A stretch of DNA of 64,000 bases from an uncultured Planctomycetota bacterium (lineage in GTDB: Bacteria; Planctomycetota; Planctomycetia; Isosphaerales; Isosphaeraceae): the NCBI GenBank assembly GCA_963737655.1, contig CAVTTN010000002.1, positions 2,496,001-2,560,000 on the forward strand. Reading direction: 5' to 3'. The notes beneath the pieces are model-generated. The model was not told the DNA's origin, searched no databases, and was given only the letters and a program-made list of their open reading frames with translations. Position numbers and translations under genes: made by a program. Below are positions 1 to 64,000 of the stretch, in pieces. Every line of letters begins with the position of its first letter. Within the stretch, counting starts at the first letter, position 1.

Positions 1-385
1 CGGCCTTCGCCTTGGCCAGGAGCTCGGGGACGCGGCCGAGCTGGCCGGGGCCGATCACCACATCGACGTGAGGCGCCCGGCGGAGGACCTGCCCCTGGTC
101 CTTCTGCGCCATGCAGCCGAGGACGCCGATCGCCACGTCCGGCCGGGTTTCCTTGATCCGTTTGATCCGGCCCAGGGCCGAATAGATCTTGTCCTCGGCG
201 TGCTGGCGGACCGAGCAGGTGTTGTACAGGATGGTGTCGGCCTGGCCGATGTCGTCGGTCAGGACGTATCCCTCGTCGCGCAGCTTCGCCACCACGAGCT
301 CGCTATCCAGGACGTTCATCTGGCAGCCGACCGTCTCGATGTACAGCTTCTTCGACCGAGACGGGACGGCCTGGGGATCGGCCAT
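1..385 (-). CDS. miaB: tRNA methylthiotransferase MiaB, N-terminal part (runs off window)
   Basis: Manual minus-strand translation from ATG 385: MADPQAVPSRSKKLYIETVGCQMNVLDSE...ILYNTCSVRQHAEDK...GVLGCMAQ, i.e. the three-Cys UPF0004 domain. Absent from the ORF track because it is truncated. Confidence 0.93.
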   Translation of the reverse strand, partial: MADPQAVPSRSKKLYIETVGCQMNVLDSELVVAKLRDEGYVLTDDIGQADTILYNTCSVRQHAEDKIYSALGRIKRIKETRPDVAIGVLGCMAQKDQGQVLRRAPHVDVVIGPGQLGRVPELLAKAKA

Positions 386-592
386 CGCCGAGGATCTCCG
401 GGGGCTGGCATGCATGCGTGGCCGCGAGGGGATCGCGCAAGGCGATCGACGGGCCTGGGGGGTATTCTATCGTCCCCGATCGGCGAAGGGAACGGCGGGT
501 GACCGCCGATCGCCGACCGCCCTGGCGGAATGCCGCCCGGTTCCGGTAGTTTGGGCCGCACCGCTGCGGAACGGACCTTTCGGGATGATCCC

Positions 593-1387
593 ATGCCAAC
601 TGTCCGGGTCGATGGCCGGTCATTTTATTATGAGGAGATCGGCTCGGGCGACCCGATCGTGTTCGTGTCGGGCCTGGGCGGCGATGGCCGGGCGTTCAGC
701 ATCGCGTTGCGGCATTTCGGCGCGAGATCGCGGGCCCTGGCGTTCGACAATCGCGACGTGGGCCGCTCCGATCGGGCGACGGCCCCCTATTCGACGGCCG
801 ACATGGCCGAGGACCTCGCCTCGCTCCTGGGGACGGTCCACGCCTCTCCCGCGCACGTCGTCGGGCATTCGCTCGGCGGCCTGATCGCCCAGGAGCTGGC
901 CTTGCGTCATCCCGAGATGGTCCGCTCGCTCGTCCTGGCCTCGACCCACGCCGGGGCCGACCCGTGGCGCCGGGCGATCCTCGAATCGTGGATCGTGATG
1001 AGGCATCGGTTCTCTCCGGGAGAGTTCACCCGGCTGACCCTGCCCTGGCTCGTCGGGGCGCCGTTCTATCGCCAGAGCACCAGCATCGAGGGCCTGATCC
1101 GGTTCGCCGAGAACAACGAATTCCCCCAGCCTCCCGAAGCGTTCGAGCGCCAGGCGAGAGCGGCGATCGCCCACGAGACGCGCGATCGGCTCGCGGCCCT
1201 GCGGGTGCCGTCTCTGGTGCTCGTGGGGGAGCTCGACGCGGTGAACCCTCCGAGGGTCGCGAAGGAGCTGGCCGAGCTGATCCCCGATGCCCGGATGGCG
1301 GTCCTGCCCGGCCTCGGGCACCTGCCCCACGTCGAAGACGGCCGGGCCTTCCGCGAGGCCGTGGCGGCGTTCGTGGATTCCGTGTAG
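593..1387 (+). CDS. alpha/beta fold hydrolase (3-oxoadipate enol-lactonase-like)
   Basis: GHSLGG nucleophile elbow, [17 protein letters not shown]. Start chosen at ATG 593. Confidence 0.88.
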
Positions 1388-1404
1388 GGTGCAGGAAATG
1401 CACC
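1384..1404 (+). repeat. GTAG-type REP, family A, solo (GTAGGGTGCAGGAAATGCACC)
   Basis: GTAG end plus GGTGCA/TGCACC hairpin. Similar copies at 10896, 13327, 13456 and 48863. Overlaps the hydrolase TAG stop. Confidence 0.85.
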
Positions 1405-1445
1405 ATCTTCGCCCTCGATTTGGAGCGCCTGCGCAAGGAGCGGTC

Positions 1446-1676
1446 ATGGCCACCGAAGAGGACCTCAAGAAAGCCCTCAAAGCCTTCAAGAAGCGGCTGA
1501 AGCTCGCGAAGCTCGACGAGGAATCCGGGCTCAGCCGAGGGGGCGGCAAGAAATCGACGATCGCCGGGATCACCCCGCCGGGCGGCCATCCCGCCGAGGT
1601 CTGGGAGGACCTGGTCAAGCAAGGGAAGCTCAAACGAGAGATGGCCGGCACCTATTCGCTGGTGCCGGGGGCATGA
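1446..1676 (+). CDS. small basic hypothetical protein (76 aa)
   Basis: MATEEDLKKALKAFKKRLKLAKLDEES...; AAGGAG RBS upstream; ATGA overlap with the next gene. Confidence 0.8.
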   Translation: MATEEDLKKALKAFKKRLKLAKLDEESGLSRGGGKKSTIAGITPPGGHPAEVWEDLVKQGKLKREMAGTYSLVPGA

Positions 1677-2881
1677 TCGCGACCGACGAGGGGCGATTCC
1701 GAGCCGTCCTCGGGCTCTCGACGGCCCTCATGATCGGGCTCTCGTACCCCCTCTGGATCGACCTGCCGGGCTCGACGTTCCCGAGAGTCCCGTTCGTCGC
1801 CCGGATGCCGATGGCGCCTTCGTGGCTGACGTTTGCGAGGTTCTCGGCAACCCTGTTGGCTCTGATTTCGGCCTCGGTCGGCTACCGGACTCGGTGGTCC
1901 CTTGGCGTGGCGTTGACGATGTTGGCGTGGAGCGTCGCGGAAGACCAGTTCCGGCTCCAGCCGTGGGTCTACCAGTTCCTGTTGATGGGGTTCGTCCTGG
2001 CGAACGCCCCTTCGGAGCGGGCCTTGGGCCTGTGCCGGGTCGTGATCGTCGCCCTTTACTTCCATTCGGGGCTGTCGAAGCTGGATCGTTCGTTCGAGGA
2101 GGAATCCGGGAGGCAATTCCTGGGATCGGCGGTGTCTCTGCTCGGCGGAGACCTCCGGAGATGGTCCGGTTCGATCGTTTCCCCGGCGGTCCGGCTGATG
2201 CCGGCCTGGGAGATCTCGGTGGCGGTCGGCCTGGTCTTCCGAACGACCCGGAGGCTCGCCCTGGTCGGCGCGGTCCTTCAGCATCTGGCGTTGATCGCGA
2301 TCCTCGGCCCGTGGGGGCTGCGTCATAGCACGATCGTCCTGGTGTGGAACGCGGCCATGATCGCCGAGGTCGTCGTGCTGTTCCGCTCGCCGGTGTTCCT
2401 ACCTCCGGGCGATCGGCCGTCTCGGCTCGCGGGGCTGGTGGTGGCCCTGGCGGTGCTCCTGCCGTCGTTCGAGCGGTTCGGTCTGTGGGACACCTGGCCG
2501 TCGTTCGGGCTGTATGCGAGCCACAACGAACGGGCGAGCGTTTACGTGGACGTGCCCGAGGCCCTGGAGGGCGCCCCGCCGTTCTCGGAGATCGCCGCCT
2601 ATCTTGGCCCTCCGACGGAGTGGGGCACTCGTCGATGGCTCGACCTGGCGAGGTGGAGCCTGACCGAGCGAGGCGTCCCGCTTTATCCCCAGGGTCGCGC
2701 CCTGAACGGGGTGGCCGAAGTGGTGGCCTCGCGATATGAAGGGATCGGGCCGGTCCTCCTCCGCCAGATCCGCCGCGCCGATCCCCGGACCGGACGGCGT
2801 CGCGAGGTCGATCTCGTCGGCCTGGACGCCATCCGCCGCCACGGCGACTCCTACTGGCTGAACGCCCATCCCGCCCGGTGA
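1673..2881 (+). CDS. polytopic membrane protein (HTTM/DoxX-like)
   Basis: Several TM segments; DQFRLQPWVYQF and YFHSGLSKL motifs. Confidence 0.7.
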   Translation: MIATDEGRFRAVLGLSTALMIGLSYPLWIDLPGSTFPRVPFVARMPMAPSWLTFARFSATLLALISASVGYRTRWSLGVALTMLAWSVAEDQFRLQPWVYQFLLMGFVLANAPSERALGLCRVVIVALYFHSGLSKLDRSFEEESGRQFLGSAVSLLGGDLRRWSGSIVSPAVRLMPAWEISVAVGLVFRTTRRLALVGAVLQHLALIAILGPWGLRHSTIVLVWNAAMIAEVVVLFRSPVFLPPGDRPSRLAGLVVALAVLLPSFERFGLWDTWPSFGLYASHNERASVYVDVPEALEGAPPFSEIAAYLGPPTEWGTRRWLDLARWSLTERGVPLYPQGRALNGVAEVVASRYEGIGPVLLRQIRRADPRTGRRREVDLVGLDAIRRHGDSYWLNAHPAR

Positions 2882-2946
2882 GGCACGGATTGGCACGGAG
2901 ACTGCGGTTGCGAACGTCCCCCGACCTCCTGGGAGAGTCCCCGTCC

Positions 2947-4539
2947 ATGAGGCATCCTCGCGGCAGCGGCGTCTTGCTCCATCCCACGTCCCTGCCCGGC
3001 CGGTTCGGGATCGGCGACCTCGGCCCCGAGGCGCATCGGTTCGTGGCCGACCTGGTCGAGGCGGGCCAGACCTGGTGGCAGATGCTCCCCCTGGGTCCCA
3101 CGGGGTTCGGCAACTCGCCGTATCAATCGCCGTCGTCGTTCGCCGGCAACCCCCTGTTGATCAGCCCCGAGGCGATGGTCCGCGACGGCTGGCTCGACGA
3201 GGCCGACCTGGCCGATTATCCCGAGTTGCCCGCCGGGCACGTCGATTTCGACGCGGTCCGCCTGGCCAAGACGGCCCTGTTTCACAAGGCCCACGAACGG
3301 GCCGGACCCGACGGACCCCCCGAGTTCCGCGCGTTCCTCGAATCGGCGAAGGACTGGCTCGACGACTTCGCCCTGTTCGTCGCGCTGAAGGACGCCCACG
3401 ACGGCAAGCCCTGGAACGAGTGGGAGCCCGACATCGCCGCCCGGAAACCCGAGGCGATGGCTCTCTGGAGGGATCGGCTGGCGAAGGAGGTCCACCATCA
3501 GAAGCTCATCCAGTTCGTCTTCCATCAGCAATGGGAGGAGCTCCGGGCGGCCTGCCGGTCCAAGGGGATCAAGATCATCGGCGATTTGCCCATCTTCGTG
3601 AGCGGGGACAGCGCGGACGTCTGGGCCCGGCCCGACCTCTTCGAGCTGGACGACCACGGACGGCCGACGGCCGTGGCGGGCGTGCCTCCCGACTTCTTCA
3701 GCGAGACCGGGCAGCTCTGGGGCAACCCGGTCTATCGCTGGGAGGCCCACGAAGCGGACGGATTCGCCTGGTGGATCGCCCGGCTTCGGGGGACGACCGA
3801 CCGCGTGGACATCCTCCGGCTCGACCATTTCCGGGGGTTCGCGGCGTTCTGGGCGGTCCCGGGCGATGCGCCGACGGCCGCCTCGGGCGAGTGGCGGCCG
3901 TCCCCGGGCCATGCGCTTCTGGAAGCGGTCCGGGACGCCTTCGGCGGTCTCCCGCTGATCGCCGAGGATCTCGGCTTGATCACTCCGGACGTCGTGGCCC
4001 TCCGAGACGACTTCCACCTGCCCGGGATGAGGGTCTTGCAGTTCGCCTTCGGCGATGACCCGCTGGCCGATATTTATCTCCCGTACCGGCACATCCCGCA
4101 TTGCATCGTCTACACCGGCACCCACGACAATGACACGACCAGGGGCTGGTTCACGACGACCGAGACGAACACGACGCAATCGGCGGCGCTGATCGCGGCG
4201 GAGAGGGCGTTCGTCCTGAGGTTCGTGGGGACCGACGGCTCGGAGATCCACTGGGATTTGATCCGGGTGGCGTCGTCCTCGGTGGCCGACACGGTGGTCT
4301 TCCCGATGCAGGACGTTTTGGGCCTCGGGCACGAGGCCCGGATGAACCTGCCGGGCCGGGCCACCGGCAACTGGGCGTGGCGTTACGGCCCGGACGAGTT
4401 CCCCCAGGCGGCCCGGGACCGCCTGGCCGACATCACGGCCGTGTACGACCGCTGGAACGGGGAAGTCCCGGCCAAATGGCGGTCGCCCCGGAGGCCGAAG
4501 TCGGGCGAGGCGGCGGTGTCGATCGAGGCGGAGGAATGA
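2947..4539 (+). CDS. malQ: 4-alpha-glucanotransferase (amylomaltase, GH77)
   Basis: GVLLHPTSLP, WQMLPLGP, SPYQSPSSFAGNP, GVPPDFFSETGQLWGNP, LRLDHFRG, IAEDLG, YTGTHDN. Confidence 0.96.
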   Translation: MRHPRGSGVLLHPTSLPGRFGIGDLGPEAHRFVADLVEAGQTWWQMLPLGPTGFGNSPYQSPSSFAGNPLLISPEAMVRDGWLDEADLADYPELPAGHVDFDAVRLAKTALFHKAHERAGPDGPPEFRAFLESAKDWLDDFALFVALKDAHDGKPWNEWEPDIAARKPEAMALWRDRLAKEVHHQKLIQFVFHQQWEELRAACRSKGIKIIGDLPIFVSGDSADVWARPDLFELDDHGRPTAVAGVPPDFFSETGQLWGNPVYRWEAHEADGFAWWIARLRGTTDRVDILRLDHFRGFAAFWAVPGDAPTAASGEWRPSPGHALLEAVRDAFGGLPLIAEDLGLITPDVVALRDDFHLPGMRVLQFAFGDDPLADIYLPYRHIPHCIVYTGTHDNDTTRGWFTTTETNTTQSAALIAAERAFVLRFVGTDGSEIHWDLIRVASSSVADTVVFPMQDVLGLGHEARMNLPGRATGNWAWRYGPDEFPQAARDRLADITAVYDRWNGEVPAKWRSPRRPKSGEAAVSIEAEE

Positions 4540-4557
4540 GAGATCGCATCTCATCGG

Positions 4558-4622
4558 TTGGGTGGCATGCTTACAAAGACGTAAGCATGCCACCCAATCA
4601 CGGGCGGAAGGATGGCCCGCAA
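4558..4622. repeat. family B palindrome (TTGGGTGGCATGCTTAC..GTAAGCATGCCACCCAA) and left copy of a 57-bp direct repeat
   Basis: Hairpin 4558-4597. 4566-4622 recurs at 5123-5179; the 36-bp core 4580-4615 is identical to 5137-5172. Confidence 0.88.
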
Positions 4623-4675
4623 TCGCCGGGCCATCCCGAGGAAACTGGTCGAGTACGACCAGTGGCACCCGAGAG

Positions 4676-4954
4676 TCAACCGCCACATCCGATCGAAAAC
4701 CGCTCGAGTCGAGTCCGGCCTCCATGGGCCGTCGCGAACGCCTCGGCGGCGGCCTCCGGCAGGTCGACCGGGACGAAGCACTCCTCGGGATAGAGGTAAT
4801 CCTCCCCGGATTCATCGACGACGCGGACGAAACCGCGCGTTTCTGCCGAGGCGTCCGGCAGGACTCGATAGACCTTCCGGACCTCCAGGGAGGCCGGGTA
4901 TTCGTCGTTGTGGATGCACAGGACGAACTGCCGAGATTGGCTGATCTGTGACAT
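4676..4954 (-). CDS. small hypothetical protein (FVLCIHNDEYPASLE...VVDESGEDYLYP type)
   Basis: 92-aa ORF from ATG 4954. The motif resembles a widespread uncharacterised small-protein family (recognised from memory, not searched). Confidence 0.8.
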   Translation of the reverse strand: MSQISQSRQFVLCIHNDEYPASLEVRKVYRVLPDASAETRGFVRVVDESGEDYLYPEECFVPVDLPEAAAEAFATAHGGRTRLERFSIGCGG

Positions 4955-4955
4955 G

Positions 4956-5050
4956 TTAATCATCCAGAAAGGTCTTGATCTTGAACTCGACCCGCCCGAT
5001 CCCGTTCGCCTCATATCATACCAGTGGAGTTCGACCTGGCAGACCTCGGC
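4956..5050 (-). pseudogene. 3' remnant of upstream partner gene (...QVELHWYEANGIGRVEFKIKTFLDD*)
   Basis: Frame is restored by removing one copy of the TCATA duplication (5011-5020). TAA at 4956-4958 lies 1 nt before the next ATG. The 5' part is missing and is replaced by REP sequence. Confidence 0.7.
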
Positions 5051-5067
5051 CTTCCGTCTTCGCGGTG

Positions 5068-5192
5068 GGGTGGCATGCTTACGTCTTCGTAAGCATGGCT
5101 TCGGTCAGTCTCGAACCGAAGCCATGCTTACGTCTTCGTAAGCATGCCACCCAATCACGGGCGGAAGGATGGTCCGCAAGGGCGGACCCTAC
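5068..5192. repeat. family B REP doublet (5068-5152) followed by a solo family D GTAG REP (5171-5192)
   Basis: GGGTGGCATGCTTACGTCTTCGTAAGCATG + GCTTCGGT..ACCGAAGC + CATGCTTAC..GCATGCCACCC, then GGTCCGCAAGGGCGGACCCTAC. Confidence 0.88.
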
Positions 5193-5219
5193 GAAACACG
5201 CCGTTTTCGCGGGGTGGGA

Positions 5220-7232
5220 CTACGAGTCCCCCGGGCCCGGCAGGTGGACGAAGAACGTGGCGCCCTGGCCGAGGGTGCTCTCGACTCGGATCGTCCCTCC
5301 GTGGGCCCGGGCGATCTTCTGGCAGATGGCCAGGCCGGCCCCGTTGCCTTCGTATTCGCCCTGGGCGTGGAGCCGCCGGAAGATCTGGAAGATCCGCTCG
5401 TGATGCTTCGGGTCGATGCCGATGCCGTTGTCGCGGACCGAGATCGTGACCGCCCCGCCCTCCTCGGCCCAGGCGGCGAGCTCGACCGTCGGCCGGCCCT
5501 GGCCCCCGTGATATTTCAGGCCGTTGGAGACGAGGTTGGTGAGGAGCTGGGCGATCCGCCCGCGATCGCCCCAGGCCGTCGGCAACGGCTGGCGGACGAC
5601 CAGATCGCCCCCCTTCGCCGCGATCAGGGCGGCGAGGTCGGCGCGGACGCGGGCGGCGACCTCGTCGAGGTTCACCGGCGCGAATTCGCGGGTCGCCCGC
5701 CCCGCCCGGGAGAGTTCCAGGAGGTCGCGGATCAGGCCCCTCATCCGATCGGCGGCATCGACGATGCGGGCCACGCTCTCCAGGCCCTCGGCGCCGAGGC
5801 GGTCCCCCTGGTCCTTCTGGAGCTGGCCGGAGAAGAAGCCCATCGTCCTCAACGGCTCGAACAGGTCGTGGGAGACGACGTGGGAGAACTCGTCGAGCTC
5901 CTGGTTCTTCCGCTCCAGGACCTCGTTGGCCCGGGCGAGGCTGGCGTTGCGGTCCTGGAGCTGCGCCTCCAGGGCCTTCCTCGCCGTCACGTCCTGCGCG
6001 ACGCTCCGGGACCGGAGGATCGCGCCGTTGGCGTCGCGGATGGCCGTCCCGGTCACGAAGACGTCGATCATCTCGCCGTCGGCCTTGACCCATCGGCTCT
6101 CCACGGCGATCGTCCCGGTCTGGAGGAATTTCTCGAAGTTCGGCACGAACGCCGCGCGCCGCCACTCGGGGAGGATCTCGAGGTAGGGGCGGCCGATCAG
6201 CCGCTCGCGGGGGTAGCCCAGGGCCTTCAACAGGGTGTTGTTGACCTCGACGATCGCGCCGGTCGGGTCCAGGCTGAAGTACATGGCCGGGGCGTTCTGG
6301 TAGAGGTCCCCGTAGAGGTCCTTCATCTCCTGGAGCTCGCGGTTGGCCTTCATCAGCGCGCGATTGGCGACGAGGAGGGCCTTGGTCCGGCGCCGGAGGT
6401 CGCGGTCGGCGCGGAGGCGTCCGGTCACGTCGGTGATGTGGCATCGGAGGTGATCGACGGTCGCGTCCTGGGCGTAGCGGACGCCGACGTTGATCTCGAC
6501 GGCCTTGGTCTCTCCCGAGGCGGTGCGGACCCGGTAGATCAGGCCGTGGGCCTCGCCCCGGGGGACCGACGCGCGCAATTCCTCGCCGGCGAGCTCGCGG
6601 TCGTCGGGGTGGACGACGTCCAGGTACGACATCCGCCGGAGCTGGTTCAGCGACCGGCCGAGGAACGCCTGCTCGGCCGGGCTGGAGTCGATCCAGCGGA
6701 GCGTCTCGGGCTCGAGCCGGGCGATCATGTCGAGCTTGGCGAAGACGTCCAGGACGGAGGAGAACTCGCGGGAGGCCATCGGGTCCGACGGGTCATCCCC
6801 CTTGCTCACCGGGTCGAACAGGGCGCTTCGCGTGAGCGCCGGGACGGTCAGGGGCCGGGATCGCGAGGGGCCTTGCGAGTCGAGCAAGGCCGAATCCTCG
6901 GCCCGGGACGGCGCGAAGCGGTCGCGGAGCCTGGAGGCGGCCGAGACCAGTCCCTCGGCGGCCAGGGCCAGGGCCGGGTCGGTGCATCCGAGGGGCCCGT
7001 CGGCCAGCGCCTCGGCGTCTTCCCTCATGGCGAAGACGGCCCAGATCGGCTGGGCCGTGCGGAGCGCCCCGAGCAGGGCGACGGCCGAGGCCGCCAGCCC
7101 GAGCAGGGCGACGGCGATGGTCCCCGGGCCGAGGCCCTCGTCCGAGGCGACCCAGGCCGAGGCCGTCGCGGTGCCGAGCAGGAACATCGTGGCGGTGCCG
7201 AGGTCTCGGCGGGCGGAAGGGGTCGTCCTCAT
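5220..7232 (-). CDS. PAS-PAS sensor histidine kinase with N-terminal TM segments
   Basis: VHPDDR PAS motif, H-box SHDLFEPL, N-box NLVSNGLKY, DNGIGI, GAGLAI. Confidence 0.92.
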   Translation of the reverse strand: MRTTPSARRDLGTATMFLLGTATASAWVASDEGLGPGTIAVALLGLAASAVALLGALRTAQPIWAVFAMREDAEALADGPLGCTDPALALAAEGLVSAASRLRDRFAPSRAEDSALLDSQGPSRSRPLTVPALTRSALFDPVSKGDDPSDPMASREFSSVLDVFAKLDMIARLEPETLRWIDSSPAEQAFLGRSLNQLRRMSYLDVVHPDDRELAGEELRASVPRGEAHGLIYRVRTASGETKAVEINVGVRYAQDATVDHLRCHITDVTGRLRADRDLRRRTKALLVANRALMKANRELQEMKDLYGDLYQNAPAMYFSLDPTGAIVEVNNTLLKALGYPRERLIGRPYLEILPEWRRAAFVPNFEKFLQTGTIAVESRWVKADGEMIDVFVTGTAIRDANGAILRSRSVAQDVTARKALEAQLQDRNASLARANEVLERKNQELDEFSHVVSHDLFEPLRTMGFFSGQLQKDQGDRLGAEGLESVARIVDAADRMRGLIRDLLELSRAGRATREFAPVNLDEVAARVRADLAALIAAKGGDLVVRQPLPTAWGDRGRIAQLLTNLVSNGLKYHGGQGRPTVELAAWAEEGGAVTISVRDNGIGIDPKHHERIFQIFRRLHAQGEYEGNGAGLAICQKIARAHGGTIRVESTLGQGATFFVHLPGPGDS

Positions 7233-7325
7233 CGTCTCTCGTCTACGGAACGGGCGGGGGGGCATTCGGGGGAAGGAATGGGGTGCAACGCGACGGTCGA
7301 GGCGTCAAAACCCGTCCGCCTCAAC

Positions 7326-8420
7326 TCAACCCGGCACCGGCACGGCGGCGGCCGGCAGCCAGAGGGTGAACCGGGCGCCTCCGTCGTCGCCGTTGCGGGC
7401 GGTGAGCTTCCCGCCGTGCTCGCGGAGGATCTCGCTGGCGAGGTACAGGCCGTAGCCGCTGCCGGTGGGCTTGGTGGTGTAGAACGGCTCGAAGATCCGG
7501 GGCAGGTGCGCCTCGGGGATGCCGGGGCCGTCGTCGGCGACCTCCACGGTCACCCAGTCCCCGCCGTCGTCGTGGTCGAACTCGGTCCGCACCTCGATCG
7601 TCCCCTCGCGCTGCTCCGAGGTGATCGCCTCGTGGGCGTTGCCCAGGAGGTTCAGCAAGACCTGGATCACCCGGCCGGCGTCGGCGCGGACCGGGGGCAG
7701 GTTGGCGGCGTTCTGGGTGACCACGGAGACGCGCCTTCCCCTCGGGTCGGTGCCCTTGAGGAACAGGTCGGCGGCCTCGCGGACCAGGGGGGAGAGGTCC
7801 TGGGCCATCAGGGTCGCCGGGCCGCCCCGGACGGCCGCCATCAGGTGCTCCAGTCGAAGCTGCAAGAGCTGGCAGCCGCGGACGATCGGATCGATCCGGA
7901 TGCCCGCCTCGGGGTGCTCGGCCATCTGGATCTTGAGGATCTCGGCGTTCCCCCGGATCACCGACAGAGGGCCGCGGATCTCGTGGACGATCCCGGCCAG
8001 GAGCCGGCCGACCTGAGCCATCCCCTCGTTCAGGGCGGTCACGGTGGACATCTGACGATAGCGGACCAGGCGGCGGACCCGGGCCAGGAGGATCTCGGGG
8101 GGGGCGTCCTTGGCCACGTAGTCGTCGGCCCCGGCCTCCAGGCCGGCGATCACGTCGGACTCGCGGTCCTGGACCGTCAGCATCAGGATCGGCACCCCGG
8201 CGAACTGCGGGTCGTCGCGGAACGCCCGGCAGACGGAGTGGCCGTCGGTGTCGGGCAGGTTCACGTCGAGGACGATGATATGGGGCAGGACCTCGCGGGC
8301 CTGGACCAGGGCATCCCGGCCGTAGGCCGACTCATGGACGGCGAACCCGGCCCGGCCGAGGATGGCGCGGAGCATGGCGCGGTCGTGCGGGCTATCATCG
8401 ACGATCAGGACGGCGCTCAT
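7326..8420 (-). CDS. hybrid receiver-histidine kinase
   Basis: MSAVLIVDD..IVLDVNLPD..GADDYVAK receiver; HEIRGPL, NLLGNA, DDGPGI, GYGL. Confidence 0.92.
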   Translation of the reverse strand: MSAVLIVDDSPHDRAMLRAILGRAGFAVHESAYGRDALVQAREVLPHIIVLDVNLPDTDGHSVCRAFRDDPQFAGVPILMLTVQDRESDVIAGLEAGADDYVAKDAPPEILLARVRRLVRYRQMSTVTALNEGMAQVGRLLAGIVHEIRGPLSVIRGNAEILKIQMAEHPEAGIRIDPIVRGCQLLQLRLEHLMAAVRGGPATLMAQDLSPLVREAADLFLKGTDPRGRRVSVVTQNAANLPPVRADAGRVIQVLLNLLGNAHEAITSEQREGTIEVRTEFDHDDGGDWVTVEVADDGPGIPEAHLPRIFEPFYTTKPTGSGYGLYLASEILREHGGKLTARNGDDGGARFTLWLPAAAVPVPG

Positions 8421-8582
8421 TCGGGTCCCTCCTGCGACGGCCTCCCCGGTCGCGGCTCCGCGTCTGGGACGGGCCCGTTCCCGCCCTCCGGCGGTCTTCT
8501 CTATAATAAGAGCGACGTGGGCGGACGGAATAGACCGGCGGGCCGAAGATCCGCGCCCCCGCCGCCCCAATGGGACACGATC

Positions 8583-9698
8583 ATGCCCTCGGCTCCCTCC
8601 GCGCCCCCGGGACTCGCCCCCCTGCCCTTCGCTCCGTTCCGGGACCTCCCGCCGGACGAGCTGGCCGATCGCATCCTCGCCGTGAAGGCCGAGATGGGCG
8701 ATCAACTCCTGATCCTCGGCCACCACTACCAGCAGGACGAGGTCATCCGGTTCGCCGACCTCCGCGGCGACAGCTACAAGCTCGCACGGATGGCCGCCGA
8801 CAGCACATCCTGCCGCTGGATCGCCTTTTGCGGCGTCCACTTCATGGCCGAGACCGCCGACGTCCTGACCGGGCCGGGGGTGGACGTGATCCTCCCGGAC
8901 CTGGCCGCCGGGTGCAGCATGGCCGACATGGCCGACCTCGACGCGGTGGAGGCCGCCTGGTCCGACATGGCCGAGGTCCTCGACGTGGGCGACGTGATGC
9001 CCGTCACCTACATCAACTCGGCCGCCGACCTCAAGGCGTTCTGCGGGCGGCACGGGGGGATCGTCTGCACGAGCTCCAACGCCCGGGCCGTTTTGGAATG
9101 GTCGTTCGCCCGGAGGAGGCGCGTCCTGTTCTTCCCCGACCAGCACCTCGGCCGCAACACGGCCCGGACGATGGGCATCCCCCTGGAGCAGATGCCGTCC
9201 TGGGCCCCCCATCAGCCGATGGGAGGGAACGCCGAGGCCGCGATCCGCGACAGCCGGGTGATCCTCTGGCGAGGCCATTGCTCGGTCCACCAGATGTTCC
9301 GCCCGTCCCACGTGGACGACTTCCGCCGCAAGTACCCGGACATCACGATCCTGGTCCACCCCGAATGCCAGATGGCGGTGGTGGACAAGGCGGACCTCGT
9401 CGGCTCGACCGAGTTCATCCTCAAGACGGTGGCCGAGGCGCCCGCCGGATCGACCTGGGCCGTGGGCACGGAGCTCCACCTGGTCAATCGGCTGGCCCAG
9501 GAGCATCCGGACAAGAAGGTGATGTTCCTGTCGCCGATGGTCTGCATGTGCGCCACGATGTACCGGATCGACCCGCCCCACCTGGCGTGGGCCCTGGAGA
9601 ACCTGTCCCGGGGCACCCCGGTGAACGTGGTGAAGGTGCCCGAGGAGACGGCGACCTGGGCCCGGGTGGCCCTGGAGCGGATGCTGGAGGTGCATTGA
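8583..9698 (+). CDS. nadA: quinolinate synthase
   Basis: ILGHHYQ, FCGVHFMAE, AGCSMA, TYINS, CTSSNA, PDQHLG, CSVH, HPEC, C-terminal CMCATM. Confidence 0.96.
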   Translation: MPSAPSAPPGLAPLPFAPFRDLPPDELADRILAVKAEMGDQLLILGHHYQQDEVIRFADLRGDSYKLARMAADSTSCRWIAFCGVHFMAETADVLTGPGVDVILPDLAAGCSMADMADLDAVEAAWSDMAEVLDVGDVMPVTYINSAADLKAFCGRHGGIVCTSSNARAVLEWSFARRRRVLFFPDQHLGRNTARTMGIPLEQMPSWAPHQPMGGNAEAAIRDSRVILWRGHCSVHQMFRPSHVDDFRRKYPDITILVHPECQMAVVDKADLVGSTEFILKTVAEAPAGSTWAVGTELHLVNRLAQEHPDKKVMFLSPMVCMCATMYRIDPPHLAWALENLSRGTPVNVVKVPEETATWARVALERMLEVH

Positions 9699-9731
9699 CC
9701 GACCGGCGGCGAGCGTCCCGAACCCGGCCCC

Positions 9732-10877
9732 GTGGCGAGGATCGGCTTGAGCGATTCACTCTGGGAATGTCCCCGATGCCGGACGCCCAACCCCTGGGCC
9801 TCGTACATCCGGGTCTGCATGGCGTGCGGAGAGCCCCGTCCTCCCGAGGACGCACGGGCCGCGTTCGCGCCGAAGCCCGAACCGCCGCCGACGAAGCCGC
9901 CTCGGCCCCTCCTGGCGGTCGCCTCGTGGGCGTATCTGGCCGCCTCTCTGATCGTCCTGGCCCTGGAGAAAGGGCTGGGTGACCGCTGGTGGCCGGCGAC
10001 GGTCTTGATGTTCGCCCCTCGGTGGATCGGGCTCGCCCCGTGGCCGATCCTGGTCGTCCCGGCGGTCCGGCGGAAGCGGTGGCGGCTGGCGGTCGTCCCG
10101 ATGGTCGCGGCGGCCGTCGTCGCCGGGCCCCTGATGGGCCTTCGCCTGCCGGTCGCCTCCCTGTTCGCCCGGGCGCCGAAGGGGGATTCGATCCGCGTCC
10201 TGACCCTCAACCGGGGCGGGGAACCCCTGGACTCCGCCCGCCTCGTCGCGTTCCTGGTCGACCAGGAGATCGACGTGATCTGCTTCCAGGAGGGCCGGCG
10301 CGATGCCTTGCTCGACGACTTCCTCTCCTCCTGGGCGAGCGATCCGGCCGGCAAGGTCTTCAGCCGATTGCCGATGGTCCAGTCGCTGGCCCCGGTCGAC
10401 GTCGATTTCGAGACCTACGGCGAGTGGGGCGTGCGGGTCACGAGGATGGCGGTGAAGGCCCCCTCCGGCCGGGTGATCCTGGTGGCCAGCGCCCACATGC
10501 CGACGATGAGCCAGGGGTTCCCCTACCTGCTTCGCGGCCAGTTCTCCGCGTTCCGCCGCTACCGGGACTGGCGGAGCCGGCAGGTGGAGGAGCTCAAGGG
10601 GGTCCTCCGCCAGTCCCCGGGCTTGCCCGTCCTCCTGTCGGGCGACTTCAACATGCCGCCGGACAGCCCGATGATGAAGGCCCTCCGGCGTGACTACGCC
10701 TCGGGCTTCGAGGCCGTCGGCTGGGGCTACGGCTACACCCGGCCCGCCACCGTCCCCTGGATCGGGATCGACCGCATCCTCGCCGGCCCGGAGTTCCGGT
10801 TCGTCTCCTGCCGGGTCGGCCCCTCGTTCGGCTCGGACCACCGCTCGATGATCGCCGAAGTGGTCTTGACTCGATGA
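9732..10877 (+). CDS. membrane-anchored endonuclease/exonuclease/phosphatase (EEP) protein with N-terminal Cys4 zinc finger
   Basis: WECPRC..N..CMAC; three TM segments; VLTLN, CFQE, SGDFN, IDRI, GSDH. Confidence 0.85.
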   Translation: MARIGLSDSLWECPRCRTPNPWASYIRVCMACGEPRPPEDARAAFAPKPEPPPTKPPRPLLAVASWAYLAASLIVLALEKGLGDRWWPATVLMFAPRWIGLAPWPILVVPAVRRKRWRLAVVPMVAAAVVAGPLMGLRLPVASLFARAPKGDSIRVLTLNRGGEPLDSARLVAFLVDQEIDVICFQEGRRDALLDDFLSSWASDPAGKVFSRLPMVQSLAPVDVDFETYGEWGVRVTRMAVKAPSGRVILVASAHMPTMSQGFPYLLRGQFSAFRRYRDWRSRQVEELKGVLRQSPGLPVLLSGDFNMPPDSPMMKALRRDYASGFEAVGWGYGYTRPATVPWIGIDRILAGPEFRFVSCRVGPSFGSDHRSMIAEVVLTR

Positions 10878-10895
10878 GATGGGGCCTCCTCGACC

Positions 10896-10960
10896 GTAGG
10901 GTGCATGAAAGGCACCATCTTCGATGGTCTCCGGAAGATGGTGCCTTTCCTGCACCCGAC
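10896..10960. repeat. family A REP inverted doublet (REPIN-like)
   Basis: GTAGGGTGCATGAAAGGCACCATCTTC..GAAGATGGTGCCTTTCCTGCACCCGAC. Confidence 0.88.
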
Positions 10961-11079
10961 AAGGCGCGCCCTCCGAGGCACACCCCTTGCACGGCCGGTC
11001 TGCTATAGTGGCCACGAAACGGACACCGACGCCCCAGCGACGGCTCGCCCGGCCCCCTGATGATGGAAACGAGACGATC

Positions 11080-13330
11080 ATGCCCACCCGAACCGCCCCC
11101 GAGGCGTCTCCTCCCCTCGTCTCGCCCCAGGACCTGGACCTGATCATCCACTCCGCCCACTGGGACGCCTTCTCGATCCTCGGCCCTCACGAGATGGGCA
11201 CCGATGGCGCGAAGGGCCTGGTCATCCGCGCGTTCATCCCCGAGGCCGCCCGCGCCTGGGTCGTGGACCTCTCCTCGGGAGAGCCGGGTCGGAAGGTCGA
11301 GATGCAGAGGCTCCATCCCGACGGCTTCCTCGTCGCCACGTTCCCCGGCAAGTCCCCCGGGATGCCCTACCGCCTGGCCGTCGAGAACCACGAGGGCCAC
11401 GCCTGGGAATTCGTCGATCCTTACCAGTTCGGGCCCGTCCTCACGGACTTCGACCTCCACCTCCTCGCCGAAGGCACCCACTACGACAGCTACGAGAAGC
11501 TCGGCGCCCACGTCCGCGAGCATCAGGGCGTCCGAGGGGTCCATTTCGCCGTCTGGGCCCCGAACGCGCAGAGGGTCAGCGTCGTCGGCGACTTCAACCA
11601 CTGGGACGGCCGCCGCCACCCGCTGCGCAATTGCGGCACCGGCGGCCTCTGGGAAGTCTTCATCCCCGGGCTCGGCCAGGGCGAGGTCTACAAGTTCGAG
11701 ATCAAGAGCCGGCACCACGGCTACCTCGTCGCCAAGGCCGACCCCTACGGCTTCTTCGCCGAGCACCGGCCCAAGACCGCCTCGATCGTCTGGGACATCA
11801 CCCGGTTCGCCTGGAATGACTCCCGATGGATGGAGCAGCGCGCCGGCCGGCAGGGCCTGGACGCGCCGATCTCGATCTACGAATGCCACCTCGGCTCCTG
11901 GAAACGCAAGGTCGAGGAGGGGAACCGGTTCCTGACCTATCGCGAGCTGGCCGACGAGCTGGTCGTCTATCTGAAGGGGCTGAACTACACCCACGTCGAG
12001 CTCCTGCCGATCAACGAGCACCCGTTCGACGGCAGTTGGGGCTATCAGCCCGTCGGCTACTTCGCCCCGACCGCCCGGTTCGGCACGCCCGATGACTTCG
12101 CGTACTTCGTCGACACCTTGCACCGCCACGACCTCGGCGTGATCCTCGACTGGGTGCCTGCCCACTTCCCCCGGGACGTCCACGGCCTGGGCTACTTCGA
12201 CGGCACGCACCTCTACGAGCACGAGGACCCCCGGCTGGGCGAGCATCGCGACTGGGGCACCAAGATCTTCAACTACGGCCGCGCCGAGGTCCGCAACTTC
12301 CTGTTCGGCAACGCGCTTTTCTGGCTGGAGCGCTACCACATCGACGGCCTCCGCGTGGATGCCGTGGCGTCGATGCTCTACCTCGACTATTCGCGGAAGC
12401 CCGGCGAGTGGGTCCCGAACCAGTTCGGCGGCAACGAGAACCTCGACGCCATCGACTTCCTCAAGAGGCTCAACGAGGTCTGCCACGCCCGCCACCCCGG
12501 CATCATCACGGCCGCCGAGGAATCGACGAGCTGGTCGGGCGTGTCGCGGCCCACGTACCTCGGCGGCCTCGGCTTCAGCCTGAAGTGGAACATGGGCTGG
12601 ATGAACGATACGCTCGTCTACATGTCCAAGGACCCCGTGTATCGCAAGTACGAGCACGGGGCGCTCACGTTCAGCCTGATCTACGCCTTCACCGAGAACT
12701 TCCTGCTGCCGCTGTCCCACGACGAGGTCGTCCACGGCAAGGGGTCGCTCCTGGACAAGATGCCGGGGGACGTCTGGCAGAAGTTCGCGAATTTGCGGCT
12801 CCTGTACGGCTACATGTGGGGCCACCCGGGCAAGAAGCTTTTGTTCATGGGCTGCGAGATCGGCCAGTGGCGCGAGTGGAAGCACGACGAGAGCCTGGAC
12901 TGGCACCTCCTGCAATGGCCCGACCACCAGGGGCTCAAGGCGGCTCGTCGGCGACCTCAACGCCCTCTACCGGAACGAGCCGGCGCTCCACCAGGTCGAT
13001 TTCGAGTGGACCGGGTTCGAGTGGCTGGAGCTCCACGACTGGGAGAACAGCGTCCTGGCGTTCCTCCGACGCGGCCGGATGCCCGGCGAGGAGATCGTGG
13101 TCGTCTGCAACTTCACGCCCGTGGTGAGGTACGGCTATCGGATCGGCGTCCCCTCCGGCGGGTTCTATCGCGAGCTGATGAACACGGACTCGCATTGCTA
13201 CGGGGGCTCCAACGCCGGGAACTCCGGGGGGACCTGGGCGCGGCCCGAGGCCCACTCCGGCCGGCCGTTCCACCTCGAATTGACCCTGCCCCCGCTGGCG
13301 GTCCTGTTCCTGAAGGCCCAAAATTCGTAG
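11080..13330 (+). CDS. glgB: 1,4-alpha-glucan branching enzyme (one +1 frameshift at ~12940, probably a sequencing error)
   Basis: [48 protein letters not shown]. Removing one G at 12939-12940 gives [19 protein letters not shown] through to TAG 13330. Confidence 0.95.
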
Positions 13331-13476
13331 GGTGCATGAAATGCACCAATCCGAGGCGGGCGACGCCCGCCCACCTCGGCTTGCTCCTTACTCCGTGAGG
13401 ATTCGAAGCGGATTCAGGGCGGGTAGGGTGGGCGGCCTTCGGCCGCCGCGTGTCTGGTGCATTTCATGCACCCTAC
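13327..13476. repeat. composite REP element: family A inverted pair enclosing two further GGTGGGCGG-type hairpins
   Basis: GTAGGGTGCATGAAATGCACCA..TGGTGCATTTCATGCACCCTAC; internal GGCGGGCGACGCCCGCCCACC and GTAGGGTGGGCGGCCTTCGGCCGCC. Confidence 0.85.
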
Positions 13477-13528
13477 AGATCGCGCCGTTCACGTACCTTC
13501 CAGGGACATTCGAGCGAGACCGGGCCCG

Positions 13529-14308
13529 ATGATCGAGCTTTCCGGCGTGACCCAGCATTACGGGGTCCGCCCCGTCCTCCGAACGATCGATCTCCAGGTC
13601 CGCAAGGGGGAGCTCGTCGTCGTCCTCGGACCCAACGGGATGGGCAAGAGCACCCTCCTCGGCGCGATGGGGGGCGTGCTCGCGCCCGAGCAGGGCACCG
13701 TCTCGATCGGCGGGATCGTCCGCCGGGGCTCGGTGGATGACGAGCTCAAGATCCGCCGGATGGCCGTGTACCTGCCCGATCGCCCGTGGCTCCCGGGCAA
13801 TCGCACCGGCCGGGAATTCCTGCTCGGCGTGGGCCGGCTCTACGAGATCCCGGACGCCCGGTTGATCGAGCACGTCCCCCGGCTCCTCGAACTCTTCGAG
13901 CTTGCCGCGAAGGCCGATTCGCCGATCCGGGGGTATTCCGCCGGCCAGCAGAAGAAGACCGCGTTGTGCTCGGCGCTGGTGGCCGAGACGCCCGTGATGA
14001 TCCTGGACGAGCCGTTCTCCGGCGGGCTCGACCCCTCCGGCCTGCTCGCCCTGAAGCGGGTATTGCGGCACCTCGTCGAGAAACGGGGCGTGACCGTGGT
14101 GCTCTCCAGCCCGGTCCCGGAGCTCGTCGAGGAGATCGCCGACCGCATCCTGATCCTCCAGGAAGGCCAGGTGCTCGCCTTCGACTCGCTCGACGGCCTC
14201 CAGCGAGCCACCGGCACCCGGGGCAATCTCGGCCAGGTCCTCGAACGGCTGATCTTCCCCGAGACCACGAGGAACCTGGAGCATTACTTCGAGGACTACA
14301 CCTCATGA
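13529..14308 (+). CDS. ABC-2 type transporter ATP-binding protein
   Basis: GPNGMGKS Walker A, YSAGQ signature, ILDEP Walker B. Confidence 0.92.
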   Translation: MIELSGVTQHYGVRPVLRTIDLQVRKGELVVVLGPNGMGKSTLLGAMGGVLAPEQGTVSIGGIVRRGSVDDELKIRRMAVYLPDRPWLPGNRTGREFLLGVGRLYEIPDARLIEHVPRLLELFELAAKADSPIRGYSAGQQKKTALCSALVAETPVMILDEPFSGGLDPSGLLALKRVLRHLVEKRGVTVVLSSPVPELVEEIADRILILQEGQVLAFDSLDGLQRATGTRGNLGQVLERLIFPETTRNLEHYFEDYTS

Positions 14309-15465
14309 TGGGCCGATTCCGGTCCCTCCTGCCGCCGGCCTCGGCCCTCGTGGCGTTCGCCGCGTCCATGATCCTCGCCGAGCTCCCGATGCTGGCCTTC
14401 GTTCGCAGGCCGTTCTGGGTCCCTCCGCCGGAATTGCTCTATCCGGCGTTGATGGTCCACGTCCTGGCCGCGCTGGCCTACGGGGCCTACCGCTGCGCGG
14501 GGTTCCACCCGTTCTATCGGGCGAGCTATCGGGCCTGGCTGGAGACGACGCCCTGGACCTGGCGGCTCCCCCTGCCCGCCGGCCCGGTCCGCCTGGTCTG
14601 GGAGGACGCGGTGATCGTCTCGGCGGGGGGCCTGCCCGTCTGGTTGCATGGCGGCATCTCGCCGCTGGCGACGATGAGCCTGGTCCTCGGCTCGTACCTG
14701 TTCCTCCTGAGCTTCACGTTCGGGGCCACCGGGGCCTGGGGATTCGGCTATCTCGTCCAGGTCGCCGTGGCGCTGGCGCTGAGGCTCCGCGAGGTCTCGC
14801 CGATCGACTACTCCGGGGCGATCCTCGTCGGATACCTCGTGGGGATGATCGGGCTGTCGCGATCGCTCCGGTCCTGGCCGTGGTCGGGCCTGCCCGTCCC
14901 GGACCTCCAGAAGCTGGCCCAGACCGGCACCCCCGCGACCCCCGAGAACGCCCTGGGTTGGCCCTTCGATCGCCTCGGGCCGCGCGTGGAGCCGCCCCGA
15001 CCGGGGAGGAAACCGATCGACCCGCTGCTGACCAGCCTGGTGATTGGCTGGTGGATCTACGCCGGGCAATATCTGATCCCCACTCCCCAGAACCGCTGGA
15101 TCGTCCTCCGAATGCTCCTGGGCTACGGCAGCTTCGGCGGCGCACTCGCCCGGCTTGGGATCTTCACCACCGGCTATTCGTCTCCCATCAGCCTGGTGGC
15201 GCGAATCGTCCGGCTCCGCCCGCTCGTGCCGAGTTATGACCAGGTCTTCGCGGCCCCTCTCGTGGCATTCCTGACCGGCACCGTCGGGCCTCCGATCCTC
15301 GACCGCCTCGGCGTGCCGACCGATTTCGTCGTCCCGATCGCGGCGAGCCTCGTCCTGATCGCCCTGACGATGGGAGGGCCGGACCGCAAGCGATGGCAGT
15401 TGACCGCCCGGCATCGCGCCGTCCCGGCCGTCAACGCCAGGGGCGGATTCGTCCAGGTGGGCTGA
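14305..15465 (+). CDS. polytopic membrane protein, probable ABC permease partner
   Basis: ATGA coupling to the ATPase; many TM segments. Confidence 0.72.
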   Translation: MMGRFRSLLPPASALVAFAASMILAELPMLAFVRRPFWVPPPELLYPALMVHVLAALAYGAYRCAGFHPFYRASYRAWLETTPWTWRLPLPAGPVRLVWEDAVIVSAGGLPVWLHGGISPLATMSLVLGSYLFLLSFTFGATGAWGFGYLVQVAVALALRLREVSPIDYSGAILVGYLVGMIGLSRSLRSWPWSGLPVPDLQKLAQTGTPATPENALGWPFDRLGPRVEPPRPGRKPIDPLLTSLVIGWWIYAGQYLIPTPQNRWIVLRMLLGYGSFGGALARLGIFTTGYSSPISLVARIVRLRPLVPSYDQVFAAPLVAFLTGTVGPPILDRLGVPTDFVVPIAASLVLIALTMGGPDRKRWQLTARHRAVPAVNARGGFVQVG

Positions 15466-15502
15466 GGCGAGGAGACGATCCGGGACGTTTCCTCCTCGCC
15501 TC
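15464..15502. terminator. hairpin between convergent genes
   Basis: GAGGCGAGGAG..CTCCTCGCCTC 11-bp inverted repeat; no clear U-tract. Confidence 0.4.
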
Positions 15503-15619
15503 GCCGTGGCACGTGGGTGGGGGCGAGGGGGACGGGCACCGGCGACGACACCGGAGCCCGTCCCCGTTTCCCTGGCGGGAGGCCGACGCCCCCTCCGCCG
15601 TGCGGCTGGACTCGGTTTC

Positions 15620-16699
<1,080 letters not shown>

Positions 16700-16746
16700 G
16701 ATCGCGCCTCCCTCGGAAGGGTCTCGTTCCTGTACGTTAGCTCACT

Positions 16747-16776
16747 ATTCTAACCACGGGATCGGCATCGAGTCAA
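16747..16776 (-). promoter_or_regulatory. sigma70-like recA promoter
   Basis: Minus strand TTGACT-18 nt-TAGAAT, about 50 nt upstream of the recA start. Confidence 0.6.
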
Positions 16777-16815
16777 TCGGAGATGAGCCGTAATTCGAGG
16801 TCGGTCGTCGGTCCG

Positions 16816-17421
16816 TCACAAATCCTTGCTGTCCAGGGATTTTCGATCCCGGAGCGGGCAGCGATTCAGGGCGAGATAGGCGGAGCCCTCGGGGGTTGGC
16901 GCGGAGGCGAACGTGACGACCTCCCCGGCCGAGAAGGCCCCGGCCGACCAGCGCTCGTAGTGGCGGAGCAAGGCCCCGACATCGGGCGACGGGCCGCGAC
17001 CGGGCTTCATCCGGCCGAGGGTCACGTGAGGGGAGAAGCGGTCGTCCTCGGGCGGATAGCCGACCGACGCGGCGGCCCCGGCCACGGCGTCGCGAAGCGC
17101 CTTCAACGCCTCCGAACCCGGGCCGCTCAGGCCGACCCAGACGACCCGGGGCCGTTCCGCGTTCGGGAACACGCCCAGGCCCGCCGCGATCAGAGGGAGG
17201 GGAGGGAACGGACTCGCGGCCTCGGCCACGGCGAGGCACAGCGCGTTCAGGTCGCCCACCGGGATATCGCCGAGGAACGCCAGGGTCACGTGAAAGTCTC
17301 TCGGGGCGGTCCAGCGGCATCCGGGGAGGCTCGGCGCGATCAGGCCCTGGAGCCGGGCGAGCTTCTCGGCCTTCTCCTCGGGGATCGTCAGGGCGATGAA
17401 CGTCCGGGTGGGGCGGCTCAT
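16816..17421 (-). CDS. thpR: RNA 2',3'-cyclic phosphodiesterase (2H phosphoesterase)
   Basis: RTFIAL, two HVTL motifs, PRVVW; typical position next to recA. Confidence 0.92.
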   Translation of the reverse strand: MSRPTRTFIALTIPEEKAEKLARLQGLIAPSLPGCRWTAPRDFHVTLAFLGDIPVGDLNALCLAVAEAASPFPPLPLIAAGLGVFPNAERPRVVWVGLSGPGSEALKALRDAVAGAAASVGYPPEDDRFSPHVTLGRMKPGRGPSPDVGALLRHYERWSAGAFSAGEVVTFASAPTPEGSAYLALNRCPLRDRKSLDSKDL

Positions 17422-18890
17422 GGGCGTTCGCCCTCCTCGTCGGGGATCTGCTGGAACACGTCGTCGGGGAGCTCGGGCAAGGGCGGGGGCTGGCGGCGCT
17501 GCTCTACCTTCCAGAGCCGAGAGCCGATGTCGTACCCGGGGTCGCGTTCGGAGAGCCGGCCGAAGGTGCCGCCGTCGTCGATGCCGTCGCGACCGACCGA
17601 GTAGACCGAGACCCCGTCCTCGAACGCTCGGAGCTTGATCGGCCGGCCGTCGAACGGGTCGATCGGCCGTCGGGGGAGGAATTTCGGGTCGATGGCCTCG
17701 ATCGTCCCGGGCAAATCGCCGTGGGCCTGGCGATGCCTCTCCGCGGCCACGAGGACGACGCCGCTCCTCAACTGCCCCGTGATCCGGAACGTGGCGCGGC
17801 CGGCGGGGACGATCGAGGCCATCGTCGCATGGGCGATGAAGCCGAGCGAAGGGCTCCCGGCATCCTTCGGGGGCTCGACGGACTTCGTCCACTCGGCCCA
17901 GCCCGAGGGCTGCTCCGGAGGGGGCCGCCTGGCGATCTCGACGGCCTGGTTGAGCATCGAGAGCATCAGGGCGTGCGTCGCCCGGAAGTAGAACGGCCGG
18001 GCCGGGGCGAACCAGAAGGGGCCGTCCGAATTCGCCTGGCCGGAGGACTGCGAGACGGTCATCTCGCCCGAGGTCCACCGCGAGCAAACGTCGTGGGCGT
18101 TGGCCCGCTCGCCCCGGAGGCCCCAGAGGAGCCGAGGCTCGTCGGCCTCGTCTTCCAGGGCCGCCTGGATCGAGGCGAGGGCGGATTCCGAAGGCTCGCC
18201 CTGGGCCAACACCGTCTGGACGGCCTCCAATGCCGTGCCGTCGATCGCGATCCGCACCAACTGCGAGATCATCAGCGGCTCATCGCCGATCGCCCGGGCG
18301 GTGTTGAGCAGGGCCCGGCAGGATTCCAGGGCGCCGTCGAGGTCGCCGTCGTGGGCCCGGAGCTTGACGTCGAGGCTCAGCAGGGCGGCGACCTGGCGGG
18401 CGTCCTGGAGATGCTCCAGAGAGCTTGTGGCGAACGTCACGCCTTCTTTCAGGGGAAACCGCCCGAGAGGAGCATCGGCCAGACGGCGGGCGTTGCGGAG
18501 GGCCCCGGCCTGCTCTTTCAGGACTGACCGGACGGTCGCGGCCTGAGGATCGGTCAGCCTCTGGTTCGGCGGGCGAGTCCCCCGGCGATCGAAGATCTCC
18601 TCCAGTCCCGGGTTCGACCAGTTCGACGGAAGGAGGGATCGGGCTTTTGCCACGATCTCGGCCGAATTGTTCCCGGGAGGGACGGTCTTCCGGCTCTTGA
18701 GGAGGTCGGGCAGCCGCCATCCCGGGTCGAGCCGATCCGCCTCGCTCACGGCCCGGACCACGGCGCGATCGAGGCTCCTCAGCGAGGCCCACCACGTCAC
18801 CCCGGCCACGCCAGAGACGACCAGGGCGATCATCAGGACGATCGTGCGGCGACGGAACCGGCGTTTCGGCGGTGGAGGGGTCGCGGTCAT
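17418..18890 (-). CDS. uncharacterised single-TM-anchored helical protein, tandem paralogue 2
   Basis: Basic N-terminus plus TM; shares GDEPxxISQLVR, GLRGERA, AAERHR, IDPFDG and VYxVGxDGxDDGG with 19104-20588. Confidence 0.8.
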   Translation of the reverse strand: MTATPPPPKRRFRRRTIVLMIALVVSGVAGVTWWASLRSLDRAVVRAVSEADRLDPGWRLPDLLKSRKTVPPGNNSAEIVAKARSLLPSNWSNPGLEEIFDRRGTRPPNQRLTDPQAATVRSVLKEQAGALRNARRLADAPLGRFPLKEGVTFATSSLEHLQDARQVAALLSLDVKLRAHDGDLDGALESCRALLNTARAIGDEPLMISQLVRIAIDGTALEAVQTVLAQGEPSESALASIQAALEDEADEPRLLWGLRGERANAHDVCSRWTSGEMTVSQSSGQANSDGPFWFAPARPFYFRATHALMLSMLNQAVEIARRPPPEQPSGWAEWTKSVEPPKDAGSPSLGFIAHATMASIVPAGRATFRITGQLRSGVVLVAAERHRQAHGDLPGTIEAIDPKFLPRRPIDPFDGRPIKLRAFEDGVSVYSVGRDGIDDGGTFGRLSERDPGYDIGSRLWKVEQRRQPPPLPELPDDVFQQIPDEEGERP

Positions 18891-18995
18891 GACGAAGGGG
18901 TCCGGTCCCGGGTGCGGGATGAGGCGAACCCTCAGTCTCGCCGGACGTTCGCCGGGGATCAAGCGTCTCGACCGGTCCGTCATCGCGAGAGAGTC

Positions 18996-19080
18996 GGGTG
19001 GCATGCCTACGTCTTCGTCAGCATGTCTTCGAGTGGAGCTTGACCGCAGGCATGCTGACGCAGACGTAGGCATGCCACCC
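18996..19080. repeat. family B REP doublet
   Basis: GGGTGGCATGCCTACGTCTTCGTCAGCATG..CATGCTGACGCAGACGTAGGCATGCCACCC. Confidence 0.88.
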
Positions 19081-19103
19081 AAGAAGAGAGGATGGGCAGT
19101 CCG

Positions 19104-20588
19104 TCACCTCGCGAACACGTCCTCGGGCAGTTCTTCGCGAGGCGTCCTGGCTCGGAAGGGGACGTCCCAGAGCGTCCAGCCCAGGTCCGTCCCGGCCCTC
19201 ATCCTCATCCTCGGGTCGAACTTGCCGCCGTCGTCGAGGCCGTCGGGGCCGACGGTGTACACGCTCAGCGATCCGTCCTTCCATCGCGATTTCATCGCGA
19301 GGCCGTCGAACGGGTCGATCGGGATCGCGTCGAGGAGTCGAGGGTCGATCTCGGCGAGCGATCGGGGCATCGCGCCATGGGCGATCCGGTGCCGCTCCGC
19401 CGCGACGATCGCCGCCGAGGCCCGGAGGTTGCTGCTGACCCTCGGCTGCATCGAGAGCACGGCCCCGAACGCCGGGTAGAGCGAGTACGCGAGCGACCCG
19501 GAAAGCTTCTCCAGGCCCGAATCGGACGGCCTGAGCTCGGCCTCGAACTCCTTCCACAGCCGGAGCTGATCGACGGCCGAAGACCGGGCGATCGCGATCG
19601 ATCGATTCAAGAGGCTCAACATTAATGCGTGATTATGAACATAAAATGCCGGGCCGTAGGCGAGGAACTCGGGAGGCCCCCCGCCGTTCATGGCGTTGAT
19701 CTGGCCGAGGGTGATCTCCCCGGCGCCGATCTTCTCCATGAGGACGTTCATGGTCGCCCGTTCCCCGCGGAGGCCCGCCAGGAGCCAGGAATTGCGGGAC
19801 TCGTCCAGGAGCGCCTCTTGGAGCCGGGCCAGGGCGGCGTCCGAGGGGCGCCCCTGGGCCAGGACCCTCTGGACGGTCGCCATCGCCACCTCGTCGAGAG
19901 TCATCCGGACGAGCTGGGAGATCAGGAACGGCTCGTCGCCGATCCCCCGGGCGGTGCCGAGGATGTCCCGGCAGGCGTCGAGGGCGCCGTCGGGGTCGCC
20001 GTCCTGGGCCCGGCGGAACGCCTCGGCCTGGAGGAGTCGGGAGACGTGCCGGTCGGCCTCGATGTGTCCCAGGACCGTCATGATCGGGTTGGGCGCGATG
20101 ACCAGGGGGAAGCGGCCCCGAGGGAGGTCGCGGAGCCGCGCGGCCAGGGCCAGGGCGGCCGATTCCTTCGCCAGAACGTCCCGGAGCTCGGCGGCCAAAG
20201 GCTCGGTCAGCCGCTCGTCGGGCGTCGGGGCGAGGAGCCGGACGGTCATGTCATCCGGGATCGGCTTGCCGAACGGCCCGGGAGTCCCGCCCACGGGCGG
20301 AGGGAACGGCCCGGTCATGAGCCCCCGGACGTTCGCCGCCACGATCGCCGCGTTCTGGTCGTCGGGGATCAACTCCCGGGCCGCCTCCAGGTCGGCCAGC
20401 CGCCATTTCGGGTCGGTCCGGTCGGCCTCGGCGATCGCCTCGGCCAGCTTCCTCCCCTCCCGGAATTCGAGGAAGAACCAGCCGCCGGCCGCCAGGGCGA
20501 TCAGGGCGACGACGGCCCCGAGGGCCACGGTCCGAAACCGAGGGAGGAGCCGTCGCGAGGGCCGTCGGGGCGGAGATTCCGTGCTCAT
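19104..20588 (-). CDS. uncharacterised single-TM-anchored helical protein, tandem paralogue 1
   Basis: Same motif set as 17418-18890; start MSTESPP. Confidence 0.8.
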   Translation of the reverse strand: MSTESPPRRPSRRLLPRFRTVALGAVVALIALAAGGWFFLEFREGRKLAEAIAEADRTDPKWRLADLEAARELIPDDQNAAIVAANVRGLMTGPFPPPVGGTPGPFGKPIPDDMTVRLLAPTPDERLTEPLAAELRDVLAKESAALALAARLRDLPRGRFPLVIAPNPIMTVLGHIEADRHVSRLLQAEAFRRAQDGDPDGALDACRDILGTARGIGDEPFLISQLVRMTLDEVAMATVQRVLAQGRPSDAALARLQEALLDESRNSWLLAGLRGERATMNVLMEKIGAGEITLGQINAMNGGGPPEFLAYGPAFYVHNHALMLSLLNRSIAIARSSAVDQLRLWKEFEAELRPSDSGLEKLSGSLAYSLYPAFGAVLSMQPRVSSNLRASAAIVAAERHRIAHGAMPRSLAEIDPRLLDAIPIDPFDGLAMKSRWKDGSLSVYTVGPDGLDDGGKFDPRMRMRAGTDLGWTLWDVPFRARTPREELPEDVFAR

Positions 20589-20844
20589 GGCGGGAAGGGC
20601 CCGGGGATGGATGGGGGAGGCGTCGGTCTCTCCAGTCTGACCTCGGACAGTCGTCCGATCAAGGGGCTTGCTCGTGGGGCTGGATTCACCACAACGCCAC
20701 AAAGAGCACGGAGGAAGACACGAAGATGAGCCGATGGGCGGAGTCGGCCGGGTTGGTCGTCGGGGACTGGCGGCGGTCCCGGGGGCTCCCGGCTGGCTCG
20801 GAAGATGCGATCATCGGCGGCCCTGATCCGATTGGAGCCCGATC

Positions 20845-22452
20845 GTGAGCGACCCGCCCCGGAACCGGCCGACGCGAGGGGTGGCCCTTTTGCTCATGGC
20901 CGAGGCCCTCGCGCTGGACCTTTATCGATGGGCCGAGGCGGTCCGGTTCGACTGGTTCGCCTTCTTCGACCCCGGGGCCGACCTCGCCGAACATGCCCTG
21001 ATGGCCCGGGGGCTCCGGCCGACGATCGATTTCGGCTACCTCTATGGCCTGTTGCCCCTGGCCGTGGGGGAGCTCGCCTATGGGCTGGCGGGGCTGAGGC
21101 CGGTCGTGTTCGTGGCCCTGTGCGTGAGTTTCGGGATGGTCACGGCCTGGGGGATCGGCCGGGCGCTGGAGGCGCTTCGGGTCGGCCCGGTCGGCGTGGC
21201 GTGGGTCGTGGCGATGATGCCCCTGGACCTGGTCCAGCCGGCCTATCCCTCGCTGGCCCATGCGATCGAGCCGGCCCTGCTCGCCCAGGCCCTGGCCGAC
21301 CTGGCCGGGGGACGGCGGAGGCGGGCCCTGGCCCTGGCGACGGCCTGCGTCTTCGTGAAGCCGTCGATGGGCTACGTCTGCGGGGCCGTGGTCCTGGGCG
21401 CGATCGCCTTCCGCGACCGGCCCGGGACGTGGCGAGACTGGCTGGCGAGGATGGCCCCGGCGGCGGCGGTCGGCTCGGTGCTTTCGCTCGCCCTGGCGGG
21501 GATGTTCGGGGTCGAACCCCTGCTCCGAACCGTCCTGCCGATGGCGGGGCGGGCGGTGTATCGGGCCAACCGATTTGGGTTCTTCTTCGGGACTGGCCGG
21601 GCGTTCTGGCTGTCGCGACGGCCGAGATGGGGCGACTATTTCGGGACGCTCGTCGGGGTCTGGCTCTCGGCGACCCTGGTCCTGATCGCGGCGGCCGTGG
21701 CCTCGATGTCCAGGAAGCGTCGCGAGGCCGCCGAGCGTCGAGGGGCGGCGCCCGCCGGGGTCGATGTCCTGGCGGCCTGCGCGGTGATGCACGGCGCGTT
21801 CGTGCTGTTCTTCTTCGGCAATCGGTGGTCGTGGTTCTATTACGGCTTCGTGCTGGTCCTGGGCGTGGCGACGGTGGAGGGGCGAAGCCGGGCGGGCCGG
21901 GCGATCGTGGCGGGGCTGACCCTCCTGGCCCTCCCGGCGGCCGTCTCGGCGCTGAAGGGGCCGTGGGAGGCCTGGTCCGGGCGGTCGGCCCCGGCGGAGA
22001 CCTTCGGCCTCTGGGCGTCGCCCGAGGTCGTCGAGGAATGGCGGACGGTCCGCCGGCTGACCCGGGGCTCTCGGCCGGTCCTCCTGGCCACGACCGACGG
22101 CCTGGCGGTGATCGACCCGGAGTTCGCCCGTCCCGAGGTGTCGTTCCTGGTCCGGGGCCACGATCGGCCCGGGGAACTGGCGAGGAAGGCCGCCCAGGTG
22201 GAGGCGGCCGAGATGGTCGTGGTCGCGAGGGCCGAGCCCGGCGGCGCGTGGTTCGACGAGTGGCCGGAGTTCTCCCGGGCCCTGAGAGGCCACCGGCTGG
22301 CCTGGTCGTGCGACCGGCTCCGGCTTTACCAGCGGTCCGGCGCCCGTCGAGGAAGTCGAGGTGATCGGGTCGGAGCCCACCCTCCCTCGGCCCGTCGGGG
22401 CCCGGAGGTTGGCGGCCGGCGGCTTGACCACCCCGGTCCCGGGCCGTTATGA
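20845..22452 (+). CDS. polytopic membrane protein, possibly a GT-C-type glycosyltransferase
   Basis: More than 10 hydrophobic segments; GLRPTIDFGYLYG loop and VKP motif. Exact C-terminus uncertain. Confidence 0.6.
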   Translation: MSDPPRNRPTRGVALLLMAEALALDLYRWAEAVRFDWFAFFDPGADLAEHALMARGLRPTIDFGYLYGLLPLAVGELAYGLAGLRPVVFVALCVSFGMVTAWGIGRALEALRVGPVGVAWVVAMMPLDLVQPAYPSLAHAIEPALLAQALADLAGGRRRRALALATACVFVKPSMGYVCGAVVLGAIAFRDRPGTWRDWLARMAPAAAVGSVLSLALAGMFGVEPLLRTVLPMAGRAVYRANRFGFFFGTGRAFWLSRRPRWGDYFGTLVGVWLSATLVLIAAAVASMSRKRREAAERRGAAPAGVDVLAACAVMHGAFVLFFFGNRWSWFYYGFVLVLGVATVEGRSRAGRAIVAGLTLLALPAAVSALKGPWEAWSGRSAPAETFGLWASPEVVEEWRTVRRLTRGSRPVLLATTDGLAVIDPEFARPEVSFLVRGHDRPGELARKAAQVEAAEMVVVARAEPGGAWFDEWPEFSRALRGHRLAWSCDRLRLYQRSGARRGSRGDRVGAHPPSARRGPEVGGRRLDHPGPGPL

Positions 22453-22453
22453 T
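22424..22453 (+). promoter_or_regulatory. sigma70-like promoter
   Basis: TTGACC-18 nt-TATGAT upstream of the TPR/rluD genes. Confidence 0.45.
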
Positions 22454-22538
22454 TCCCAGACGCCTCGGCAACGCAGGGCGGGACTTCCCGATGGATCGGT
22501 CCGGCCTGTCGACGGGCCTGGATCATGCGAGTGGATCG

Positions 22539-23453
22539 ATGAAACACGAGCCCGCCCCCCGGACCCATGGCGACGACGAAGCCCCTCCGGTGGTGATCCA
22601 CCACGAGGAGGAGCCCACCCTCCTCGCCCGATGGCTGTTCAAGGCCATGGACAAGGGTTCGGCGTTCTGGACGATGGTCGTGGGGACCGTGGCGGTCGTC
22701 GCGGTCGTCGGCTACCTCGTGGCCGGCCTGGTCTCGGGCGAGAGCGAGACTTCCAAGGCCTGGGGCGAGCTCATGCTCGCCAACTCGCCGGAGGACTTCC
22801 GGCGCGTCGCCTCGACCTACGAGACCTCCGAGGCCGCCGGCTGGGCGCTGCTGTCGGCCGCCTCCGAGAGCTATCAGGAAGCCCTGACCCGCCTGCCGGC
22901 CGACCGAGAGGCCGCCGCCCCCCTGCTCAGCCAGGCCCTGGACACCTACCGGGAGGCCGGCGAGAAGGCCCACGACGACCCCGTCCTCAAGCGCCTGGCC
23001 GAGCTGGGCATCGCCCGGACCTACGAGGCCCGCAACGAGCTGGCCGACGCCATCGCCCAGTATGAGAAGGTCGCCAAGGACTGGCCCGGCACCGACGACG
23101 CCAAGGCCGCCACCGAGCGGGCCAAGCTCCTCCGCGATCCCGAGACCGTCGCCTTCTACGAGAAGTTCGCCGCCTACAAGCCGCCGACCACCCCGACCTT
23201 GCCCCCTCGCGGGACCTCGCGGTTCGACCTCCCGCTGGGCCACCCGGCGCTGGACAGCCTGAAGCTCGGCCCGATCCCGACCAAGGCCGAGGAGATCAAG
23301 CCGGGCGAGCTGCCGAAGGACGTCTTCCAGGCCCCGACCCCGAAGCCCGGGAGCGAGGCCGTTCCGCCCGGACCCCCTCTCCGCGACCCGGACATCCCCG
23401 ACGTCTTCCCCAGGGAGACGAAGGACGAGCCGGCCAAGGCCCCCAAGCCGTGA
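22539..23453 (+). CDS. membrane-anchored TPR-like protein (YfgM-like)
   Basis: One TM, helical repeats (LGIARTYEA..AIAQYEKV), Pro-rich tail. Confidence 0.72.
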   Translation: MKHEPAPRTHGDDEAPPVVIHHEEEPTLLARWLFKAMDKGSAFWTMVVGTVAVVAVVGYLVAGLVSGESETSKAWGELMLANSPEDFRRVASTYETSEAAGWALLSAASESYQEALTRLPADREAAAPLLSQALDTYREAGEKAHDDPVLKRLAELGIARTYEARNELADAIAQYEKVAKDWPGTDDAKAATERAKLLRDPETVAFYEKFAAYKPPTTPTLPPRGTSRFDLPLGHPALDSLKLGPIPTKAEEIKPGELPKDVFQAPTPKPGSEAVPPGPPLRDPDIPDVFPRETKDEPAKAPKP

Positions 23454-24481
23454 CCTGGAGCGAGCTCCTCGCGCTCGACCCGGCCTCGCCGATGCCCCCC
23501 GAACTCTCCAGCACCCCGGTCGAGTTCCGCGTCAAGGGCCGGATGGTCGGCAAGCGGATCGACGCGTACCTCGCCGGCCGCTACCCCGACTATTCGCGGA
23601 GCGTCGTCCAGAAGGTCATCGACGCCGGCGCCGTCCGCATCAACGGGGGCCCGATCAAGGCGTCCTACCGAGTCCGCGCCGACGACCTCGTGACGGTCTG
23701 GCTCCCGGAGCTCGCCGACGACGCGCCGGTCCCCGAGGACATCCCGATCCCCGTGATCTTCGAGGACGATTCGTTCGTCGTCGTGAACAAGCCCCCGGGG
23801 ATGGTCACCCACCCGGCCAAGGGGAACTGGTCGGGCACCCTGGTCAACGCCCTCCAGTTCCACTTCGACCGGCTCTCCACCGAGGCCGGCGAGAATCGCC
23901 CGGGGATCGTCCACCGGCTCGACCGCGACACCTCGGGCCTCCTGATCGTGGCCAAGGACGACCGGGCCCACAAGGGGCTCGCCGCCCAGTTCGAGGGGCG
24001 GACGATCCGCAAGGAGTACCTGGCGATGGTCCGGGGCGAGCCGTCGCGAGACAGCGATTACGTCGAAAAACCGATCGGCTTCCACCCCACCGACCGCGAG
24101 AAGATGGCCATCCGCCTGCCCGAGGACGGGGGCAAGCCCGCGAGCACCTATTACGAAGTGCTCGAACGCAAGCGCGGCCACGCGCTGGTGAGATGTCTGC
24201 CGAAGACCGGGCGGACCCACCAGATCCGCATCCACCTGACCCACGCCGGCCACCCGATCCTCGCCGACAAGATGTACTCGGGCCGATCGCGCTGGACCGT
24301 CGGAGACGTCCTCGGCCACGACGCCCCGGACGCCGACCGGGCCCTCCTGGAGCGCCAGGCGTTGCACGCCCACCGGCTCGACTTCGACCACCCCTTGACC
24401 GGCCGGAGGCTGGAGCTCGTCGCCCCGTTGCCCGAGGACATGGCCGCCGCCCTGGAATTCCTCCGCTCGGCCCCTCGCTAG
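23450..24481 (+). CDS. rluD: RluA/RluD family pseudouridine synthase
   Basis: S4 domain (RIDAYLA..SRS), VNKPPG, HRLDRDTSG, TGRTHQIR, ALHA. Confidence 0.92.
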   Translation: MTWSELLALDPASPMPPELSSTPVEFRVKGRMVGKRIDAYLAGRYPDYSRSVVQKVIDAGAVRINGGPIKASYRVRADDLVTVWLPELADDAPVPEDIPIPVIFEDDSFVVVNKPPGMVTHPAKGNWSGTLVNALQFHFDRLSTEAGENRPGIVHRLDRDTSGLLIVAKDDRAHKGLAAQFEGRTIRKEYLAMVRGEPSRDSDYVEKPIGFHPTDREKMAIRLPEDGGKPASTYYEVLERKRGHALVRCLPKTGRTHQIRIHLTHAGHPILADKMYSGRSRWTVGDVLGHDAPDADRALLERQALHAHRLDFDHPLTGRRLELVAPLPEDMAAALEFLRSAPR

Positions 24482-24542
24482 GATCAACTCTCCCGAGGCC
24501 GGCGCCGCCCGGCCCCTCGTTCCCGAAGAAGGGACGCGCCTG

Positions 24543-25544
24543 ATGGATGGACCCTCGCTCTCGGTCGTTGTCCCCTGCTTCAACGAGGAGGAGGTCCTGG
24601 CCGAGCTCCACCGCCGGCTCTCCGCGGCCTGCCGGGACCTCGGCGCCTCCTACGAGATCGTCCTGGTCAACGACGGCTCGAAGGACCGGACCTGGCCTCT
24701 GATGGCCGAGCTCGCGGCGACCGATCCCCACGTCGTCGCCGTGAACCTGTCGAGGAATCACGGCCACCAGCTCGCCCTGACGGCCGGGCTGACGGTCTGC
24801 CGAGGGGCCCGCGTCCTGATCATCGACGCCGACTTGCAGGACCCTCCCGAGCTCCTCCCCAGCATGATGGCCGCGATGGACGCCGGGGCCGACGTCGTGT
24901 ACGGCCGCCGCCGCCAGCGCGAGGGCGAGACCGCCACGAAGAAGCTCACCGCCGCCCTGTTCTACCGCCTGATCGCCCGGCTGACCGACGTGCCGATCCC
25001 CGAGGACACCGGCGATTTCCGCCTGATGAGCCGCCGGGCCCTGAACGTCTTGCTCGCCATGCCCGAACGGCATCGCTTCATCCGGGGGATGGTCTCCTGG
25101 ATCGGCTTCCGCCAGGAGCCGATCGTCTACGACCGCCACGCCCGGTTCGCCGGGGTCACCAAGTACCCGCTGAGCAAGATGATCCGGTTCGCCCTGGACG
25201 CGATCACGGCGTTCTCGGTCAAGCCGCTCGCGCTGGCCAGCTACGTCGGGCTGCTCTCGGGCCTGTTCGCCCTGGGGCTGCTGATCTACTCGCTCGGCTC
25301 CTGGATCGGCCTGTTCGGCCCGTCGGCCGTGAGGGGCTGGACGAGCCTGATGTCGGTCATGGCGCTGCTGGGGAGCGTCCAGCTCCTCGTCCTGGGGATC
25401 ATCGGCGAATACCTCGGCCGGATGTATGAACAGGTCAAGGGCCGCCCCCTGTTCATCATCGAGAGCGTGGTCACCAGCCGAAACGCCGCGACCGAGCCAT
25501 CGACGGAGGAACCGGCGGCCGTCGTCGACGGCTCGGCGCCTTGA
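24543..25544 (+). CDS. GT2 glycosyltransferase (polyprenol-phosphate sugar synthase type)
   Basis: VVPCFNEE, VNDGSKD, SRNHGHQ, DADLQDPP, TGDFRLM, two C-terminal TMs. Confidence 0.93.
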   Translation: MDGPSLSVVVPCFNEEEVLAELHRRLSAACRDLGASYEIVLVNDGSKDRTWPLMAELAATDPHVVAVNLSRNHGHQLALTAGLTVCRGARVLIIDADLQDPPELLPSMMAAMDAGADVVYGRRRQREGETATKKLTAALFYRLIARLTDVPIPEDTGDFRLMSRRALNVLLAMPERHRFIRGMVSWIGFRQEPIVYDRHARFAGVTKYPLSKMIRFALDAITAFSVKPLALASYVGLLSGLFALGLLIYSLGSWIGLFGPSAVRGWTSLMSVMALLGSVQLLVLGIIGEYLGRMYEQVKGRPLFIIESVVTSRNAATEPSTEEPAAVVDGSAP

Positions 25545-25563
25545 GCCGAAGAGATTCGTATTC

Positions 25564-25623
25564 GTAGGGCAGGCCTCGGCCTGCCGGGGTGGGGCTGACT
25601 CGGCAGGCCGAGGCCTGCCCTAC
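25564..25623. repeat. family C GTAG REP inverted doublet
   Basis: GTAGGGCAGGCCTCGGCCTGCC..GGCAGGCCGAGGCCTGCCCTAC; second copy at 37080. Confidence 0.9.
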
Positions 25624-26009
25624 CGAGCGTGACCCGATGCTCCGGTCTCCGGCGGTCCGCCCGGGTCGGGGGCGCGACGGCCCTTCGTCCTCCCTGGGCC
25701 GTGAAGGATCGTCCCGACGAGGAGCGCCAGGACGGTCAACCCGACGCTCAACCCCACCGGGACCCAGCGCTTGCGGAAATCGTCGGCCGAGGGCGGCCGG
25801 ACCCGGACCGGCGAGGTCGTTCGTCCCAGGGGCTTCGCCCAGACGCTCCCGTCCGAATAGAAGAGGAATTCCTGGCCGTCCTTCCCCATCGACCCGATCC
25901 ACTGCGGCCGGGCCATCACGGCGGGCCAGAGCGTCCCGAGGTTCACGGCGGTCAGCACCGCCGCCATGAGCCAGGGACCGGCCGAGAACCGGGGGCGGGG
26001 CCATCTCAC
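25620..26009 (-). CDS. small two-TM hypothetical protein
   Basis: GTG start with GGAGGAG RBS just after the panB stop; two hydrophobic segments; TAG stop lies inside the REP. Confidence 0.62.
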   Translation of the reverse strand: MRWPRPRFSAGPWLMAAVLTAVNLGTLWPAVMARPQWIGSMGKDGQEFLFYSDGSVWAKPLGRTTSPVRVRPPSADDFRKRWVPVGLSVGLTVLALLVGTILHGPGRTKGRRAPDPGGPPETGASGHAR

Positions 26010-26029
26010 CGCGGTCTCCTCCCCTCGGC

Positions 26030-26830
26030 TCAGCGGAAGCTCTCGGCCTCTCCCGGGAACCGCCCGGCCTGGACGTCGGCGGCGTACTCCGAGGCGGCCT
26101 TGCGGATCTCCGAGGCGAGGTCGGCGTACTTGCGGACGAACCTCGGGCGGAATTCCTCGAACAGGCCGAGCAGATCGGGCGTGACGAGCACCTGGCCGTC
26201 GCATCCCGGCCCGGCGCCGATGCCGATCGTGGGGATGGCGAGCTCCTTGGTGACCCTCTGGGCCACGTCCGCCGGCATCGCCTCCAGGACGATCGAGAAG
26301 GCGCCGGCCTCGGCCACGGCCAGGGCGTCGGCGAGGATCGCGTCGCCGTCCCTCTGGATCTTGAAGCCGCCCAGGGCCTTGACCGACTGCGGCTTCAGGC
26401 CGACGTGCCCCATCACGGGGATTCCCGCCTCGACCATGGCCCGGATCGTCGCGGCCATCGTCCGCCCGCCTTCCAACTTCACGGCGCCGCACCGCGTCTC
26501 CTTCATCATCCGGCCCGCCGACCGGATCGCGTCCTCGATCGACACCTGATACGACAGGAACGGCAGATCGCCGATCACGAACGCCCGCCGGGCCGCTCGG
26601 GCGACCATCTCGGCGTGATAGATCATCTGATCGAGCGTGACGGGCAAGGTCGTCTCGTGCCCCTGGACGACCATGCCGAGGGTGTCGCCGACGAGGAGGG
26701 CGTCGATCCCGGAGTCGTCCAGGAGGCGGGCGGTCGGGAAGTCGTAGGCGGTGAGGACGCCGATCTTCCGGCCCTCGGACTTCCATCGGGCGAAGTCGGG
26801 CAGGGTCACCGGCGGGGGGCGTTTCGCCAT
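26030..26830 (-). CDS. panB: 3-methyl-2-oxobutanoate hydroxymethyltransferase
   Basis: LTAYD, LVGDTLG, GDLPF, VKLEGG, GHVGLKPQ, TIGIGAG, DGQVLV. Confidence 0.97.
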   Translation of the reverse strand: MAKRPPPVTLPDFARWKSEGRKIGVLTAYDFPTARLLDDSGIDALLVGDTLGMVVQGHETTLPVTLDQMIYHAEMVARAARRAFVIGDLPFLSYQVSIEDAIRSAGRMMKETRCGAVKLEGGRTMAATIRAMVEAGIPVMGHVGLKPQSVKALGGFKIQRDGDAILADALAVAEAGAFSIVLEAMPADVAQRVTKELAIPTIGIGAGPGCDGQVLVTPDLLGLFEEFRPRFVRKYADLASEIRKAASEYAADVQAGRFPGEAESFR

Positions 26831-28488
26831 GAGGTCGCTCGTCGGGCGGCGGTCGGCTCGTCCAGATCGGCGAGGATCACGCCCTCGCGGTCGATCTTCA
26901 CGTTGTATCGCCCCCGGATCGCCTCGTGCAAGAGACGCCGACGCGGGTCGTCGCCCATCGGCCAGAGATCGGCGAACGTCCGGGCGCCGCGATCGCGGTA
27001 ATACTCGACCAGGGCGAGGGGATCGGCCGCGTCGATCGTCCCGCCCCACTCGCCCGCCGCGCGGGCCTCGGAACGCTCGCCAACCTCCAGCCGGCATCCG
27101 CGACGATCGGCCAGGAACAGCAGGGCCTCGGGGGCGACGACGAGGTCGTCCGGGCCGGTCAACCGGTCGAGGAAGGCCGCGGCCCTCGGGCCGGCGGACC
27201 ATTGGGGGGGCGTCTGACCTCGAAGCGAGTCGCGAGACTGGACGAGGGCCAGCGCGACGAGCGCGACGAGCGGGAGGGCCTTCGTCAAGGAGCGAGGCGA
27301 GGCTCCTGGAACCCTCGCCACCGAAGCGGGGTTCGTGTTTGGCGTGGTCGAATCGAGGTTCTGGTAGGGTCCGCTATTGCGGACCTCTTCGCGACGAAGG
27401 AAATGGAAGAGGTCCGCAATAGCGGACCCTACAAAGACCGCCCTCGACCACGCGAAACGGGTACGAGCGTGGGAAAGTGGGGCGGCACGACCGATTGCCC
27501 AACCCGAGGCCACCCCCGCCGCGATCGGAGGAGCCAGCATCAACCAGTAATACTCGTGATGGATCTTCCCCGGCATCAGCAAGAACGCCCCGGCCCCCGA
27601 GATCAGCCACCATCGCCAGAGCCGATCGCCCCTCGACCGCCCGAACAGGTTGCCGACCGCCAGGATCAGGCCCAGGGGCGTGAAGGCCCGCCAGAACGCG
27701 ATTTTCGCGACCGTCGCCAGGGTTCCCGGCCTCAGCCACGCCATCGGCGAGACGGCCGAGGCCCAGAGGCCCGCGTTGTCGGCCGAGGCCCGCGAGCCTT
27801 TCCCCGAACGAAGCTCGATCGCGGCGAATCCGTACCAGAGCAGCGCCGGAATCAACGTCGCAAGGACGATCGCAAGCTTCCCCGGCCGTTTCGATCGCAC
27901 GATCGCCGCGAGGAGAGGCACGAGCACGAAGGCCGCCACCACCTTCACCGCCAGCCCCAGGGCCAGGAGCGACCAGGCCAGCGCGAGCCGCCATCGTCCG
28001 CCTTCGGCCTCGTGATCGTCCCACACTCGCAATCCCGCCACCACGAGGCCCATCATCAGCGGGTCGGGCTGGCAGGATCGGCCGTATTTCAGGGTCACCG
28101 GCAGCAGGGCGAACACGGCGACGGCGACGATCGCGAACCCCGGAGATCCTCGACGACGCGCCAGGCCGAACAGTCCCCAGGCGGCCAGGGCGATCGAAGC
28201 CGCCGAGAGCAGCCGCCCGCATCGGCCGATCGGCCAGCCGGTCCGGCTCCGAATCGACGCGATCCCCGCGGCATCGATCGGCGGCTCGACGAGGAACAGG
28301 TTCGGGAACGGCCCGGTGTCGAGCCGGGGACGGAGAAACCCCGAGCCCCGTTCGAGGTTCCGGGCCACCATCGCCGTCGGGACCTGCCGGCCGACGTAAC
28401 CGTCAACGATCGGCTGATCGGGCCACCTCGCCCCGATCGCGAAGACGCCGACGAACACCAGGGCGCCGATCCATCGCTCAGAAGGCAT
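26806..28488 (-). CDS. ArnT/PMT-like (GT-C) membrane glycosyltransferase containing an in-frame MITE
   Basis: RQVPTAMVARN, EPPI, GRLLS, QPDPL, VK and HHEYY motifs; many TMs. About 45 codons derive from 27331-27464. Confidence 0.78.
   Translation of the reverse strand: MPSERWIGALVFVGVFAIGARWPDQPIVDGYVGRQVPTAMVARNLERGSGFLRPRLDTGPFPNLFLVEPPIDAAGIASIRSRTGWPIGRCGRLLSAASIALAAWGLFGLARRRGSPGFAIVAVAVFALLPVTLKYGRSCQPDPLMMGLVVAGLRVWDDHEAEGGRWRLALAWSLLALGLAVKVVAAFVLVPLLAAIVRSKRPGKLAIVLATLIPALLWYGFAAIELRSGKGSRASADNAGLWASAVSPMAWLRPGTLATVAKIAFWRAFTPLGLILAVGNLFGRSRGDRLWRWWLISGAGAFLLMPGKIHHEYYWLMLAPPIAAGVASGWAIGRAAPLSHARTRFAWSRAVFVGSAIADLFHFLRREEVRNSGPYQNLDSTTPNTNPASVARVPGASPRSLTKALPLVALVALALVQSRDSLRGQTPPQWSAGPRAAAFLDRLTGPDDLVVAPEALLFLADRRGCRLEVGERSEARAAGEWGGTIDAADPLALVEYYRDRGARTFADLWPMGDDPRRRLLHEAIRGRYNVKIDREGVILADLDEPTAARRATSWRNAPRR
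27331..27464. mobile_element. 134-bp MITE-like element carrying a family D REP doublet
   Basis: Ends GTTCGTGTTT..AAACGGGTAC; core GTAGGGTCCGCTATTGCGGACC..GGTCCGCAATAGCGGACCCTAC. A homologue of the same length lies in opposite orientation at 48529-48662. Confidence 0.85.
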
Positions 28489-28583
28489 CCGTCCGCGATC
28501 CTCCGGGACGCTCGATCGCGGCGGATTATCGCCCGGGGCTGCGGCTTCGGTCAACGAGCCTCTCGATTCCCACAGCAAGAAAC

Positions 28584-28705
28584 ACCGAAACGCAGATTAC
28601 GACAAGGACCGAAACGCAGATTACGCAGATGAAATCAAGAATCATTGATATGATTTTATTTATTTAATCTGCGTAATCTGCGTAATCTGCGTTTCGGTCC
28701 TTGTC
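28584..28705. repeat. 30-bp perfect inverted repeat built from 9-bp ACGCAGATT units around an AT-rich core
   Basis: 28601-28630 is the exact reverse complement of 28676-28705; extra partial copy at 28584-28600. Confidence 0.88.
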
Positions 28706-29489
28706 ATTGCGGGGCCCCGGGCGGTTGGCCTCGGAATTTGGCCCGGAAGCGGGCGTAGCGGTCGCTCATGGAGCCGGGGCCCTGGAGGATCGTGGTGAAA
28801 CGGTCGGCGGCCTGGGCGGTGACGTCGAGCTTCAGGGCGTCGAGCTCGGCGGTGAGGTGGGCTTCCCACGTCGGGATGACGGTTCGGGCCTCGGATTTCT
28901 CGACCCACGTCGGCTCGCCGAACCGGACGAACGCCTCGGGCCGCTCGTCCTGCCAGAATTCGAAGCGGAGGGCGGCGGTGACGATCCGGAGCCGCCCGGC
29001 CCTCTTCAGCAACGCCCGGAGGCCGGGCTGGAATCCCAGGGGGCGGACGTCGTTGCCCACCATCCGGCCCTGGGGGAAGATCCAGACGCCGGACCTCGGC
29101 GCCGAGAGCAGCTCCGAGGCGTAGTCCAGAGATTGCCGGACCGCCGCCGGGTCGGTCCGGTCCACCGAGAAGGCGCCGATCCGGCGGAAGAAGCCGAATC
29201 GGAGCATGTTGAAGTGCTCCATCATCCCGTAGCCATCGACGGGCACCGTCTCGTTCAGGAAATGGGCCAGGAACAGGTCCCACCAGCAGGAATGGTTGGC
29301 CAGGAACAGGACGCCCCCGGCTTCGGCGTCCAGGGCCGCCCTCAGCCGTTCGAGCCCCTGGGCCCGGACGCGGAAGAACCCGCCCCGGAGCTTGCCGACG
29401 ATCATCCGGTGGACGGCCACCCGCGGCCAGCCGTGCTTGTAGGCGGTCACGATCCGGGGGCTCGATCGGCGATCGGATTTTGATGACAT
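28704..29489 (-). CDS. lysophospholipid/glycerol acyltransferase (PlsC-like)
   Basis: NHSCWWD (HX4D), GAFSVDR, IFPQG. Confidence 0.88.
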   Translation of the reverse strand: MSSKSDRRSSPRIVTAYKHGWPRVAVHRMIVGKLRGGFFRVRAQGLERLRAALDAEAGGVLFLANHSCWWDLFLAHFLNETVPVDGYGMMEHFNMLRFGFFRRIGAFSVDRTDPAAVRQSLDYASELLSAPRSGVWIFPQGRMVGNDVRPLGFQPGLRALLKRAGRLRIVTAALRFEFWQDERPEAFVRFGEPTWVEKSEARTVIPTWEAHLTAELDALKLDVTAQAADRFTTILQGPGSMSDRYARFRAKFRGQPPGAPQ

Positions 29490-29604
29490 GACGCCTCGGG
29501 ACAAGTAGTCTGGAGGACGATCCGGGGGCTCGGGGCGCCGACCGCCATGCCGACCCATCCTACCCGGGTCGCGAATTCCCAGGGACGCCTCCCGGAGCCG
29601 GTCG

Positions 29605-30090
29605 ATGTCGGATCATTTCCCCACGTTCAAGAGGATCGGCGACGTGACGCGGATTACCAGCGACGGCCGGGCCTGGTGGCTGCCTAGGTCGGAGCGCGGG
29701 TACTTGCGGCTCCTTCTGTACATGGCCTTGTTCCATGCGCTGGCATGCCACGTCGTCTTGCTATTCGCCGAGATGTCCGGTGGCTACGTCACGTATTTTG
29801 GTCAGCCGGGAAGGTTCGTGGAACCCTCGGGGGCGGCGTTCTACGCCCGGATCGTGTTCCTCGCCTACGGGCAACCTCCCTACCCGGGCTTCGTGGCGGT
29901 CGTTTGCCTGATCGCCCTGGTGTTCTCCAGCCGGTCGGCGGCCCGGTCGGCGAGGAGATCGCCCGGATCGGACCCCGCCACGACCGGACCGGCCCATGCA
30001 ACAGCCGTCCCCGAGGCCCCGGCCCGGCACCCCCTGGACCCGGACCCCGACGACCCGCCGATCCCGTCGTGGAACAAGCGTTCCTCGTAA
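29605..30090 (+). CDS. hypothetical membrane protein
   Basis: Two to three hydrophobic segments, GGAG upstream, Pro-rich tail. Confidence 0.55.
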   Translation: MSDHFPTFKRIGDVTRITSDGRAWWLPRSERGYLRLLLYMALFHALACHVVLLFAEMSGGYVTYFGQPGRFVEPSGAAFYARIVFLAYGQPPYPGFVAVVCLIALVFSSRSAARSARRSPGSDPATTGPAHATAVPEAPARHPLDPDPDDPPIPSWNKRSS

Positions 30091-30103
30091 GTCGTCGCAA
30101 GAA

Positions 30104-30148
30104 ACGCCGACGCCCGCGACCCTGGGGAGGGTCGCGGGCGGTCGGCGT
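30104..30148 (-). terminator. intrinsic terminator between convergent genes
   Basis: ACGCCGAC-GCCCGCGACCCT/AGGGTCGCGGGC-GTCGGCGT stem followed by TTTCTT on the minus strand. Confidence 0.6.
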
Positions 30149-30209
30149 CGCGATGAGGGACGATGACGAGCGGGTCATCGACCGGGGTGGTTCAGGTTCA
30201 GGCTCAGGT

Positions 30210-31736
30210 TCAGGCGGTGGCGGCGGAGTCCCAGGTCTCCCACTGGAAGCCGTCCACGGCGTCCAGAGGGTTGGCCGGGTCGAGCGTTGGTGAGGCCGAC
30301 AGCGAGCTGGGATTGGAAGCGGTCAAGAGAGTCCCCTGGAGAGAGCCGACCTTCGAGGCGTCCTGATCCTCGGTCCTGGCTCCCCCCGAGGAGTTATCTC
30401 CCATCGCCGAGGCCGTGGTGGCGATCGCGTCCGAGGTCTCCGTGACCACGGTGGCGGCGGGAGGATCGGCCGGGGTCGGAGGGGTCGGATTGGGCGTCGG
30501 CGTCGGCGTCGGGTCGGGCGGGGTGACGACCACCGGGGCCGGCGTGGGCGGAGCGACCATCACCGGGGCGGGCGGCGGAGGAGTCACCACGACCGGGGCC
30601 GGCGGGGGCGTCGGCGGAGTGACCACGACCACGACCGGGGCCGGGGTCGGCGTCGGCGGAGTGACCACGACCGGGACCGGCGGCGGGGTCGCCACGGCCG
30701 CGGCAACCGGGGCCGGCGGCGGGGTGACCACGACCGGGGCGGGGGTCGGGGTCGGCATCGGGGTGACCACGACCGGGGTCGAGGCCGGCGGGGCCACGGG
30801 CGTCCCGCCGTTGGGGTCGAGCGGGCCGGTCAGGACGAAGTCGGCCTCGACGTTCTGGCCGCCGATCGTGACGCTCTGCGGGTTGTACAGCCGGCCGTTC
30901 TGCAGGATGGCGACCGTGTAATGGCCCGGGGCCAGGGCGACCTGGTAGCCCCCGGCGTCCCAGGTCCGCACGTCCTGGACCTTGCCGGAGTCGTCGGTGA
31001 TCCGCAGGGTCAGGTTGCCGACCCCTTCGCCGTCGTGATAGAGGCCGTCCCCGGCGTTGTCGTTGAAGACCACGCCCACCAGCATCGGCTTGTCGTCGGT
31101 GCTGGAGCCGAAGACCTGGGTGACGATCTCGGGGCCGAGCGGCTTGGTGTTGGTCGGGGTGATCGAGAGGCCCAGGTCGTGGAAGGCCGGGTCATAGATG
31201 TTGTCCAGGTGCCCGTGGGTGTTCGGGTCGGGCTGGCCCCAGTCGTAGAGGAACGCCTCCATCGCGTTCTTCACGCCGGTGGCGTAGGCGAAGATGTTTT
31301 CACGAGTCTTGGTCGGGTGGGTGAAGCCCGGGGACTCGCTGGCGACCCTCTGGTCGAGGGTCTGGTGCATCTTGCCGCTGGCGTCGGGCGTGCTCGGGCC
31401 GTCGTGGGTCTGCTGGCCGATGCTGGAGAGGTAATTGCCCTGCCACGCCGCGGCGTTGGAGAGGTCCGAGCTGAAGCTCAACGGGGCCACGGCCGGCTCG
31501 TTCGAGACGCGATCGCCGGCCGCGGTGCGATCCATGCTGTCATTCTGGAGGGTCTTGGCCAGGACCGGGTCGGTGTCGGAGGTGATGATCTGGGCCGCCT
31601 TGGCCGGGTTGGTCCGGGCGAGGTTGGTCCAGGCCCAGAGTTCGGTCACCGCGCCGGAAGGCCCGGCCGTCATCACCTCGCGGGATTCGAGTCGTTCAAT
31701 CCTCAGGTTCGTCCGCAGGGTTGGCCGCCGGGCCAT
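30210..31736 (-). CDS. secreted CAP (SCP) domain protein with LEPR-XLL leader, SdrD/Cna-B-like domain and Pro/Thr/Val-rich tail
   Basis: LRIERLESREVM leader; TNLAR, QTH, ENI, HGHLDNI; GVVFNDNAGDGLYHDGEG; PVVVTPP repeats; GGGAGG RBS. Confidence 0.82.
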   Translation of the reverse strand: MARRPTLRTNLRIERLESREVMTAGPSGAVTELWAWTNLARTNPAKAAQIITSDTDPVLAKTLQNDSMDRTAAGDRVSNEPAVAPLSFSSDLSNAAAWQGNYLSSIGQQTHDGPSTPDASGKMHQTLDQRVASESPGFTHPTKTRENIFAYATGVKNAMEAFLYDWGQPDPNTHGHLDNIYDPAFHDLGLSITPTNTKPLGPEIVTQVFGSSTDDKPMLVGVVFNDNAGDGLYHDGEGVGNLTLRITDDSGKVQDVRTWDAGGYQVALAPGHYTVAILQNGRLYNPQSVTIGGQNVEADFVLTGPLDPNGGTPVAPPASTPVVVTPMPTPTPAPVVVTPPPAPVAAAVATPPPVPVVVTPPTPTPAPVVVVVTPPTPPPAPVVVTPPPPAPVMVAPPTPAPVVVTPPDPTPTPTPNPTPPTPADPPAATVVTETSDAIATTASAMGDNSSGGARTEDQDASKVGSLQGTLLTASNPSSLSASPTLDPANPLDAVDGFQWETWDSAATA

Positions 31737-32175
31737 AGGAACCTCCCTGTGTATCGCGACGATCGCCGGGGGGAGCATGGCGATCGGCTCGGTTCGAGTG
31801 GGGTCGAGGCGACCGGCCGGCTTCGGCCGGGGCGCCATCTTGGGTAGGGGCGGCATGCCGAGGGGCGGTGGAGCGTCGTGCAGCAGGTTCGTTCGGCGTG
31901 ACGGGCCGAGGAAAAAGCAACGGGCGTGCCGCGATTTCCCCTCTCCGCGAAATGATCTGCCCACGAGGCGCAAGTCGATGCGCCGCCCCCTCTAGAATTT
32001 TCGTTGATCCCCACCACGACGATCGGCCGAACGCCGTCGCCGACGGTAGAATTCGCAAGGTCGTCAAGGCCAATCCCTGGGCGATTTTACAAGGGGGCCG
32101 AAATTACAACGGCGGCCCGACGCTCGCCACAGGCCCACGAAGGGCACCGAGGGAAACACCCAGGGAACCCTCGCG

Positions 32176-32205
32176 GGGTGGCATGCTTACGTCTTCGTAA
32201 GCATG
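32176..32205 (+). repeat. family B REP, solo
   Basis: GGGTGGCATGCTTACGTCTTCGTAAGCATG, identical to 5068-5097. Confidence 0.88.
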
Positions 32206-32291
32206 TCCTGGATTCGAGCCCGATATAATAGGAATTTAAGTATTTGAAAAGTCCATGTATATAAATATATTGAGTCCCGTAATCCCTGGAT

Positions 32292-32484
32292 GGCTCATGA
32301 TCCCGGATTGGTGCTTGCTCAACGACTCGTTCCCACGCTCGGCGTGGGAATGCCGTCTTCGACGCTCCGCGTCCCCTTGGTTCGTCGGCGTCCGCAGGCA
32401 CGCGGAGCGTGCAAGACGGCATTCCCACGCCGAGCGTGGGAACGAGGGATATCCGACCTTATCACCAATCCGGACTCATGAGCC
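32292..32484. mobile_element. 193-bp MITE with 22-bp TIRs and 9-bp TSD, carrying a family F hairpin doublet
   Basis: TIR GGCTCATGA(TC/GT)CCGGATTGGTG; TSD TCCCTGGAT at 32283-32291 and 32485-32493; internal CTCGTTCCCACGCTCGGCGTGGGAATG..CATTCCCACGCCGAGCGTGGGAACGAG. Confidence 0.92.
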
Positions 32485-33119
32485 TCCCTGGATTTCTTCG
32501 TGACTTCCCCCGTCCCCCTTGAGGGTTTGGGGGGAATCTCCCGATTTCTCGGCTCGGGAAGCCTGGGGCAATTTTCACTTTGGACGCCAACGCACGTAGA
32601 TACGCTATGAAAGTCAAATGTTATGAGTCAAAGAGATCGGCATTCCTGGTCCGCCCCGAAGTTGACGACACATTTCGCGCAAAAAGTGCGAAAAGGGCGG
32701 AAAAACCAGCCGATTCCCGCGCCAGTCACCGTTGCGCGAGCACGATTGGACACGTCAAGCACGTTTTGGTATTTGCCGCGCAAGCCCTTCCCCCTCAACG
32801 GGATACCGAACGCGGCCCCGCGACCCGATCGCTCCGAAATGCGCTCCCGGCGCGCGCATTTCGGCGCACCGAGACCAATCCACGATCATTCGTCCGTTCA
32901 CGAAGTCGCATGATGTTTCGGATCTCGGGTAACCCACGGCCCGGGGATTCCGCGATCGCCGGGCGTCGCGGTCGCGATGTATCGAGGGGACGGGTTGGCG
33001 CGGCCCTGGCTCGCGAGGCTGTCGTCTCGCTCCGCTCTGTCTTGCGGCCTCGGGGCCGACCCGATAGCCTGAAGGCCCGGGGGTCGGGCGGTCGGGGATC
33101 GATCTGGGAGACGTTCATC

Positions 33120-34957
33120 ATGGCGACGGCCGACGACGCGGCGGATCGGGTGGCGGCAGCGGAGAAATCCGGAGAGCTCTCGGCCTCGGCCGCGGCGGGC
33201 ATCCGCCGGTGGCTGACCGAGCCGCCGTTCGCCTCCTACCGCGATCGCCTCGTCGAGGACATCCACAACGGCCGGTGGAAGGCGCTCGACGACGCCTTCT
33301 ACGCCGTCCTGGAATTCGGCACCGGCGGCCGCCGGGGCAAGATGTACCCGGTCGGCACCAACGTCCTGAACGCCCGGACCATGGGCGAAAGCGCTCGGGG
33401 GCTGGCCGATTACGTCGCCTCGAAGAAGGGCCCGGACGCCGAGAAGTCGTGCGCCATCGCCCGCGACACCCGCCACAACTCCCCCGAATTCGCCCGGATC
33501 TGCGCCCGGGTCCTCGCCGCGGCCGGGTTCAAGGTCTATCTCTTCCCCGAATACCGCTCCACCCCCCTGCTCTCCTTCGCCGTCCGCTACCTGAAGTGCG
33601 ATTGCGGGATCATGATCACGGCCTCGCACAACGCGCCGTCGGACAATGGGTTCAAGTGCTACAACGCGGCCGGCGGCCAGGTGATCCCGCCCGACGACAC
33701 CGGCATCATCGCCTGCGTGAAGACCGCCTCCGACGGCGAGATCCCCGAGGCCGACTACGATCGGGCGGTCCGCGACGGCCAGATCGTCCTGGTGGGCAAG
33801 GAAGTCGATGACGCCTACGTCGCGGCCGTGGTCGCGCAGAGCGTCTCGGCCGACCGCGACCTGTCGATCGTCTACACCCCGATGCACGGCGTGGGCGAGA
33901 CCTCGGTGGCCGCCGCCCTCCTGGCCGACGGGTTCACGAAGCTGAACATTTTGGCGAGCCAACGCCATCCGGACGGCGATTTCCCCAACGTCCCCGGCCA
34001 CGTCTCCAACCCCGAGATCCCCAAGACGCTGGATGCCTCGATCGCCGAGGCGAAGGCGACGGGCGCCGAGCTCGTCCTGGCCAGCGACCCGGACGCCGAC
34101 CGGATCGGCGTCGGCCTGCCGGTCACGGGCGACCCCAAGGGGGACTGGACCACGCTCGACGGCAACCAGATCGGCGTGGCGATGGCCGCGTTCATCCTCC
34201 GCAAGACCAAAGCCGCCGGCAAGTTGCGCCCGAGCGACTATTTCGTCACCACCCTCGTCTCCACCCGGATGACCCGGGCGATCGCCGAGAAGGAAGGGAT
34301 CCAGGTCGAGGACGACCTGCTCGTCGGCTTCAAGTGGATCGCCGAACGGATCGACGAGACCGGCCCGAGCGATTTCCTGTTCGGGTTCGAGGAGTCGCAC
34401 GGGTATCTCAAGGGCACTCACGTCCGCGACAAGGATGCCGCCGTCGCCGCGATGATTTTCGCCGAGCTCGCCGCCTCGGCCAAGAAAGACGGCCTGACGG
34501 TCCTCCAGTACCTCGATGACCTCTACCTCGAATTCGGCCACTATGGCGAACGCCTGATCAACAAGACCATGGAAGGCCGCGAAGGGGCGGCGCAGATCAA
34601 GAAGCTCATGGCCGCGTTCCGCGACAACCCTCCCAAGGAGGTCGCGGGCCTGGCCGTGGCCGACGTTTACGACTACGGGACCCACGAGATCCGGGCGGCC
34701 GACGGCTCCAAGAAGCCCCTGCCGCGCCCTCGGGCGACCTGCTCATCTTCCACCTGGCCGAATCCGGGACCCGTTTCGCGGCAAGACCTTCGGGCACCGA
34801 GCCCAAGATCAAGTTCTACCTCTTCGCCCGGACCGACACCGCCGGGGCAACCCGCGAAACCCTGCCCGCCCTGAAGGCGAAGACCGAGGCCACGATCGAC
34901 CGGATCGCGGCCGACCTGGAAGCCTTCATCCGCTCGGCCGTCGGCGGCCCGGCCTGA
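33120..34957 (+). CDS. pgm: phosphoglucomutase/phosphomannomutase (one -1 frameshift at ~34728, probably a sequencing error)
   Basis: LEFGTGGRRG, ITASHN, DPDADR, FEESHGY, RDKDA. Adding one C gives SGDLLIF..RPSGTEPKIKFY through to TGA 34957. Confidence 0.9.
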
Positions 34958-34994
34958 GGGTCCCCTTCATCCCTGCAAGGCCCCGGAGGCCACG

Positions 34995-35619
34995 ATGCCT
35001 TTTCGCCTCCTACGCCTCGGCGGCCGACGTGGCCCGGGCCCACGGCATCCAGTGGCGGCGGACCGAGTTCATCGAGCCGGTCCCATTCGCTCTGGGCGAA
35101 CATTTCCGATCCGAATGGGATTTTTCGCTTCATGAAATCCCGTTCGAGCGGTCCGAGGCGTCGGTCTGCGAGAACCTGGTCTATCCGATGCACCGGGAAG
35201 TCTGGAAGCCGCATCGGGATGCGTTGACCCTCTGGAGCCAGGAGCCCCTGGTCCTGGACGCGGACCTGAGCGGGGTTCCGGATTACGTCGTGTCGAGGCG
35301 GTCGCCGCTCGGGCCGTTCGTCCCCGATCAGCCGTTCTTCCCGGTGGTCGAGGCCAAGAGGGACGACGTCGTCCGGGGCTGGGGCCAGTGCCTGGCCGCG
35401 ATGAGGGCCGCCCAGAAGCTCAGCGGCCTTCGCGACGGGACATTCTTCGGGGCGACGGCCAGCGGCCGGGCCTGGGAATTCGGCCAGATCTCGGGCGACC
35501 GCTTCACCCAGGACCCCCGGCCGTTCCCCTCGGCCGAGGTCGAGCGCGTCGCGTCCGCATTGAACTTCGTGGTCCGCCGGTGTCGGGGACAGGCCCTCGC
35601 CGAACCCGTCCTCGCTTGA
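34995..35619 (+). CDS. PD-(D/E)XK-like hypothetical protein (HSDR_N-like; +1 frameshift in T-run ~35000)
   Basis: GGAGG RBS then ATG 34995. Removing one T gives MPFASYASAADVARAH... Motifs LSGVPDY, VVEAKRDD, GWGQCLAAM. Confidence 0.68.
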
Positions 35620-35698
35620 CCGGGCACGGCCCCGGGCCCCAGAATTGAAGAGAAGATCGAGGAGATCGACCGCCCGTCCAACGGATTGAACCTGCGTC

Positions 35699-37036
35699 AT
35701 GGCCAGCACCGACGACCCGGCCCAGGCCACCCTCGGCCCCTCCGAAAAAGTCCGCAGCTTCCCCACCTCGCCCGGCGTGTACCTGATGAAGGACGCCCAG
35801 GGCCGGGTCGTCTACATCGGCAAGGCCAAGAACCTCCGAAGCCGCGCCGGCTCCTACTTCCAGAAGACCGCCGAGGCGGACCCCCGGATCAAGGACTGGA
35901 TCGGCGAGGTCGTCGACATCGACTTCCTCCCGGCCGACAGCGAGGTCGATGCCCTGTTGATGGAAGCCCGGCTGATCAAGGACATCCAGCCCAAGCACAA
36001 CGCCGACCTCAAGGACGACAAGAGCTTCCCGTATCTCCAAATCACGACGGGCGAAGACTTTCCGCGAGTGAACTTCACCCGCGAACCTCTGGACCGAGGC
36101 GTGAAGCTCTATGGGCCGTTCCCCCGGGCCAAGAGCCTCCGGGGGGCGATCCAGGTCCTTCAAAAAATCTTCAAATTCCGCACCTGCTCGCTCGACATCG
36201 ACGCCGACGACCCCCGATGGCGATGGTTCCGGCCCTGCCTGCTCGCCTCCATCGACCAATGCACGGCCCCATGCAACCTGAGGATCGATCGCGAGGCGTA
36301 CCGGAAGGACATCCGCCGGTTGAGGCTGTTCCTCGACGGCAAGAAGGAGGCCGTCCTCTCCGAGATGGAAGAGGAGATGAAGGAGGCGAGCCGGAACCTC
36401 CAGTTCGAGAAGGCGGCGAGGCTCCGCGACGAGCTGAAGTCCTTGAAAAACCTGAACTTGCGCGGCAATCTCGCCGACCATGCCCAGCCCGAGGTCTTCT
36501 ACCAGGACCCGAAGCGCGGCCTCCGGGGGCTGCAAAAGGTGCTCAAGCTCGAATCGATGCCCCGGACGATCCACGGCGTCGATATCGCCCACCTCGGCGG
36601 GACCGAGACCGTCGGCTCCCTCGTCACGTTCATCGACGGCCTGCCGTTCAAGCCGGGCTATCGCAAGTACAAGATCAAGAGCGTGGCCGGCGTGGATGAT
36701 TACGCGTCGATCCGCGAGGTCGTGAGCCGGCGAATCCAGGGGCTCCAGGAGCGCGACGAGCCGTTCCCGGACATCTGGATGATCGACGGAGGGAAAGGCC
36801 AGCTCAACGCCGCGCTCTCGGCCTTCGAGGCGCTGAAGGTCCAGCCGCCGACCCTGATCTCCCTGGCGAAGCAGGAGGAGGAAATTTATGTTCCGGGTCG
36901 TTCCGATCCGATCGTTTTGAGCCGCCGGTCGTTCGCGCTCCGGCTCCTCCAGTACGTCCGGGACGAGTCCCACCGGTTCGCCCAGCACTATCACCACATG
37001 CTCCGCAAGAAGAGGACGCTGGGCGAGGGGGGCTGA
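35699..37036 (+). CDS. uvrC: excinuclease ABC subunit C, short form
   Basis: PGVYLM..YIGKAKNLR GIY-YIG, KDDKSFPY, Cys cluster, FEKAARLRD UVR, DIAH, DDYAS, IDGGKGQL, RDESHRFA. Confidence 0.93.
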   Translation: MASTDDPAQATLGPSEKVRSFPTSPGVYLMKDAQGRVVYIGKAKNLRSRAGSYFQKTAEADPRIKDWIGEVVDIDFLPADSEVDALLMEARLIKDIQPKHNADLKDDKSFPYLQITTGEDFPRVNFTREPLDRGVKLYGPFPRAKSLRGAIQVLQKIFKFRTCSLDIDADDPRWRWFRPCLLASIDQCTAPCNLRIDREAYRKDIRRLRLFLDGKKEAVLSEMEEEMKEASRNLQFEKAARLRDELKSLKNLNLRGNLADHAQPEVFYQDPKRGLRGLQKVLKLESMPRTIHGVDIAHLGGTETVGSLVTFIDGLPFKPGYRKYKIKSVAGVDDYASIREVVSRRIQGLQERDEPFPDIWMIDGGKGQLNAALSAFEALKVQPPTLISLAKQEEEIYVPGRSDPIVLSRRSFALRLLQYVRDESHRFAQHYHHMLRKKRTLGEGG

Positions 37037-37079
37037 AGTTGGCTTCAGGATTCGTCTTACGGCAGATCGCGCCCTTCGT

Positions 37080-37138
37080 GTAGGGCAGGCCTCGGCCTGC
37101 CGGGATTGGCCGGATCGGCAGGCCGAGGCCTGCCCTAC
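37080..37138. repeat. family C GTAG REP inverted doublet
   Basis: Arms identical to 25564-25623, different spacer. Confidence 0.9.
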
Positions 37139-37190
37139 GAAGAACCGTCGTGCGCCATCCGAGCTGGGACGGAGACGCGGAGGATCGACG

Positions 37191-37811
37191 ATGAAGGCCA
37201 GGAACCTCTCGATCGCGGGGCTGATGGCCGGCGTGGCCGGCGTGGCGGTCGCCTCGGCGGCGCTTCGGAATGCCTCGGCCATGTGGGCGAGTGCCCTGTT
37301 CTCGCTCGACCTGGCCCTTGTGGCCTCGGGGATCGTCCTGGCGGTCGTGAGGACCGGCCGAAGCCGGGGGTTCTGGCTGGGGCTGGTCGTGTTTGCCGGC
37401 GGCTATCTCGCGATCGTCTTCGGGGTCCTGTCCCACCGCCACGGCACCGCCCCGCCGCCGTTGATCACGAAACCGCTGGTCGATTCCGCCGAATTGCGGA
37501 TCTACGACACCCCGGAGCGTGATGTTTACGAGGGGAACCTCCCGGGCGAGAGCCTCGAACCCCCCCGGCTGACGTTCCAGTCCGGCGCTCACCGGATCAT
37601 CAACGGCAGTCGGGGAGACGGTACGCAGGGACAGCTCTTTTTCAAGCCGTCGTCGAGAGCGGGCCTCCCCGCGAACGCGACGACGCCGATCGTCGATGCC
37701 CACCAGTTCCGCCGGGTCGCCCACGCCTTGCTCGCCCTCTTCTCGGGGCTGATCGGCGGCCTGATCGGCCGATCCGGGGCGAGGCCCGGTCAGACCGCCA
37801 CCCAGACCTGA
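37191..37811 (+). CDS. hypothetical membrane protein
   Basis: GGAGG RBS; LSIAGLMAGVA N-terminus; about four TMs. Confidence 0.7.
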   Translation: MKARNLSIAGLMAGVAGVAVASAALRNASAMWASALFSLDLALVASGIVLAVVRTGRSRGFWLGLVVFAGGYLAIVFGVLSHRHGTAPPPLITKPLVDSAELRIYDTPERDVYEGNLPGESLEPPRLTFQSGAHRIINGSRGDGTQGQLFFKPSSRAGLPANATTPIVDAHQFRRVAHALLALFSGLIGGLIGRSGARPGQTATQT

Positions 37812-38098
37812 CCGTCCTCGCGGACCTCGCAGGCGAACCGATGGAGCGACTCCCCCCGGACCGTCGTGCATCGGCCCGTGGAGAGCTTGAACCTCCATTG
37901 ATGCAACGGGCAGACCGCCTCGCCGTCGTCGATCCATCCGCTGCCCATCGGCCCGTTGGCGTGGGGGCATCGGCCCAGGAGGGCGAAGAACTCGCCGCGG
38001 TCGTTGAAGATCGCCAGGCGGAGGCCGTCGATCTCGACCGCACGGCCCCGGCCCTCGGCCACCTCGTCCGCCCGGCAGGCCGGGGTGAATTCCGCCAT
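37790..38098 (-). CDS. Rieske [2Fe-2S] ferredoxin (NirD-like)
   Basis: CPH..CPLH Rieske motif, 102 aa. Confidence 0.9.
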   Translation of the reverse strand: MAEFTPACRADEVAEGRGRAVEIDGLRLAIFNDRGEFFALLGRCPHANGPMGSGWIDDGEAVCPLHQWRFKLSTGRCTTVRGESLHRFACEVREDGQVWVAV

Positions 38099-38225
38099 CG
38101 CTGAGGATCTCCGAGGAATCTCGGGGAACGAAGAAATTCGGACTTGCATCTCGTGGCGGCGGTTGGGTAAATTACAAACGCGCCGAGTGCCCGTCGGCCG
38201 ACCCCCTGGGATGCAACCCCTCGCG

Positions 38226-39152
38226 ATGATGAATCGCCGCCGCGCCCTGGCCGCCTTCGGTTCTCTGGCCGCCCTCCCGGTCTCGGGATGCGGGGCGGGC
38301 GGGTCGTCGACGCCGGACCTGGTCTGGGGCATCCATGGGACCAGGGACGGCTGGCTCCACAAGCCCCGGGTCGCCGCGTTCGACTCCCAGGACCAACTCT
38401 ACATCGCCGACCTCACGGACCGCATCCAGGTCTTCGACCGGGACGGGAAGTTCCTCCGGGCCTGGCGGACGCCGTCGCTCAACATCGACGGCCCGAACGG
38501 CCTGACCGTCGATCGGTTCAACCGGGTCCTCGTGGCCGACACCCATTTCTACCGGGTCCTGGTCTACGACCGCTACGGGAGCCTGATGTTCCAGGTCGGC
38601 GACGGGATCCAGGGCGAGGAGCCGGGCCGGTTCACCTATCCGACCGACGCCGTGATCGACTCCCGGGGGAATTTCCTCGTGAGCGACTACGGCAACACGG
38701 ACCGGATCCTCGTGTTCAGCCCCGAGGGGAAATTCCTCCGCGAGTGGGGCGGCCACGGCTACGAGCCGGGCGAGTTCCTCCGCCCCCGGGCGATCGCGAT
38801 CGACGCGAAGGACCGGCTCTACGTCGCCGATAGCTGCAACCATCGCATCCAGATCTTCGACACGAACGGGAAGGTCCTCCAGATCATCGGCGGGACTCGC
38901 GGCGTGAAGATGGGCGAGATGGCGTTCCCGTATGACGTGGCCCTGGGCCGCGACGGCTCGATCTTCGCGGTCGAATACGGCAACAGCCGGGTCCAGAAGT
39001 TCTCGGCCGACGGCCGGTCCCTGGGGGTCTGGGGCGGCCACGGGCGCGACCCGGGCCGGATGAACAACCCGTGGGCCCTCGCCGTCGATAGCCGGGGGGC
39101 GGTGTCGGTGATCGACTCGAACAACCACCGGGTCCAGCGGTTTCGGCTCTGA
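38226..39152 (+). CDS. NHL-repeat beta-propeller, putative Tat lipoprotein
   Basis: NRRRAL..VSGC signal; about six repeats of P.G(L/I)A.D...(L/I)Y(V/I)AD..N.R(I/V)Q.F. Confidence 0.88.
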   Translation: MMNRRRALAAFGSLAALPVSGCGAGGSSTPDLVWGIHGTRDGWLHKPRVAAFDSQDQLYIADLTDRIQVFDRDGKFLRAWRTPSLNIDGPNGLTVDRFNRVLVADTHFYRVLVYDRYGSLMFQVGDGIQGEEPGRFTYPTDAVIDSRGNFLVSDYGNTDRILVFSPEGKFLREWGGHGYEPGEFLRPRAIAIDAKDRLYVADSCNHRIQIFDTNGKVLQIIGGTRGVKMGEMAFPYDVALGRDGSIFAVEYGNSRVQKFSADGRSLGVWGGHGRDPGRMNNPWALAVDSRGAVSVIDSNNHRVQRFRL

Positions 39153-39176
39153 TCGGGCCGTCAGGAGAGCGTTCCG

Positions 39177-42100
39177 ATGATGGGCAACCTCTCGATCACG
39201 GTCGGCAACTGGTGGTGGCTGATCGCCCTGCCGGTGGTGGTCCCGCCCCTGATCCTGATGAGCGTCAAGAGCCTCTCCGGCCTGGGCCGGGCCCGGCAGG
39301 CCATCGCCATCCTGTTCCGCACCCTGGTGGTGACCCTGATCATCCTGGCGTTGGCGCAGGTCCAGGCCGTCCGCCGCAACGACAAGCTCACGACGATCTT
39401 CCTCGTCGATCGCTCCGAGAGCATCCCGAACGCCCCGAACTGGGGCGATCAGGCGCTCGCTTACGTGAACGCGGCGATCAAGTCCCAGAAACGGACCGAC
39501 GACCTGGCCGGCGTGGTCGTCTTCGGCAAGGAGCCGAAGGTCGAGGTCCCGCCGTCGAGCCACCCGCCCACGCTCAACGGGATCGAGAACGTCCCCGACG
39601 CCGAGTTCACCGACCTGGCCTCCGCGATCAAGCTCGCCCTGGCCTCGTTCCCCGAGGACACCGCCCGGCGGCTCGTGATCCTCTCCGACGGCAACGAGAA
39701 CCGCGGCAACGCGATCGAGCAGGCCATCGCCGCCGAGGGGCTGAAGGTCCAGATCGACGTCCTACCTATTGATTATCGGTATGACGACGAGGTCCTCGTC
39801 GAGAAGGTCTCCACGCCGCCCGACGTGAAGCAGGGGGAGACCGTCAACATCAACGTGGTGATCCGGGCGGCGTCCCCGGCGAAGGGCAAGCTGCAGATCT
39901 TCCGCAAGACCGACAACCACTCGATCCCCCTGACCGACCAGCCGGTCGTGGTCGATCTCCAGCGCGGGATCAACGTCAAGACGATCAAGCAGACGATCGA
40001 GGACCCGGCGTTCTACACCTATACCGCCGAGTTCATCCCCGACGCCGACAGCGGCGACCGCCGCCGGACCAACAACGTCGCGCAAACCTTCGTCCACGCC
40101 CGGGGGATCGCCAACGTCCTCTTGATCGAGGGGACGCGCGGCGAGCACGAGGAGCTCGTCTCGGCCCTGAGGACCAAGGGCCTGCGGGTCGACGTGAAGG
40201 TCGCGCCGAAGATCGAGGCCTCGGGGATCGTCGGCGGCGACCAGTTGCCGACGGACATCGCGCAGCTCCAGCCGTATGACGCGGTGGTCCTGGGCAACGT
40301 CCCCAAGGAGGCGTTCACCGAGGAGCAGATCAAGCTCCTGGCCTCGAACTGCCACGACATGGGCGGCGGCCTCGTCATGATCGGCGGGCCGAACAGCTTC
40401 GGCGCCGGCGGCTGGATGAATACCGAGATCGAGAAGGCCCTGCCCGTCGACATGCAGATCAAGGCCATGAAGGTCATGGGCAAGAGCGCCCTGGTCATGG
40501 TCATGCACGCCAGCGAGATCCCCGAGGGCAACTACTGGCAGAAGGTCGTCTCGCAGGAGGCCCTGAAGACGCTCTCCCCCTACGACTACGCCGGGATGCT
40601 CCACTGGGAGAACGAGGAGGCGTGGCTCTTCACACTCCAGCCGATCGGCGAGAGGAAGGGGATGATGCTCCGGGCCATCGACCGGATGACCCCCGGCGAC
40701 ATGCCCGACTTCGACCCGTCGCTCCAGATGGGGATCAAGGCGCTCAAGTCCAAGACCGACGCGATGACCAAGCACTTCATCGTGATCAGCGACGGCGACC
40801 CGACCCCGCCGACCACCCAGGTCGTCAACCAGCTCGTGGCGAACAAGATCACGGTCACGGCCGTGCTGGTGGCGGCCCACGGCGGCGACTTCGTGGGCGT
40901 CTCGGCGATGCAGAACCTCGCCAACAAGACCAAGGGCCGGTTCTACAACGTCACCAACCCCAAGGCCCTGCCGAGGATCTACCAGAAAGAAGCCCGGCTG
41001 ATCTCCCGCCCCCTGATCTTCGAGCAGCCGAAGGCCTGGGCGCCCCAGGTCCGCATGTTCTCCGAGCCGATTTTGGGCCTGCCGGACAAGCTCCCGGGCA
41101 TCAACGGCCTGGTCCTCACCGAGCTCAAGGAGAGCGAGCTGGTGGAGATGCCTTTGGTGTCTCCGTTGCCGGCCGGGCAGGTCAATCCGCTGCTCGCCCA
41201 CTGGACGTATGGCCTGGGCCGGGCCGTCGCGTTCACCTCCGACGCCGGGAGGAAGTGGACCACCGCCTGGCCGAGCTGGGACAGCTACGCCGCGTTCTGG
41301 TCCCAGGTGATCCGCTGGTCGCTCCGGCCCACCGACAGCGGCAACCTGACGATGAGCCTCCGCCGGGAAGACGGCCGGATCAAGGTCGTGATCGACGCCC
41401 TGGACAAGCAGGACCAGTTCCTCAACTACCTCCAGATCCAGGGGAACGTGCTCAACCCGGACGTCAAGACCGAGTCGCTCCAGCTCTCGCAGACCGCCCC
41501 GGGCCGGTACGAGGCGACGATCGACAAGGCCGAGGCCCGCGGCAACTACTTCGTGAACCTGGGGGCCCGAGGGCCCGACGGCAAGCAGATCTTCATCAGC
41601 GGAGGCGTCTCGGTCCCCTATTCGGACGAGTACCGCGAGCTCAAGTCGAACCCGGAGAAGCTCGCCGAGCTCGCCGGCATGACCGACGGCAAGGAGCTCC
41701 GGTGGATGTACCGGAAGGACGGCCGGCTGGACCTGGACGCCACCGTCCGCACCGCCGACGTCTTCCGCCGGGACCCGAGCATGGTCCCTCCGAGCAGCTT
41801 CACGGACCTCTGGCCGCCGTTGCTCTGGCTGGCCGCGTGCCTGTTCCTGGGCGACGTGGCCGTCCGGCGGGTCTCGCCCGACTTCGAGAGGATGCGAAAG
41901 AACCTGGGCGACGCCTGGAAGACGCTCCGGGGCCGAGAAGTCGCCCCGGCCACCGACTACATGGAGAAGCTCAAGGGCCGCAAGGCCGAGGTCGCCGAGC
42001 AGATCGACCGGGGCCGCTCCGCCACGAGGTTCGAGGCCCCGCCGACCTCGACGATCATCCCGGAGAACTTCGAGCCGGTCGACGAGCCGCTCCTCGGAGG

Positions 42101-42266
42101 CCCCGCCGCCCCCGAGGCCGCGAAGCCCTCGCCCGGCCGGACTTCGCCGAAACCCGGGATGGCCCCCGAGAAGAAGGAGCCGGCCCCGGAGAGCTACACC
42201 AATCGCCTGTTGAAGGCCAAGCAGAAGGTCTGGGAAGATCGGGAGAAGGACAAAGACAAGCCGTGA
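39177..42266 (+). CDS. membrane protein with two vWA domains and a GATase1-like domain
   Basis: DRSES MIDAS, TDL, LSDG; IGGPNSFGAGGW; ISDGDP; YGLGRAVAFTSD; N- and C-terminal TMs. Confidence 0.88.
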   Translation: MMGNLSITVGNWWWLIALPVVVPPLILMSVKSLSGLGRARQAIAILFRTLVVTLIILALAQVQAVRRNDKLTTIFLVDRSESIPNAPNWGDQALAYVNAAIKSQKRTDDLAGVVVFGKEPKVEVPPSSHPPTLNGIENVPDAEFTDLASAIKLALASFPEDTARRLVILSDGNENRGNAIEQAIAAEGLKVQIDVLPIDYRYDDEVLVEKVSTPPDVKQGETVNINVVIRAASPAKGKLQIFRKTDNHSIPLTDQPVVVDLQRGINVKTIKQTIEDPAFYTYTAEFIPDADSGDRRRTNNVAQTFVHARGIANVLLIEGTRGEHEELVSALRTKGLRVDVKVAPKIEASGIVGGDQLPTDIAQLQPYDAVVLGNVPKEAFTEEQIKLLASNCHDMGGGLVMIGGPNSFGAGGWMNTEIEKALPVDMQIKAMKVMGKSALVMVMHASEIPEGNYWQKVVSQEALKTLSPYDYAGMLHWENEEAWLFTLQPIGERKGMMLRAIDRMTPGDMPDFDPSLQMGIKALKSKTDAMTKHFIVISDGDPTPPTTQVVNQLVANKITVTAVLVAAHGGDFVGVSAMQNLANKTKGRFYNVTNPKALPRIYQKEARLISRPLIFEQPKAWAPQVRMFSEPILGLPDKLPGINGLVLTELKESELVEMPLVSPLPAGQVNPLLAHWTYGLGRAVAFTSDAGRKWTTAWPSWDSYAAFWSQVIRWSLRPTDSGNLTMSLRREDGRIKVVIDALDKQDQFLNYLQIQGNVLNPDVKTESLQLSQTAPGRYEATIDKAEARGNYFVNLGARGPDGKQIFISGGVSVPYSDEYRELKSNPEKLAELAGMTDGKELRWMYRKDGRLDLDATVRTADVFRRDPSMVPPSSFTDLWPPLLWLAACLFLGDVAVRRVSPDFERMRKNLGDAWKTLRGREVAPATDYMEKLKGRKAEVAEQIDRGRSATRFEAPPTSTIIPENFEPVDEPLLGGPAAPEAAKPSPGRTSPKPGMAPEKKEPAPESYTNRLLKAKQKVWEDREKDKDKP

Positions 42267-42339
42267 ACCGGAGGCGGCCCACCCTCTTCCCTGGGGCCTC
42301 ACCGACCTGCCCACGGCGTCGAGAATCCGAGGAACCGCG

Positions 42340-42970
42340 ATGGCCACGGCAATCGAGACATTGACGATCCCGGAGATGACCTCGGAGGCTCGCCGGGCCG
42401 TATGCGTTCCGCGCCGACCAGTTCCTCGTCATGATCGAGGTGGGCCTCTTCGCCGACGAGGAACTGGTCGAACTCTGGGAAGGGCAGGTCGTTCGGAAGA
42501 TGGCCAAGAGCTTGCCGCATGCCATGTCCTACGGGCTGGCGGTCGAGGCGTTCTTCCGGGTCCTCCCGCCGGGCTGGTGCGTCTGGCCCGAGAACCCCCT
42601 GGTGATCGGCCCGAAGGCGGTCCCCCTGCCCGACCTGACCATCCTCCGGGGCCGACTGAAGGACTACTGGGACCGCCACCCCCAAGCCTCCGACGTCGGC
42701 CTGATCGTGGAGGTGGCGCAAACCAGCCTGAGGACCGACATCGGCTCGAAGCTCCAGGGCTACGCGAGGGCCGGCATCCCGGCGTACTGGGTCATCGATC
42801 TCATCCACTCCGAGGTCCGCACCTTCGCCGATCCGTCGGATTCCGAGGCGAAGGACCGGACGGAGATCGCCTACCGACGGGGACAATCGATCCCGCTGAC
42901 GCTCGATGGCGTCGCCATCCCGCCGATCCCCGTCGATGACCTCCTGCCGCCCTCTCCGCCGGGCCGTTAG
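42340..42970 (+). CDS. Uma2 family endonuclease (+1 frameshift at ~42388)
   Basis: VELWEG, H, PDL, LIVEVA, K..YARAGIPAYWVIDL. Removing one G joins MATAIET.. to LAGPYAFRADQF. Confidence 0.85.
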
Positions 42971-43052
42971 CGACTCCGAAGCCCCCTGCATCGATCGAGA
43001 AGAGAAAACCGTCCGCAACCTCCGAAATCGAAATCACCCAGGACCCCCGACG

Positions 43053-44084
<1,032 letters not shown>

Positions 44085-44115
44085 TCCCGGGACGGCCCCT
44101 TGCGGAACCCCACCG

Positions 44116-44484
44116 ATGAGAGACATCTACGACCCGCCCCCGGCCGCCCTGTCCATGCCCCCGCCGGCCCACGAGCCGTTGCGAATCCGCCGGGGGGACG
44201 TGGCGTGGCTCGCGGCGATCGCCGCGGTGGTCACGTTCGCGGCGGTCTGGATCTCGGCCGTCGAGCCGACGATCTGGCCGTGGGTCGCCGGGGGAGGGCT
44301 CGTCGTGGTCCTGGAGAGCTGGTTCTCCGCGCTGACGTACCTCCGCCGCCACTCGGGCGAATCGTCGCGGCCCGGCCGTCGAGGGATGATCTTCCTGGCC
44401 GCCCTGGTGCCCTGGATCCTGGAGCTGGGCTTCGCCGCCGCCCTGATCCTCGCCCTGTTCCTGGCGTCGGACCGGGCCCGCTAA
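44116..44484 (+). CDS. small three-TM hypothetical protein
   Basis: 122 aa, three hydrophobic segments, co-oriented in the operon. Confidence 0.7.
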   Translation: MRDIYDPPPAALSMPPPAHEPLRIRRGDVAWLAAIAAVVTFAAVWISAVEPTIWPWVAGGGLVVVLESWFSALTYLRRHSGESSRPGRRGMIFLAALVPWILELGFAAALILALFLASDRAR

Positions 44485-44543
44485 GTGCGAGCGGCCTCGA
44501 GCGCCGCCCGATCGCCGGCCCCCTCCCCTACCCCGAGACAGTC

Positions 44544-45143
44544 ATGACGCTCTCGAAATCGATCGATTACCTCACCCGCCCGCTCTTCCTCTCGCGACTG
44601 ATTGCGTACAAGATCCACCTGCGCCTGCATCCCGAGGAGCCCTGGATCGCCCCCAGCGCCGTGAAGTTCTGCGACGAGGCCCTGAACCGCGACGGCCAGG
44701 GCCTGGAGTGGGGCAGCGGCCGGAGCACCACCTGGTTCGCCCGCCGGCTCCGGTCGCTCCTGAGCATCGAATACGACCAGGGCTGGCAGGCCCGCGTCTC
44801 GGCGACCCTCCGCGAGCAGGGGCTGACCTCGGCCGAATGCCGATACGTCCCCCTGGACCACCCCCGCTCGGCGCCGACCCCGGCCGTCTACCCCGAGACC
44901 CCGGCCTACGTCCGGGTCGCCGAGGAGTTCGCCGACGACTCGCTCGACCTCGTCGTCGTCGATGGCCACTACCGGACGGCCTGCATCCTCGCCGCGATCC
45001 CCAAGATCAAGCCCGGCGGCCTCCTCGTCGTGGACAACACCGACCGGATGCCCCTGCCCGAATGGGGCGTCCCCGCCGACTGGCCCGTCGCCCATCAGGG
45101 GCGCAACGTGGTGACCGAGACGACGGTCTGGCGGAAGCCCTGA
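44544..45143 (+). CDS. class I SAM-dependent methyltransferase-like protein
   Basis: LEWGSGRST, SIEYD, DLVVVDG, KPGGLLVVDN. Confidence 0.82.
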   Translation: MTLSKSIDYLTRPLFLSRLIAYKIHLRLHPEEPWIAPSAVKFCDEALNRDGQGLEWGSGRSTTWFARRLRSLLSIEYDQGWQARVSATLREQGLTSAECRYVPLDHPRSAPTPAVYPETPAYVRVAEEFADDSLDLVVVDGHYRTACILAAIPKIKPGGLLVVDNTDRMPLPEWGVPADWPVAHQGRNVVTETTVWRKP

Positions 45144-45183
45144 GACCGCGCCGATCCCAGACCGACCTCACCCCGAGGCCCCC

Positions 45184-46077
45184 ATGCCCACCGCCGCCGC
45201 CGCCCCATTGCTCGACCCCGAGTTCCTCCACAAGCTGGAGCAGCTCGAACTCGTCAGCCGCAAGATCTTCGTCGGCCGGATGAAGGGCGAGCGCAAGAGC
45301 AAGCGCCGGGGGTCGTCCGTCGAGTTCGCCGACCACCGCAACTACACCACCGGCGACGACCTCCGCCACATCGACTGGAACGTCTACGGGCGGCTGGACA
45401 AGCTCTTCCTCAAGCTCTTCCTCGAAGAAGAAGACCTGCACTTCTACACGCTCCTGGACACCAGCCTGTCGATGGATTTCGGCGAGCCGACGAAGCTCCA
45501 CTACGGCAAGCAGGTGGCGGCGGCGCTGTCGTTCATCGGCCTGGTCAACCACGACCGGGTGATGATGGACACCTTCAGCACGGCCCTGGATCGCGGGATG
45601 CCCAGCGTCCGGGGCCGGTCGCAGATGTGGCGGGTGGTGGGCTATCTCGACGCGTTGCAGGCCTCCGGCCAGTCGAACCTCACGGCGGCGGCCAAGGGGT
45701 TCGCGATCAAGCACTCGGGCAAGGGGATCGTCGTCGTCGTCTCGGACTTCCTGGACAAGAGGGGCTACCAGGAAGCCCTCCGCTACCTCCTGGCCCGCAA
45801 CCTGGACATCTACGTCGTCCACGTCCTGAGCCGGGAGGAGGTCGAGCCCGAGCTCGCCGGGGACCTGAAGCTCGTGGACTCCGAAGACGGCGACATCGCC
45901 GAGATCACCGTCAGCGCCCCGCTGTTGAAGCGGTACAAGGACAACCTCAACGCCTTCGTCGGCGGCCTGAAGCAGTGGTGCACTCAGCGTGGGATCACTT
46001 ATATTTTCACGACGAATCACAACCCGTTCGACAAGCTGATCCTCAACTACCTCCGAGAGCGCGGGCTGGTCAAATGA
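45184..46077 (+). CDS. DUF58 domain protein
   Basis: GSSVEFADHRNYTTGDDLRHIDWN, DTSLSM, VSDF. Confidence 0.94.
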   Translation: MPTAAAAPLLDPEFLHKLEQLELVSRKIFVGRMKGERKSKRRGSSVEFADHRNYTTGDDLRHIDWNVYGRLDKLFLKLFLEEEDLHFYTLLDTSLSMDFGEPTKLHYGKQVAAALSFIGLVNHDRVMMDTFSTALDRGMPSVRGRSQMWRVVGYLDALQASGQSNLTAAAKGFAIKHSGKGIVVVVSDFLDKRGYQEALRYLLARNLDIYVVHVLSREEVEPELAGDLKLVDSEDGDIAEITVSAPLLKRYKDNLNAFVGGLKQWCTQRGITYIFTTNHNPFDKLILNYLRERGLVK

Positions 46078-46220
46078 AGCTGGACCTGAGCCGATTCACG
46101 GTCACGAGCCCCGTGGTCTTCTTCGCCGCGGCGACGCTGGTGGTGGCGTACCTGGTGTACATGATCGTCCGCAAGAGACGGGGCGAGCGCCCCGGCTTCG
46201 ACCGCGAGCCCGAGATCTGA
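46074..46220 (+). CDS. 48-aa single-TM microprotein
   Basis: ATGA overlap with the DUF58 stop; MKLDLSRFTVTSPVVFFAAATLVVAYLVYMIVRKRR...; fills the gap before the BatA-like gene. Confidence 0.68.
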   Translation: MKLDLSRFTVTSPVVFFAAATLVVAYLVYMIVRKRRGERPGFDREPEI

Positions 46221-46231
46221 GAAAGGCCCCC

Positions 46232-48352
46232 ATGCCGCCGACGATCGGACCCGTCCTCGCCCTGGGCCCCGAATTGACCCTGGCCAGCCCCCTCGGGGCG
46301 GCGGCCTGGGCCGTCCTCGCCGGAATCCCGGTCGGCATCGTCGCGCTGTACTTCCTCAAGCTCCGCCGGAGGCCCGTGCAGGTCGCCAGCACCCTGCTCT
46401 GGAGGCGGAGCCTGGAGGACCTCCACGTCAACAGCCTGTTCCAGAGGCTGAGGAAGAACCTCCTGCTGTTCCTCCAGCTCCTGGCGGTGTTCCTGGCGAT
46501 GTTCGCGCTGTCGGGCCTGAAGTTCAAGGGGTTGACCACCGCCGGCAGGCGGCTGGTCGTGGCCATCGACGAATCGGCGAGCATGGGGGCGACCGACGTG
46601 AGGCCCTCCCGCCTGGGGGACGCCAAGGCCCAGGCCCTGAAGCTGATCGACGGGATGAGCGGCGAGGACCTCGCCATGATCGTCGCCTTCTCCGACCGCG
46701 CCCGGGTCGTCTCCAACTATTCGAGCAACCGCGACCTCCTCCGCCGGAGGGTCCAGGAGATCGTCCCGACCGAGAGCACGACGAACCTCCGCGAGGCGCT
46801 CCAGGTCGTCGCCGGCCTGGCCAATCCCTCCTCCGACCGGGCCGCCCGCGAGGGCGTGGTGGCCACCGAGGCGATGGTCCCGCCCCACCTGACGATCTTC
46901 ACCGACGGCGGCTTCCCCGACGTCGAGGGCTTCTCCATCGGCACCATCGAGCCCGAGATCGTCATCGTCGGCCCCGCCCCGCCCCGCCCGGACGTGCCCC
47001 TCAAGCCGGGCCAGAAGCCGCCGCCGGCCCCCTCCGACAACGTCGCGATCCTCGCGCTCTCCTCGGCCCGCAACGAGGAGAAGCCCGACCAGTTCCAGGT
47101 CTTCGGCCGGGTGAAGAACTACCGGGCCGAGGCCGTGAAGACCGAGGCCCGCCTGATCCGCCACGACCCCAAGACCCCCGGCGACGCCGGCGCCCTGGTC
47201 GATGCCGTCGCCCTGTCGATCGACGGCCAGTCCGAGCAGTCCTTCAGCTTCAACCTCCAGGAAAACGGCCTGGACGAGCTGGAGGTCCGCATCGACCTGA
47301 AGGACTCGCTCGACCTGGACAATCGCGCCTTCACCGTCTTCGGCAACCCGAGGAAGGCGCAGGTCCTCCTGGTGGTCGGCCAGGACCGCTACCTGACCGA
47401 CACCCTGATGACCCCTGCGGCCGCCGAGATGGCCGACGTCGTCCGGCGGACGCCCGAGGAGGCGAAGGCGCCCGAGAGCCTCCGGGAGATCGGATCGGGC
47501 CGTTACGACCTGATCATCTACGACGGCGTGAGGCCCGACGCCCCTCCCGAGGCCAACGCCCTGTACTTCGGCGTCCTGCCGCCCGGCCCGGCCTATGAGA
47601 AGTCCAAGGCCCTGGCCGAACCCGTCATCATGGACTGGGACGTGTCGCACCCCTTGATGCAGTACATCCGCGACCTCGGCACGGTGGCGATCCGCAAGGC
47701 CGTCACGTGCGAGCCGCCCCCGGGATCGACGGTCCTGATCGAGGGGGACGGCGGCCCCCTGGCCTTCATCGCCCCTCGCAACGGCTTCGCCGACGCCGTG
47801 GTGGCCTTCGGCCTGATCGACGGCGCGGAATTCAACACCAACTGGCCCGTCCGCATCAGCTTCCCCCTGTTCCTCTACAACGCCCTCCGCTACCTGGGCA
47901 ACGCCCGGGACGTCGCCGGAGGGGGAGACGCCCACCTGCCCAACATGCCGGTGGTCCTCCGGGCCGACTCCACGGCCGAATTCCTCGACGTCTCCGGGCC
48001 CGACGGCAAGCTCCTCGATCGGATCAAGCGGACCCCCCAGGGCGCCTTCCTGTTCAACAAGGCCAAGTCCACGGGGATCTACCACGTGAAGTGGGGCAAG
48101 GACTCCGGCTCCAGCTTCAGCGTGAACCTCTTCGACGCGAGGGAGAGCGACCTCTCGACCCGGGGGCTGGCCCCCGAGGGCTCGACCGCCGAGGAGGTCG
48201 AGGCCGCGAAGATCAAGATCGGCTTCACCCCGGTCGCCGGCACCCGAGCCACCTCCACCGGCCTCCGCGACCTGTGGATCTACGTCGCCGCCGCCATGCT
48301 CGGCGTCGTCTTGCTGGAGTGGTATATCTACAACCGACGGGTCTACGTCTGA
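46232..48352 (+). CDS. BatA N-terminal domain plus vWA domain protein
   Basis: LYFLKLRRRPVQVASTLLW, DESASM, TDG, LDN, C-terminal TM LLEW. Confidence 0.9.
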   Translation: MPPTIGPVLALGPELTLASPLGAAAWAVLAGIPVGIVALYFLKLRRRPVQVASTLLWRRSLEDLHVNSLFQRLRKNLLLFLQLLAVFLAMFALSGLKFKGLTTAGRRLVVAIDESASMGATDVRPSRLGDAKAQALKLIDGMSGEDLAMIVAFSDRARVVSNYSSNRDLLRRRVQEIVPTESTTNLREALQVVAGLANPSSDRAAREGVVATEAMVPPHLTIFTDGGFPDVEGFSIGTIEPEIVIVGPAPPRPDVPLKPGQKPPPAPSDNVAILALSSARNEEKPDQFQVFGRVKNYRAEAVKTEARLIRHDPKTPGDAGALVDAVALSIDGQSEQSFSFNLQENGLDELEVRIDLKDSLDLDNRAFTVFGNPRKAQVLLVVGQDRYLTDTLMTPAAAEMADVVRRTPEEAKAPESLREIGSGRYDLIIYDGVRPDAPPEANALYFGVLPPGPAYEKSKALAEPVIMDWDVSHPLMQYIRDLGTVAIRKAVTCEPPPGSTVLIEGDGGPLAFIAPRNGFADAVVAFGLIDGAEFNTNWPVRISFPLFLYNALRYLGNARDVAGGGDAHLPNMPVVLRADSTAEFLDVSGPDGKLLDRIKRTPQGAFLFNKAKSTGIYHVKWGKDSGSSFSVNLFDARESDLSTRGLAPEGSTAEEVEAAKIKIGFTPVAGTRATSTGLRDLWIYVAAAMLGVVLLEWYIYNRRVYV

Positions 48353-48475
48353 GCCGGTCGGGATGGGGGAGATGGCGGGCATCCGAACCATGGCGTCGGA
48401 TTGCTCTGCAGGAAACCCCGGTGATGGAGAGGAATCCAGTAGGTCCGACTTCAGTCGGGCCTAAAAGAATCCCTT

Positions 48476-48718
48476 GGCTCATGAGTCCGGATTGGTGGTC
48501 ACGTCGGATTTCCCTCGTTCCCACGCGCGTTCGTGTTTAACGGCTGAGAAGGCGGTATTTGTAGGGTCCGCGATTGCGGACCTCTTCGATTTCCCTTCGT
48601 CGCGAAGAGGTCCGCAATCGCGGACCCTACAAAAACCGCGATTCGAGGCGCTAAACACGTACCCACGCGCCGCGTGGGAACGAGTCGTTGAGCAAGCACC
48701 AACGCGGGATCATGAGCC
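48476..48718. mobile_element. MITE (layer 3), inverted and internally collapsed sister of 32292-32484, 8-bp TSD
   Basis: GGCTCATGAG..ATCATGAGCC ends; AATCCCTT at 48468-48475 and 48719-48726. Confidence 0.9.
48529..48662. mobile_element. 134-bp MITE (layer 4) carrying a family D REP doublet, 8-bp TSD
   Basis: GTTCGTGTTT..AAACACGTAC ends; CCACGCGC at 48521-48528 and 48663-48670. Confidence 0.9.
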
Positions 48719-48862
48719 AATCCCTTTTTTCGTAGGCCCGACTGAAGTCGGACCTACTGGATTCCTTTCCATCACCGGGGTTTTCTACAAAGCAGTGTCG
48801 GATCATGTTTTCCGTAGCGTAACATGATCCGACACTTTTTTCGGATGCCCGCCATTTCCCTC

Positions 48863-48883
48863 GGTGCATCCCATGCACCCTAC
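48863..48883 (-). repeat. family A GTAG REP, solo
   Basis: Minus strand GTAGGGTGCATGGGATGCACC; contains the TAG stop of the heme protein. Confidence 0.85.
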
Positions 48884-51800
48884 TTCCGCGAGATCAGGTA
48901 CGCGACGAGGTCCAGGAAGTCCTTCTCGGCGATCTTGTCGGCGAAGTCGGCCGGCATGGGGGAGATTGGCGAGACCTTCTTCTGCTCGACGTCCGCCCTG
49001 GCGATCCGCTGCTCCTTGCCCTGCGAGTCGGCCAGGACGAGGACGTCTCCGTCCTCCCGGAGCAGGAGGCCGGAGAGGGTCCGGCCGTCGGTCAGGGCGA
49101 GCGTGGTCATTCGGAACGCCTGGTCGATGTTGCGGTTCGGGTCGAGGACGTCCTCCATCAGCCGATCCGGCCCCCGGACGCCGATCCCGTCGAGCTGAGG
49201 GCCGACCTTCGCCCCTTGCCCCCCGATCTGATGGCACGCGGCGCAATTCTTGGTGAAGACCTCGGCGCCTCGGGCTGGATCGCTCGGCGTCGCGGCGAAC
49301 GAGGCCCGCCGCCTGTCGATCAGCTCGGCGATCTTCGCGTCGGCCGGCACCAGGCCGGCCGTCAGGGCCTCGACCTTCTTGTTCACGTCGGGGACGCCCG
49401 ATTGATCGAGGAACACGCGGACGGACCGTTCCTGGAGGAGCCGGGCCGACGCCTTGCCCTCGCCCACGGCCTTCAATAACGCCTCGGCCCCGGGCCGTCC
49501 GGCGGCCAGGGCCGCCGCGATCCCCGTTTGCAGGCGCCCGGGCACGAGCGGGAGGGCCTCGACGAGCTTCGCCCGGCCCGAGTCCTGGTTGGTCTTGGCC
49601 AGGGCCGCCGCGCCCGCCTCGCGGACGCCCATCGGCGCGGAGGGATCGACGAGGATCGGCCCGAGGACGTCGGCGGTGCCCCTCGGATCAATGGCCGAAA
49701 GCGCGTTCATGACGGCGATCCTCGACCCTTCGGCCGCCTTCGCCGATCTCGCGACCTCGACCAGCGCCTCGCGCCTCTCGTTCAGGCCCATCGAGCCGAC
49801 GAGCTCGGCCCCGAGCCCGACTCCGCCCGGATCGGCCCCGCTCAAGAGCTTCGCGGTGACCTCCCCGGCCCACTCGCGGGCCGGTCCCGAGAGGCCCGCC
49901 CCCCGGTCCTGCAAGCCCTGGTGGACGGCCTTGAGCAGCGCCGCCTGCAAGCCGAGGTCCGCCGGATCCTTCTGCCGGGCGAACGCCACGACCTCGGGCA
50001 CGAGCGACAATTCGACTCGCCGGGCCGCGTGGAGGAGGTGCTCGATCAGCGGGTCTCGCCCCTCGGGATACTTGCCGACGAACTCCAGGACGAATCGCCC
50101 GGAGTCGGCGCCCGGATCGCCCAGCGCGACGTCGGCCAGGTCGCGGAAATCGGCCTCGGAATAGGCGGGATCGCCGATCCCCGGCCACTTCGCGGCCGAG
50201 AGGAACTGATCGCGGAGCGCCATCCGAACCGCATGGACGAGCTGGGCGTCCTCGGCCGGGGCCGCATGGCGGGCATCGAGCAGCACCCGGACGTTCGCGG
50301 CCGACCGATGGCGTCCCAGGGCCTGGGTTGCCGCTCGGCGGACGAACGCATCGTCATCCTTGAGACGATCGCGGACGAGACCGGCGAATTCCTCCGAAAT
50401 CCTCGGCTTTTCCGCGATGATCCGCATCGAATGGATCCGGACCGTTCGATCCTCGGCCTTGGTCGCGTCCTTCAAGGCCGAGTCGTCCAGGGCGCCGAGG
50501 CGTTCCAGGGCCCAGAGGGCATGGACCCGGCTCGGGGCCACGGCTCCCGGGACGACGAGCCCTTTGAGACGGTCGATCGCGTGGGAACCCCCTCGGGCGA
50601 CGAGTTGGTTCGTCGCCAGGGTGCGGACGGTGAGGTTGGGGGAACCCAGCGCGGCGATCAGTTGCGGAATCGTGGCCTCGGCGAAGTTCGGCAGGGGAGG
50701 AATGGGCGCCTTGCCGTCCTCCCCCGTGTAGACGATCCGCCAGATCCGCCCTCGTTCGCGGTCCCGGCCGGGATGGGTCAGCGGGACCTCATAATGGCCG
50801 ATGATCTTGTTGTAGAAGTCGGCCACATACAGGGCCCCGTCGGGCCCGAGCTTCAGGTCGACCGGGCGGAACCAGCGGTCGTCGCTCGACAGGAAGTCGG
50901 GCGTGAGGTTGCCCCGGGGGGTCGAGCCGTGCCAGGTCACCGTGTCGTGGTTGATCCTGTTGGTCACGACGTTGCCGATGAAGATCGTCCCCCGCCACTC
51001 CTTCGGGAACAGGTCGGCCTGGTAGTCGACGACCCCGGAGATCGCCGTCGATCCGTGGAGGTGCGAGACCATCTCCGGGCCGAACCCCAGCCCGTCGCTC
51101 AGCTTGCCGAAGCTGGGATAATAGGCCCCTTTCAAGAGCATGTAAACCGGCTTGCTGTGGCAATCGGCCGAATAGAGGTTCCCCAGCGGGTCGAAGCAGA
51201 GGCCGAACGGGTTGACCTGGCCGTGGGTGAACTGCTCGGCGTGGGAGCCGTCGGGGCGGAAGCGATAGGTATTGCCCGACTGCATGGCGACGACCTGATT
51301 GTCCTTCCCGCGCACTTCGGACGAGTTGTTGAACCCGTGGCAGGCGTAGAGCCAGCCGTCGAAGCCCCAGGTGAAGGCGTTGGTCATCCCGTGGGTGTCC
51401 CGGGAGCCGAACGTCGCGTAGGCGACCTCGCGAGAGTCCGCCTTGCCGTCGCCGTCGCGATCGACGAAGCGATCGACGCTGGGGATCGAGTGGACGAGGG
51501 CCTCTCGGCCTCCGGGCAGGGGCATCAGGCCGATCGGGATGTTCAGGCCGTCGGCGAACGTGGTGATCTTGCGGGCCTTGCCGTCGGGGCCGAAGTCTTC
51601 GAGGACCTTCACGGCGTCCCGGGGCTTCGTGCCCTCCTTCGCGGGGAACGGGTACTCGATGGTCTCGGTGACCCAGAGCCGCCCCCGGTCGTCGAAGGCA
51701 ATGTTCATGGGTTTGTGGATGTCCGGGTCGCTGGCGACGAGCTGGACCTCGAACCCGGGAGGGACGTGGAACCCGGCCTTCTCGGAGGCGGGGTCGCGGG

Positions 51801-51900
51801 GCCCGGTCGGCGCCACGAGGTCGGCCGGTTCCTGGGCGACTCCGAAGGACGAAGTCAGGGACACCACGGCGGCGAGGGCGAGGGAGAGGGGGAGTCGCAT
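48880..51900 (-). CDS. PVC-type membrane-bound dehydrogenase-like heme c protein (beta-propeller + HEAT repeats + cytochrome c)
   Basis: Signal peptide; VPPGFEVQLVASDP, FDDRGRLWV, WGFDGWLY, FRPVD..GPDGALYVAD; HEAT repeats; CAACH..VGPQL..SPMP. Confidence 0.92.
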   Translation of the reverse strand: MRLPLSLALAAVVSLTSSFGVAQEPADLVAPTGPRDPASEKAGFHVPPGFEVQLVASDPDIHKPMNIAFDDRGRLWVTETIEYPFPAKEGTKPRDAVKVLEDFGPDGKARKITTFADGLNIPIGLMPLPGGREALVHSIPSVDRFVDRDGDGKADSREVAYATFGSRDTHGMTNAFTWGFDGWLYACHGFNNSSEVRGKDNQVVAMQSGNTYRFRPDGSHAEQFTHGQVNPFGLCFDPLGNLYSADCHSKPVYMLLKGAYYPSFGKLSDGLGFGPEMVSHLHGSTAISGVVDYQADLFPKEWRGTIFIGNVVTNRINHDTVTWHGSTPRGNLTPDFLSSDDRWFRPVDLKLGPDGALYVADFYNKIIGHYEVPLTHPGRDRERGRIWRIVYTGEDGKAPIPPLPNFAEATIPQLIAALGSPNLTVRTLATNQLVARGGSHAIDRLKGLVVPGAVAPSRVHALWALERLGALDDSALKDATKAEDRTVRIHSMRIIAEKPRISEEFAGLVRDRLKDDDAFVRRAATQALGRHRSAANVRVLLDARHAAPAEDAQLVHAVRMALRDQFLSAAKWPGIGDPAYSEADFRDLADVALGDPGADSGRFVLEFVGKYPEGRDPLIEHLLHAARRVELSLVPEVVAFARQKDPADLGLQAALLKAVHQGLQDRGAGLSGPAREWAGEVTAKLLSGADPGGVGLGAELVGSMGLNERREALVEVARSAKAAEGSRIAVMNALSAIDPRGTADVLGPILVDPSAPMGVREAGAAALAKTNQDSGRAKLVEALPLVPGRLQTGIAAALAAGRPGAEALLKAVGEGKASARLLQERSVRVFLDQSGVPDVNKKVEALTAGLVPADAKIAELIDRRRASFAATPSDPARGAEVFTKNCAACHQIGGQGAKVGPQLDGIGVRGPDRLMEDVLDPNRNIDQAFRMTTLALTDGRTLSGLLLREDGDVLVLADSQGKEQRIARADVEQKKVSPISPMPADFADKIAEKDFLDLVAYLISRK

Positions 51901-52101
51901 CGATCCTCCGCGAAGGCGGCATGAGGGCGTTACGTCGGCGGGCGGGGCGACCGGCGAGGGATTCCCCTCAAGATAAAGGTTCGGCGACGGCGGTTCCACC
52001 CCGGAGGGTTGTCGGGAAGCCGGACCGGGGCTAAAACAGGTCGAGAGGCCGTCCGGCCCGAGAGTCCCTTTCGCCCCCCCGATTCGCCGGGACCGACGAC
52101 C

Positions 52102-53374
52102 ATGCATCCGCCCACGACCGAGCCGGCCGATCGGCTGAATCCCGGACTTGCCTCGCGGTTCGAGGGGGTCCGAAGGATGACCGTCTCGCTCTGCGAGACG
52201 CTCGAACCGGAGGATTTCGTCGTCCAGTCGATGCCCGACGCCAGCCCGGCCAAGTGGCACCTGGCCCATACCACCTGGTTTTTCGAGACGTTCGTGCTGG
52301 CCCGGGGAATCCCCGGATATCGCCACGCGCTACCCGATGCGAATTACCTGTTCAACTCCTATTACAACGCCGTCGGCGAGAGGATCGCCCGGGACCGTCG
52401 GGGGATGCTCACCCGGCCGACGATCGCCGAGGTCTTTCGCTATCGGAGGGCCGTGGACGACCGGATGGGGGAATTCCTCGCCGGCCGGGCGTCGGGATCG
52501 TTCGCGGAGGTGGTCGAGCCTCGGCCTGAACCACGAGCAGCAGCACCAGGAATTGCTCCTGACCGACCTGAAGCACGCCCTCGGCCTGAACCCGCTCCAC
52601 CCGACGTTCCGCCCCTTGGCCGAGGCCCCGACGAGGGCGGTCGGCGGCCCGTCCTGGATCGGCGCCGGGGAGGGCGTCCGCGAGATCGGCCACGCCGGGG
52701 AGGGCTTCGCGTTCGACAACGAGGGGCCTCGCCACCGCGTGTTCGTCGAGGAGCACGAGATCCTCTCGCATCCCGTGACCAACGGCGAATACCTCGCCTT
52801 CCTCGACGACGGCGGTTACGACCGGCCCGAATTCTGGCTGTCCGACGGCTGGGCGGCGAGGACGGCCGGGGGCTGGAAGGCGCCTCTGTACTGGAAGGGG
52901 GGCGACGGCCATCACTCGACGTTCACCCTCGGCGGGATGAAGCCGGTGGACGAGTCCGAGCCGGTCGTCCACGTGAGCTTCTACGAGGCCGACGCCTTCG
53001 CTCGATGGGCCGGGGCGAGGCTGCCGACCGAGGCCGAATGGGAGCTCGCCGCCCGGGACGTGCCGATCGAGGGGAACTTCCTCGAATCGGGCCGCTTGCA
53101 CCCGTCGGCCCCGTCCTCGGCCCCGGCGGGGCGTCCGTCGGGCCTGTTCGGCGACGTCTGGGAATGGACCGCCAGCCCGTATGTCGCCTATCCGCGCTAC
53201 CGACCGGCCTCGGGCGCCCTGGGCGAATACAACGGGAAGTTCATGTGCAACCAGATGGTCCTGAGGGGCGGCTCCTGCGCGACCCCGGCCAGCCACGTCC
53301 GGCCGACGTACCGCAACTTCTTCCCCCCCGGGGCCCGCTGGCAGTTCTCGGGGATTCGCCTGGCGAGATCGTAG
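52102..53374 (+). CDS. egtB: ergothioneine biosynthesis sulfoxide synthase (+1 frameshift at ~52520)
   Basis: SPAKWHLAHTTWFFE, FNSYY, GLNHEQQHQEL (after removing one C), FAFDNE, RLPTEAEWE, VWEW, YNGKFM, YRNFF. Confidence 0.92.
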
Positions 53375-53802
53375 GGCGGGCCGGGATCGGATCGCGCCAT
53401 CACGCACGATGAGGTGCTCGTCCTCACGGAATCGGAGCTCGGCCCCGAAGGCCCAACCTGGGGCGTCTGGGGCGGGAGGCCGGGCCTTCTCTGGGGTTTT
53501 TTTCCGACGTTCCGGGCGGGAAAACGGGGGCAAACTCGGATCGATTCTTGCTTTTCGTCCGGACATGCTTACTCTCGGCGGAGCGGAAGTCCGTGGATCT
53601 TTCGATTCCGTCGGGCCCGGGCGAGACCTCGTCGGTGCAGGGCCCATCTCGTCGAAGAGACTCCGGGGCGGCAGGCCCCGGCATTCGCCGGAAATGAATC
53701 GGCGGATCGCGCCACGAGTCGATCGCGGCGGCCTGGGGAAGGGTTTCCCCGGGGCACGCCGACGTCGAACGGTTTGCCCGGATACCCGAGACGGAGGAGA
53801 CG

Positions 53803-56800
53803 ATGAGGATGCCTCATTCGGACGAGGCCGTGCCCCGCCGCGCACGGTCGTCGCGAGACCCGCGACGGGACAAGCGCCTGAGGACGGCCCTGGAGGTCCT
53901 GGAGGATCGCCTGGCCCCGGTGATCGGCGCGTTGGGCCGGCCCATCCCGGTGGTGATCGGGTCGAGCGACCCGCTGATGGCCTCGGGGACGAACTCCAGC
54001 GGGATCGTCCAGGTCCTGGGGCCGGGAGGCTCCGGCAGCGGGGCCCTGCTCGCCACCGGCCGCGACATCCTGACGGCCGCCCACGTCGTGACCGGCAACG
54101 GCGGGGCCCTGCTCCCCGGCCCGTTCCAGATCGTGTTCCCGACGCCCCAGGCCACCTTCATCACGGTCCCGGCGTCGGCCGTGACGGTCAACCCGAACTG
54201 GGACGGCAACGCGTCCGACGGCAGCGACCTGGCGATCATCGCCCTGCCCACCCAGGCGCCGGCCTCGGCGGCGAGGTATCCGCTGTTCACCGCCAACAAC
54301 GAGATGGGCCAGACCTTCACCCTCGACGCCTTCGGCCAGATCGGCGTCGGGGCGACCGGGAGCACCGCCCCGGGCTTCTTCGCCACGTTCGGGACCCTCA
54401 ATTACGGCAACAACCTCTACGACGGGACCGACCAGGCGCTCACCGCCGCCCCGATCCGCCCGCTGCCGACCGGGACGCCGATCCCCTCGGCGAAGTTCCC
54501 GGCGGGCTCCGGCCTGGTCTCGGACTTCGACGACGGCACGGCCAACCACGACGCCCTGGGGTATTACTACGGCCTGAACAACACGGGCGTCCCCAACGAG
54601 TCGTTCGCCGCCCACGGCGATTCCGGCGGCCCGAACTTCCTCGGCGGGGCGATCGCCTCGGTCGTCTCCTACGGCTTCGGCTTCCCCAACGACCCGCCCG
54701 ACATCCTCGCGGGGAACAACGAGACGTTCGGCGAGATCGAGGTCGATACCCGCGTCTCGTACTTCGCCAGCTGGATCAACGGCGTGATCAACGCCAACCG
54801 GTTCCAGGTCGACCTGCCCGCGATGGTGACGGCCGGGACCGCGTTCGCCCTGACGGTCACGGCGGTGAACGCCTACGGGATGGCCATCCCCGGCTATACC
54901 GGGACGATCCAGTTCTCGACCTCGGACCCCGACCTCGTGGACGTGGACCTCCCGGCGAATTACACGTTCGCGGCCGGGGACAACGGCCGCCACACCTTCC
55001 CCGTGGCCGGGACCGAGACGACCCTGGTCACGGCGGGCGTCCAGAGCATCCGGGCCACCGACACGGTCACCCCGACGATCACCGGATTCGGCAACACGAC
55101 GGTCAACGCGGCGGCCACGGTGGGCCTGGTCCCCCGGCCGAGGAGCCAGGCGAGCCCCGGCACGAACCTGCCGGCAATCCCCCTGGTGGCCCCGACGACC
55201 TACGGCCGGGTCGCGACCGGGACTCCGACCTTGATCCAGGTCTCGGCCGTGGACCGCTTCGGCAACGTCACGCCGAACTATCGAGGGACGGTGCGGATCA
55301 CCAGCGGCGATGCCAAGGCGGTCCTGCCGGCCAACGCCGCGTTCACCGCCCAGGACGCCGGGGTCCACGTCTTCCTCGCCGTCACGTTCAACACGATCGG
55401 CGACCAGACCCTCACGGCCACCGACACGGCCGTGGCGGCGATCAACGGGACGAGGCGGGTCCGCGTGGTCGATCCGACCACCGCCGTGGCCCTGAAGCTG
55501 ATCACCCCGGTGACGGCGACGGCCGGCCAGCCGTTCTCGATCACCGTCCAGGCCGTGAGCCCGACCGGAGGGGTCGCCACGGGCTATCTCGGCACCGTCA
55601 CGTTCTCCTCGGACGACGGCAAGGCGGCCGTCGTCCTGCCGCCGGACTACAAGTTCCTGGCCGGGGACAACGGCACCCACACCTTCGCCAACGGGGTGAC
55701 CCTGGCCACCGCCGGGGGATTCCGGGAGGTCGAGGCCCAGGACACGGTCAACGCCAACCTCGACGCCACCCAGGACATCCTCGTCACCCCCGGCAACACC
55801 TCCCGACTCGCGGTCGTCCCGGCCGGGAACTTCGGCGCCCCGGCCGCGAACGTGGTGGCCAACGCGCCCTTCGGCGTGACGGTCCAGGCCACCGACGCCC
55901 TCGGCAACGTCACGCCCGGGTATCTCGGGACGGTCCACTTCACGAACAATGACCCGGCCGCCGCCGGGGTGGTCGTCCCGGCCGACTACACGTTCCTGCC
56001 CGCCGACAACGGCTCGCACACCTTCCCCAACGGCGTGACCCTGGTGACCGCCGGCGCCCGGACCGTCACGGCCACCGACACCAAGGTCGGCGCCATCACC
56101 GGGACGGCCAACGTGACCGTCGCCGCCCCGGTCCTGGCCGGGCTCCGGGTGACGACCTCGATCAATCCGGTGACCGCCGGGATGGCCTTCATGATCACGG
56201 TGACCGCCCAGGACGCCACCGGCAACACGATCACGGGCTATCTCGGGACGGTCCATTTCACCTCGACCGACGGCAAGGCGGCCGTCGTCCTGCCCCCGGA
56301 CTACAAGTTCCTGGCCGGGGACAACGGCGTCCACACCTTCGCCGGGGTGATGCTGATCACCGCCGGCCCGCAACGGATCAACGTGGTCGATACCGGCGCG
56401 GCGGCGATCCGGGGGGTCGCGAACGTCGTGGTCAACCCGGCCGACGCGACCACCTTGACCGTGACCCCCTCGGCGCCCCTGGTCCTCCTCGGGGTCCCGG
56501 TCGCCTTCACGGTGACGGCCCGGGACAATTTCGGCAACATCGCCTCCGGCTACCGCAAGACCATCGCGATCACCAGCAACGACGCCAAGGCGACCCTGCC
56601 GGGCAACTACACGTTCACCGCCCTGGACGGCGGGGTCCACACCTTCTTCGGCTCTTCGGGCATCGTTCTTGGCACGGCCGGGGCCCGGACGATCGTCGCC
56701 ACCGACATCGTCCCCGGAGGGCTGACGGCCACCGGCAACGTCACGGCCCTCGCCCCGACCGCCGCCGCGACGCTGAGGGTCGATATCCTCGGCCGGGCCC

Positions 56801-57099
56801 CGAGCACCATCGCGAATGTCTCGGCCGTCGTGAACAATCAGGCCTTCTCCCTGATCGTCTCGGCCCTGGACGCCAACGGCCTGCTCACGCCGAATTACGC
56901 GGGGACGATCACGTTCTCCACGACCGACGCCGGTGCGGGGGTCGTCCTGCCCGGGGCCACGATCTTCGCCCCCGGCGACCTCGGCTCCAAGACGTTCGAC
57001 GGCGTGAAGCTCGTGACCCGGAGCCGCCTGGCCATGATCACGGCCACCGACAACAAGAACGCGGCCATCACCGGCACCGGCCGAGTGTACGTCAACTGA
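53803..57099 (+). CDS. large secreted trypsin-like serine protease with LEPR-XLL leader and seven ~100-aa beta-rich repeats
   Basis: ALEVLEDRLAP leader; LTAAHV / SDLAI / GDSGGP triad; repeats TVxAxDxxGN..GYxGTVxF..LPxxYxF..DxGxHTF. Confidence 0.85.
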   Translation: MRMPHSDEAVPRRARSSRDPRRDKRLRTALEVLEDRLAPVIGALGRPIPVVIGSSDPLMASGTNSSGIVQVLGPGGSGSGALLATGRDILTAAHVVTGNGGALLPGPFQIVFPTPQATFITVPASAVTVNPNWDGNASDGSDLAIIALPTQAPASAARYPLFTANNEMGQTFTLDAFGQIGVGATGSTAPGFFATFGTLNYGNNLYDGTDQALTAAPIRPLPTGTPIPSAKFPAGSGLVSDFDDGTANHDALGYYYGLNNTGVPNESFAAHGDSGGPNFLGGAIASVVSYGFGFPNDPPDILAGNNETFGEIEVDTRVSYFASWINGVINANRFQVDLPAMVTAGTAFALTVTAVNAYGMAIPGYTGTIQFSTSDPDLVDVDLPANYTFAAGDNGRHTFPVAGTETTLVTAGVQSIRATDTVTPTITGFGNTTVNAAATVGLVPRPRSQASPGTNLPAIPLVAPTTYGRVATGTPTLIQVSAVDRFGNVTPNYRGTVRITSGDAKAVLPANAAFTAQDAGVHVFLAVTFNTIGDQTLTATDTAVAAINGTRRVRVVDPTTAVALKLITPVTATAGQPFSITVQAVSPTGGVATGYLGTVTFSSDDGKAAVVLPPDYKFLAGDNGTHTFANGVTLATAGGFREVEAQDTVNANLDATQDILVTPGNTSRLAVVPAGNFGAPAANVVANAPFGVTVQATDALGNVTPGYLGTVHFTNNDPAAAGVVVPADYTFLPADNGSHTFPNGVTLVTAGARTVTATDTKVGAITGTANVTVAAPVLAGLRVTTSINPVTAGMAFMITVTAQDATGNTITGYLGTVHFTSTDGKAAVVLPPDYKFLAGDNGVHTFAGVMLITAGPQRINVVDTGAAAIRGVANVVVNPADATTLTVTPSAPLVLLGVPVAFTVTARDNFGNIASGYRKTIAITSNDAKATLPGNYTFTALDGGVHTFFGSSGIVLGTAGARTIVATDIVPGGLTATGNVTALAPTAAATLRVDILGRAPSTIANVSAVVNNQAFSLIVSALDANGLLTPNYAGTITFSTTDAGAGVVLPGATIFAPGDLGSKTFDGVKLVTRSRLAMITATDNKNAAITGTGRVYVN

Positions 57100-57142
57100 C
57101 CCACCCACGACCGCCGCCCCAAGCGGCCGGAGGATTGCACCG

Positions 57143-57874
57143 ATGAGAGTTCGATGGGTTCTCGCCGCCCTCGCCGCGCTGGCCTCCCCGATCTTCGGTG
57201 AGGCGGCGCGGGCCGACTCCGTGTACGACACCACGCCCTCCTGGGACGGCTCCAGCGCCGTGATCGGCTGGGGGGCCGTCCAGGCGGGCGACACCCCCAC
57301 CTTCGGCCAGACGTTCCTCGCCCCGGCCGACCCGAGCGCCCTGACCGACTTCACGTTCTTCGTGAGCGACTTCAACCCCGGCTCGTCCGTCACGTTCACC
57401 GCGTCCATCTATAGCTGGTACGGCGCGCTCACGGCCGGGAATGGGCCCCAGGGGTCGCTCGGGCCCGCCCTGTTCACCTCCTCGCCGATCACCTTCCTCG
57501 ATGACGGCGGCTTCCAGGCCGTCACGATCACCACGGGGCCCGACGGCGTCTCGCTCGACCCGTCCGGCTCCTACGTGGCCCTCTTGACGACGTCCGACCC
57601 CAGCTCGATCGCGTCGAATGACGCGTCATTGGACGTCTACGAGTTCGGCCTCGTCGGCCCCGGCCACGCCCCCGGAGGCGGTGACGGCGGCTTCAATTTC
57701 TTCAACAATGCGACCTCGGCCCAGCTCGACGGCGACCCCTGGGACAGCCCGACCGATTACGGCGACCTCGCCTGGACGGCCCACTTCCGCTCGGTCCCCG
57801 AGCCCGGAAGCTTGACTCTCCTGGCCCTCGGCGCCGCCGGCGCCCTGGCCCGGGCCCGCCGCCGCCCTCGATGA
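57143..57874 (+). CDS. PEP-CTERM sorting domain protein
   Basis: Signal peptide ..AARA-D; C-terminal VPEP + TM + RARRRPR; GGAGG RBS. Confidence 0.92.
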   Translation: MRVRWVLAALAALASPIFGEAARADSVYDTTPSWDGSSAVIGWGAVQAGDTPTFGQTFLAPADPSALTDFTFFVSDFNPGSSVTFTASIYSWYGALTAGNGPQGSLGPALFTSSPITFLDDGGFQAVTITTGPDGVSLDPSGSYVALLTTSDPSSIASNDASLDVYEFGLVGPGHAPGGGDGGFNFFNNATSAQLDGDPWDSPTDYGDLAWTAHFRSVPEPGSLTLLALGAAGALARARRRPR

Positions 57875-57913
57875 CAACCCGGCTGGCCCGACGGCCCGAG
57901 GCCTCGGCACGCC

Positions 57914-59253
57914 CTATGGGATCGGCAAATCCCGGAAATCGAAGGGGATCTCGGTCGCGACGGCGGCGACTCCGTAGAGGCGGATCGTCGTCGGCCGGGA
58001 GTTCGGGGCGCTGGGGAAGATCTGCACCCGGTACGTGGCGGACGACTCGGTCCCGGGGGCGGCCATGGCGGTGATGTTGGTGGAGTGGCCGATGGGTCGG
58101 CCGTCGGCGTCCTCGATCTTGAGGTGATCGTCGAGGTTGAACGGGACGTGGAGGACCGCCAGGGTCTTCTGCCGGGGCCCGGGGCGAAGGCGCCGGCGTC
58201 CATCGGCGGGACGCCCTTCGCGACGATCTCCAACGACGTCGGCCGCACCTCGGGCTCGACCTTCTGGATCGTCAGCGAGATGCCGTCGAGCGTCGCGGTG
58301 CGACCCTGGGCCGCGTCCAGGGGGCAGGCGAAGACCTCGTCGAGCCGGACGAAGGCCAGGACGGGCACGTCCCCTCGGAACCGGGCGATCGTCCGGCCTC
58401 GGTCCTCGGGCAGGCTCAGGGGGAGCCGGTAGGTGAAGGCTTGGCCGTCGGGCCGGTCCCACTGGCGGAACGAGAAGTTGTAGTGGTTCGTGGTCGGGTC
58501 GGCCGTGCTGGTCGGGCGGAGGTCGCGGCCCCGATCGTCGGTCGCCTCGACGATCCGGGCCGATCCGTTGATCTGGAGGCAGATCCCGGGCTCGGCCACG
58601 ACGTCCAGGCGGGCCGTGAAGCTCTCGCGGACCCTGGGTTCGAGCGGCGGCCTGACCTGCTCGACCTCGCGATGGCGGTTCAGCGAGGCGAGGGTCAGGT
58701 GGAACGGGCCCGCCCGCGAGATCGGCGGCGGGGGGCCTTCCCGGGGGACGAGGCGGGCGGATTGCGTCTTCAGGGGCGGATACGCGTAAACCGGCGTGAC
58801 CTCCACGCGGAACCCGCCGAGTTCCCCCAGCCGGTCCACGGCCTCCCAGAAGCCGATGGGCGAGCCGGGCTTGAGGCTCACTCGCCGCCCCTTCCACGGG
58901 GCATCCTTCGCGTCGTCGAGCACCAGGCCGAGGCCGGTCCGGGCCGAGAGATCGGCCACGGCGTCGCTCACCGGGCGGTCGTCGAAGTCGAGGGAGACCG
59001 GGGTGGGGCGGAGGAGCCGGAGGGTGCCGATCCTCTCGATCAGGTCGGCGGCGATCGAGCGGACCTCGGGCGAGCCGGTGCGGGCAAGCGCCCGAAGGAG
59101 CGGCAGGGCACCCAGGCCGCGGGCCTCCAGCTCGTCGGCCGCCGCGTCCCGATCGGCCGCGGCCGGGGCGGAGAGTCGGGCCGCCCAGGCCGAGGTGTCC
59201 GGGTCCTCGGGCGAGGCGAACAGGGCGAGCAGGACCAGGGGGAGGAGGTTCAT
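57914..59253 (-). CDS. uncharacterised exported protein, paralogue 3 of 3 (frameshift at ~58175)
   Basis: Signal peptide, HEAT-like start, LDF..FWEAVD..GPF..EATDDRG. Second frame ends IPFDFRDLPIP*. Confidence 0.78.
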
Positions 59254-59294
59254 CGCGACGGGGACTCCGGCGGGGCCCGAGGGCCTTCGATCAA

Positions 59295-60457
59295 TCAATA
59301 GGGAAGCGGCAGATTCGTGAATTCGAAGGGGATGTCAAAGCGTTTCCAGTCCGGGGCGCGAAGCCGGATCTGCACCGGCGACGAGGAGAGGCCGGGGGCA
59401 TAGGAGAACGTCGCCCGCAGCTCGGGCCCGAGGACCAGCGCCCGCTCCCGGTCTGGACCGGACGCCCCTCGGCGTCGGCGATCTCGATCTGGGAGAGGAG
59501 GACCTGGGCCCGATCGTTCCTCAAGGGCTGGCCGCGGGCTCCGGCCGGTTTCGAGGGGTCGATCTCCCGGGCCGAGATCCCGATCGTCAGGCCGCCGTTG
59601 GCCAGGAACTCGAACTGATCGACGTGGACCATCATCCTCCCGGATCGGTAGGACCGGGTCAGCCCGGAGAGCAGCGGGAACGTTAGGGACGGCTCGGTCG
59701 GGGAGATGCCGACTTCCGCCGGGATCGTCCCCCGGAGCACGGCCAGCGTCTTGCCGGGCGCCTCCGGCTTCCTCAGGCGGACCCGGAGGATCGTGCTCCC
59801 TCGGATCGGCTCGCTGATCGGGACGCCCGAGATCGCCTGGGGATCGGGCGTCTCGGTGTCGATCAGGGATTGGCCGAGGTCGTCGCGGGCCTCCACGGCC
59901 GAGAGCGGGCCGGTGCGGACGGCCAGGATTCGCGGCTCGGGCTGGACCGGGAACTCGGCGAAGAACGGCCCGGCCGGGCGATCGGCGCGGAAGGCCAGGG
60001 GCGAGGTCTTGACGAACTCGGTGTCGTAATTGGCGTGGAGCTTCAGGGCGCCGATGCGGAAGGGCCCGCGATACTGCGCCGGGCCGATCGAGGCCGAGCC
60101 GACCGGGCCGAAGCCGCCCCCCCAGAGCGCGATGTAGGGCCGCGGGTTGCCCGTCGCCCCGCCGTCCAGGACGTTGCGCTGGACCTTCGCGGCCTCGCAG
60201 AGCCGGTCCAGGGCGTCCCAGAACGGCACGGGTTCGGCGCTTTCCAGGGTGATCCGCGAGGGGGGGCCGCCGGGCACCTCGGGCTGGATCGGGATCTGGA
60301 CTTGCAGGGTGTTGCCGCTTCGCTGGCTGATCGCCTGGGCGACCTCGGCGGCGAGCTTGTCCTTGAAGTCCAGGACCACCAGGGCCGGCCGGGTCGGATC
60401 GGGCGCCGGCCCTCCGGCGGCGATCGCCAGGGCGAGCAGGACGGGGGCGAAGGGCAT
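59295..60457 (-). CDS. uncharacterised exported protein, paralogue 2 of 3 (frameshift at ~59426)
   Basis: Signal peptide, LDF..FWDALD..GPF..EARDDLG. Second frame ends DIPFEFTNLPLPY* (TGA 59295-59297). Confidence 0.75.
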
Positions 60458-60484
60458 GCGGGGGCCTCGTTCGTGCGGTCTCGG

Positions 60485-61879
60485 TCAGGGCATCGGCACA
60501 TTCGCGAACGAGAACGGGACGTCGATCGTCGCCCAGGTGGCTCCGGAATACCTCGCCTCCTCGGGGGGGCCGGTCCCCTCGGGCGCGTCGATCCAGAATT
60601 GCGAGCGCTGGCCCTGGCCGGCGGCGTTGCCGTTGAGGTCCACGACCAGGCAGGTCCGGCCCCGGGCGTCGACGAAGGTGATCTGCCCTCGGGCCGTCGG
60701 CGGCGGCCGGAGGATGGCCCGGGGGTCGTAGCCGAAATTCTGGCCGACCTCGTCGGGAGACGTGAGGGTCAGGTCCACGGTCGTCCCTCGACCGTTGGGG
60801 CCGGTCTTCACCGAATGGATCGTCAGCGAGACCTCGCCCGATCGGCCGACGGCCTCGGGGCCCCTGTCCTTCGCGGGCAAGGGGATGACCAGCGAGTCTC
60901 GCCTCCGCCCCACGACGGTCAGGCGGACGGTCCCCCGGAGGCGGGCCAGGCTCTTCGCGGTCCCGTCGGGGTAGGTCAGCGGGACGCTCATCACGCCGCT
61001 CGGGGCGTTGCCGTTGACGTTGCCATTCTGCCAGACCATCCCCGGCCCCGGGGGACCGCTCGGCGGGGGGGCGGGGCCGGCCTCCTGGAGCGAATTGCCG
61101 CGATCATCGACGGCCTCGATCACCCGGACCTCGCCGACCCGGGCGAGCTGGACCCCGGGCTCGGGCTGGACCGAGAACTGCACGGAAAATCGCGCCGAAT
61201 CGGCCGGCCCTCCTACCCCCCGGGCCGCCTGGACGAAGTCGCGGAACCGGTCGAGCCTCAGGGCCGTCAGCGAGAACCGGAAGGCGCCCGAGTCGAACGT
61301 CGGGGCGGCCGGCGAGGGGTCGTCGGGCCTCAGGAGCAGCTCCTGGCCGGTCAGGGCGCGCCTCCGGGCCTGCCCCATCCCGTTGAATCGCCTCCGGGCG
61401 TTCCAGGTCTCGACGGCCGAACCGGGCCGGAGCCCGGCGGCCTTGCTCAGGGCGTCGATGGCCTTCCAGAACGTCACCGGCTCGTCGGCCACGAGGGTGA
61501 TCCGCCGAGCCTTCCATCGCGGGTCATTCTCCGGCTCCAGGGCGAGTTGACGGCCGGTCCTCTCGGCCAGGGCCTCGACGACCTCGGCGATGGTCCGTTC
61601 GCGGAAGTCCAGGCGGACCACGCTGGGGCGAACCAGCGCGCCCCCGTCGATGGCGTCCATCAGGGCGGCGGCCCTCATCCGCCGTTCCAGGTCGGGGGAT
61701 TCGCGGGCCTCTCGCAGGGCGGGCATCGCGACCTCGCCCAGGGCCGCGAGCCTGGCCTCGGCGGCGGCCCTCTCCGAGGTCCTCGGCGACGTGAGCTTCG
61801 CCACGAGGTCCGCGACGTCGGGCACGTCGGCCGGAGGGGCGGCGGCCAGGCTCAGAAGGATCAGGCAAACGGACGTCAT
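60485..61879 (-). CDS. uncharacterised exported protein, paralogue 1 of 3
   Basis: Signal peptide, HEAT-like start, LDF..FWKAID..EAVDDRG; ends VPFSFANVPMP*. Confidence 0.82.
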   Translation of the reverse strand: MTSVCLILLSLAAAPPADVPDVADLVAKLTSPRTSERAAAEARLAALGEVAMPALREARESPDLERRMRAAALMDAIDGGALVRPSVVRLDFRERTIAEVVEALAERTGRQLALEPENDPRWKARRITLVADEPVTFWKAIDALSKAAGLRPGSAVETWNARRRFNGMGQARRRALTGQELLLRPDDPSPAAPTFDSGAFRFSLTALRLDRFRDFVQAARGVGGPADSARFSVQFSVQPEPGVQLARVGEVRVIEAVDDRGNSLQEAGPAPPPSGPPGPGMVWQNGNVNGNAPSGVMSVPLTYPDGTAKSLARLRGTVRLTVVGRRRDSLVIPLPAKDRGPEAVGRSGEVSLTIHSVKTGPNGRGTTVDLTLTSPDEVGQNFGYDPRAILRPPPTARGQITFVDARGRTCLVVDLNGNAAGQGQRSQFWIDAPEGTGPPEEARYSGATWATIDVPFSFANVPMP

Positions 61880-62011
61880 CCCGCGATCTCCCCGAGGCCT
61901 CCGGTCGCCCCACCCGTCCCAGGATAGACGATCGGACCCGGGCCCGCCAAGCGCCCGAGCAGCGGGAGGACTCGCTCGATCGGCTCGCGAATTCGTCCGA
62001 TCGGCCCCCGG

Positions 62012-62350
62012 TCACTCGGCGAGGTCGTCCGCCCGCCGCGACGGCTTCGCCTTCGCCTCCGTCCCGCCGAACCACCTGGCCATCAGGATCATCGTCAGCA
62101 CCAGAAGGATGCAGGCCGCGAACAATCCGAAAAAAAGGCCACCCTGCCACGGGCGGACGAAATAGGTCGGCCCCCCCTTGAGGTGGAATGGCATGGAATG
62201 GTCGCGGTCCGCGACCGGGCTCGCCCAGCGTTCGACGGTCAGGAGGACGAGGAACATCGGGATGAAGCAGACGAAATACAGGACCGAGAGCGTCTTGTAG
62301 ACGAGCCGGGCCCGGCCCGGGAGCGAGTTCGGGTCGATCTGGAGAGCCAT
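62012..62350 (-). CDS. small two-TM hypothetical protein
   Basis: MALQIDPNSLPG.., two clear TM helices. Confidence 0.65.
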   Translation of the reverse strand: MALQIDPNSLPGRARLVYKTLSVLYFVCFIPMFLVLLTVERWASPVADRDHSMPFHLKGGPTYFVRPWQGGLFFGLFAACILLVLTMILMARWFGGTEAKAKPSRRADDLAE

Positions 62351-62581
62351 GGGCGATTCCCGGTCGCGCTCGGGCCGAGAAGTCGGGAAAAGGGGGATGC
62401 GCCGGTCCGGTCCAGGATAGGTCCTCCCGCCCCGGGGAGACAAGACGGGTCGAGCGAACACCGGCCGCCGCCCCGGGCCATTGAAGCCCCGGGGCCGTCG
62501 GGGTACGCTCGTCGGTCGTCGCGGAGGCGGTCCCGTCGCGGGCCCGTCGCCGATCCGTCGATCCGGCCCGCCGAGCCCGTC

Positions 62582-64000
62582 ATGATCCGTCCTCCGCTCG
62601 CCCCGGTCCTCCTCCTGGTCGGAGCCCTCGCGATGCCCTCTCCCGGCGAGGAGGCCCCCTCGCCCGGCCGGATCTCGGCCGACGCCGTGGCCCGGCTGCC
62701 GTTCCCGGGCACCGTCGTCCCCGGGGCGATCGGCTTCGGGCCCGACGGCAAGACCGTCTCGTTCCTGAAATCCGAGGACAACTCGCTGAACCGGGTCCTC
62801 TGGAGGGCCGAGGTCGGCAAGGACGCCAAACCCCGGGTGATCGCCCGGCCCCCCGGAGGCGGCGACACCGACGCGAACGTCTCGAAGGAAGAACAGCTCC
62901 GCCGGGAGCGCCAGAGGCTCCGGGACACCGGGATCACCCAGGTCGTCCGCGCCGAAGGGGCCGACGTCGTCGTGATCCCGCTCGGCGGCGATGTTTATTT
63001 GCAGAAAGATGGTGGAGAACTCAAGCGGTTGACCTCGACCGAGGCCCCGGAGATCGACCCGAAGCCCAGTCGCGACGGCTCGAAGGTCGCCTACGTCCGG
63101 GGCGGGGAGCTGTTCGTCGTGGACGTGGCGACGGGCCGCGAGACCCAGCTTTCCCGGGGGGCCGCCGACGGCGTGACCCACGGCCTGGCCGAGTTCATCG
63201 CCCAGGAGGAGCTCGGCCGCTTCTCCGGCTTCTGGTGGTCGCCCGACGGCTCGTCGATCGCCTATCAGCAGACCGACGAGCGGCACGTCCCCCTCTTCAC
63301 GATCGCCCATCAGGGCGGGCCCGAGTTCTCGACCGAGACGCACCGCTACCCGTTCGCCGGCAAGGACAACGCCTCGGTCCGCCTCGGGGTGGTCTCGGTG
63401 ACCGGAGGGGCGACGACCTGGCTCTCCCTGGCCGAGCCGAACGAGGATTTCTACCTCGCCCGGGTCGATTGGGAAGACGCCGGAAACCTGCTCGTCCAGG
63501 TCCTGCCGAGGGACCAGAAATCGCTGCGATTGCTGAGGATCGACGTCGCCTCGGGAGAGCGGACGACCCTCCTGGAGGAGCGATCGGCCTCGTTCGTCAA
63601 CTTGCACAACGATTTACGCGTCTTGCCCGACACGGGAGAGATCCTGTGGTCGTCGGAACGGACCGGATTCCGCCACCTGGAGTTGCGAGGGGAGGACGGC
63701 GAGCTCCTCCGCACCCTGACCTCCGGCGAGTGGCCCGTGGACGCGGTGCTCGGGGCCTCGAAGACGCGGCGGGAGGTCTGGTTCGCGGCGGGCCGAGAAA
63801 GCCCGTTGCGGGCCGATGTCTACCGGGTGTCGCTCGACGGCGGCCCGATCGTCAAGGTCACGGACGAGCCCGGGACTCACAAGGCGGTCGTCTCGCCCGA
63901 CGGCGAATTCTTCGTCGATACGTTCTCCAACCTCGAAAAGCCGCCGGTCACGACCCTCCGAGACCGGGCCGGCAAGGTCCTGGCGACCCTGGACGACGCC
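62582..64000 (+). CDS. S9B dipeptidyl peptidase IV family protein, N-terminal propeller (runs off window)
   Basis: Manual translation: signal peptide, EEQLRRERQR, GLAEFIAQEELGRFSGFWWSPDG, YPFAG, SERTGFRHL. Confidence 0.9.
   Translation, partial: MIRPPLAPVLLLVGALAMPSPGEEAPSPGRISADAVARLPFPGTVVPGAIGFGPDGKTVSFLKSEDNSLNRVLWRAEVGKDAKPRVIARPPGGGDTDANVSKEEQLRRERQRLRDTGITQVVRAEGADVVVIPLGGDVYLQKDGGELKRLTSTEAPEIDPKPSRDGSKVAYVRGGELFVVDVATGRETQLSRGAADGVTHGLAEFIAQEELGRFSGFWWSPDGSSIAYQQTDERHVPLFTIAHQGGPEFSTETHRYPFAGKDNASVRLGVVSVTGGATTWLSLAEPNEDFYLARVDWEDAGNLLVQVLPRDQKSLRLLRIDVASGERTTLLEERSASFVNLHNDLRVLPDTGEILWSSERTGFRHLELRGEDGELLRTLTSGEWPVDAVLGASKTRREVWFAAGRESPLRADVYRVSLDGGPIVKVTDEPGTHKAVVSPDGEFFVDTFSNLEKPPVTTLRDRAGKVLATLDDA

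Follow-up and report, generated by a model that had tools for sequence, protein, structure and literature searches.

We found that an intergenic gap in a planctomycete genome holds three MITEs, one inside the other (M1 in M2 in M3), within a host hairpin repeat. The three are unrelated, with IS66-type, IS1595-type and IS5-type ends respectively; we consider it probable that they were moved in trans by three DDE transposases, and that they piled up as each supplied the target of the next. The IS66 clade to which the partner of M1 belongs inserts mostly in a fixed register to the dyad over many hairpin sequences, and three other single-ORF IS66 elements tested do not. The window, that is, the whole stretch of DNA that was analysed (64,000 nt; G000:C2:2496001-2560000), comes from a genome of 7.63 Mb in 3 contigs, with 69% GC and 88% completeness; the PVC-type heme-binding gene next to the nest, and the labels that most close relatives of the IS66 transposase bear, point to a planctomycete. 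The features of the window are listed in Table 1.

Table 1. Features of the nest and its surroundings, in positions of the window.
Feature	Position	Strand	Remarks
Left flanking gene, BatA and VWA domain protein (706 aa)	46232..48352	+	PF07584 and PF13519 over cut-off
Outer 21-bp inverted repeat, left arm	48367..48387		extension private to this host hairpin copy; not a MITE end
M3 TSD, left copy, 9 bp	48393..48401	+	right copy 48795-48803, one mismatch; start of host hairpin arm
M3, MITE with IS5-type 17-bp ends	48402..48794		about 141 bp when empty; core is a GTAG REP3 doublet; 67 two-ended copies
REP3 left unit, GTAG-headed	48439..48463	+	REP3 also flanks RAYT-like gene L007
M2 TSD, left copy, 8 bp, perfect	48468..48475	+	right copy 48719-48726; in A/T-rich spacer of REP3 doublet
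M2, MITE with IS1595-type ends	48476..48718		101 bp when empty, 193 bp with full REP2 doublet; 10 two-ended copies
REP2 hairpin, left part	48514..48528	+	ends in left M1 TSD; right part 48663-48684
M1, 134-bp MITE with IS66-type 14-bp ends	48529..48662		15 two-ended copies and one interrupted
REP1 doublet, M1 core	48561..48630		GTAG-headed units 48561-48582 and 48609-48630; also armless elsewhere
REP3 right unit	48733..48757	-	
Host hairpin (H family doublet)	48795..48835		first 9 bp are the right M3 TSD
Outer 21-bp inverted repeat, right arm	48840..48860		pairs with left arm
Right flanking ORF, PVC-type heme-binding CxxCH protein	48880..52326	-	convergent; TIGR02604 and TIGR02603 over cut-off
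Second M1 copy in window	27331..27464	-	adjoins REP2-like stretch; TSD decayed, 4 of 8 mismatches
Second M2 copy in window	32292..32484	-	193 bp, full REP2 doublet, perfect 9-bp TSD

The nest begins just past the end of the BatA/VWA gene. The 511-nt stretch that holds it has a folding z of -23.5, and queries with M1, M2 and M3 matched 44, 20 and 95 loci of the genome by BLAST, REP-only matches included; such folding together with matches at many loci indicates that the nest is not a product of chance. A promoter scan gave no hits and a terminator scan one, both at chance level. An identity as miRNA was rejected, as the three Rfam matches were weak and all far under their gathering scores. Partly nested alleles of this junction, which the earlier note had proposed to look for in relatives, did not turn up: both flanking genes are present at 5 of 11 relative loci, with unrelated gaps of 24-332 bp that hold none of these elements. 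At the same junction in three congeners the gaps are 332, 24 and 87 bp, M1, M2 and M3 are absent, and no partly nested allele was found.

The earlier note had read the gap as a four-layer nest of MITEs in which three different non-autonomous elements with REP-type cores lie inside one another, each with one TSD. These three are borne out by their ends, by TSDs of 8, 8 and 9 bp and by their families of copies, but the fourth and outermost layer is a host hairpin repeat and not a MITE: no further copy of its 21-bp outer inverted repeat was found in the genome, no TSD surrounds it apart from two chance 4-mers, and its core is one of a dispersed family of about 23 hairpin doublets. Removal of the innermost layer together with one copy of the identical 8-mers at its edges restores the REP2 hairpin, as had been claimed, and the bounds given for the second layer are exact; without M1, this layer matches four intact 100-101-bp copies at 90-94%, and a congener (L425) has a 102-bp M2 form with an intact REP2 hairpin. 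The third layer is a genuine element, but its ends are TGCTC...GAGCA at 48402-48794 rather than at 48400-48796, and the 5-bp TSD once assigned to it is only the inner five bases of a 9-mer.

This length follows from the family: both arms of M3 are present at 67 of the 95 BLAST loci, and the only peak of direct repeats around these two-ended copies is at 9 bp, where 15 are perfect and 34 have no more than one mismatch; none is perfect at 5, 6, 7 or 8 bp. For M1, whose TSD copies in the nest (48521-48528 and 48663-48670) are perfect, mean identity is 0.62 at a length of 8 bp and 0.27-0.38 at other lengths; three of 15 copies have a perfect TSD and five have at most one mismatch. Both TSD copies in the nest share a loop base that is absent from all 32 intact REP2 loops (both genome strands counted), a private base of the kind that a true duplication predicts. 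Among the ten two-ended M2 copies, eight have a TSD with at most one mismatch (six of 8 bp and two of 9 bp). The copies of the two inner layers that had been cited from elsewhere in the window both exist with the right ends, although at the M1 copy the TSD no longer matches well (Table 1).

Since the TSDs are nested, the order of insertion at this locus is host hairpin, M3, M2 and finally M1, as the earlier note had it. The order is readable at the nest only and does not extend to the families. In the genome, M1 lies inside M3 at three loci (one of them a 29-bp remnant) and inside M2 at two, while M2 lies inside M3 at four and inside M1 at one; as their TSDs and orientations differ, these nestings are mostly separate events. 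At C2:4224331-4224774 the nesting is reciprocal (M2>M1>M2), which indicates that the periods of activity of M1 and M2 overlapped and refutes a family-wide order. Median pairwise identities (M1 0.74, M3 0.76, M2 arms 0.92) give no outer-to-inner order either. M3 within M1 or M2 is absent from the genome, where only 0.19 such cases are expected, so that this comparison has no power. A second, truncated nest at C2:4317276 comprises a host hairpin arm, an M3-type end with a REP1-like start, and M2. At C2:7475026-7475369 an M3 with a truncated M2 inside is followed by a duplicated left part of M3, which resembles an adjacent rearrangement.

Every layer being a multi-copy repeat, it could be asked whether the nest was created in assembly by joining copies of abundant repeats. 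We hold this to be highly improbable, as the layers differ from their nearest copies (91%, 96% and 86% identity), a private base is common to the perfect TSDs, the same pairings occur at other loci with other TSDs and orientations, and the chromosome is a single 7.6-Mb contig.

Each MITE has a palindromic core of its own, REP1 in M1, REP2 in M2 and REP3 in M3. REP1 and REP3 are GTAG-headed palindromes in inverted doublets and are REPIN-like, REP2 has no GTAG head, and all three also occur free-standing without MITE arms. Armless doublets of this kind, and a RAYT-like gene (L007) that has inverted REP3 on its flanks, passes PF01797 and scores 74.9 bits against NF047646 (cut-off 80), would fit a reading of the elements as REPINs that RAYT tyrosine transposases moved together with some flanking DNA, now seen as the arms. 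That reading is hardly credible, however, given that the termini of the arms are those of DDE insertion sequences, that the arms are bounded by family-typical TSDs, and that the same IS66 ends enclose other cores in other genomes. No cognate RAYT for REP1 or REP2 was found, none of the seven Y1 loci in the 88%-complete genome being flanked by them; the host hairpin motif is likewise at none of these seven, and stands upstream of a Y1 gene at one of eight relative loci (L212).

We regard the ends as the mobile unit and the REP cores as cargo that is probably dispensable for mobility, because IS66 and IS1595 ends carry other cores and core-less forms exist. IS66 ends identical to those of M1 enclose other cores in four genomes (G016, G135, G024 and G045), and IS1595-type ends enclose another REP in G077. 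A 51-bp M1 in the genome under study (G000) and a 54-bp M2-type form in G002 are REP-less or nearly so, both with direct repeats. RAYT activity may have been the source of the first spread of the REP cores.

Several further repeats were seen alongside these. G016 has about 100 copies (L130-L160, L170-L204) of a 157-bp MITE with the IS66 ends of M1 and a different GTAG doublet core, and an IS66-ended MITE in G135 (L162) has a REP1-like core. A 1.48-kb DDE_Tnp_1 element (C2:896838, 3532409 and 3939597) has 11-12-bp duplications, two of its copies being at the same position in one GTAG-headed REP family. Long repeats with attC-like ends (C2:284000-290000, 1672900-1681700, 1970100-1977900, 6778800-6791600 and others) suggest integron cassette arrays.

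Shared ends and TSD lengths make it likely that M1, M2 and M3 were mobilised in trans by partner transposases. End-pattern searches over 121 family-level genomes gave full-length partners for all three. The partner of M1 is a single-ORF IS66 element of about 1.49 kb with the 14-bp ends of M1 and perfect 8-bp TSDs (L090, L095; relatives); its transposase scores 223.6 bits against NF033517 (cut-off 180) and matches PF03050, which assigns it to the IS66 family, and on its single ORF, 8-bp TSD and GT...AC ends we place it in the ISBst12 group. The partner of M3 is an IS5 element of 971-973 bp with identical 17-bp ends in G108 and G085; one copy (L055) scores 149.9 bits against NF033579 (cut-off 140), as expected of the IS5 family, and a frameshifted copy (L036) scores 102.5, below the cut-off.

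The partner of M2 is a two-frame IS1595 element of 1040-1051 bp in relatives, which starts with GGCTCATG and has TSDs of 8-9 bp. Its two overlapping frames contain a zinc ribbon (PF12760, 27.9 bits, cut-off 25.4) and an ISXO2-like DDE domain (PF12762, 58.4 bits, cut-off 27); against NF033547 the two frames, scored separately, reach 27.3 and 63.8 (cut-off 75). The link between M2 and IS1595 is somewhat weaker than the other two, with a shorter shared end of 8-16 bp. ISL3, a parent of M2 that had been guessed from its GGCTC ends, was rejected, as PF01610 has no match in the genome and the partner is IS1595. Two IS1595-type elements with M2-like left ends (L075 in G136 and L062 in G064) are interrupted by an IS66-like and another transposase ORF, on translations judged by eye.

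In the 88%-complete genome itself a paired-end search gave no convincing autonomous partners. The IS5 partner is present as a 52-aa fragment only, IS1595 as one distant match (28%), and IS66 as a copy of 79% identity whose left end is degenerate and whose start is broken by the insertion of a further repeat. A REP3 doublet is also carried by a fourth element, which has different ends (GAGGCTATCCGG) and two matching copies (C2:234340 and C2:4307075); one of these interrupts the IS66-clade transposase gene of the genome at its beginning.

The earlier note had further proposed that all three elements are directed to hairpins, each landing in the loop or stem of its predecessor, so that the nest would record the order in which the families were active. 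Compared with intergenic DNA, as defined by a crude gene finder, inverted repeats with a stem score of at least 10 are indeed enriched at the sites of all three (M3 8 of 34, M1 3 of 5, M2 4 of 8; 5% of 600 intergenic controls). For M3, however, 26 of the 34 sites lack a strong stem, none of 37 lies at a hairpin apex, and the sites within hairpins are predicted by a sequence motif. This motif, a symmetric A-tract, GG, the 9-bp TSD, CC and a T-tract, was built from 28 non-hairpin sites; compared with intergenic DNA, none of the nine host-hairpin sites scores below the 99.75th percentile on it, the site in the window being the weakest, and at each of them the observed register ranks fourth or better among 112; the leave-one-out median is 99.6. 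The duplications of M2 and its IS1595 partners are preceded by AA and followed by TT (11 sites; spacing AA-N8/9-TT), and the partners use such sites outside hairpins. The order that the nest was to record is contradicted by the reciprocal nest and by family divergences that do not follow it. Hairpin direction of all three elements is thus a very unlikely account, and only for IS66-type M1 does the proposal stand.

Of the 15 M2 copies, four are in an M3 spacer, whereas such spacers account for 0.7% of intergenic DNA (p = 3e-6) and for 5.7% of motif sites (p = 0.009); the excess over a crude A/T motif may reflect a further preference. At nine of the 67 M3 copies, inverted-repeat flanks replace the TSD (C2:293018, 819319, 1700889, 1720896, 3172808, 3236309, 3406046, 4903027 and 6360688), and L200 in G016 is similar. 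At such copies the DNA separating two symmetric target sites in a host hairpin would seem to have been lost, by adjacent deletion, by double insertion and recombination, or by insertion across a folded stem.

In the IS66 clade, most sites share one position relative to a palindrome. The centre of the M1 TSD in the nest is 3.5 nt from the REP2 dyad, and an autonomous IS66 element in G053 (L090) lies in a REP2 hairpin in an identical register. In the discovery set, 17 of 29 sites are near a hairpin apex, compared with 49 of 1500 intergenic controls, and 15 of 19 strong hairpins have an offset of 3 or 3.5 nt. We then held the register fixed and applied it to 35 further loci of G016, of which 17 had a TSD, 11 had no readable TSD and seven had no end pair. 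An offset of 2.5-4 nt was found at 11 of the 17 TSD-bearing sites and at 3 of 505 local controls; where the hairpin was strong, the register was seen at 11 of 13 sites and at 3 of 35 controls. Public genomes and metagenomes gave 120 loci of autonomous copies, but only 13 unique sites had a TSD and both ends, and three of these repeat discovery sites (L237, L238 and L242); nine of the ten new sites have a stem score of at least 6 at the register, and the tenth scores 5.

Pooled over the clade, the palindrome centre is 2.5-3.5 nt from the TSD centre at 32 of 50 sites and at 29 of 1500 controls, a difference whose p-values are overstated, as sites from a single MITE family in G016 and from repeat families that recur are not independent; the 23 distinct hairpin sequence clusters among the 32 sites, with 25-79% GC and loops of 1-6 nt, are the fairer count. 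The other 18 sites are off register, and no offset outside 2.5-3.5 nt exceeds 4%. Where this could be checked, the hairpins predate the insertions, as REP2 and REP3 hairpins also exist empty. Two IS66-type MITEs in G016 (L185 and L187) are flanked by duplications of about 14 bp that cover the two registers lying symmetrically about the hairpin dyad. In three further single-ORF IS66 elements (24-29% identity to the clade), the register is seen at 0 of 13, 0 of 3 and 0 of 7 sites, a total of 0 of 23 (p = 5e-8); 34 loci had been taken, 11 of which gave no ends. When the clade transposase is aligned with two IS66 proteins that do not target hairpins (24-29% identity), no extra domain is obvious.

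The register could also arise without recognition of folded DNA, from a short, degenerate sequence preference that is common in the tips of GC-rich hairpins, combined with survival in harmless intergenic repeats. The sequence logo is weak but, when oriented, has C in 66% at -1 and G in 62% at +9 around the TSD, a mild bias that dyad pairing would equally produce, and 15 of 16 M1 copies are intergenic. Survival is nevertheless unable to fix a register such as that of the strong hairpins in G016, the offset is no different in A/T-rich hairpins (L301 and L329), and the IS66 copies in GC-rich G284 are those with 0 of 7. We therefore judge sequence preference with survival to be an unlikely source of the register, and it is likely, from the comparison of sites, that the transposase of the M1 clade recognises a folded DNA hairpin and not a sequence. 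The likely target is an extruded hairpin, because in plain duplex DNA a palindrome is unreadable without its sequence.

We propose the following course of events for the nest. The IS5 transposase of M3 would read the symmetric A-tract-GG-N9-CC-T-tract motif present in the host hairpin arms. In a genome of 69% GC, the A/T-rich REP3 spacer provides the AA-N8/9-TT that the IS1595 transposase of M2 would prefer. The IS66-clade transposase of M1 would take the REP2 tip as an extruded hairpin, in a cruciform or in single-stranded DNA at a fork. The attack of DDE transposases is usually 5' staggered. With such an attack, one strand would be cut in the loop, at about 1 nt from the dyad, and the opposite strand in the stem, at a depth of about 7 nt, an asymmetry that would fit a hairpin of one strand better than a symmetric dimer on duplex DNA. 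The REP cores would turn each MITE into a landing site for later arrivals. As each layer would supply the preferred target of the next element, the nest needs no special process.

For the single-ORF IS66 clade as a whole, we lean, if only slightly, towards a structure-guided DDE transposase that would integrate with base-pair precision into extruded hairpins almost regardless of their sequence, cutting once in the loop and once about 7 nt into the stem; REPs, terminators and MITEs would be its safe harbours, and REP-loaded MITEs would be fresh targets.

Insertion of IS elements into REPs, REPINs, GTAG repeats, repeats inside palindromes and single-ORF IS66 elements are all established knowledge. 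REPs are targeted by IS1397, ISKpn1 and ISPsy8 (IS3), IS621, ISPpu9/10 and ISPa11 (IS110), and ISRm22 (IS4) (Tobes and Pareja 2006, PMC1525189), and members of IS4, IS5, IS256, IS3 and IS110 are REP-associated (PMC1525189, PMC3184786). The M1 clade resembles these in its fixed position within palindromic repeats, ISPsy8 being inserted at the symmetry axis of a REP hairpin (PMC1525189). It differs in that REP-targeting elements are, in the pertinent passages of that paper, described with one REP family per element, whereas the clade uses at least 23 hairpins, about 3 nt off the dyad; the term IS66 is absent from the main text of PMC1525189. With the ISBst12 group, e.g. ISDge4, the clade shares one ORF of about 450-480 aa, GT...AC ends of about 14 bp and an 8-bp direct repeat (PMC12898284), but the passages on this group in PMC12898284 describe no hairpin targeting, and the best-ranked plasmid relatives of the clade transposase are less than 30% identical. 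IS66 transposition is described as poorly characterised (PMC12898284). We found no report of hairpin or palindrome targeting by IS66 in the open full-text literature, a body of text that comprises neither ISfinder nor the main IS66 family papers, and excerpts of PMC2266710 and PMC8024623 contain nothing on it. We therefore consider fixed-register, sequence-independent targeting by an IS66 clade to be provisionally new.

The three elements are similar to trans-mobilised bacterial MITEs (Nezha, RUP, Correia/NEMIS, ERIC), which are non-coding, 70-300 bp long and intergenic, with IS-shared TIRs, TSDs and strong hairpins (PMC3184786, PMC3733652). M1, M2 and M3 have IS-shared TIRs (14 bp, 8-16 bp and 17 bp), a constant TSD length, sizes of 101-193 bp, no transposase and multiple copies. 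Unlike in those MITEs, three IS families here each give a REP-cored MITE, and mutual nesting is repeated and reciprocal. REP1 and REP3, as GTAG-headed inverted doublets, and REP3 at a RAYT-like gene, are reminiscent of REPINs/RAYTs and GTAG repeats (Bertels and Rainey 2011, PMC3116915); GTAG repeats occur in Planctomycetes, and some GTAG/CGTC repeats lie within larger palindromes (Di Nocera 2013, PMC3733652). In contrast to REPINs, most REP3 doublets are inside IS5 ends (67 of 95 loci), REP2 is without a GTAG head, and REP1 and REP2 have no cognate RAYT among the seven Y1 loci.

The nest alone is an unusually clean case of known things, namely MITEs, REPs and IS insertion into palindromes. If true, a DDE transposase with a fixed register that chooses its target by shape would offer, in a single protein, a compact system for studying how integrases sense cruciform or single-stranded hairpin DNA. 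It would possibly also be a tool for which any designed hairpin could be the landing site, and insertions of the clade would be natural markers of hairpin extrusion sites in vivo. Nests of repeats would then be explained by every element carrying the target of the next.
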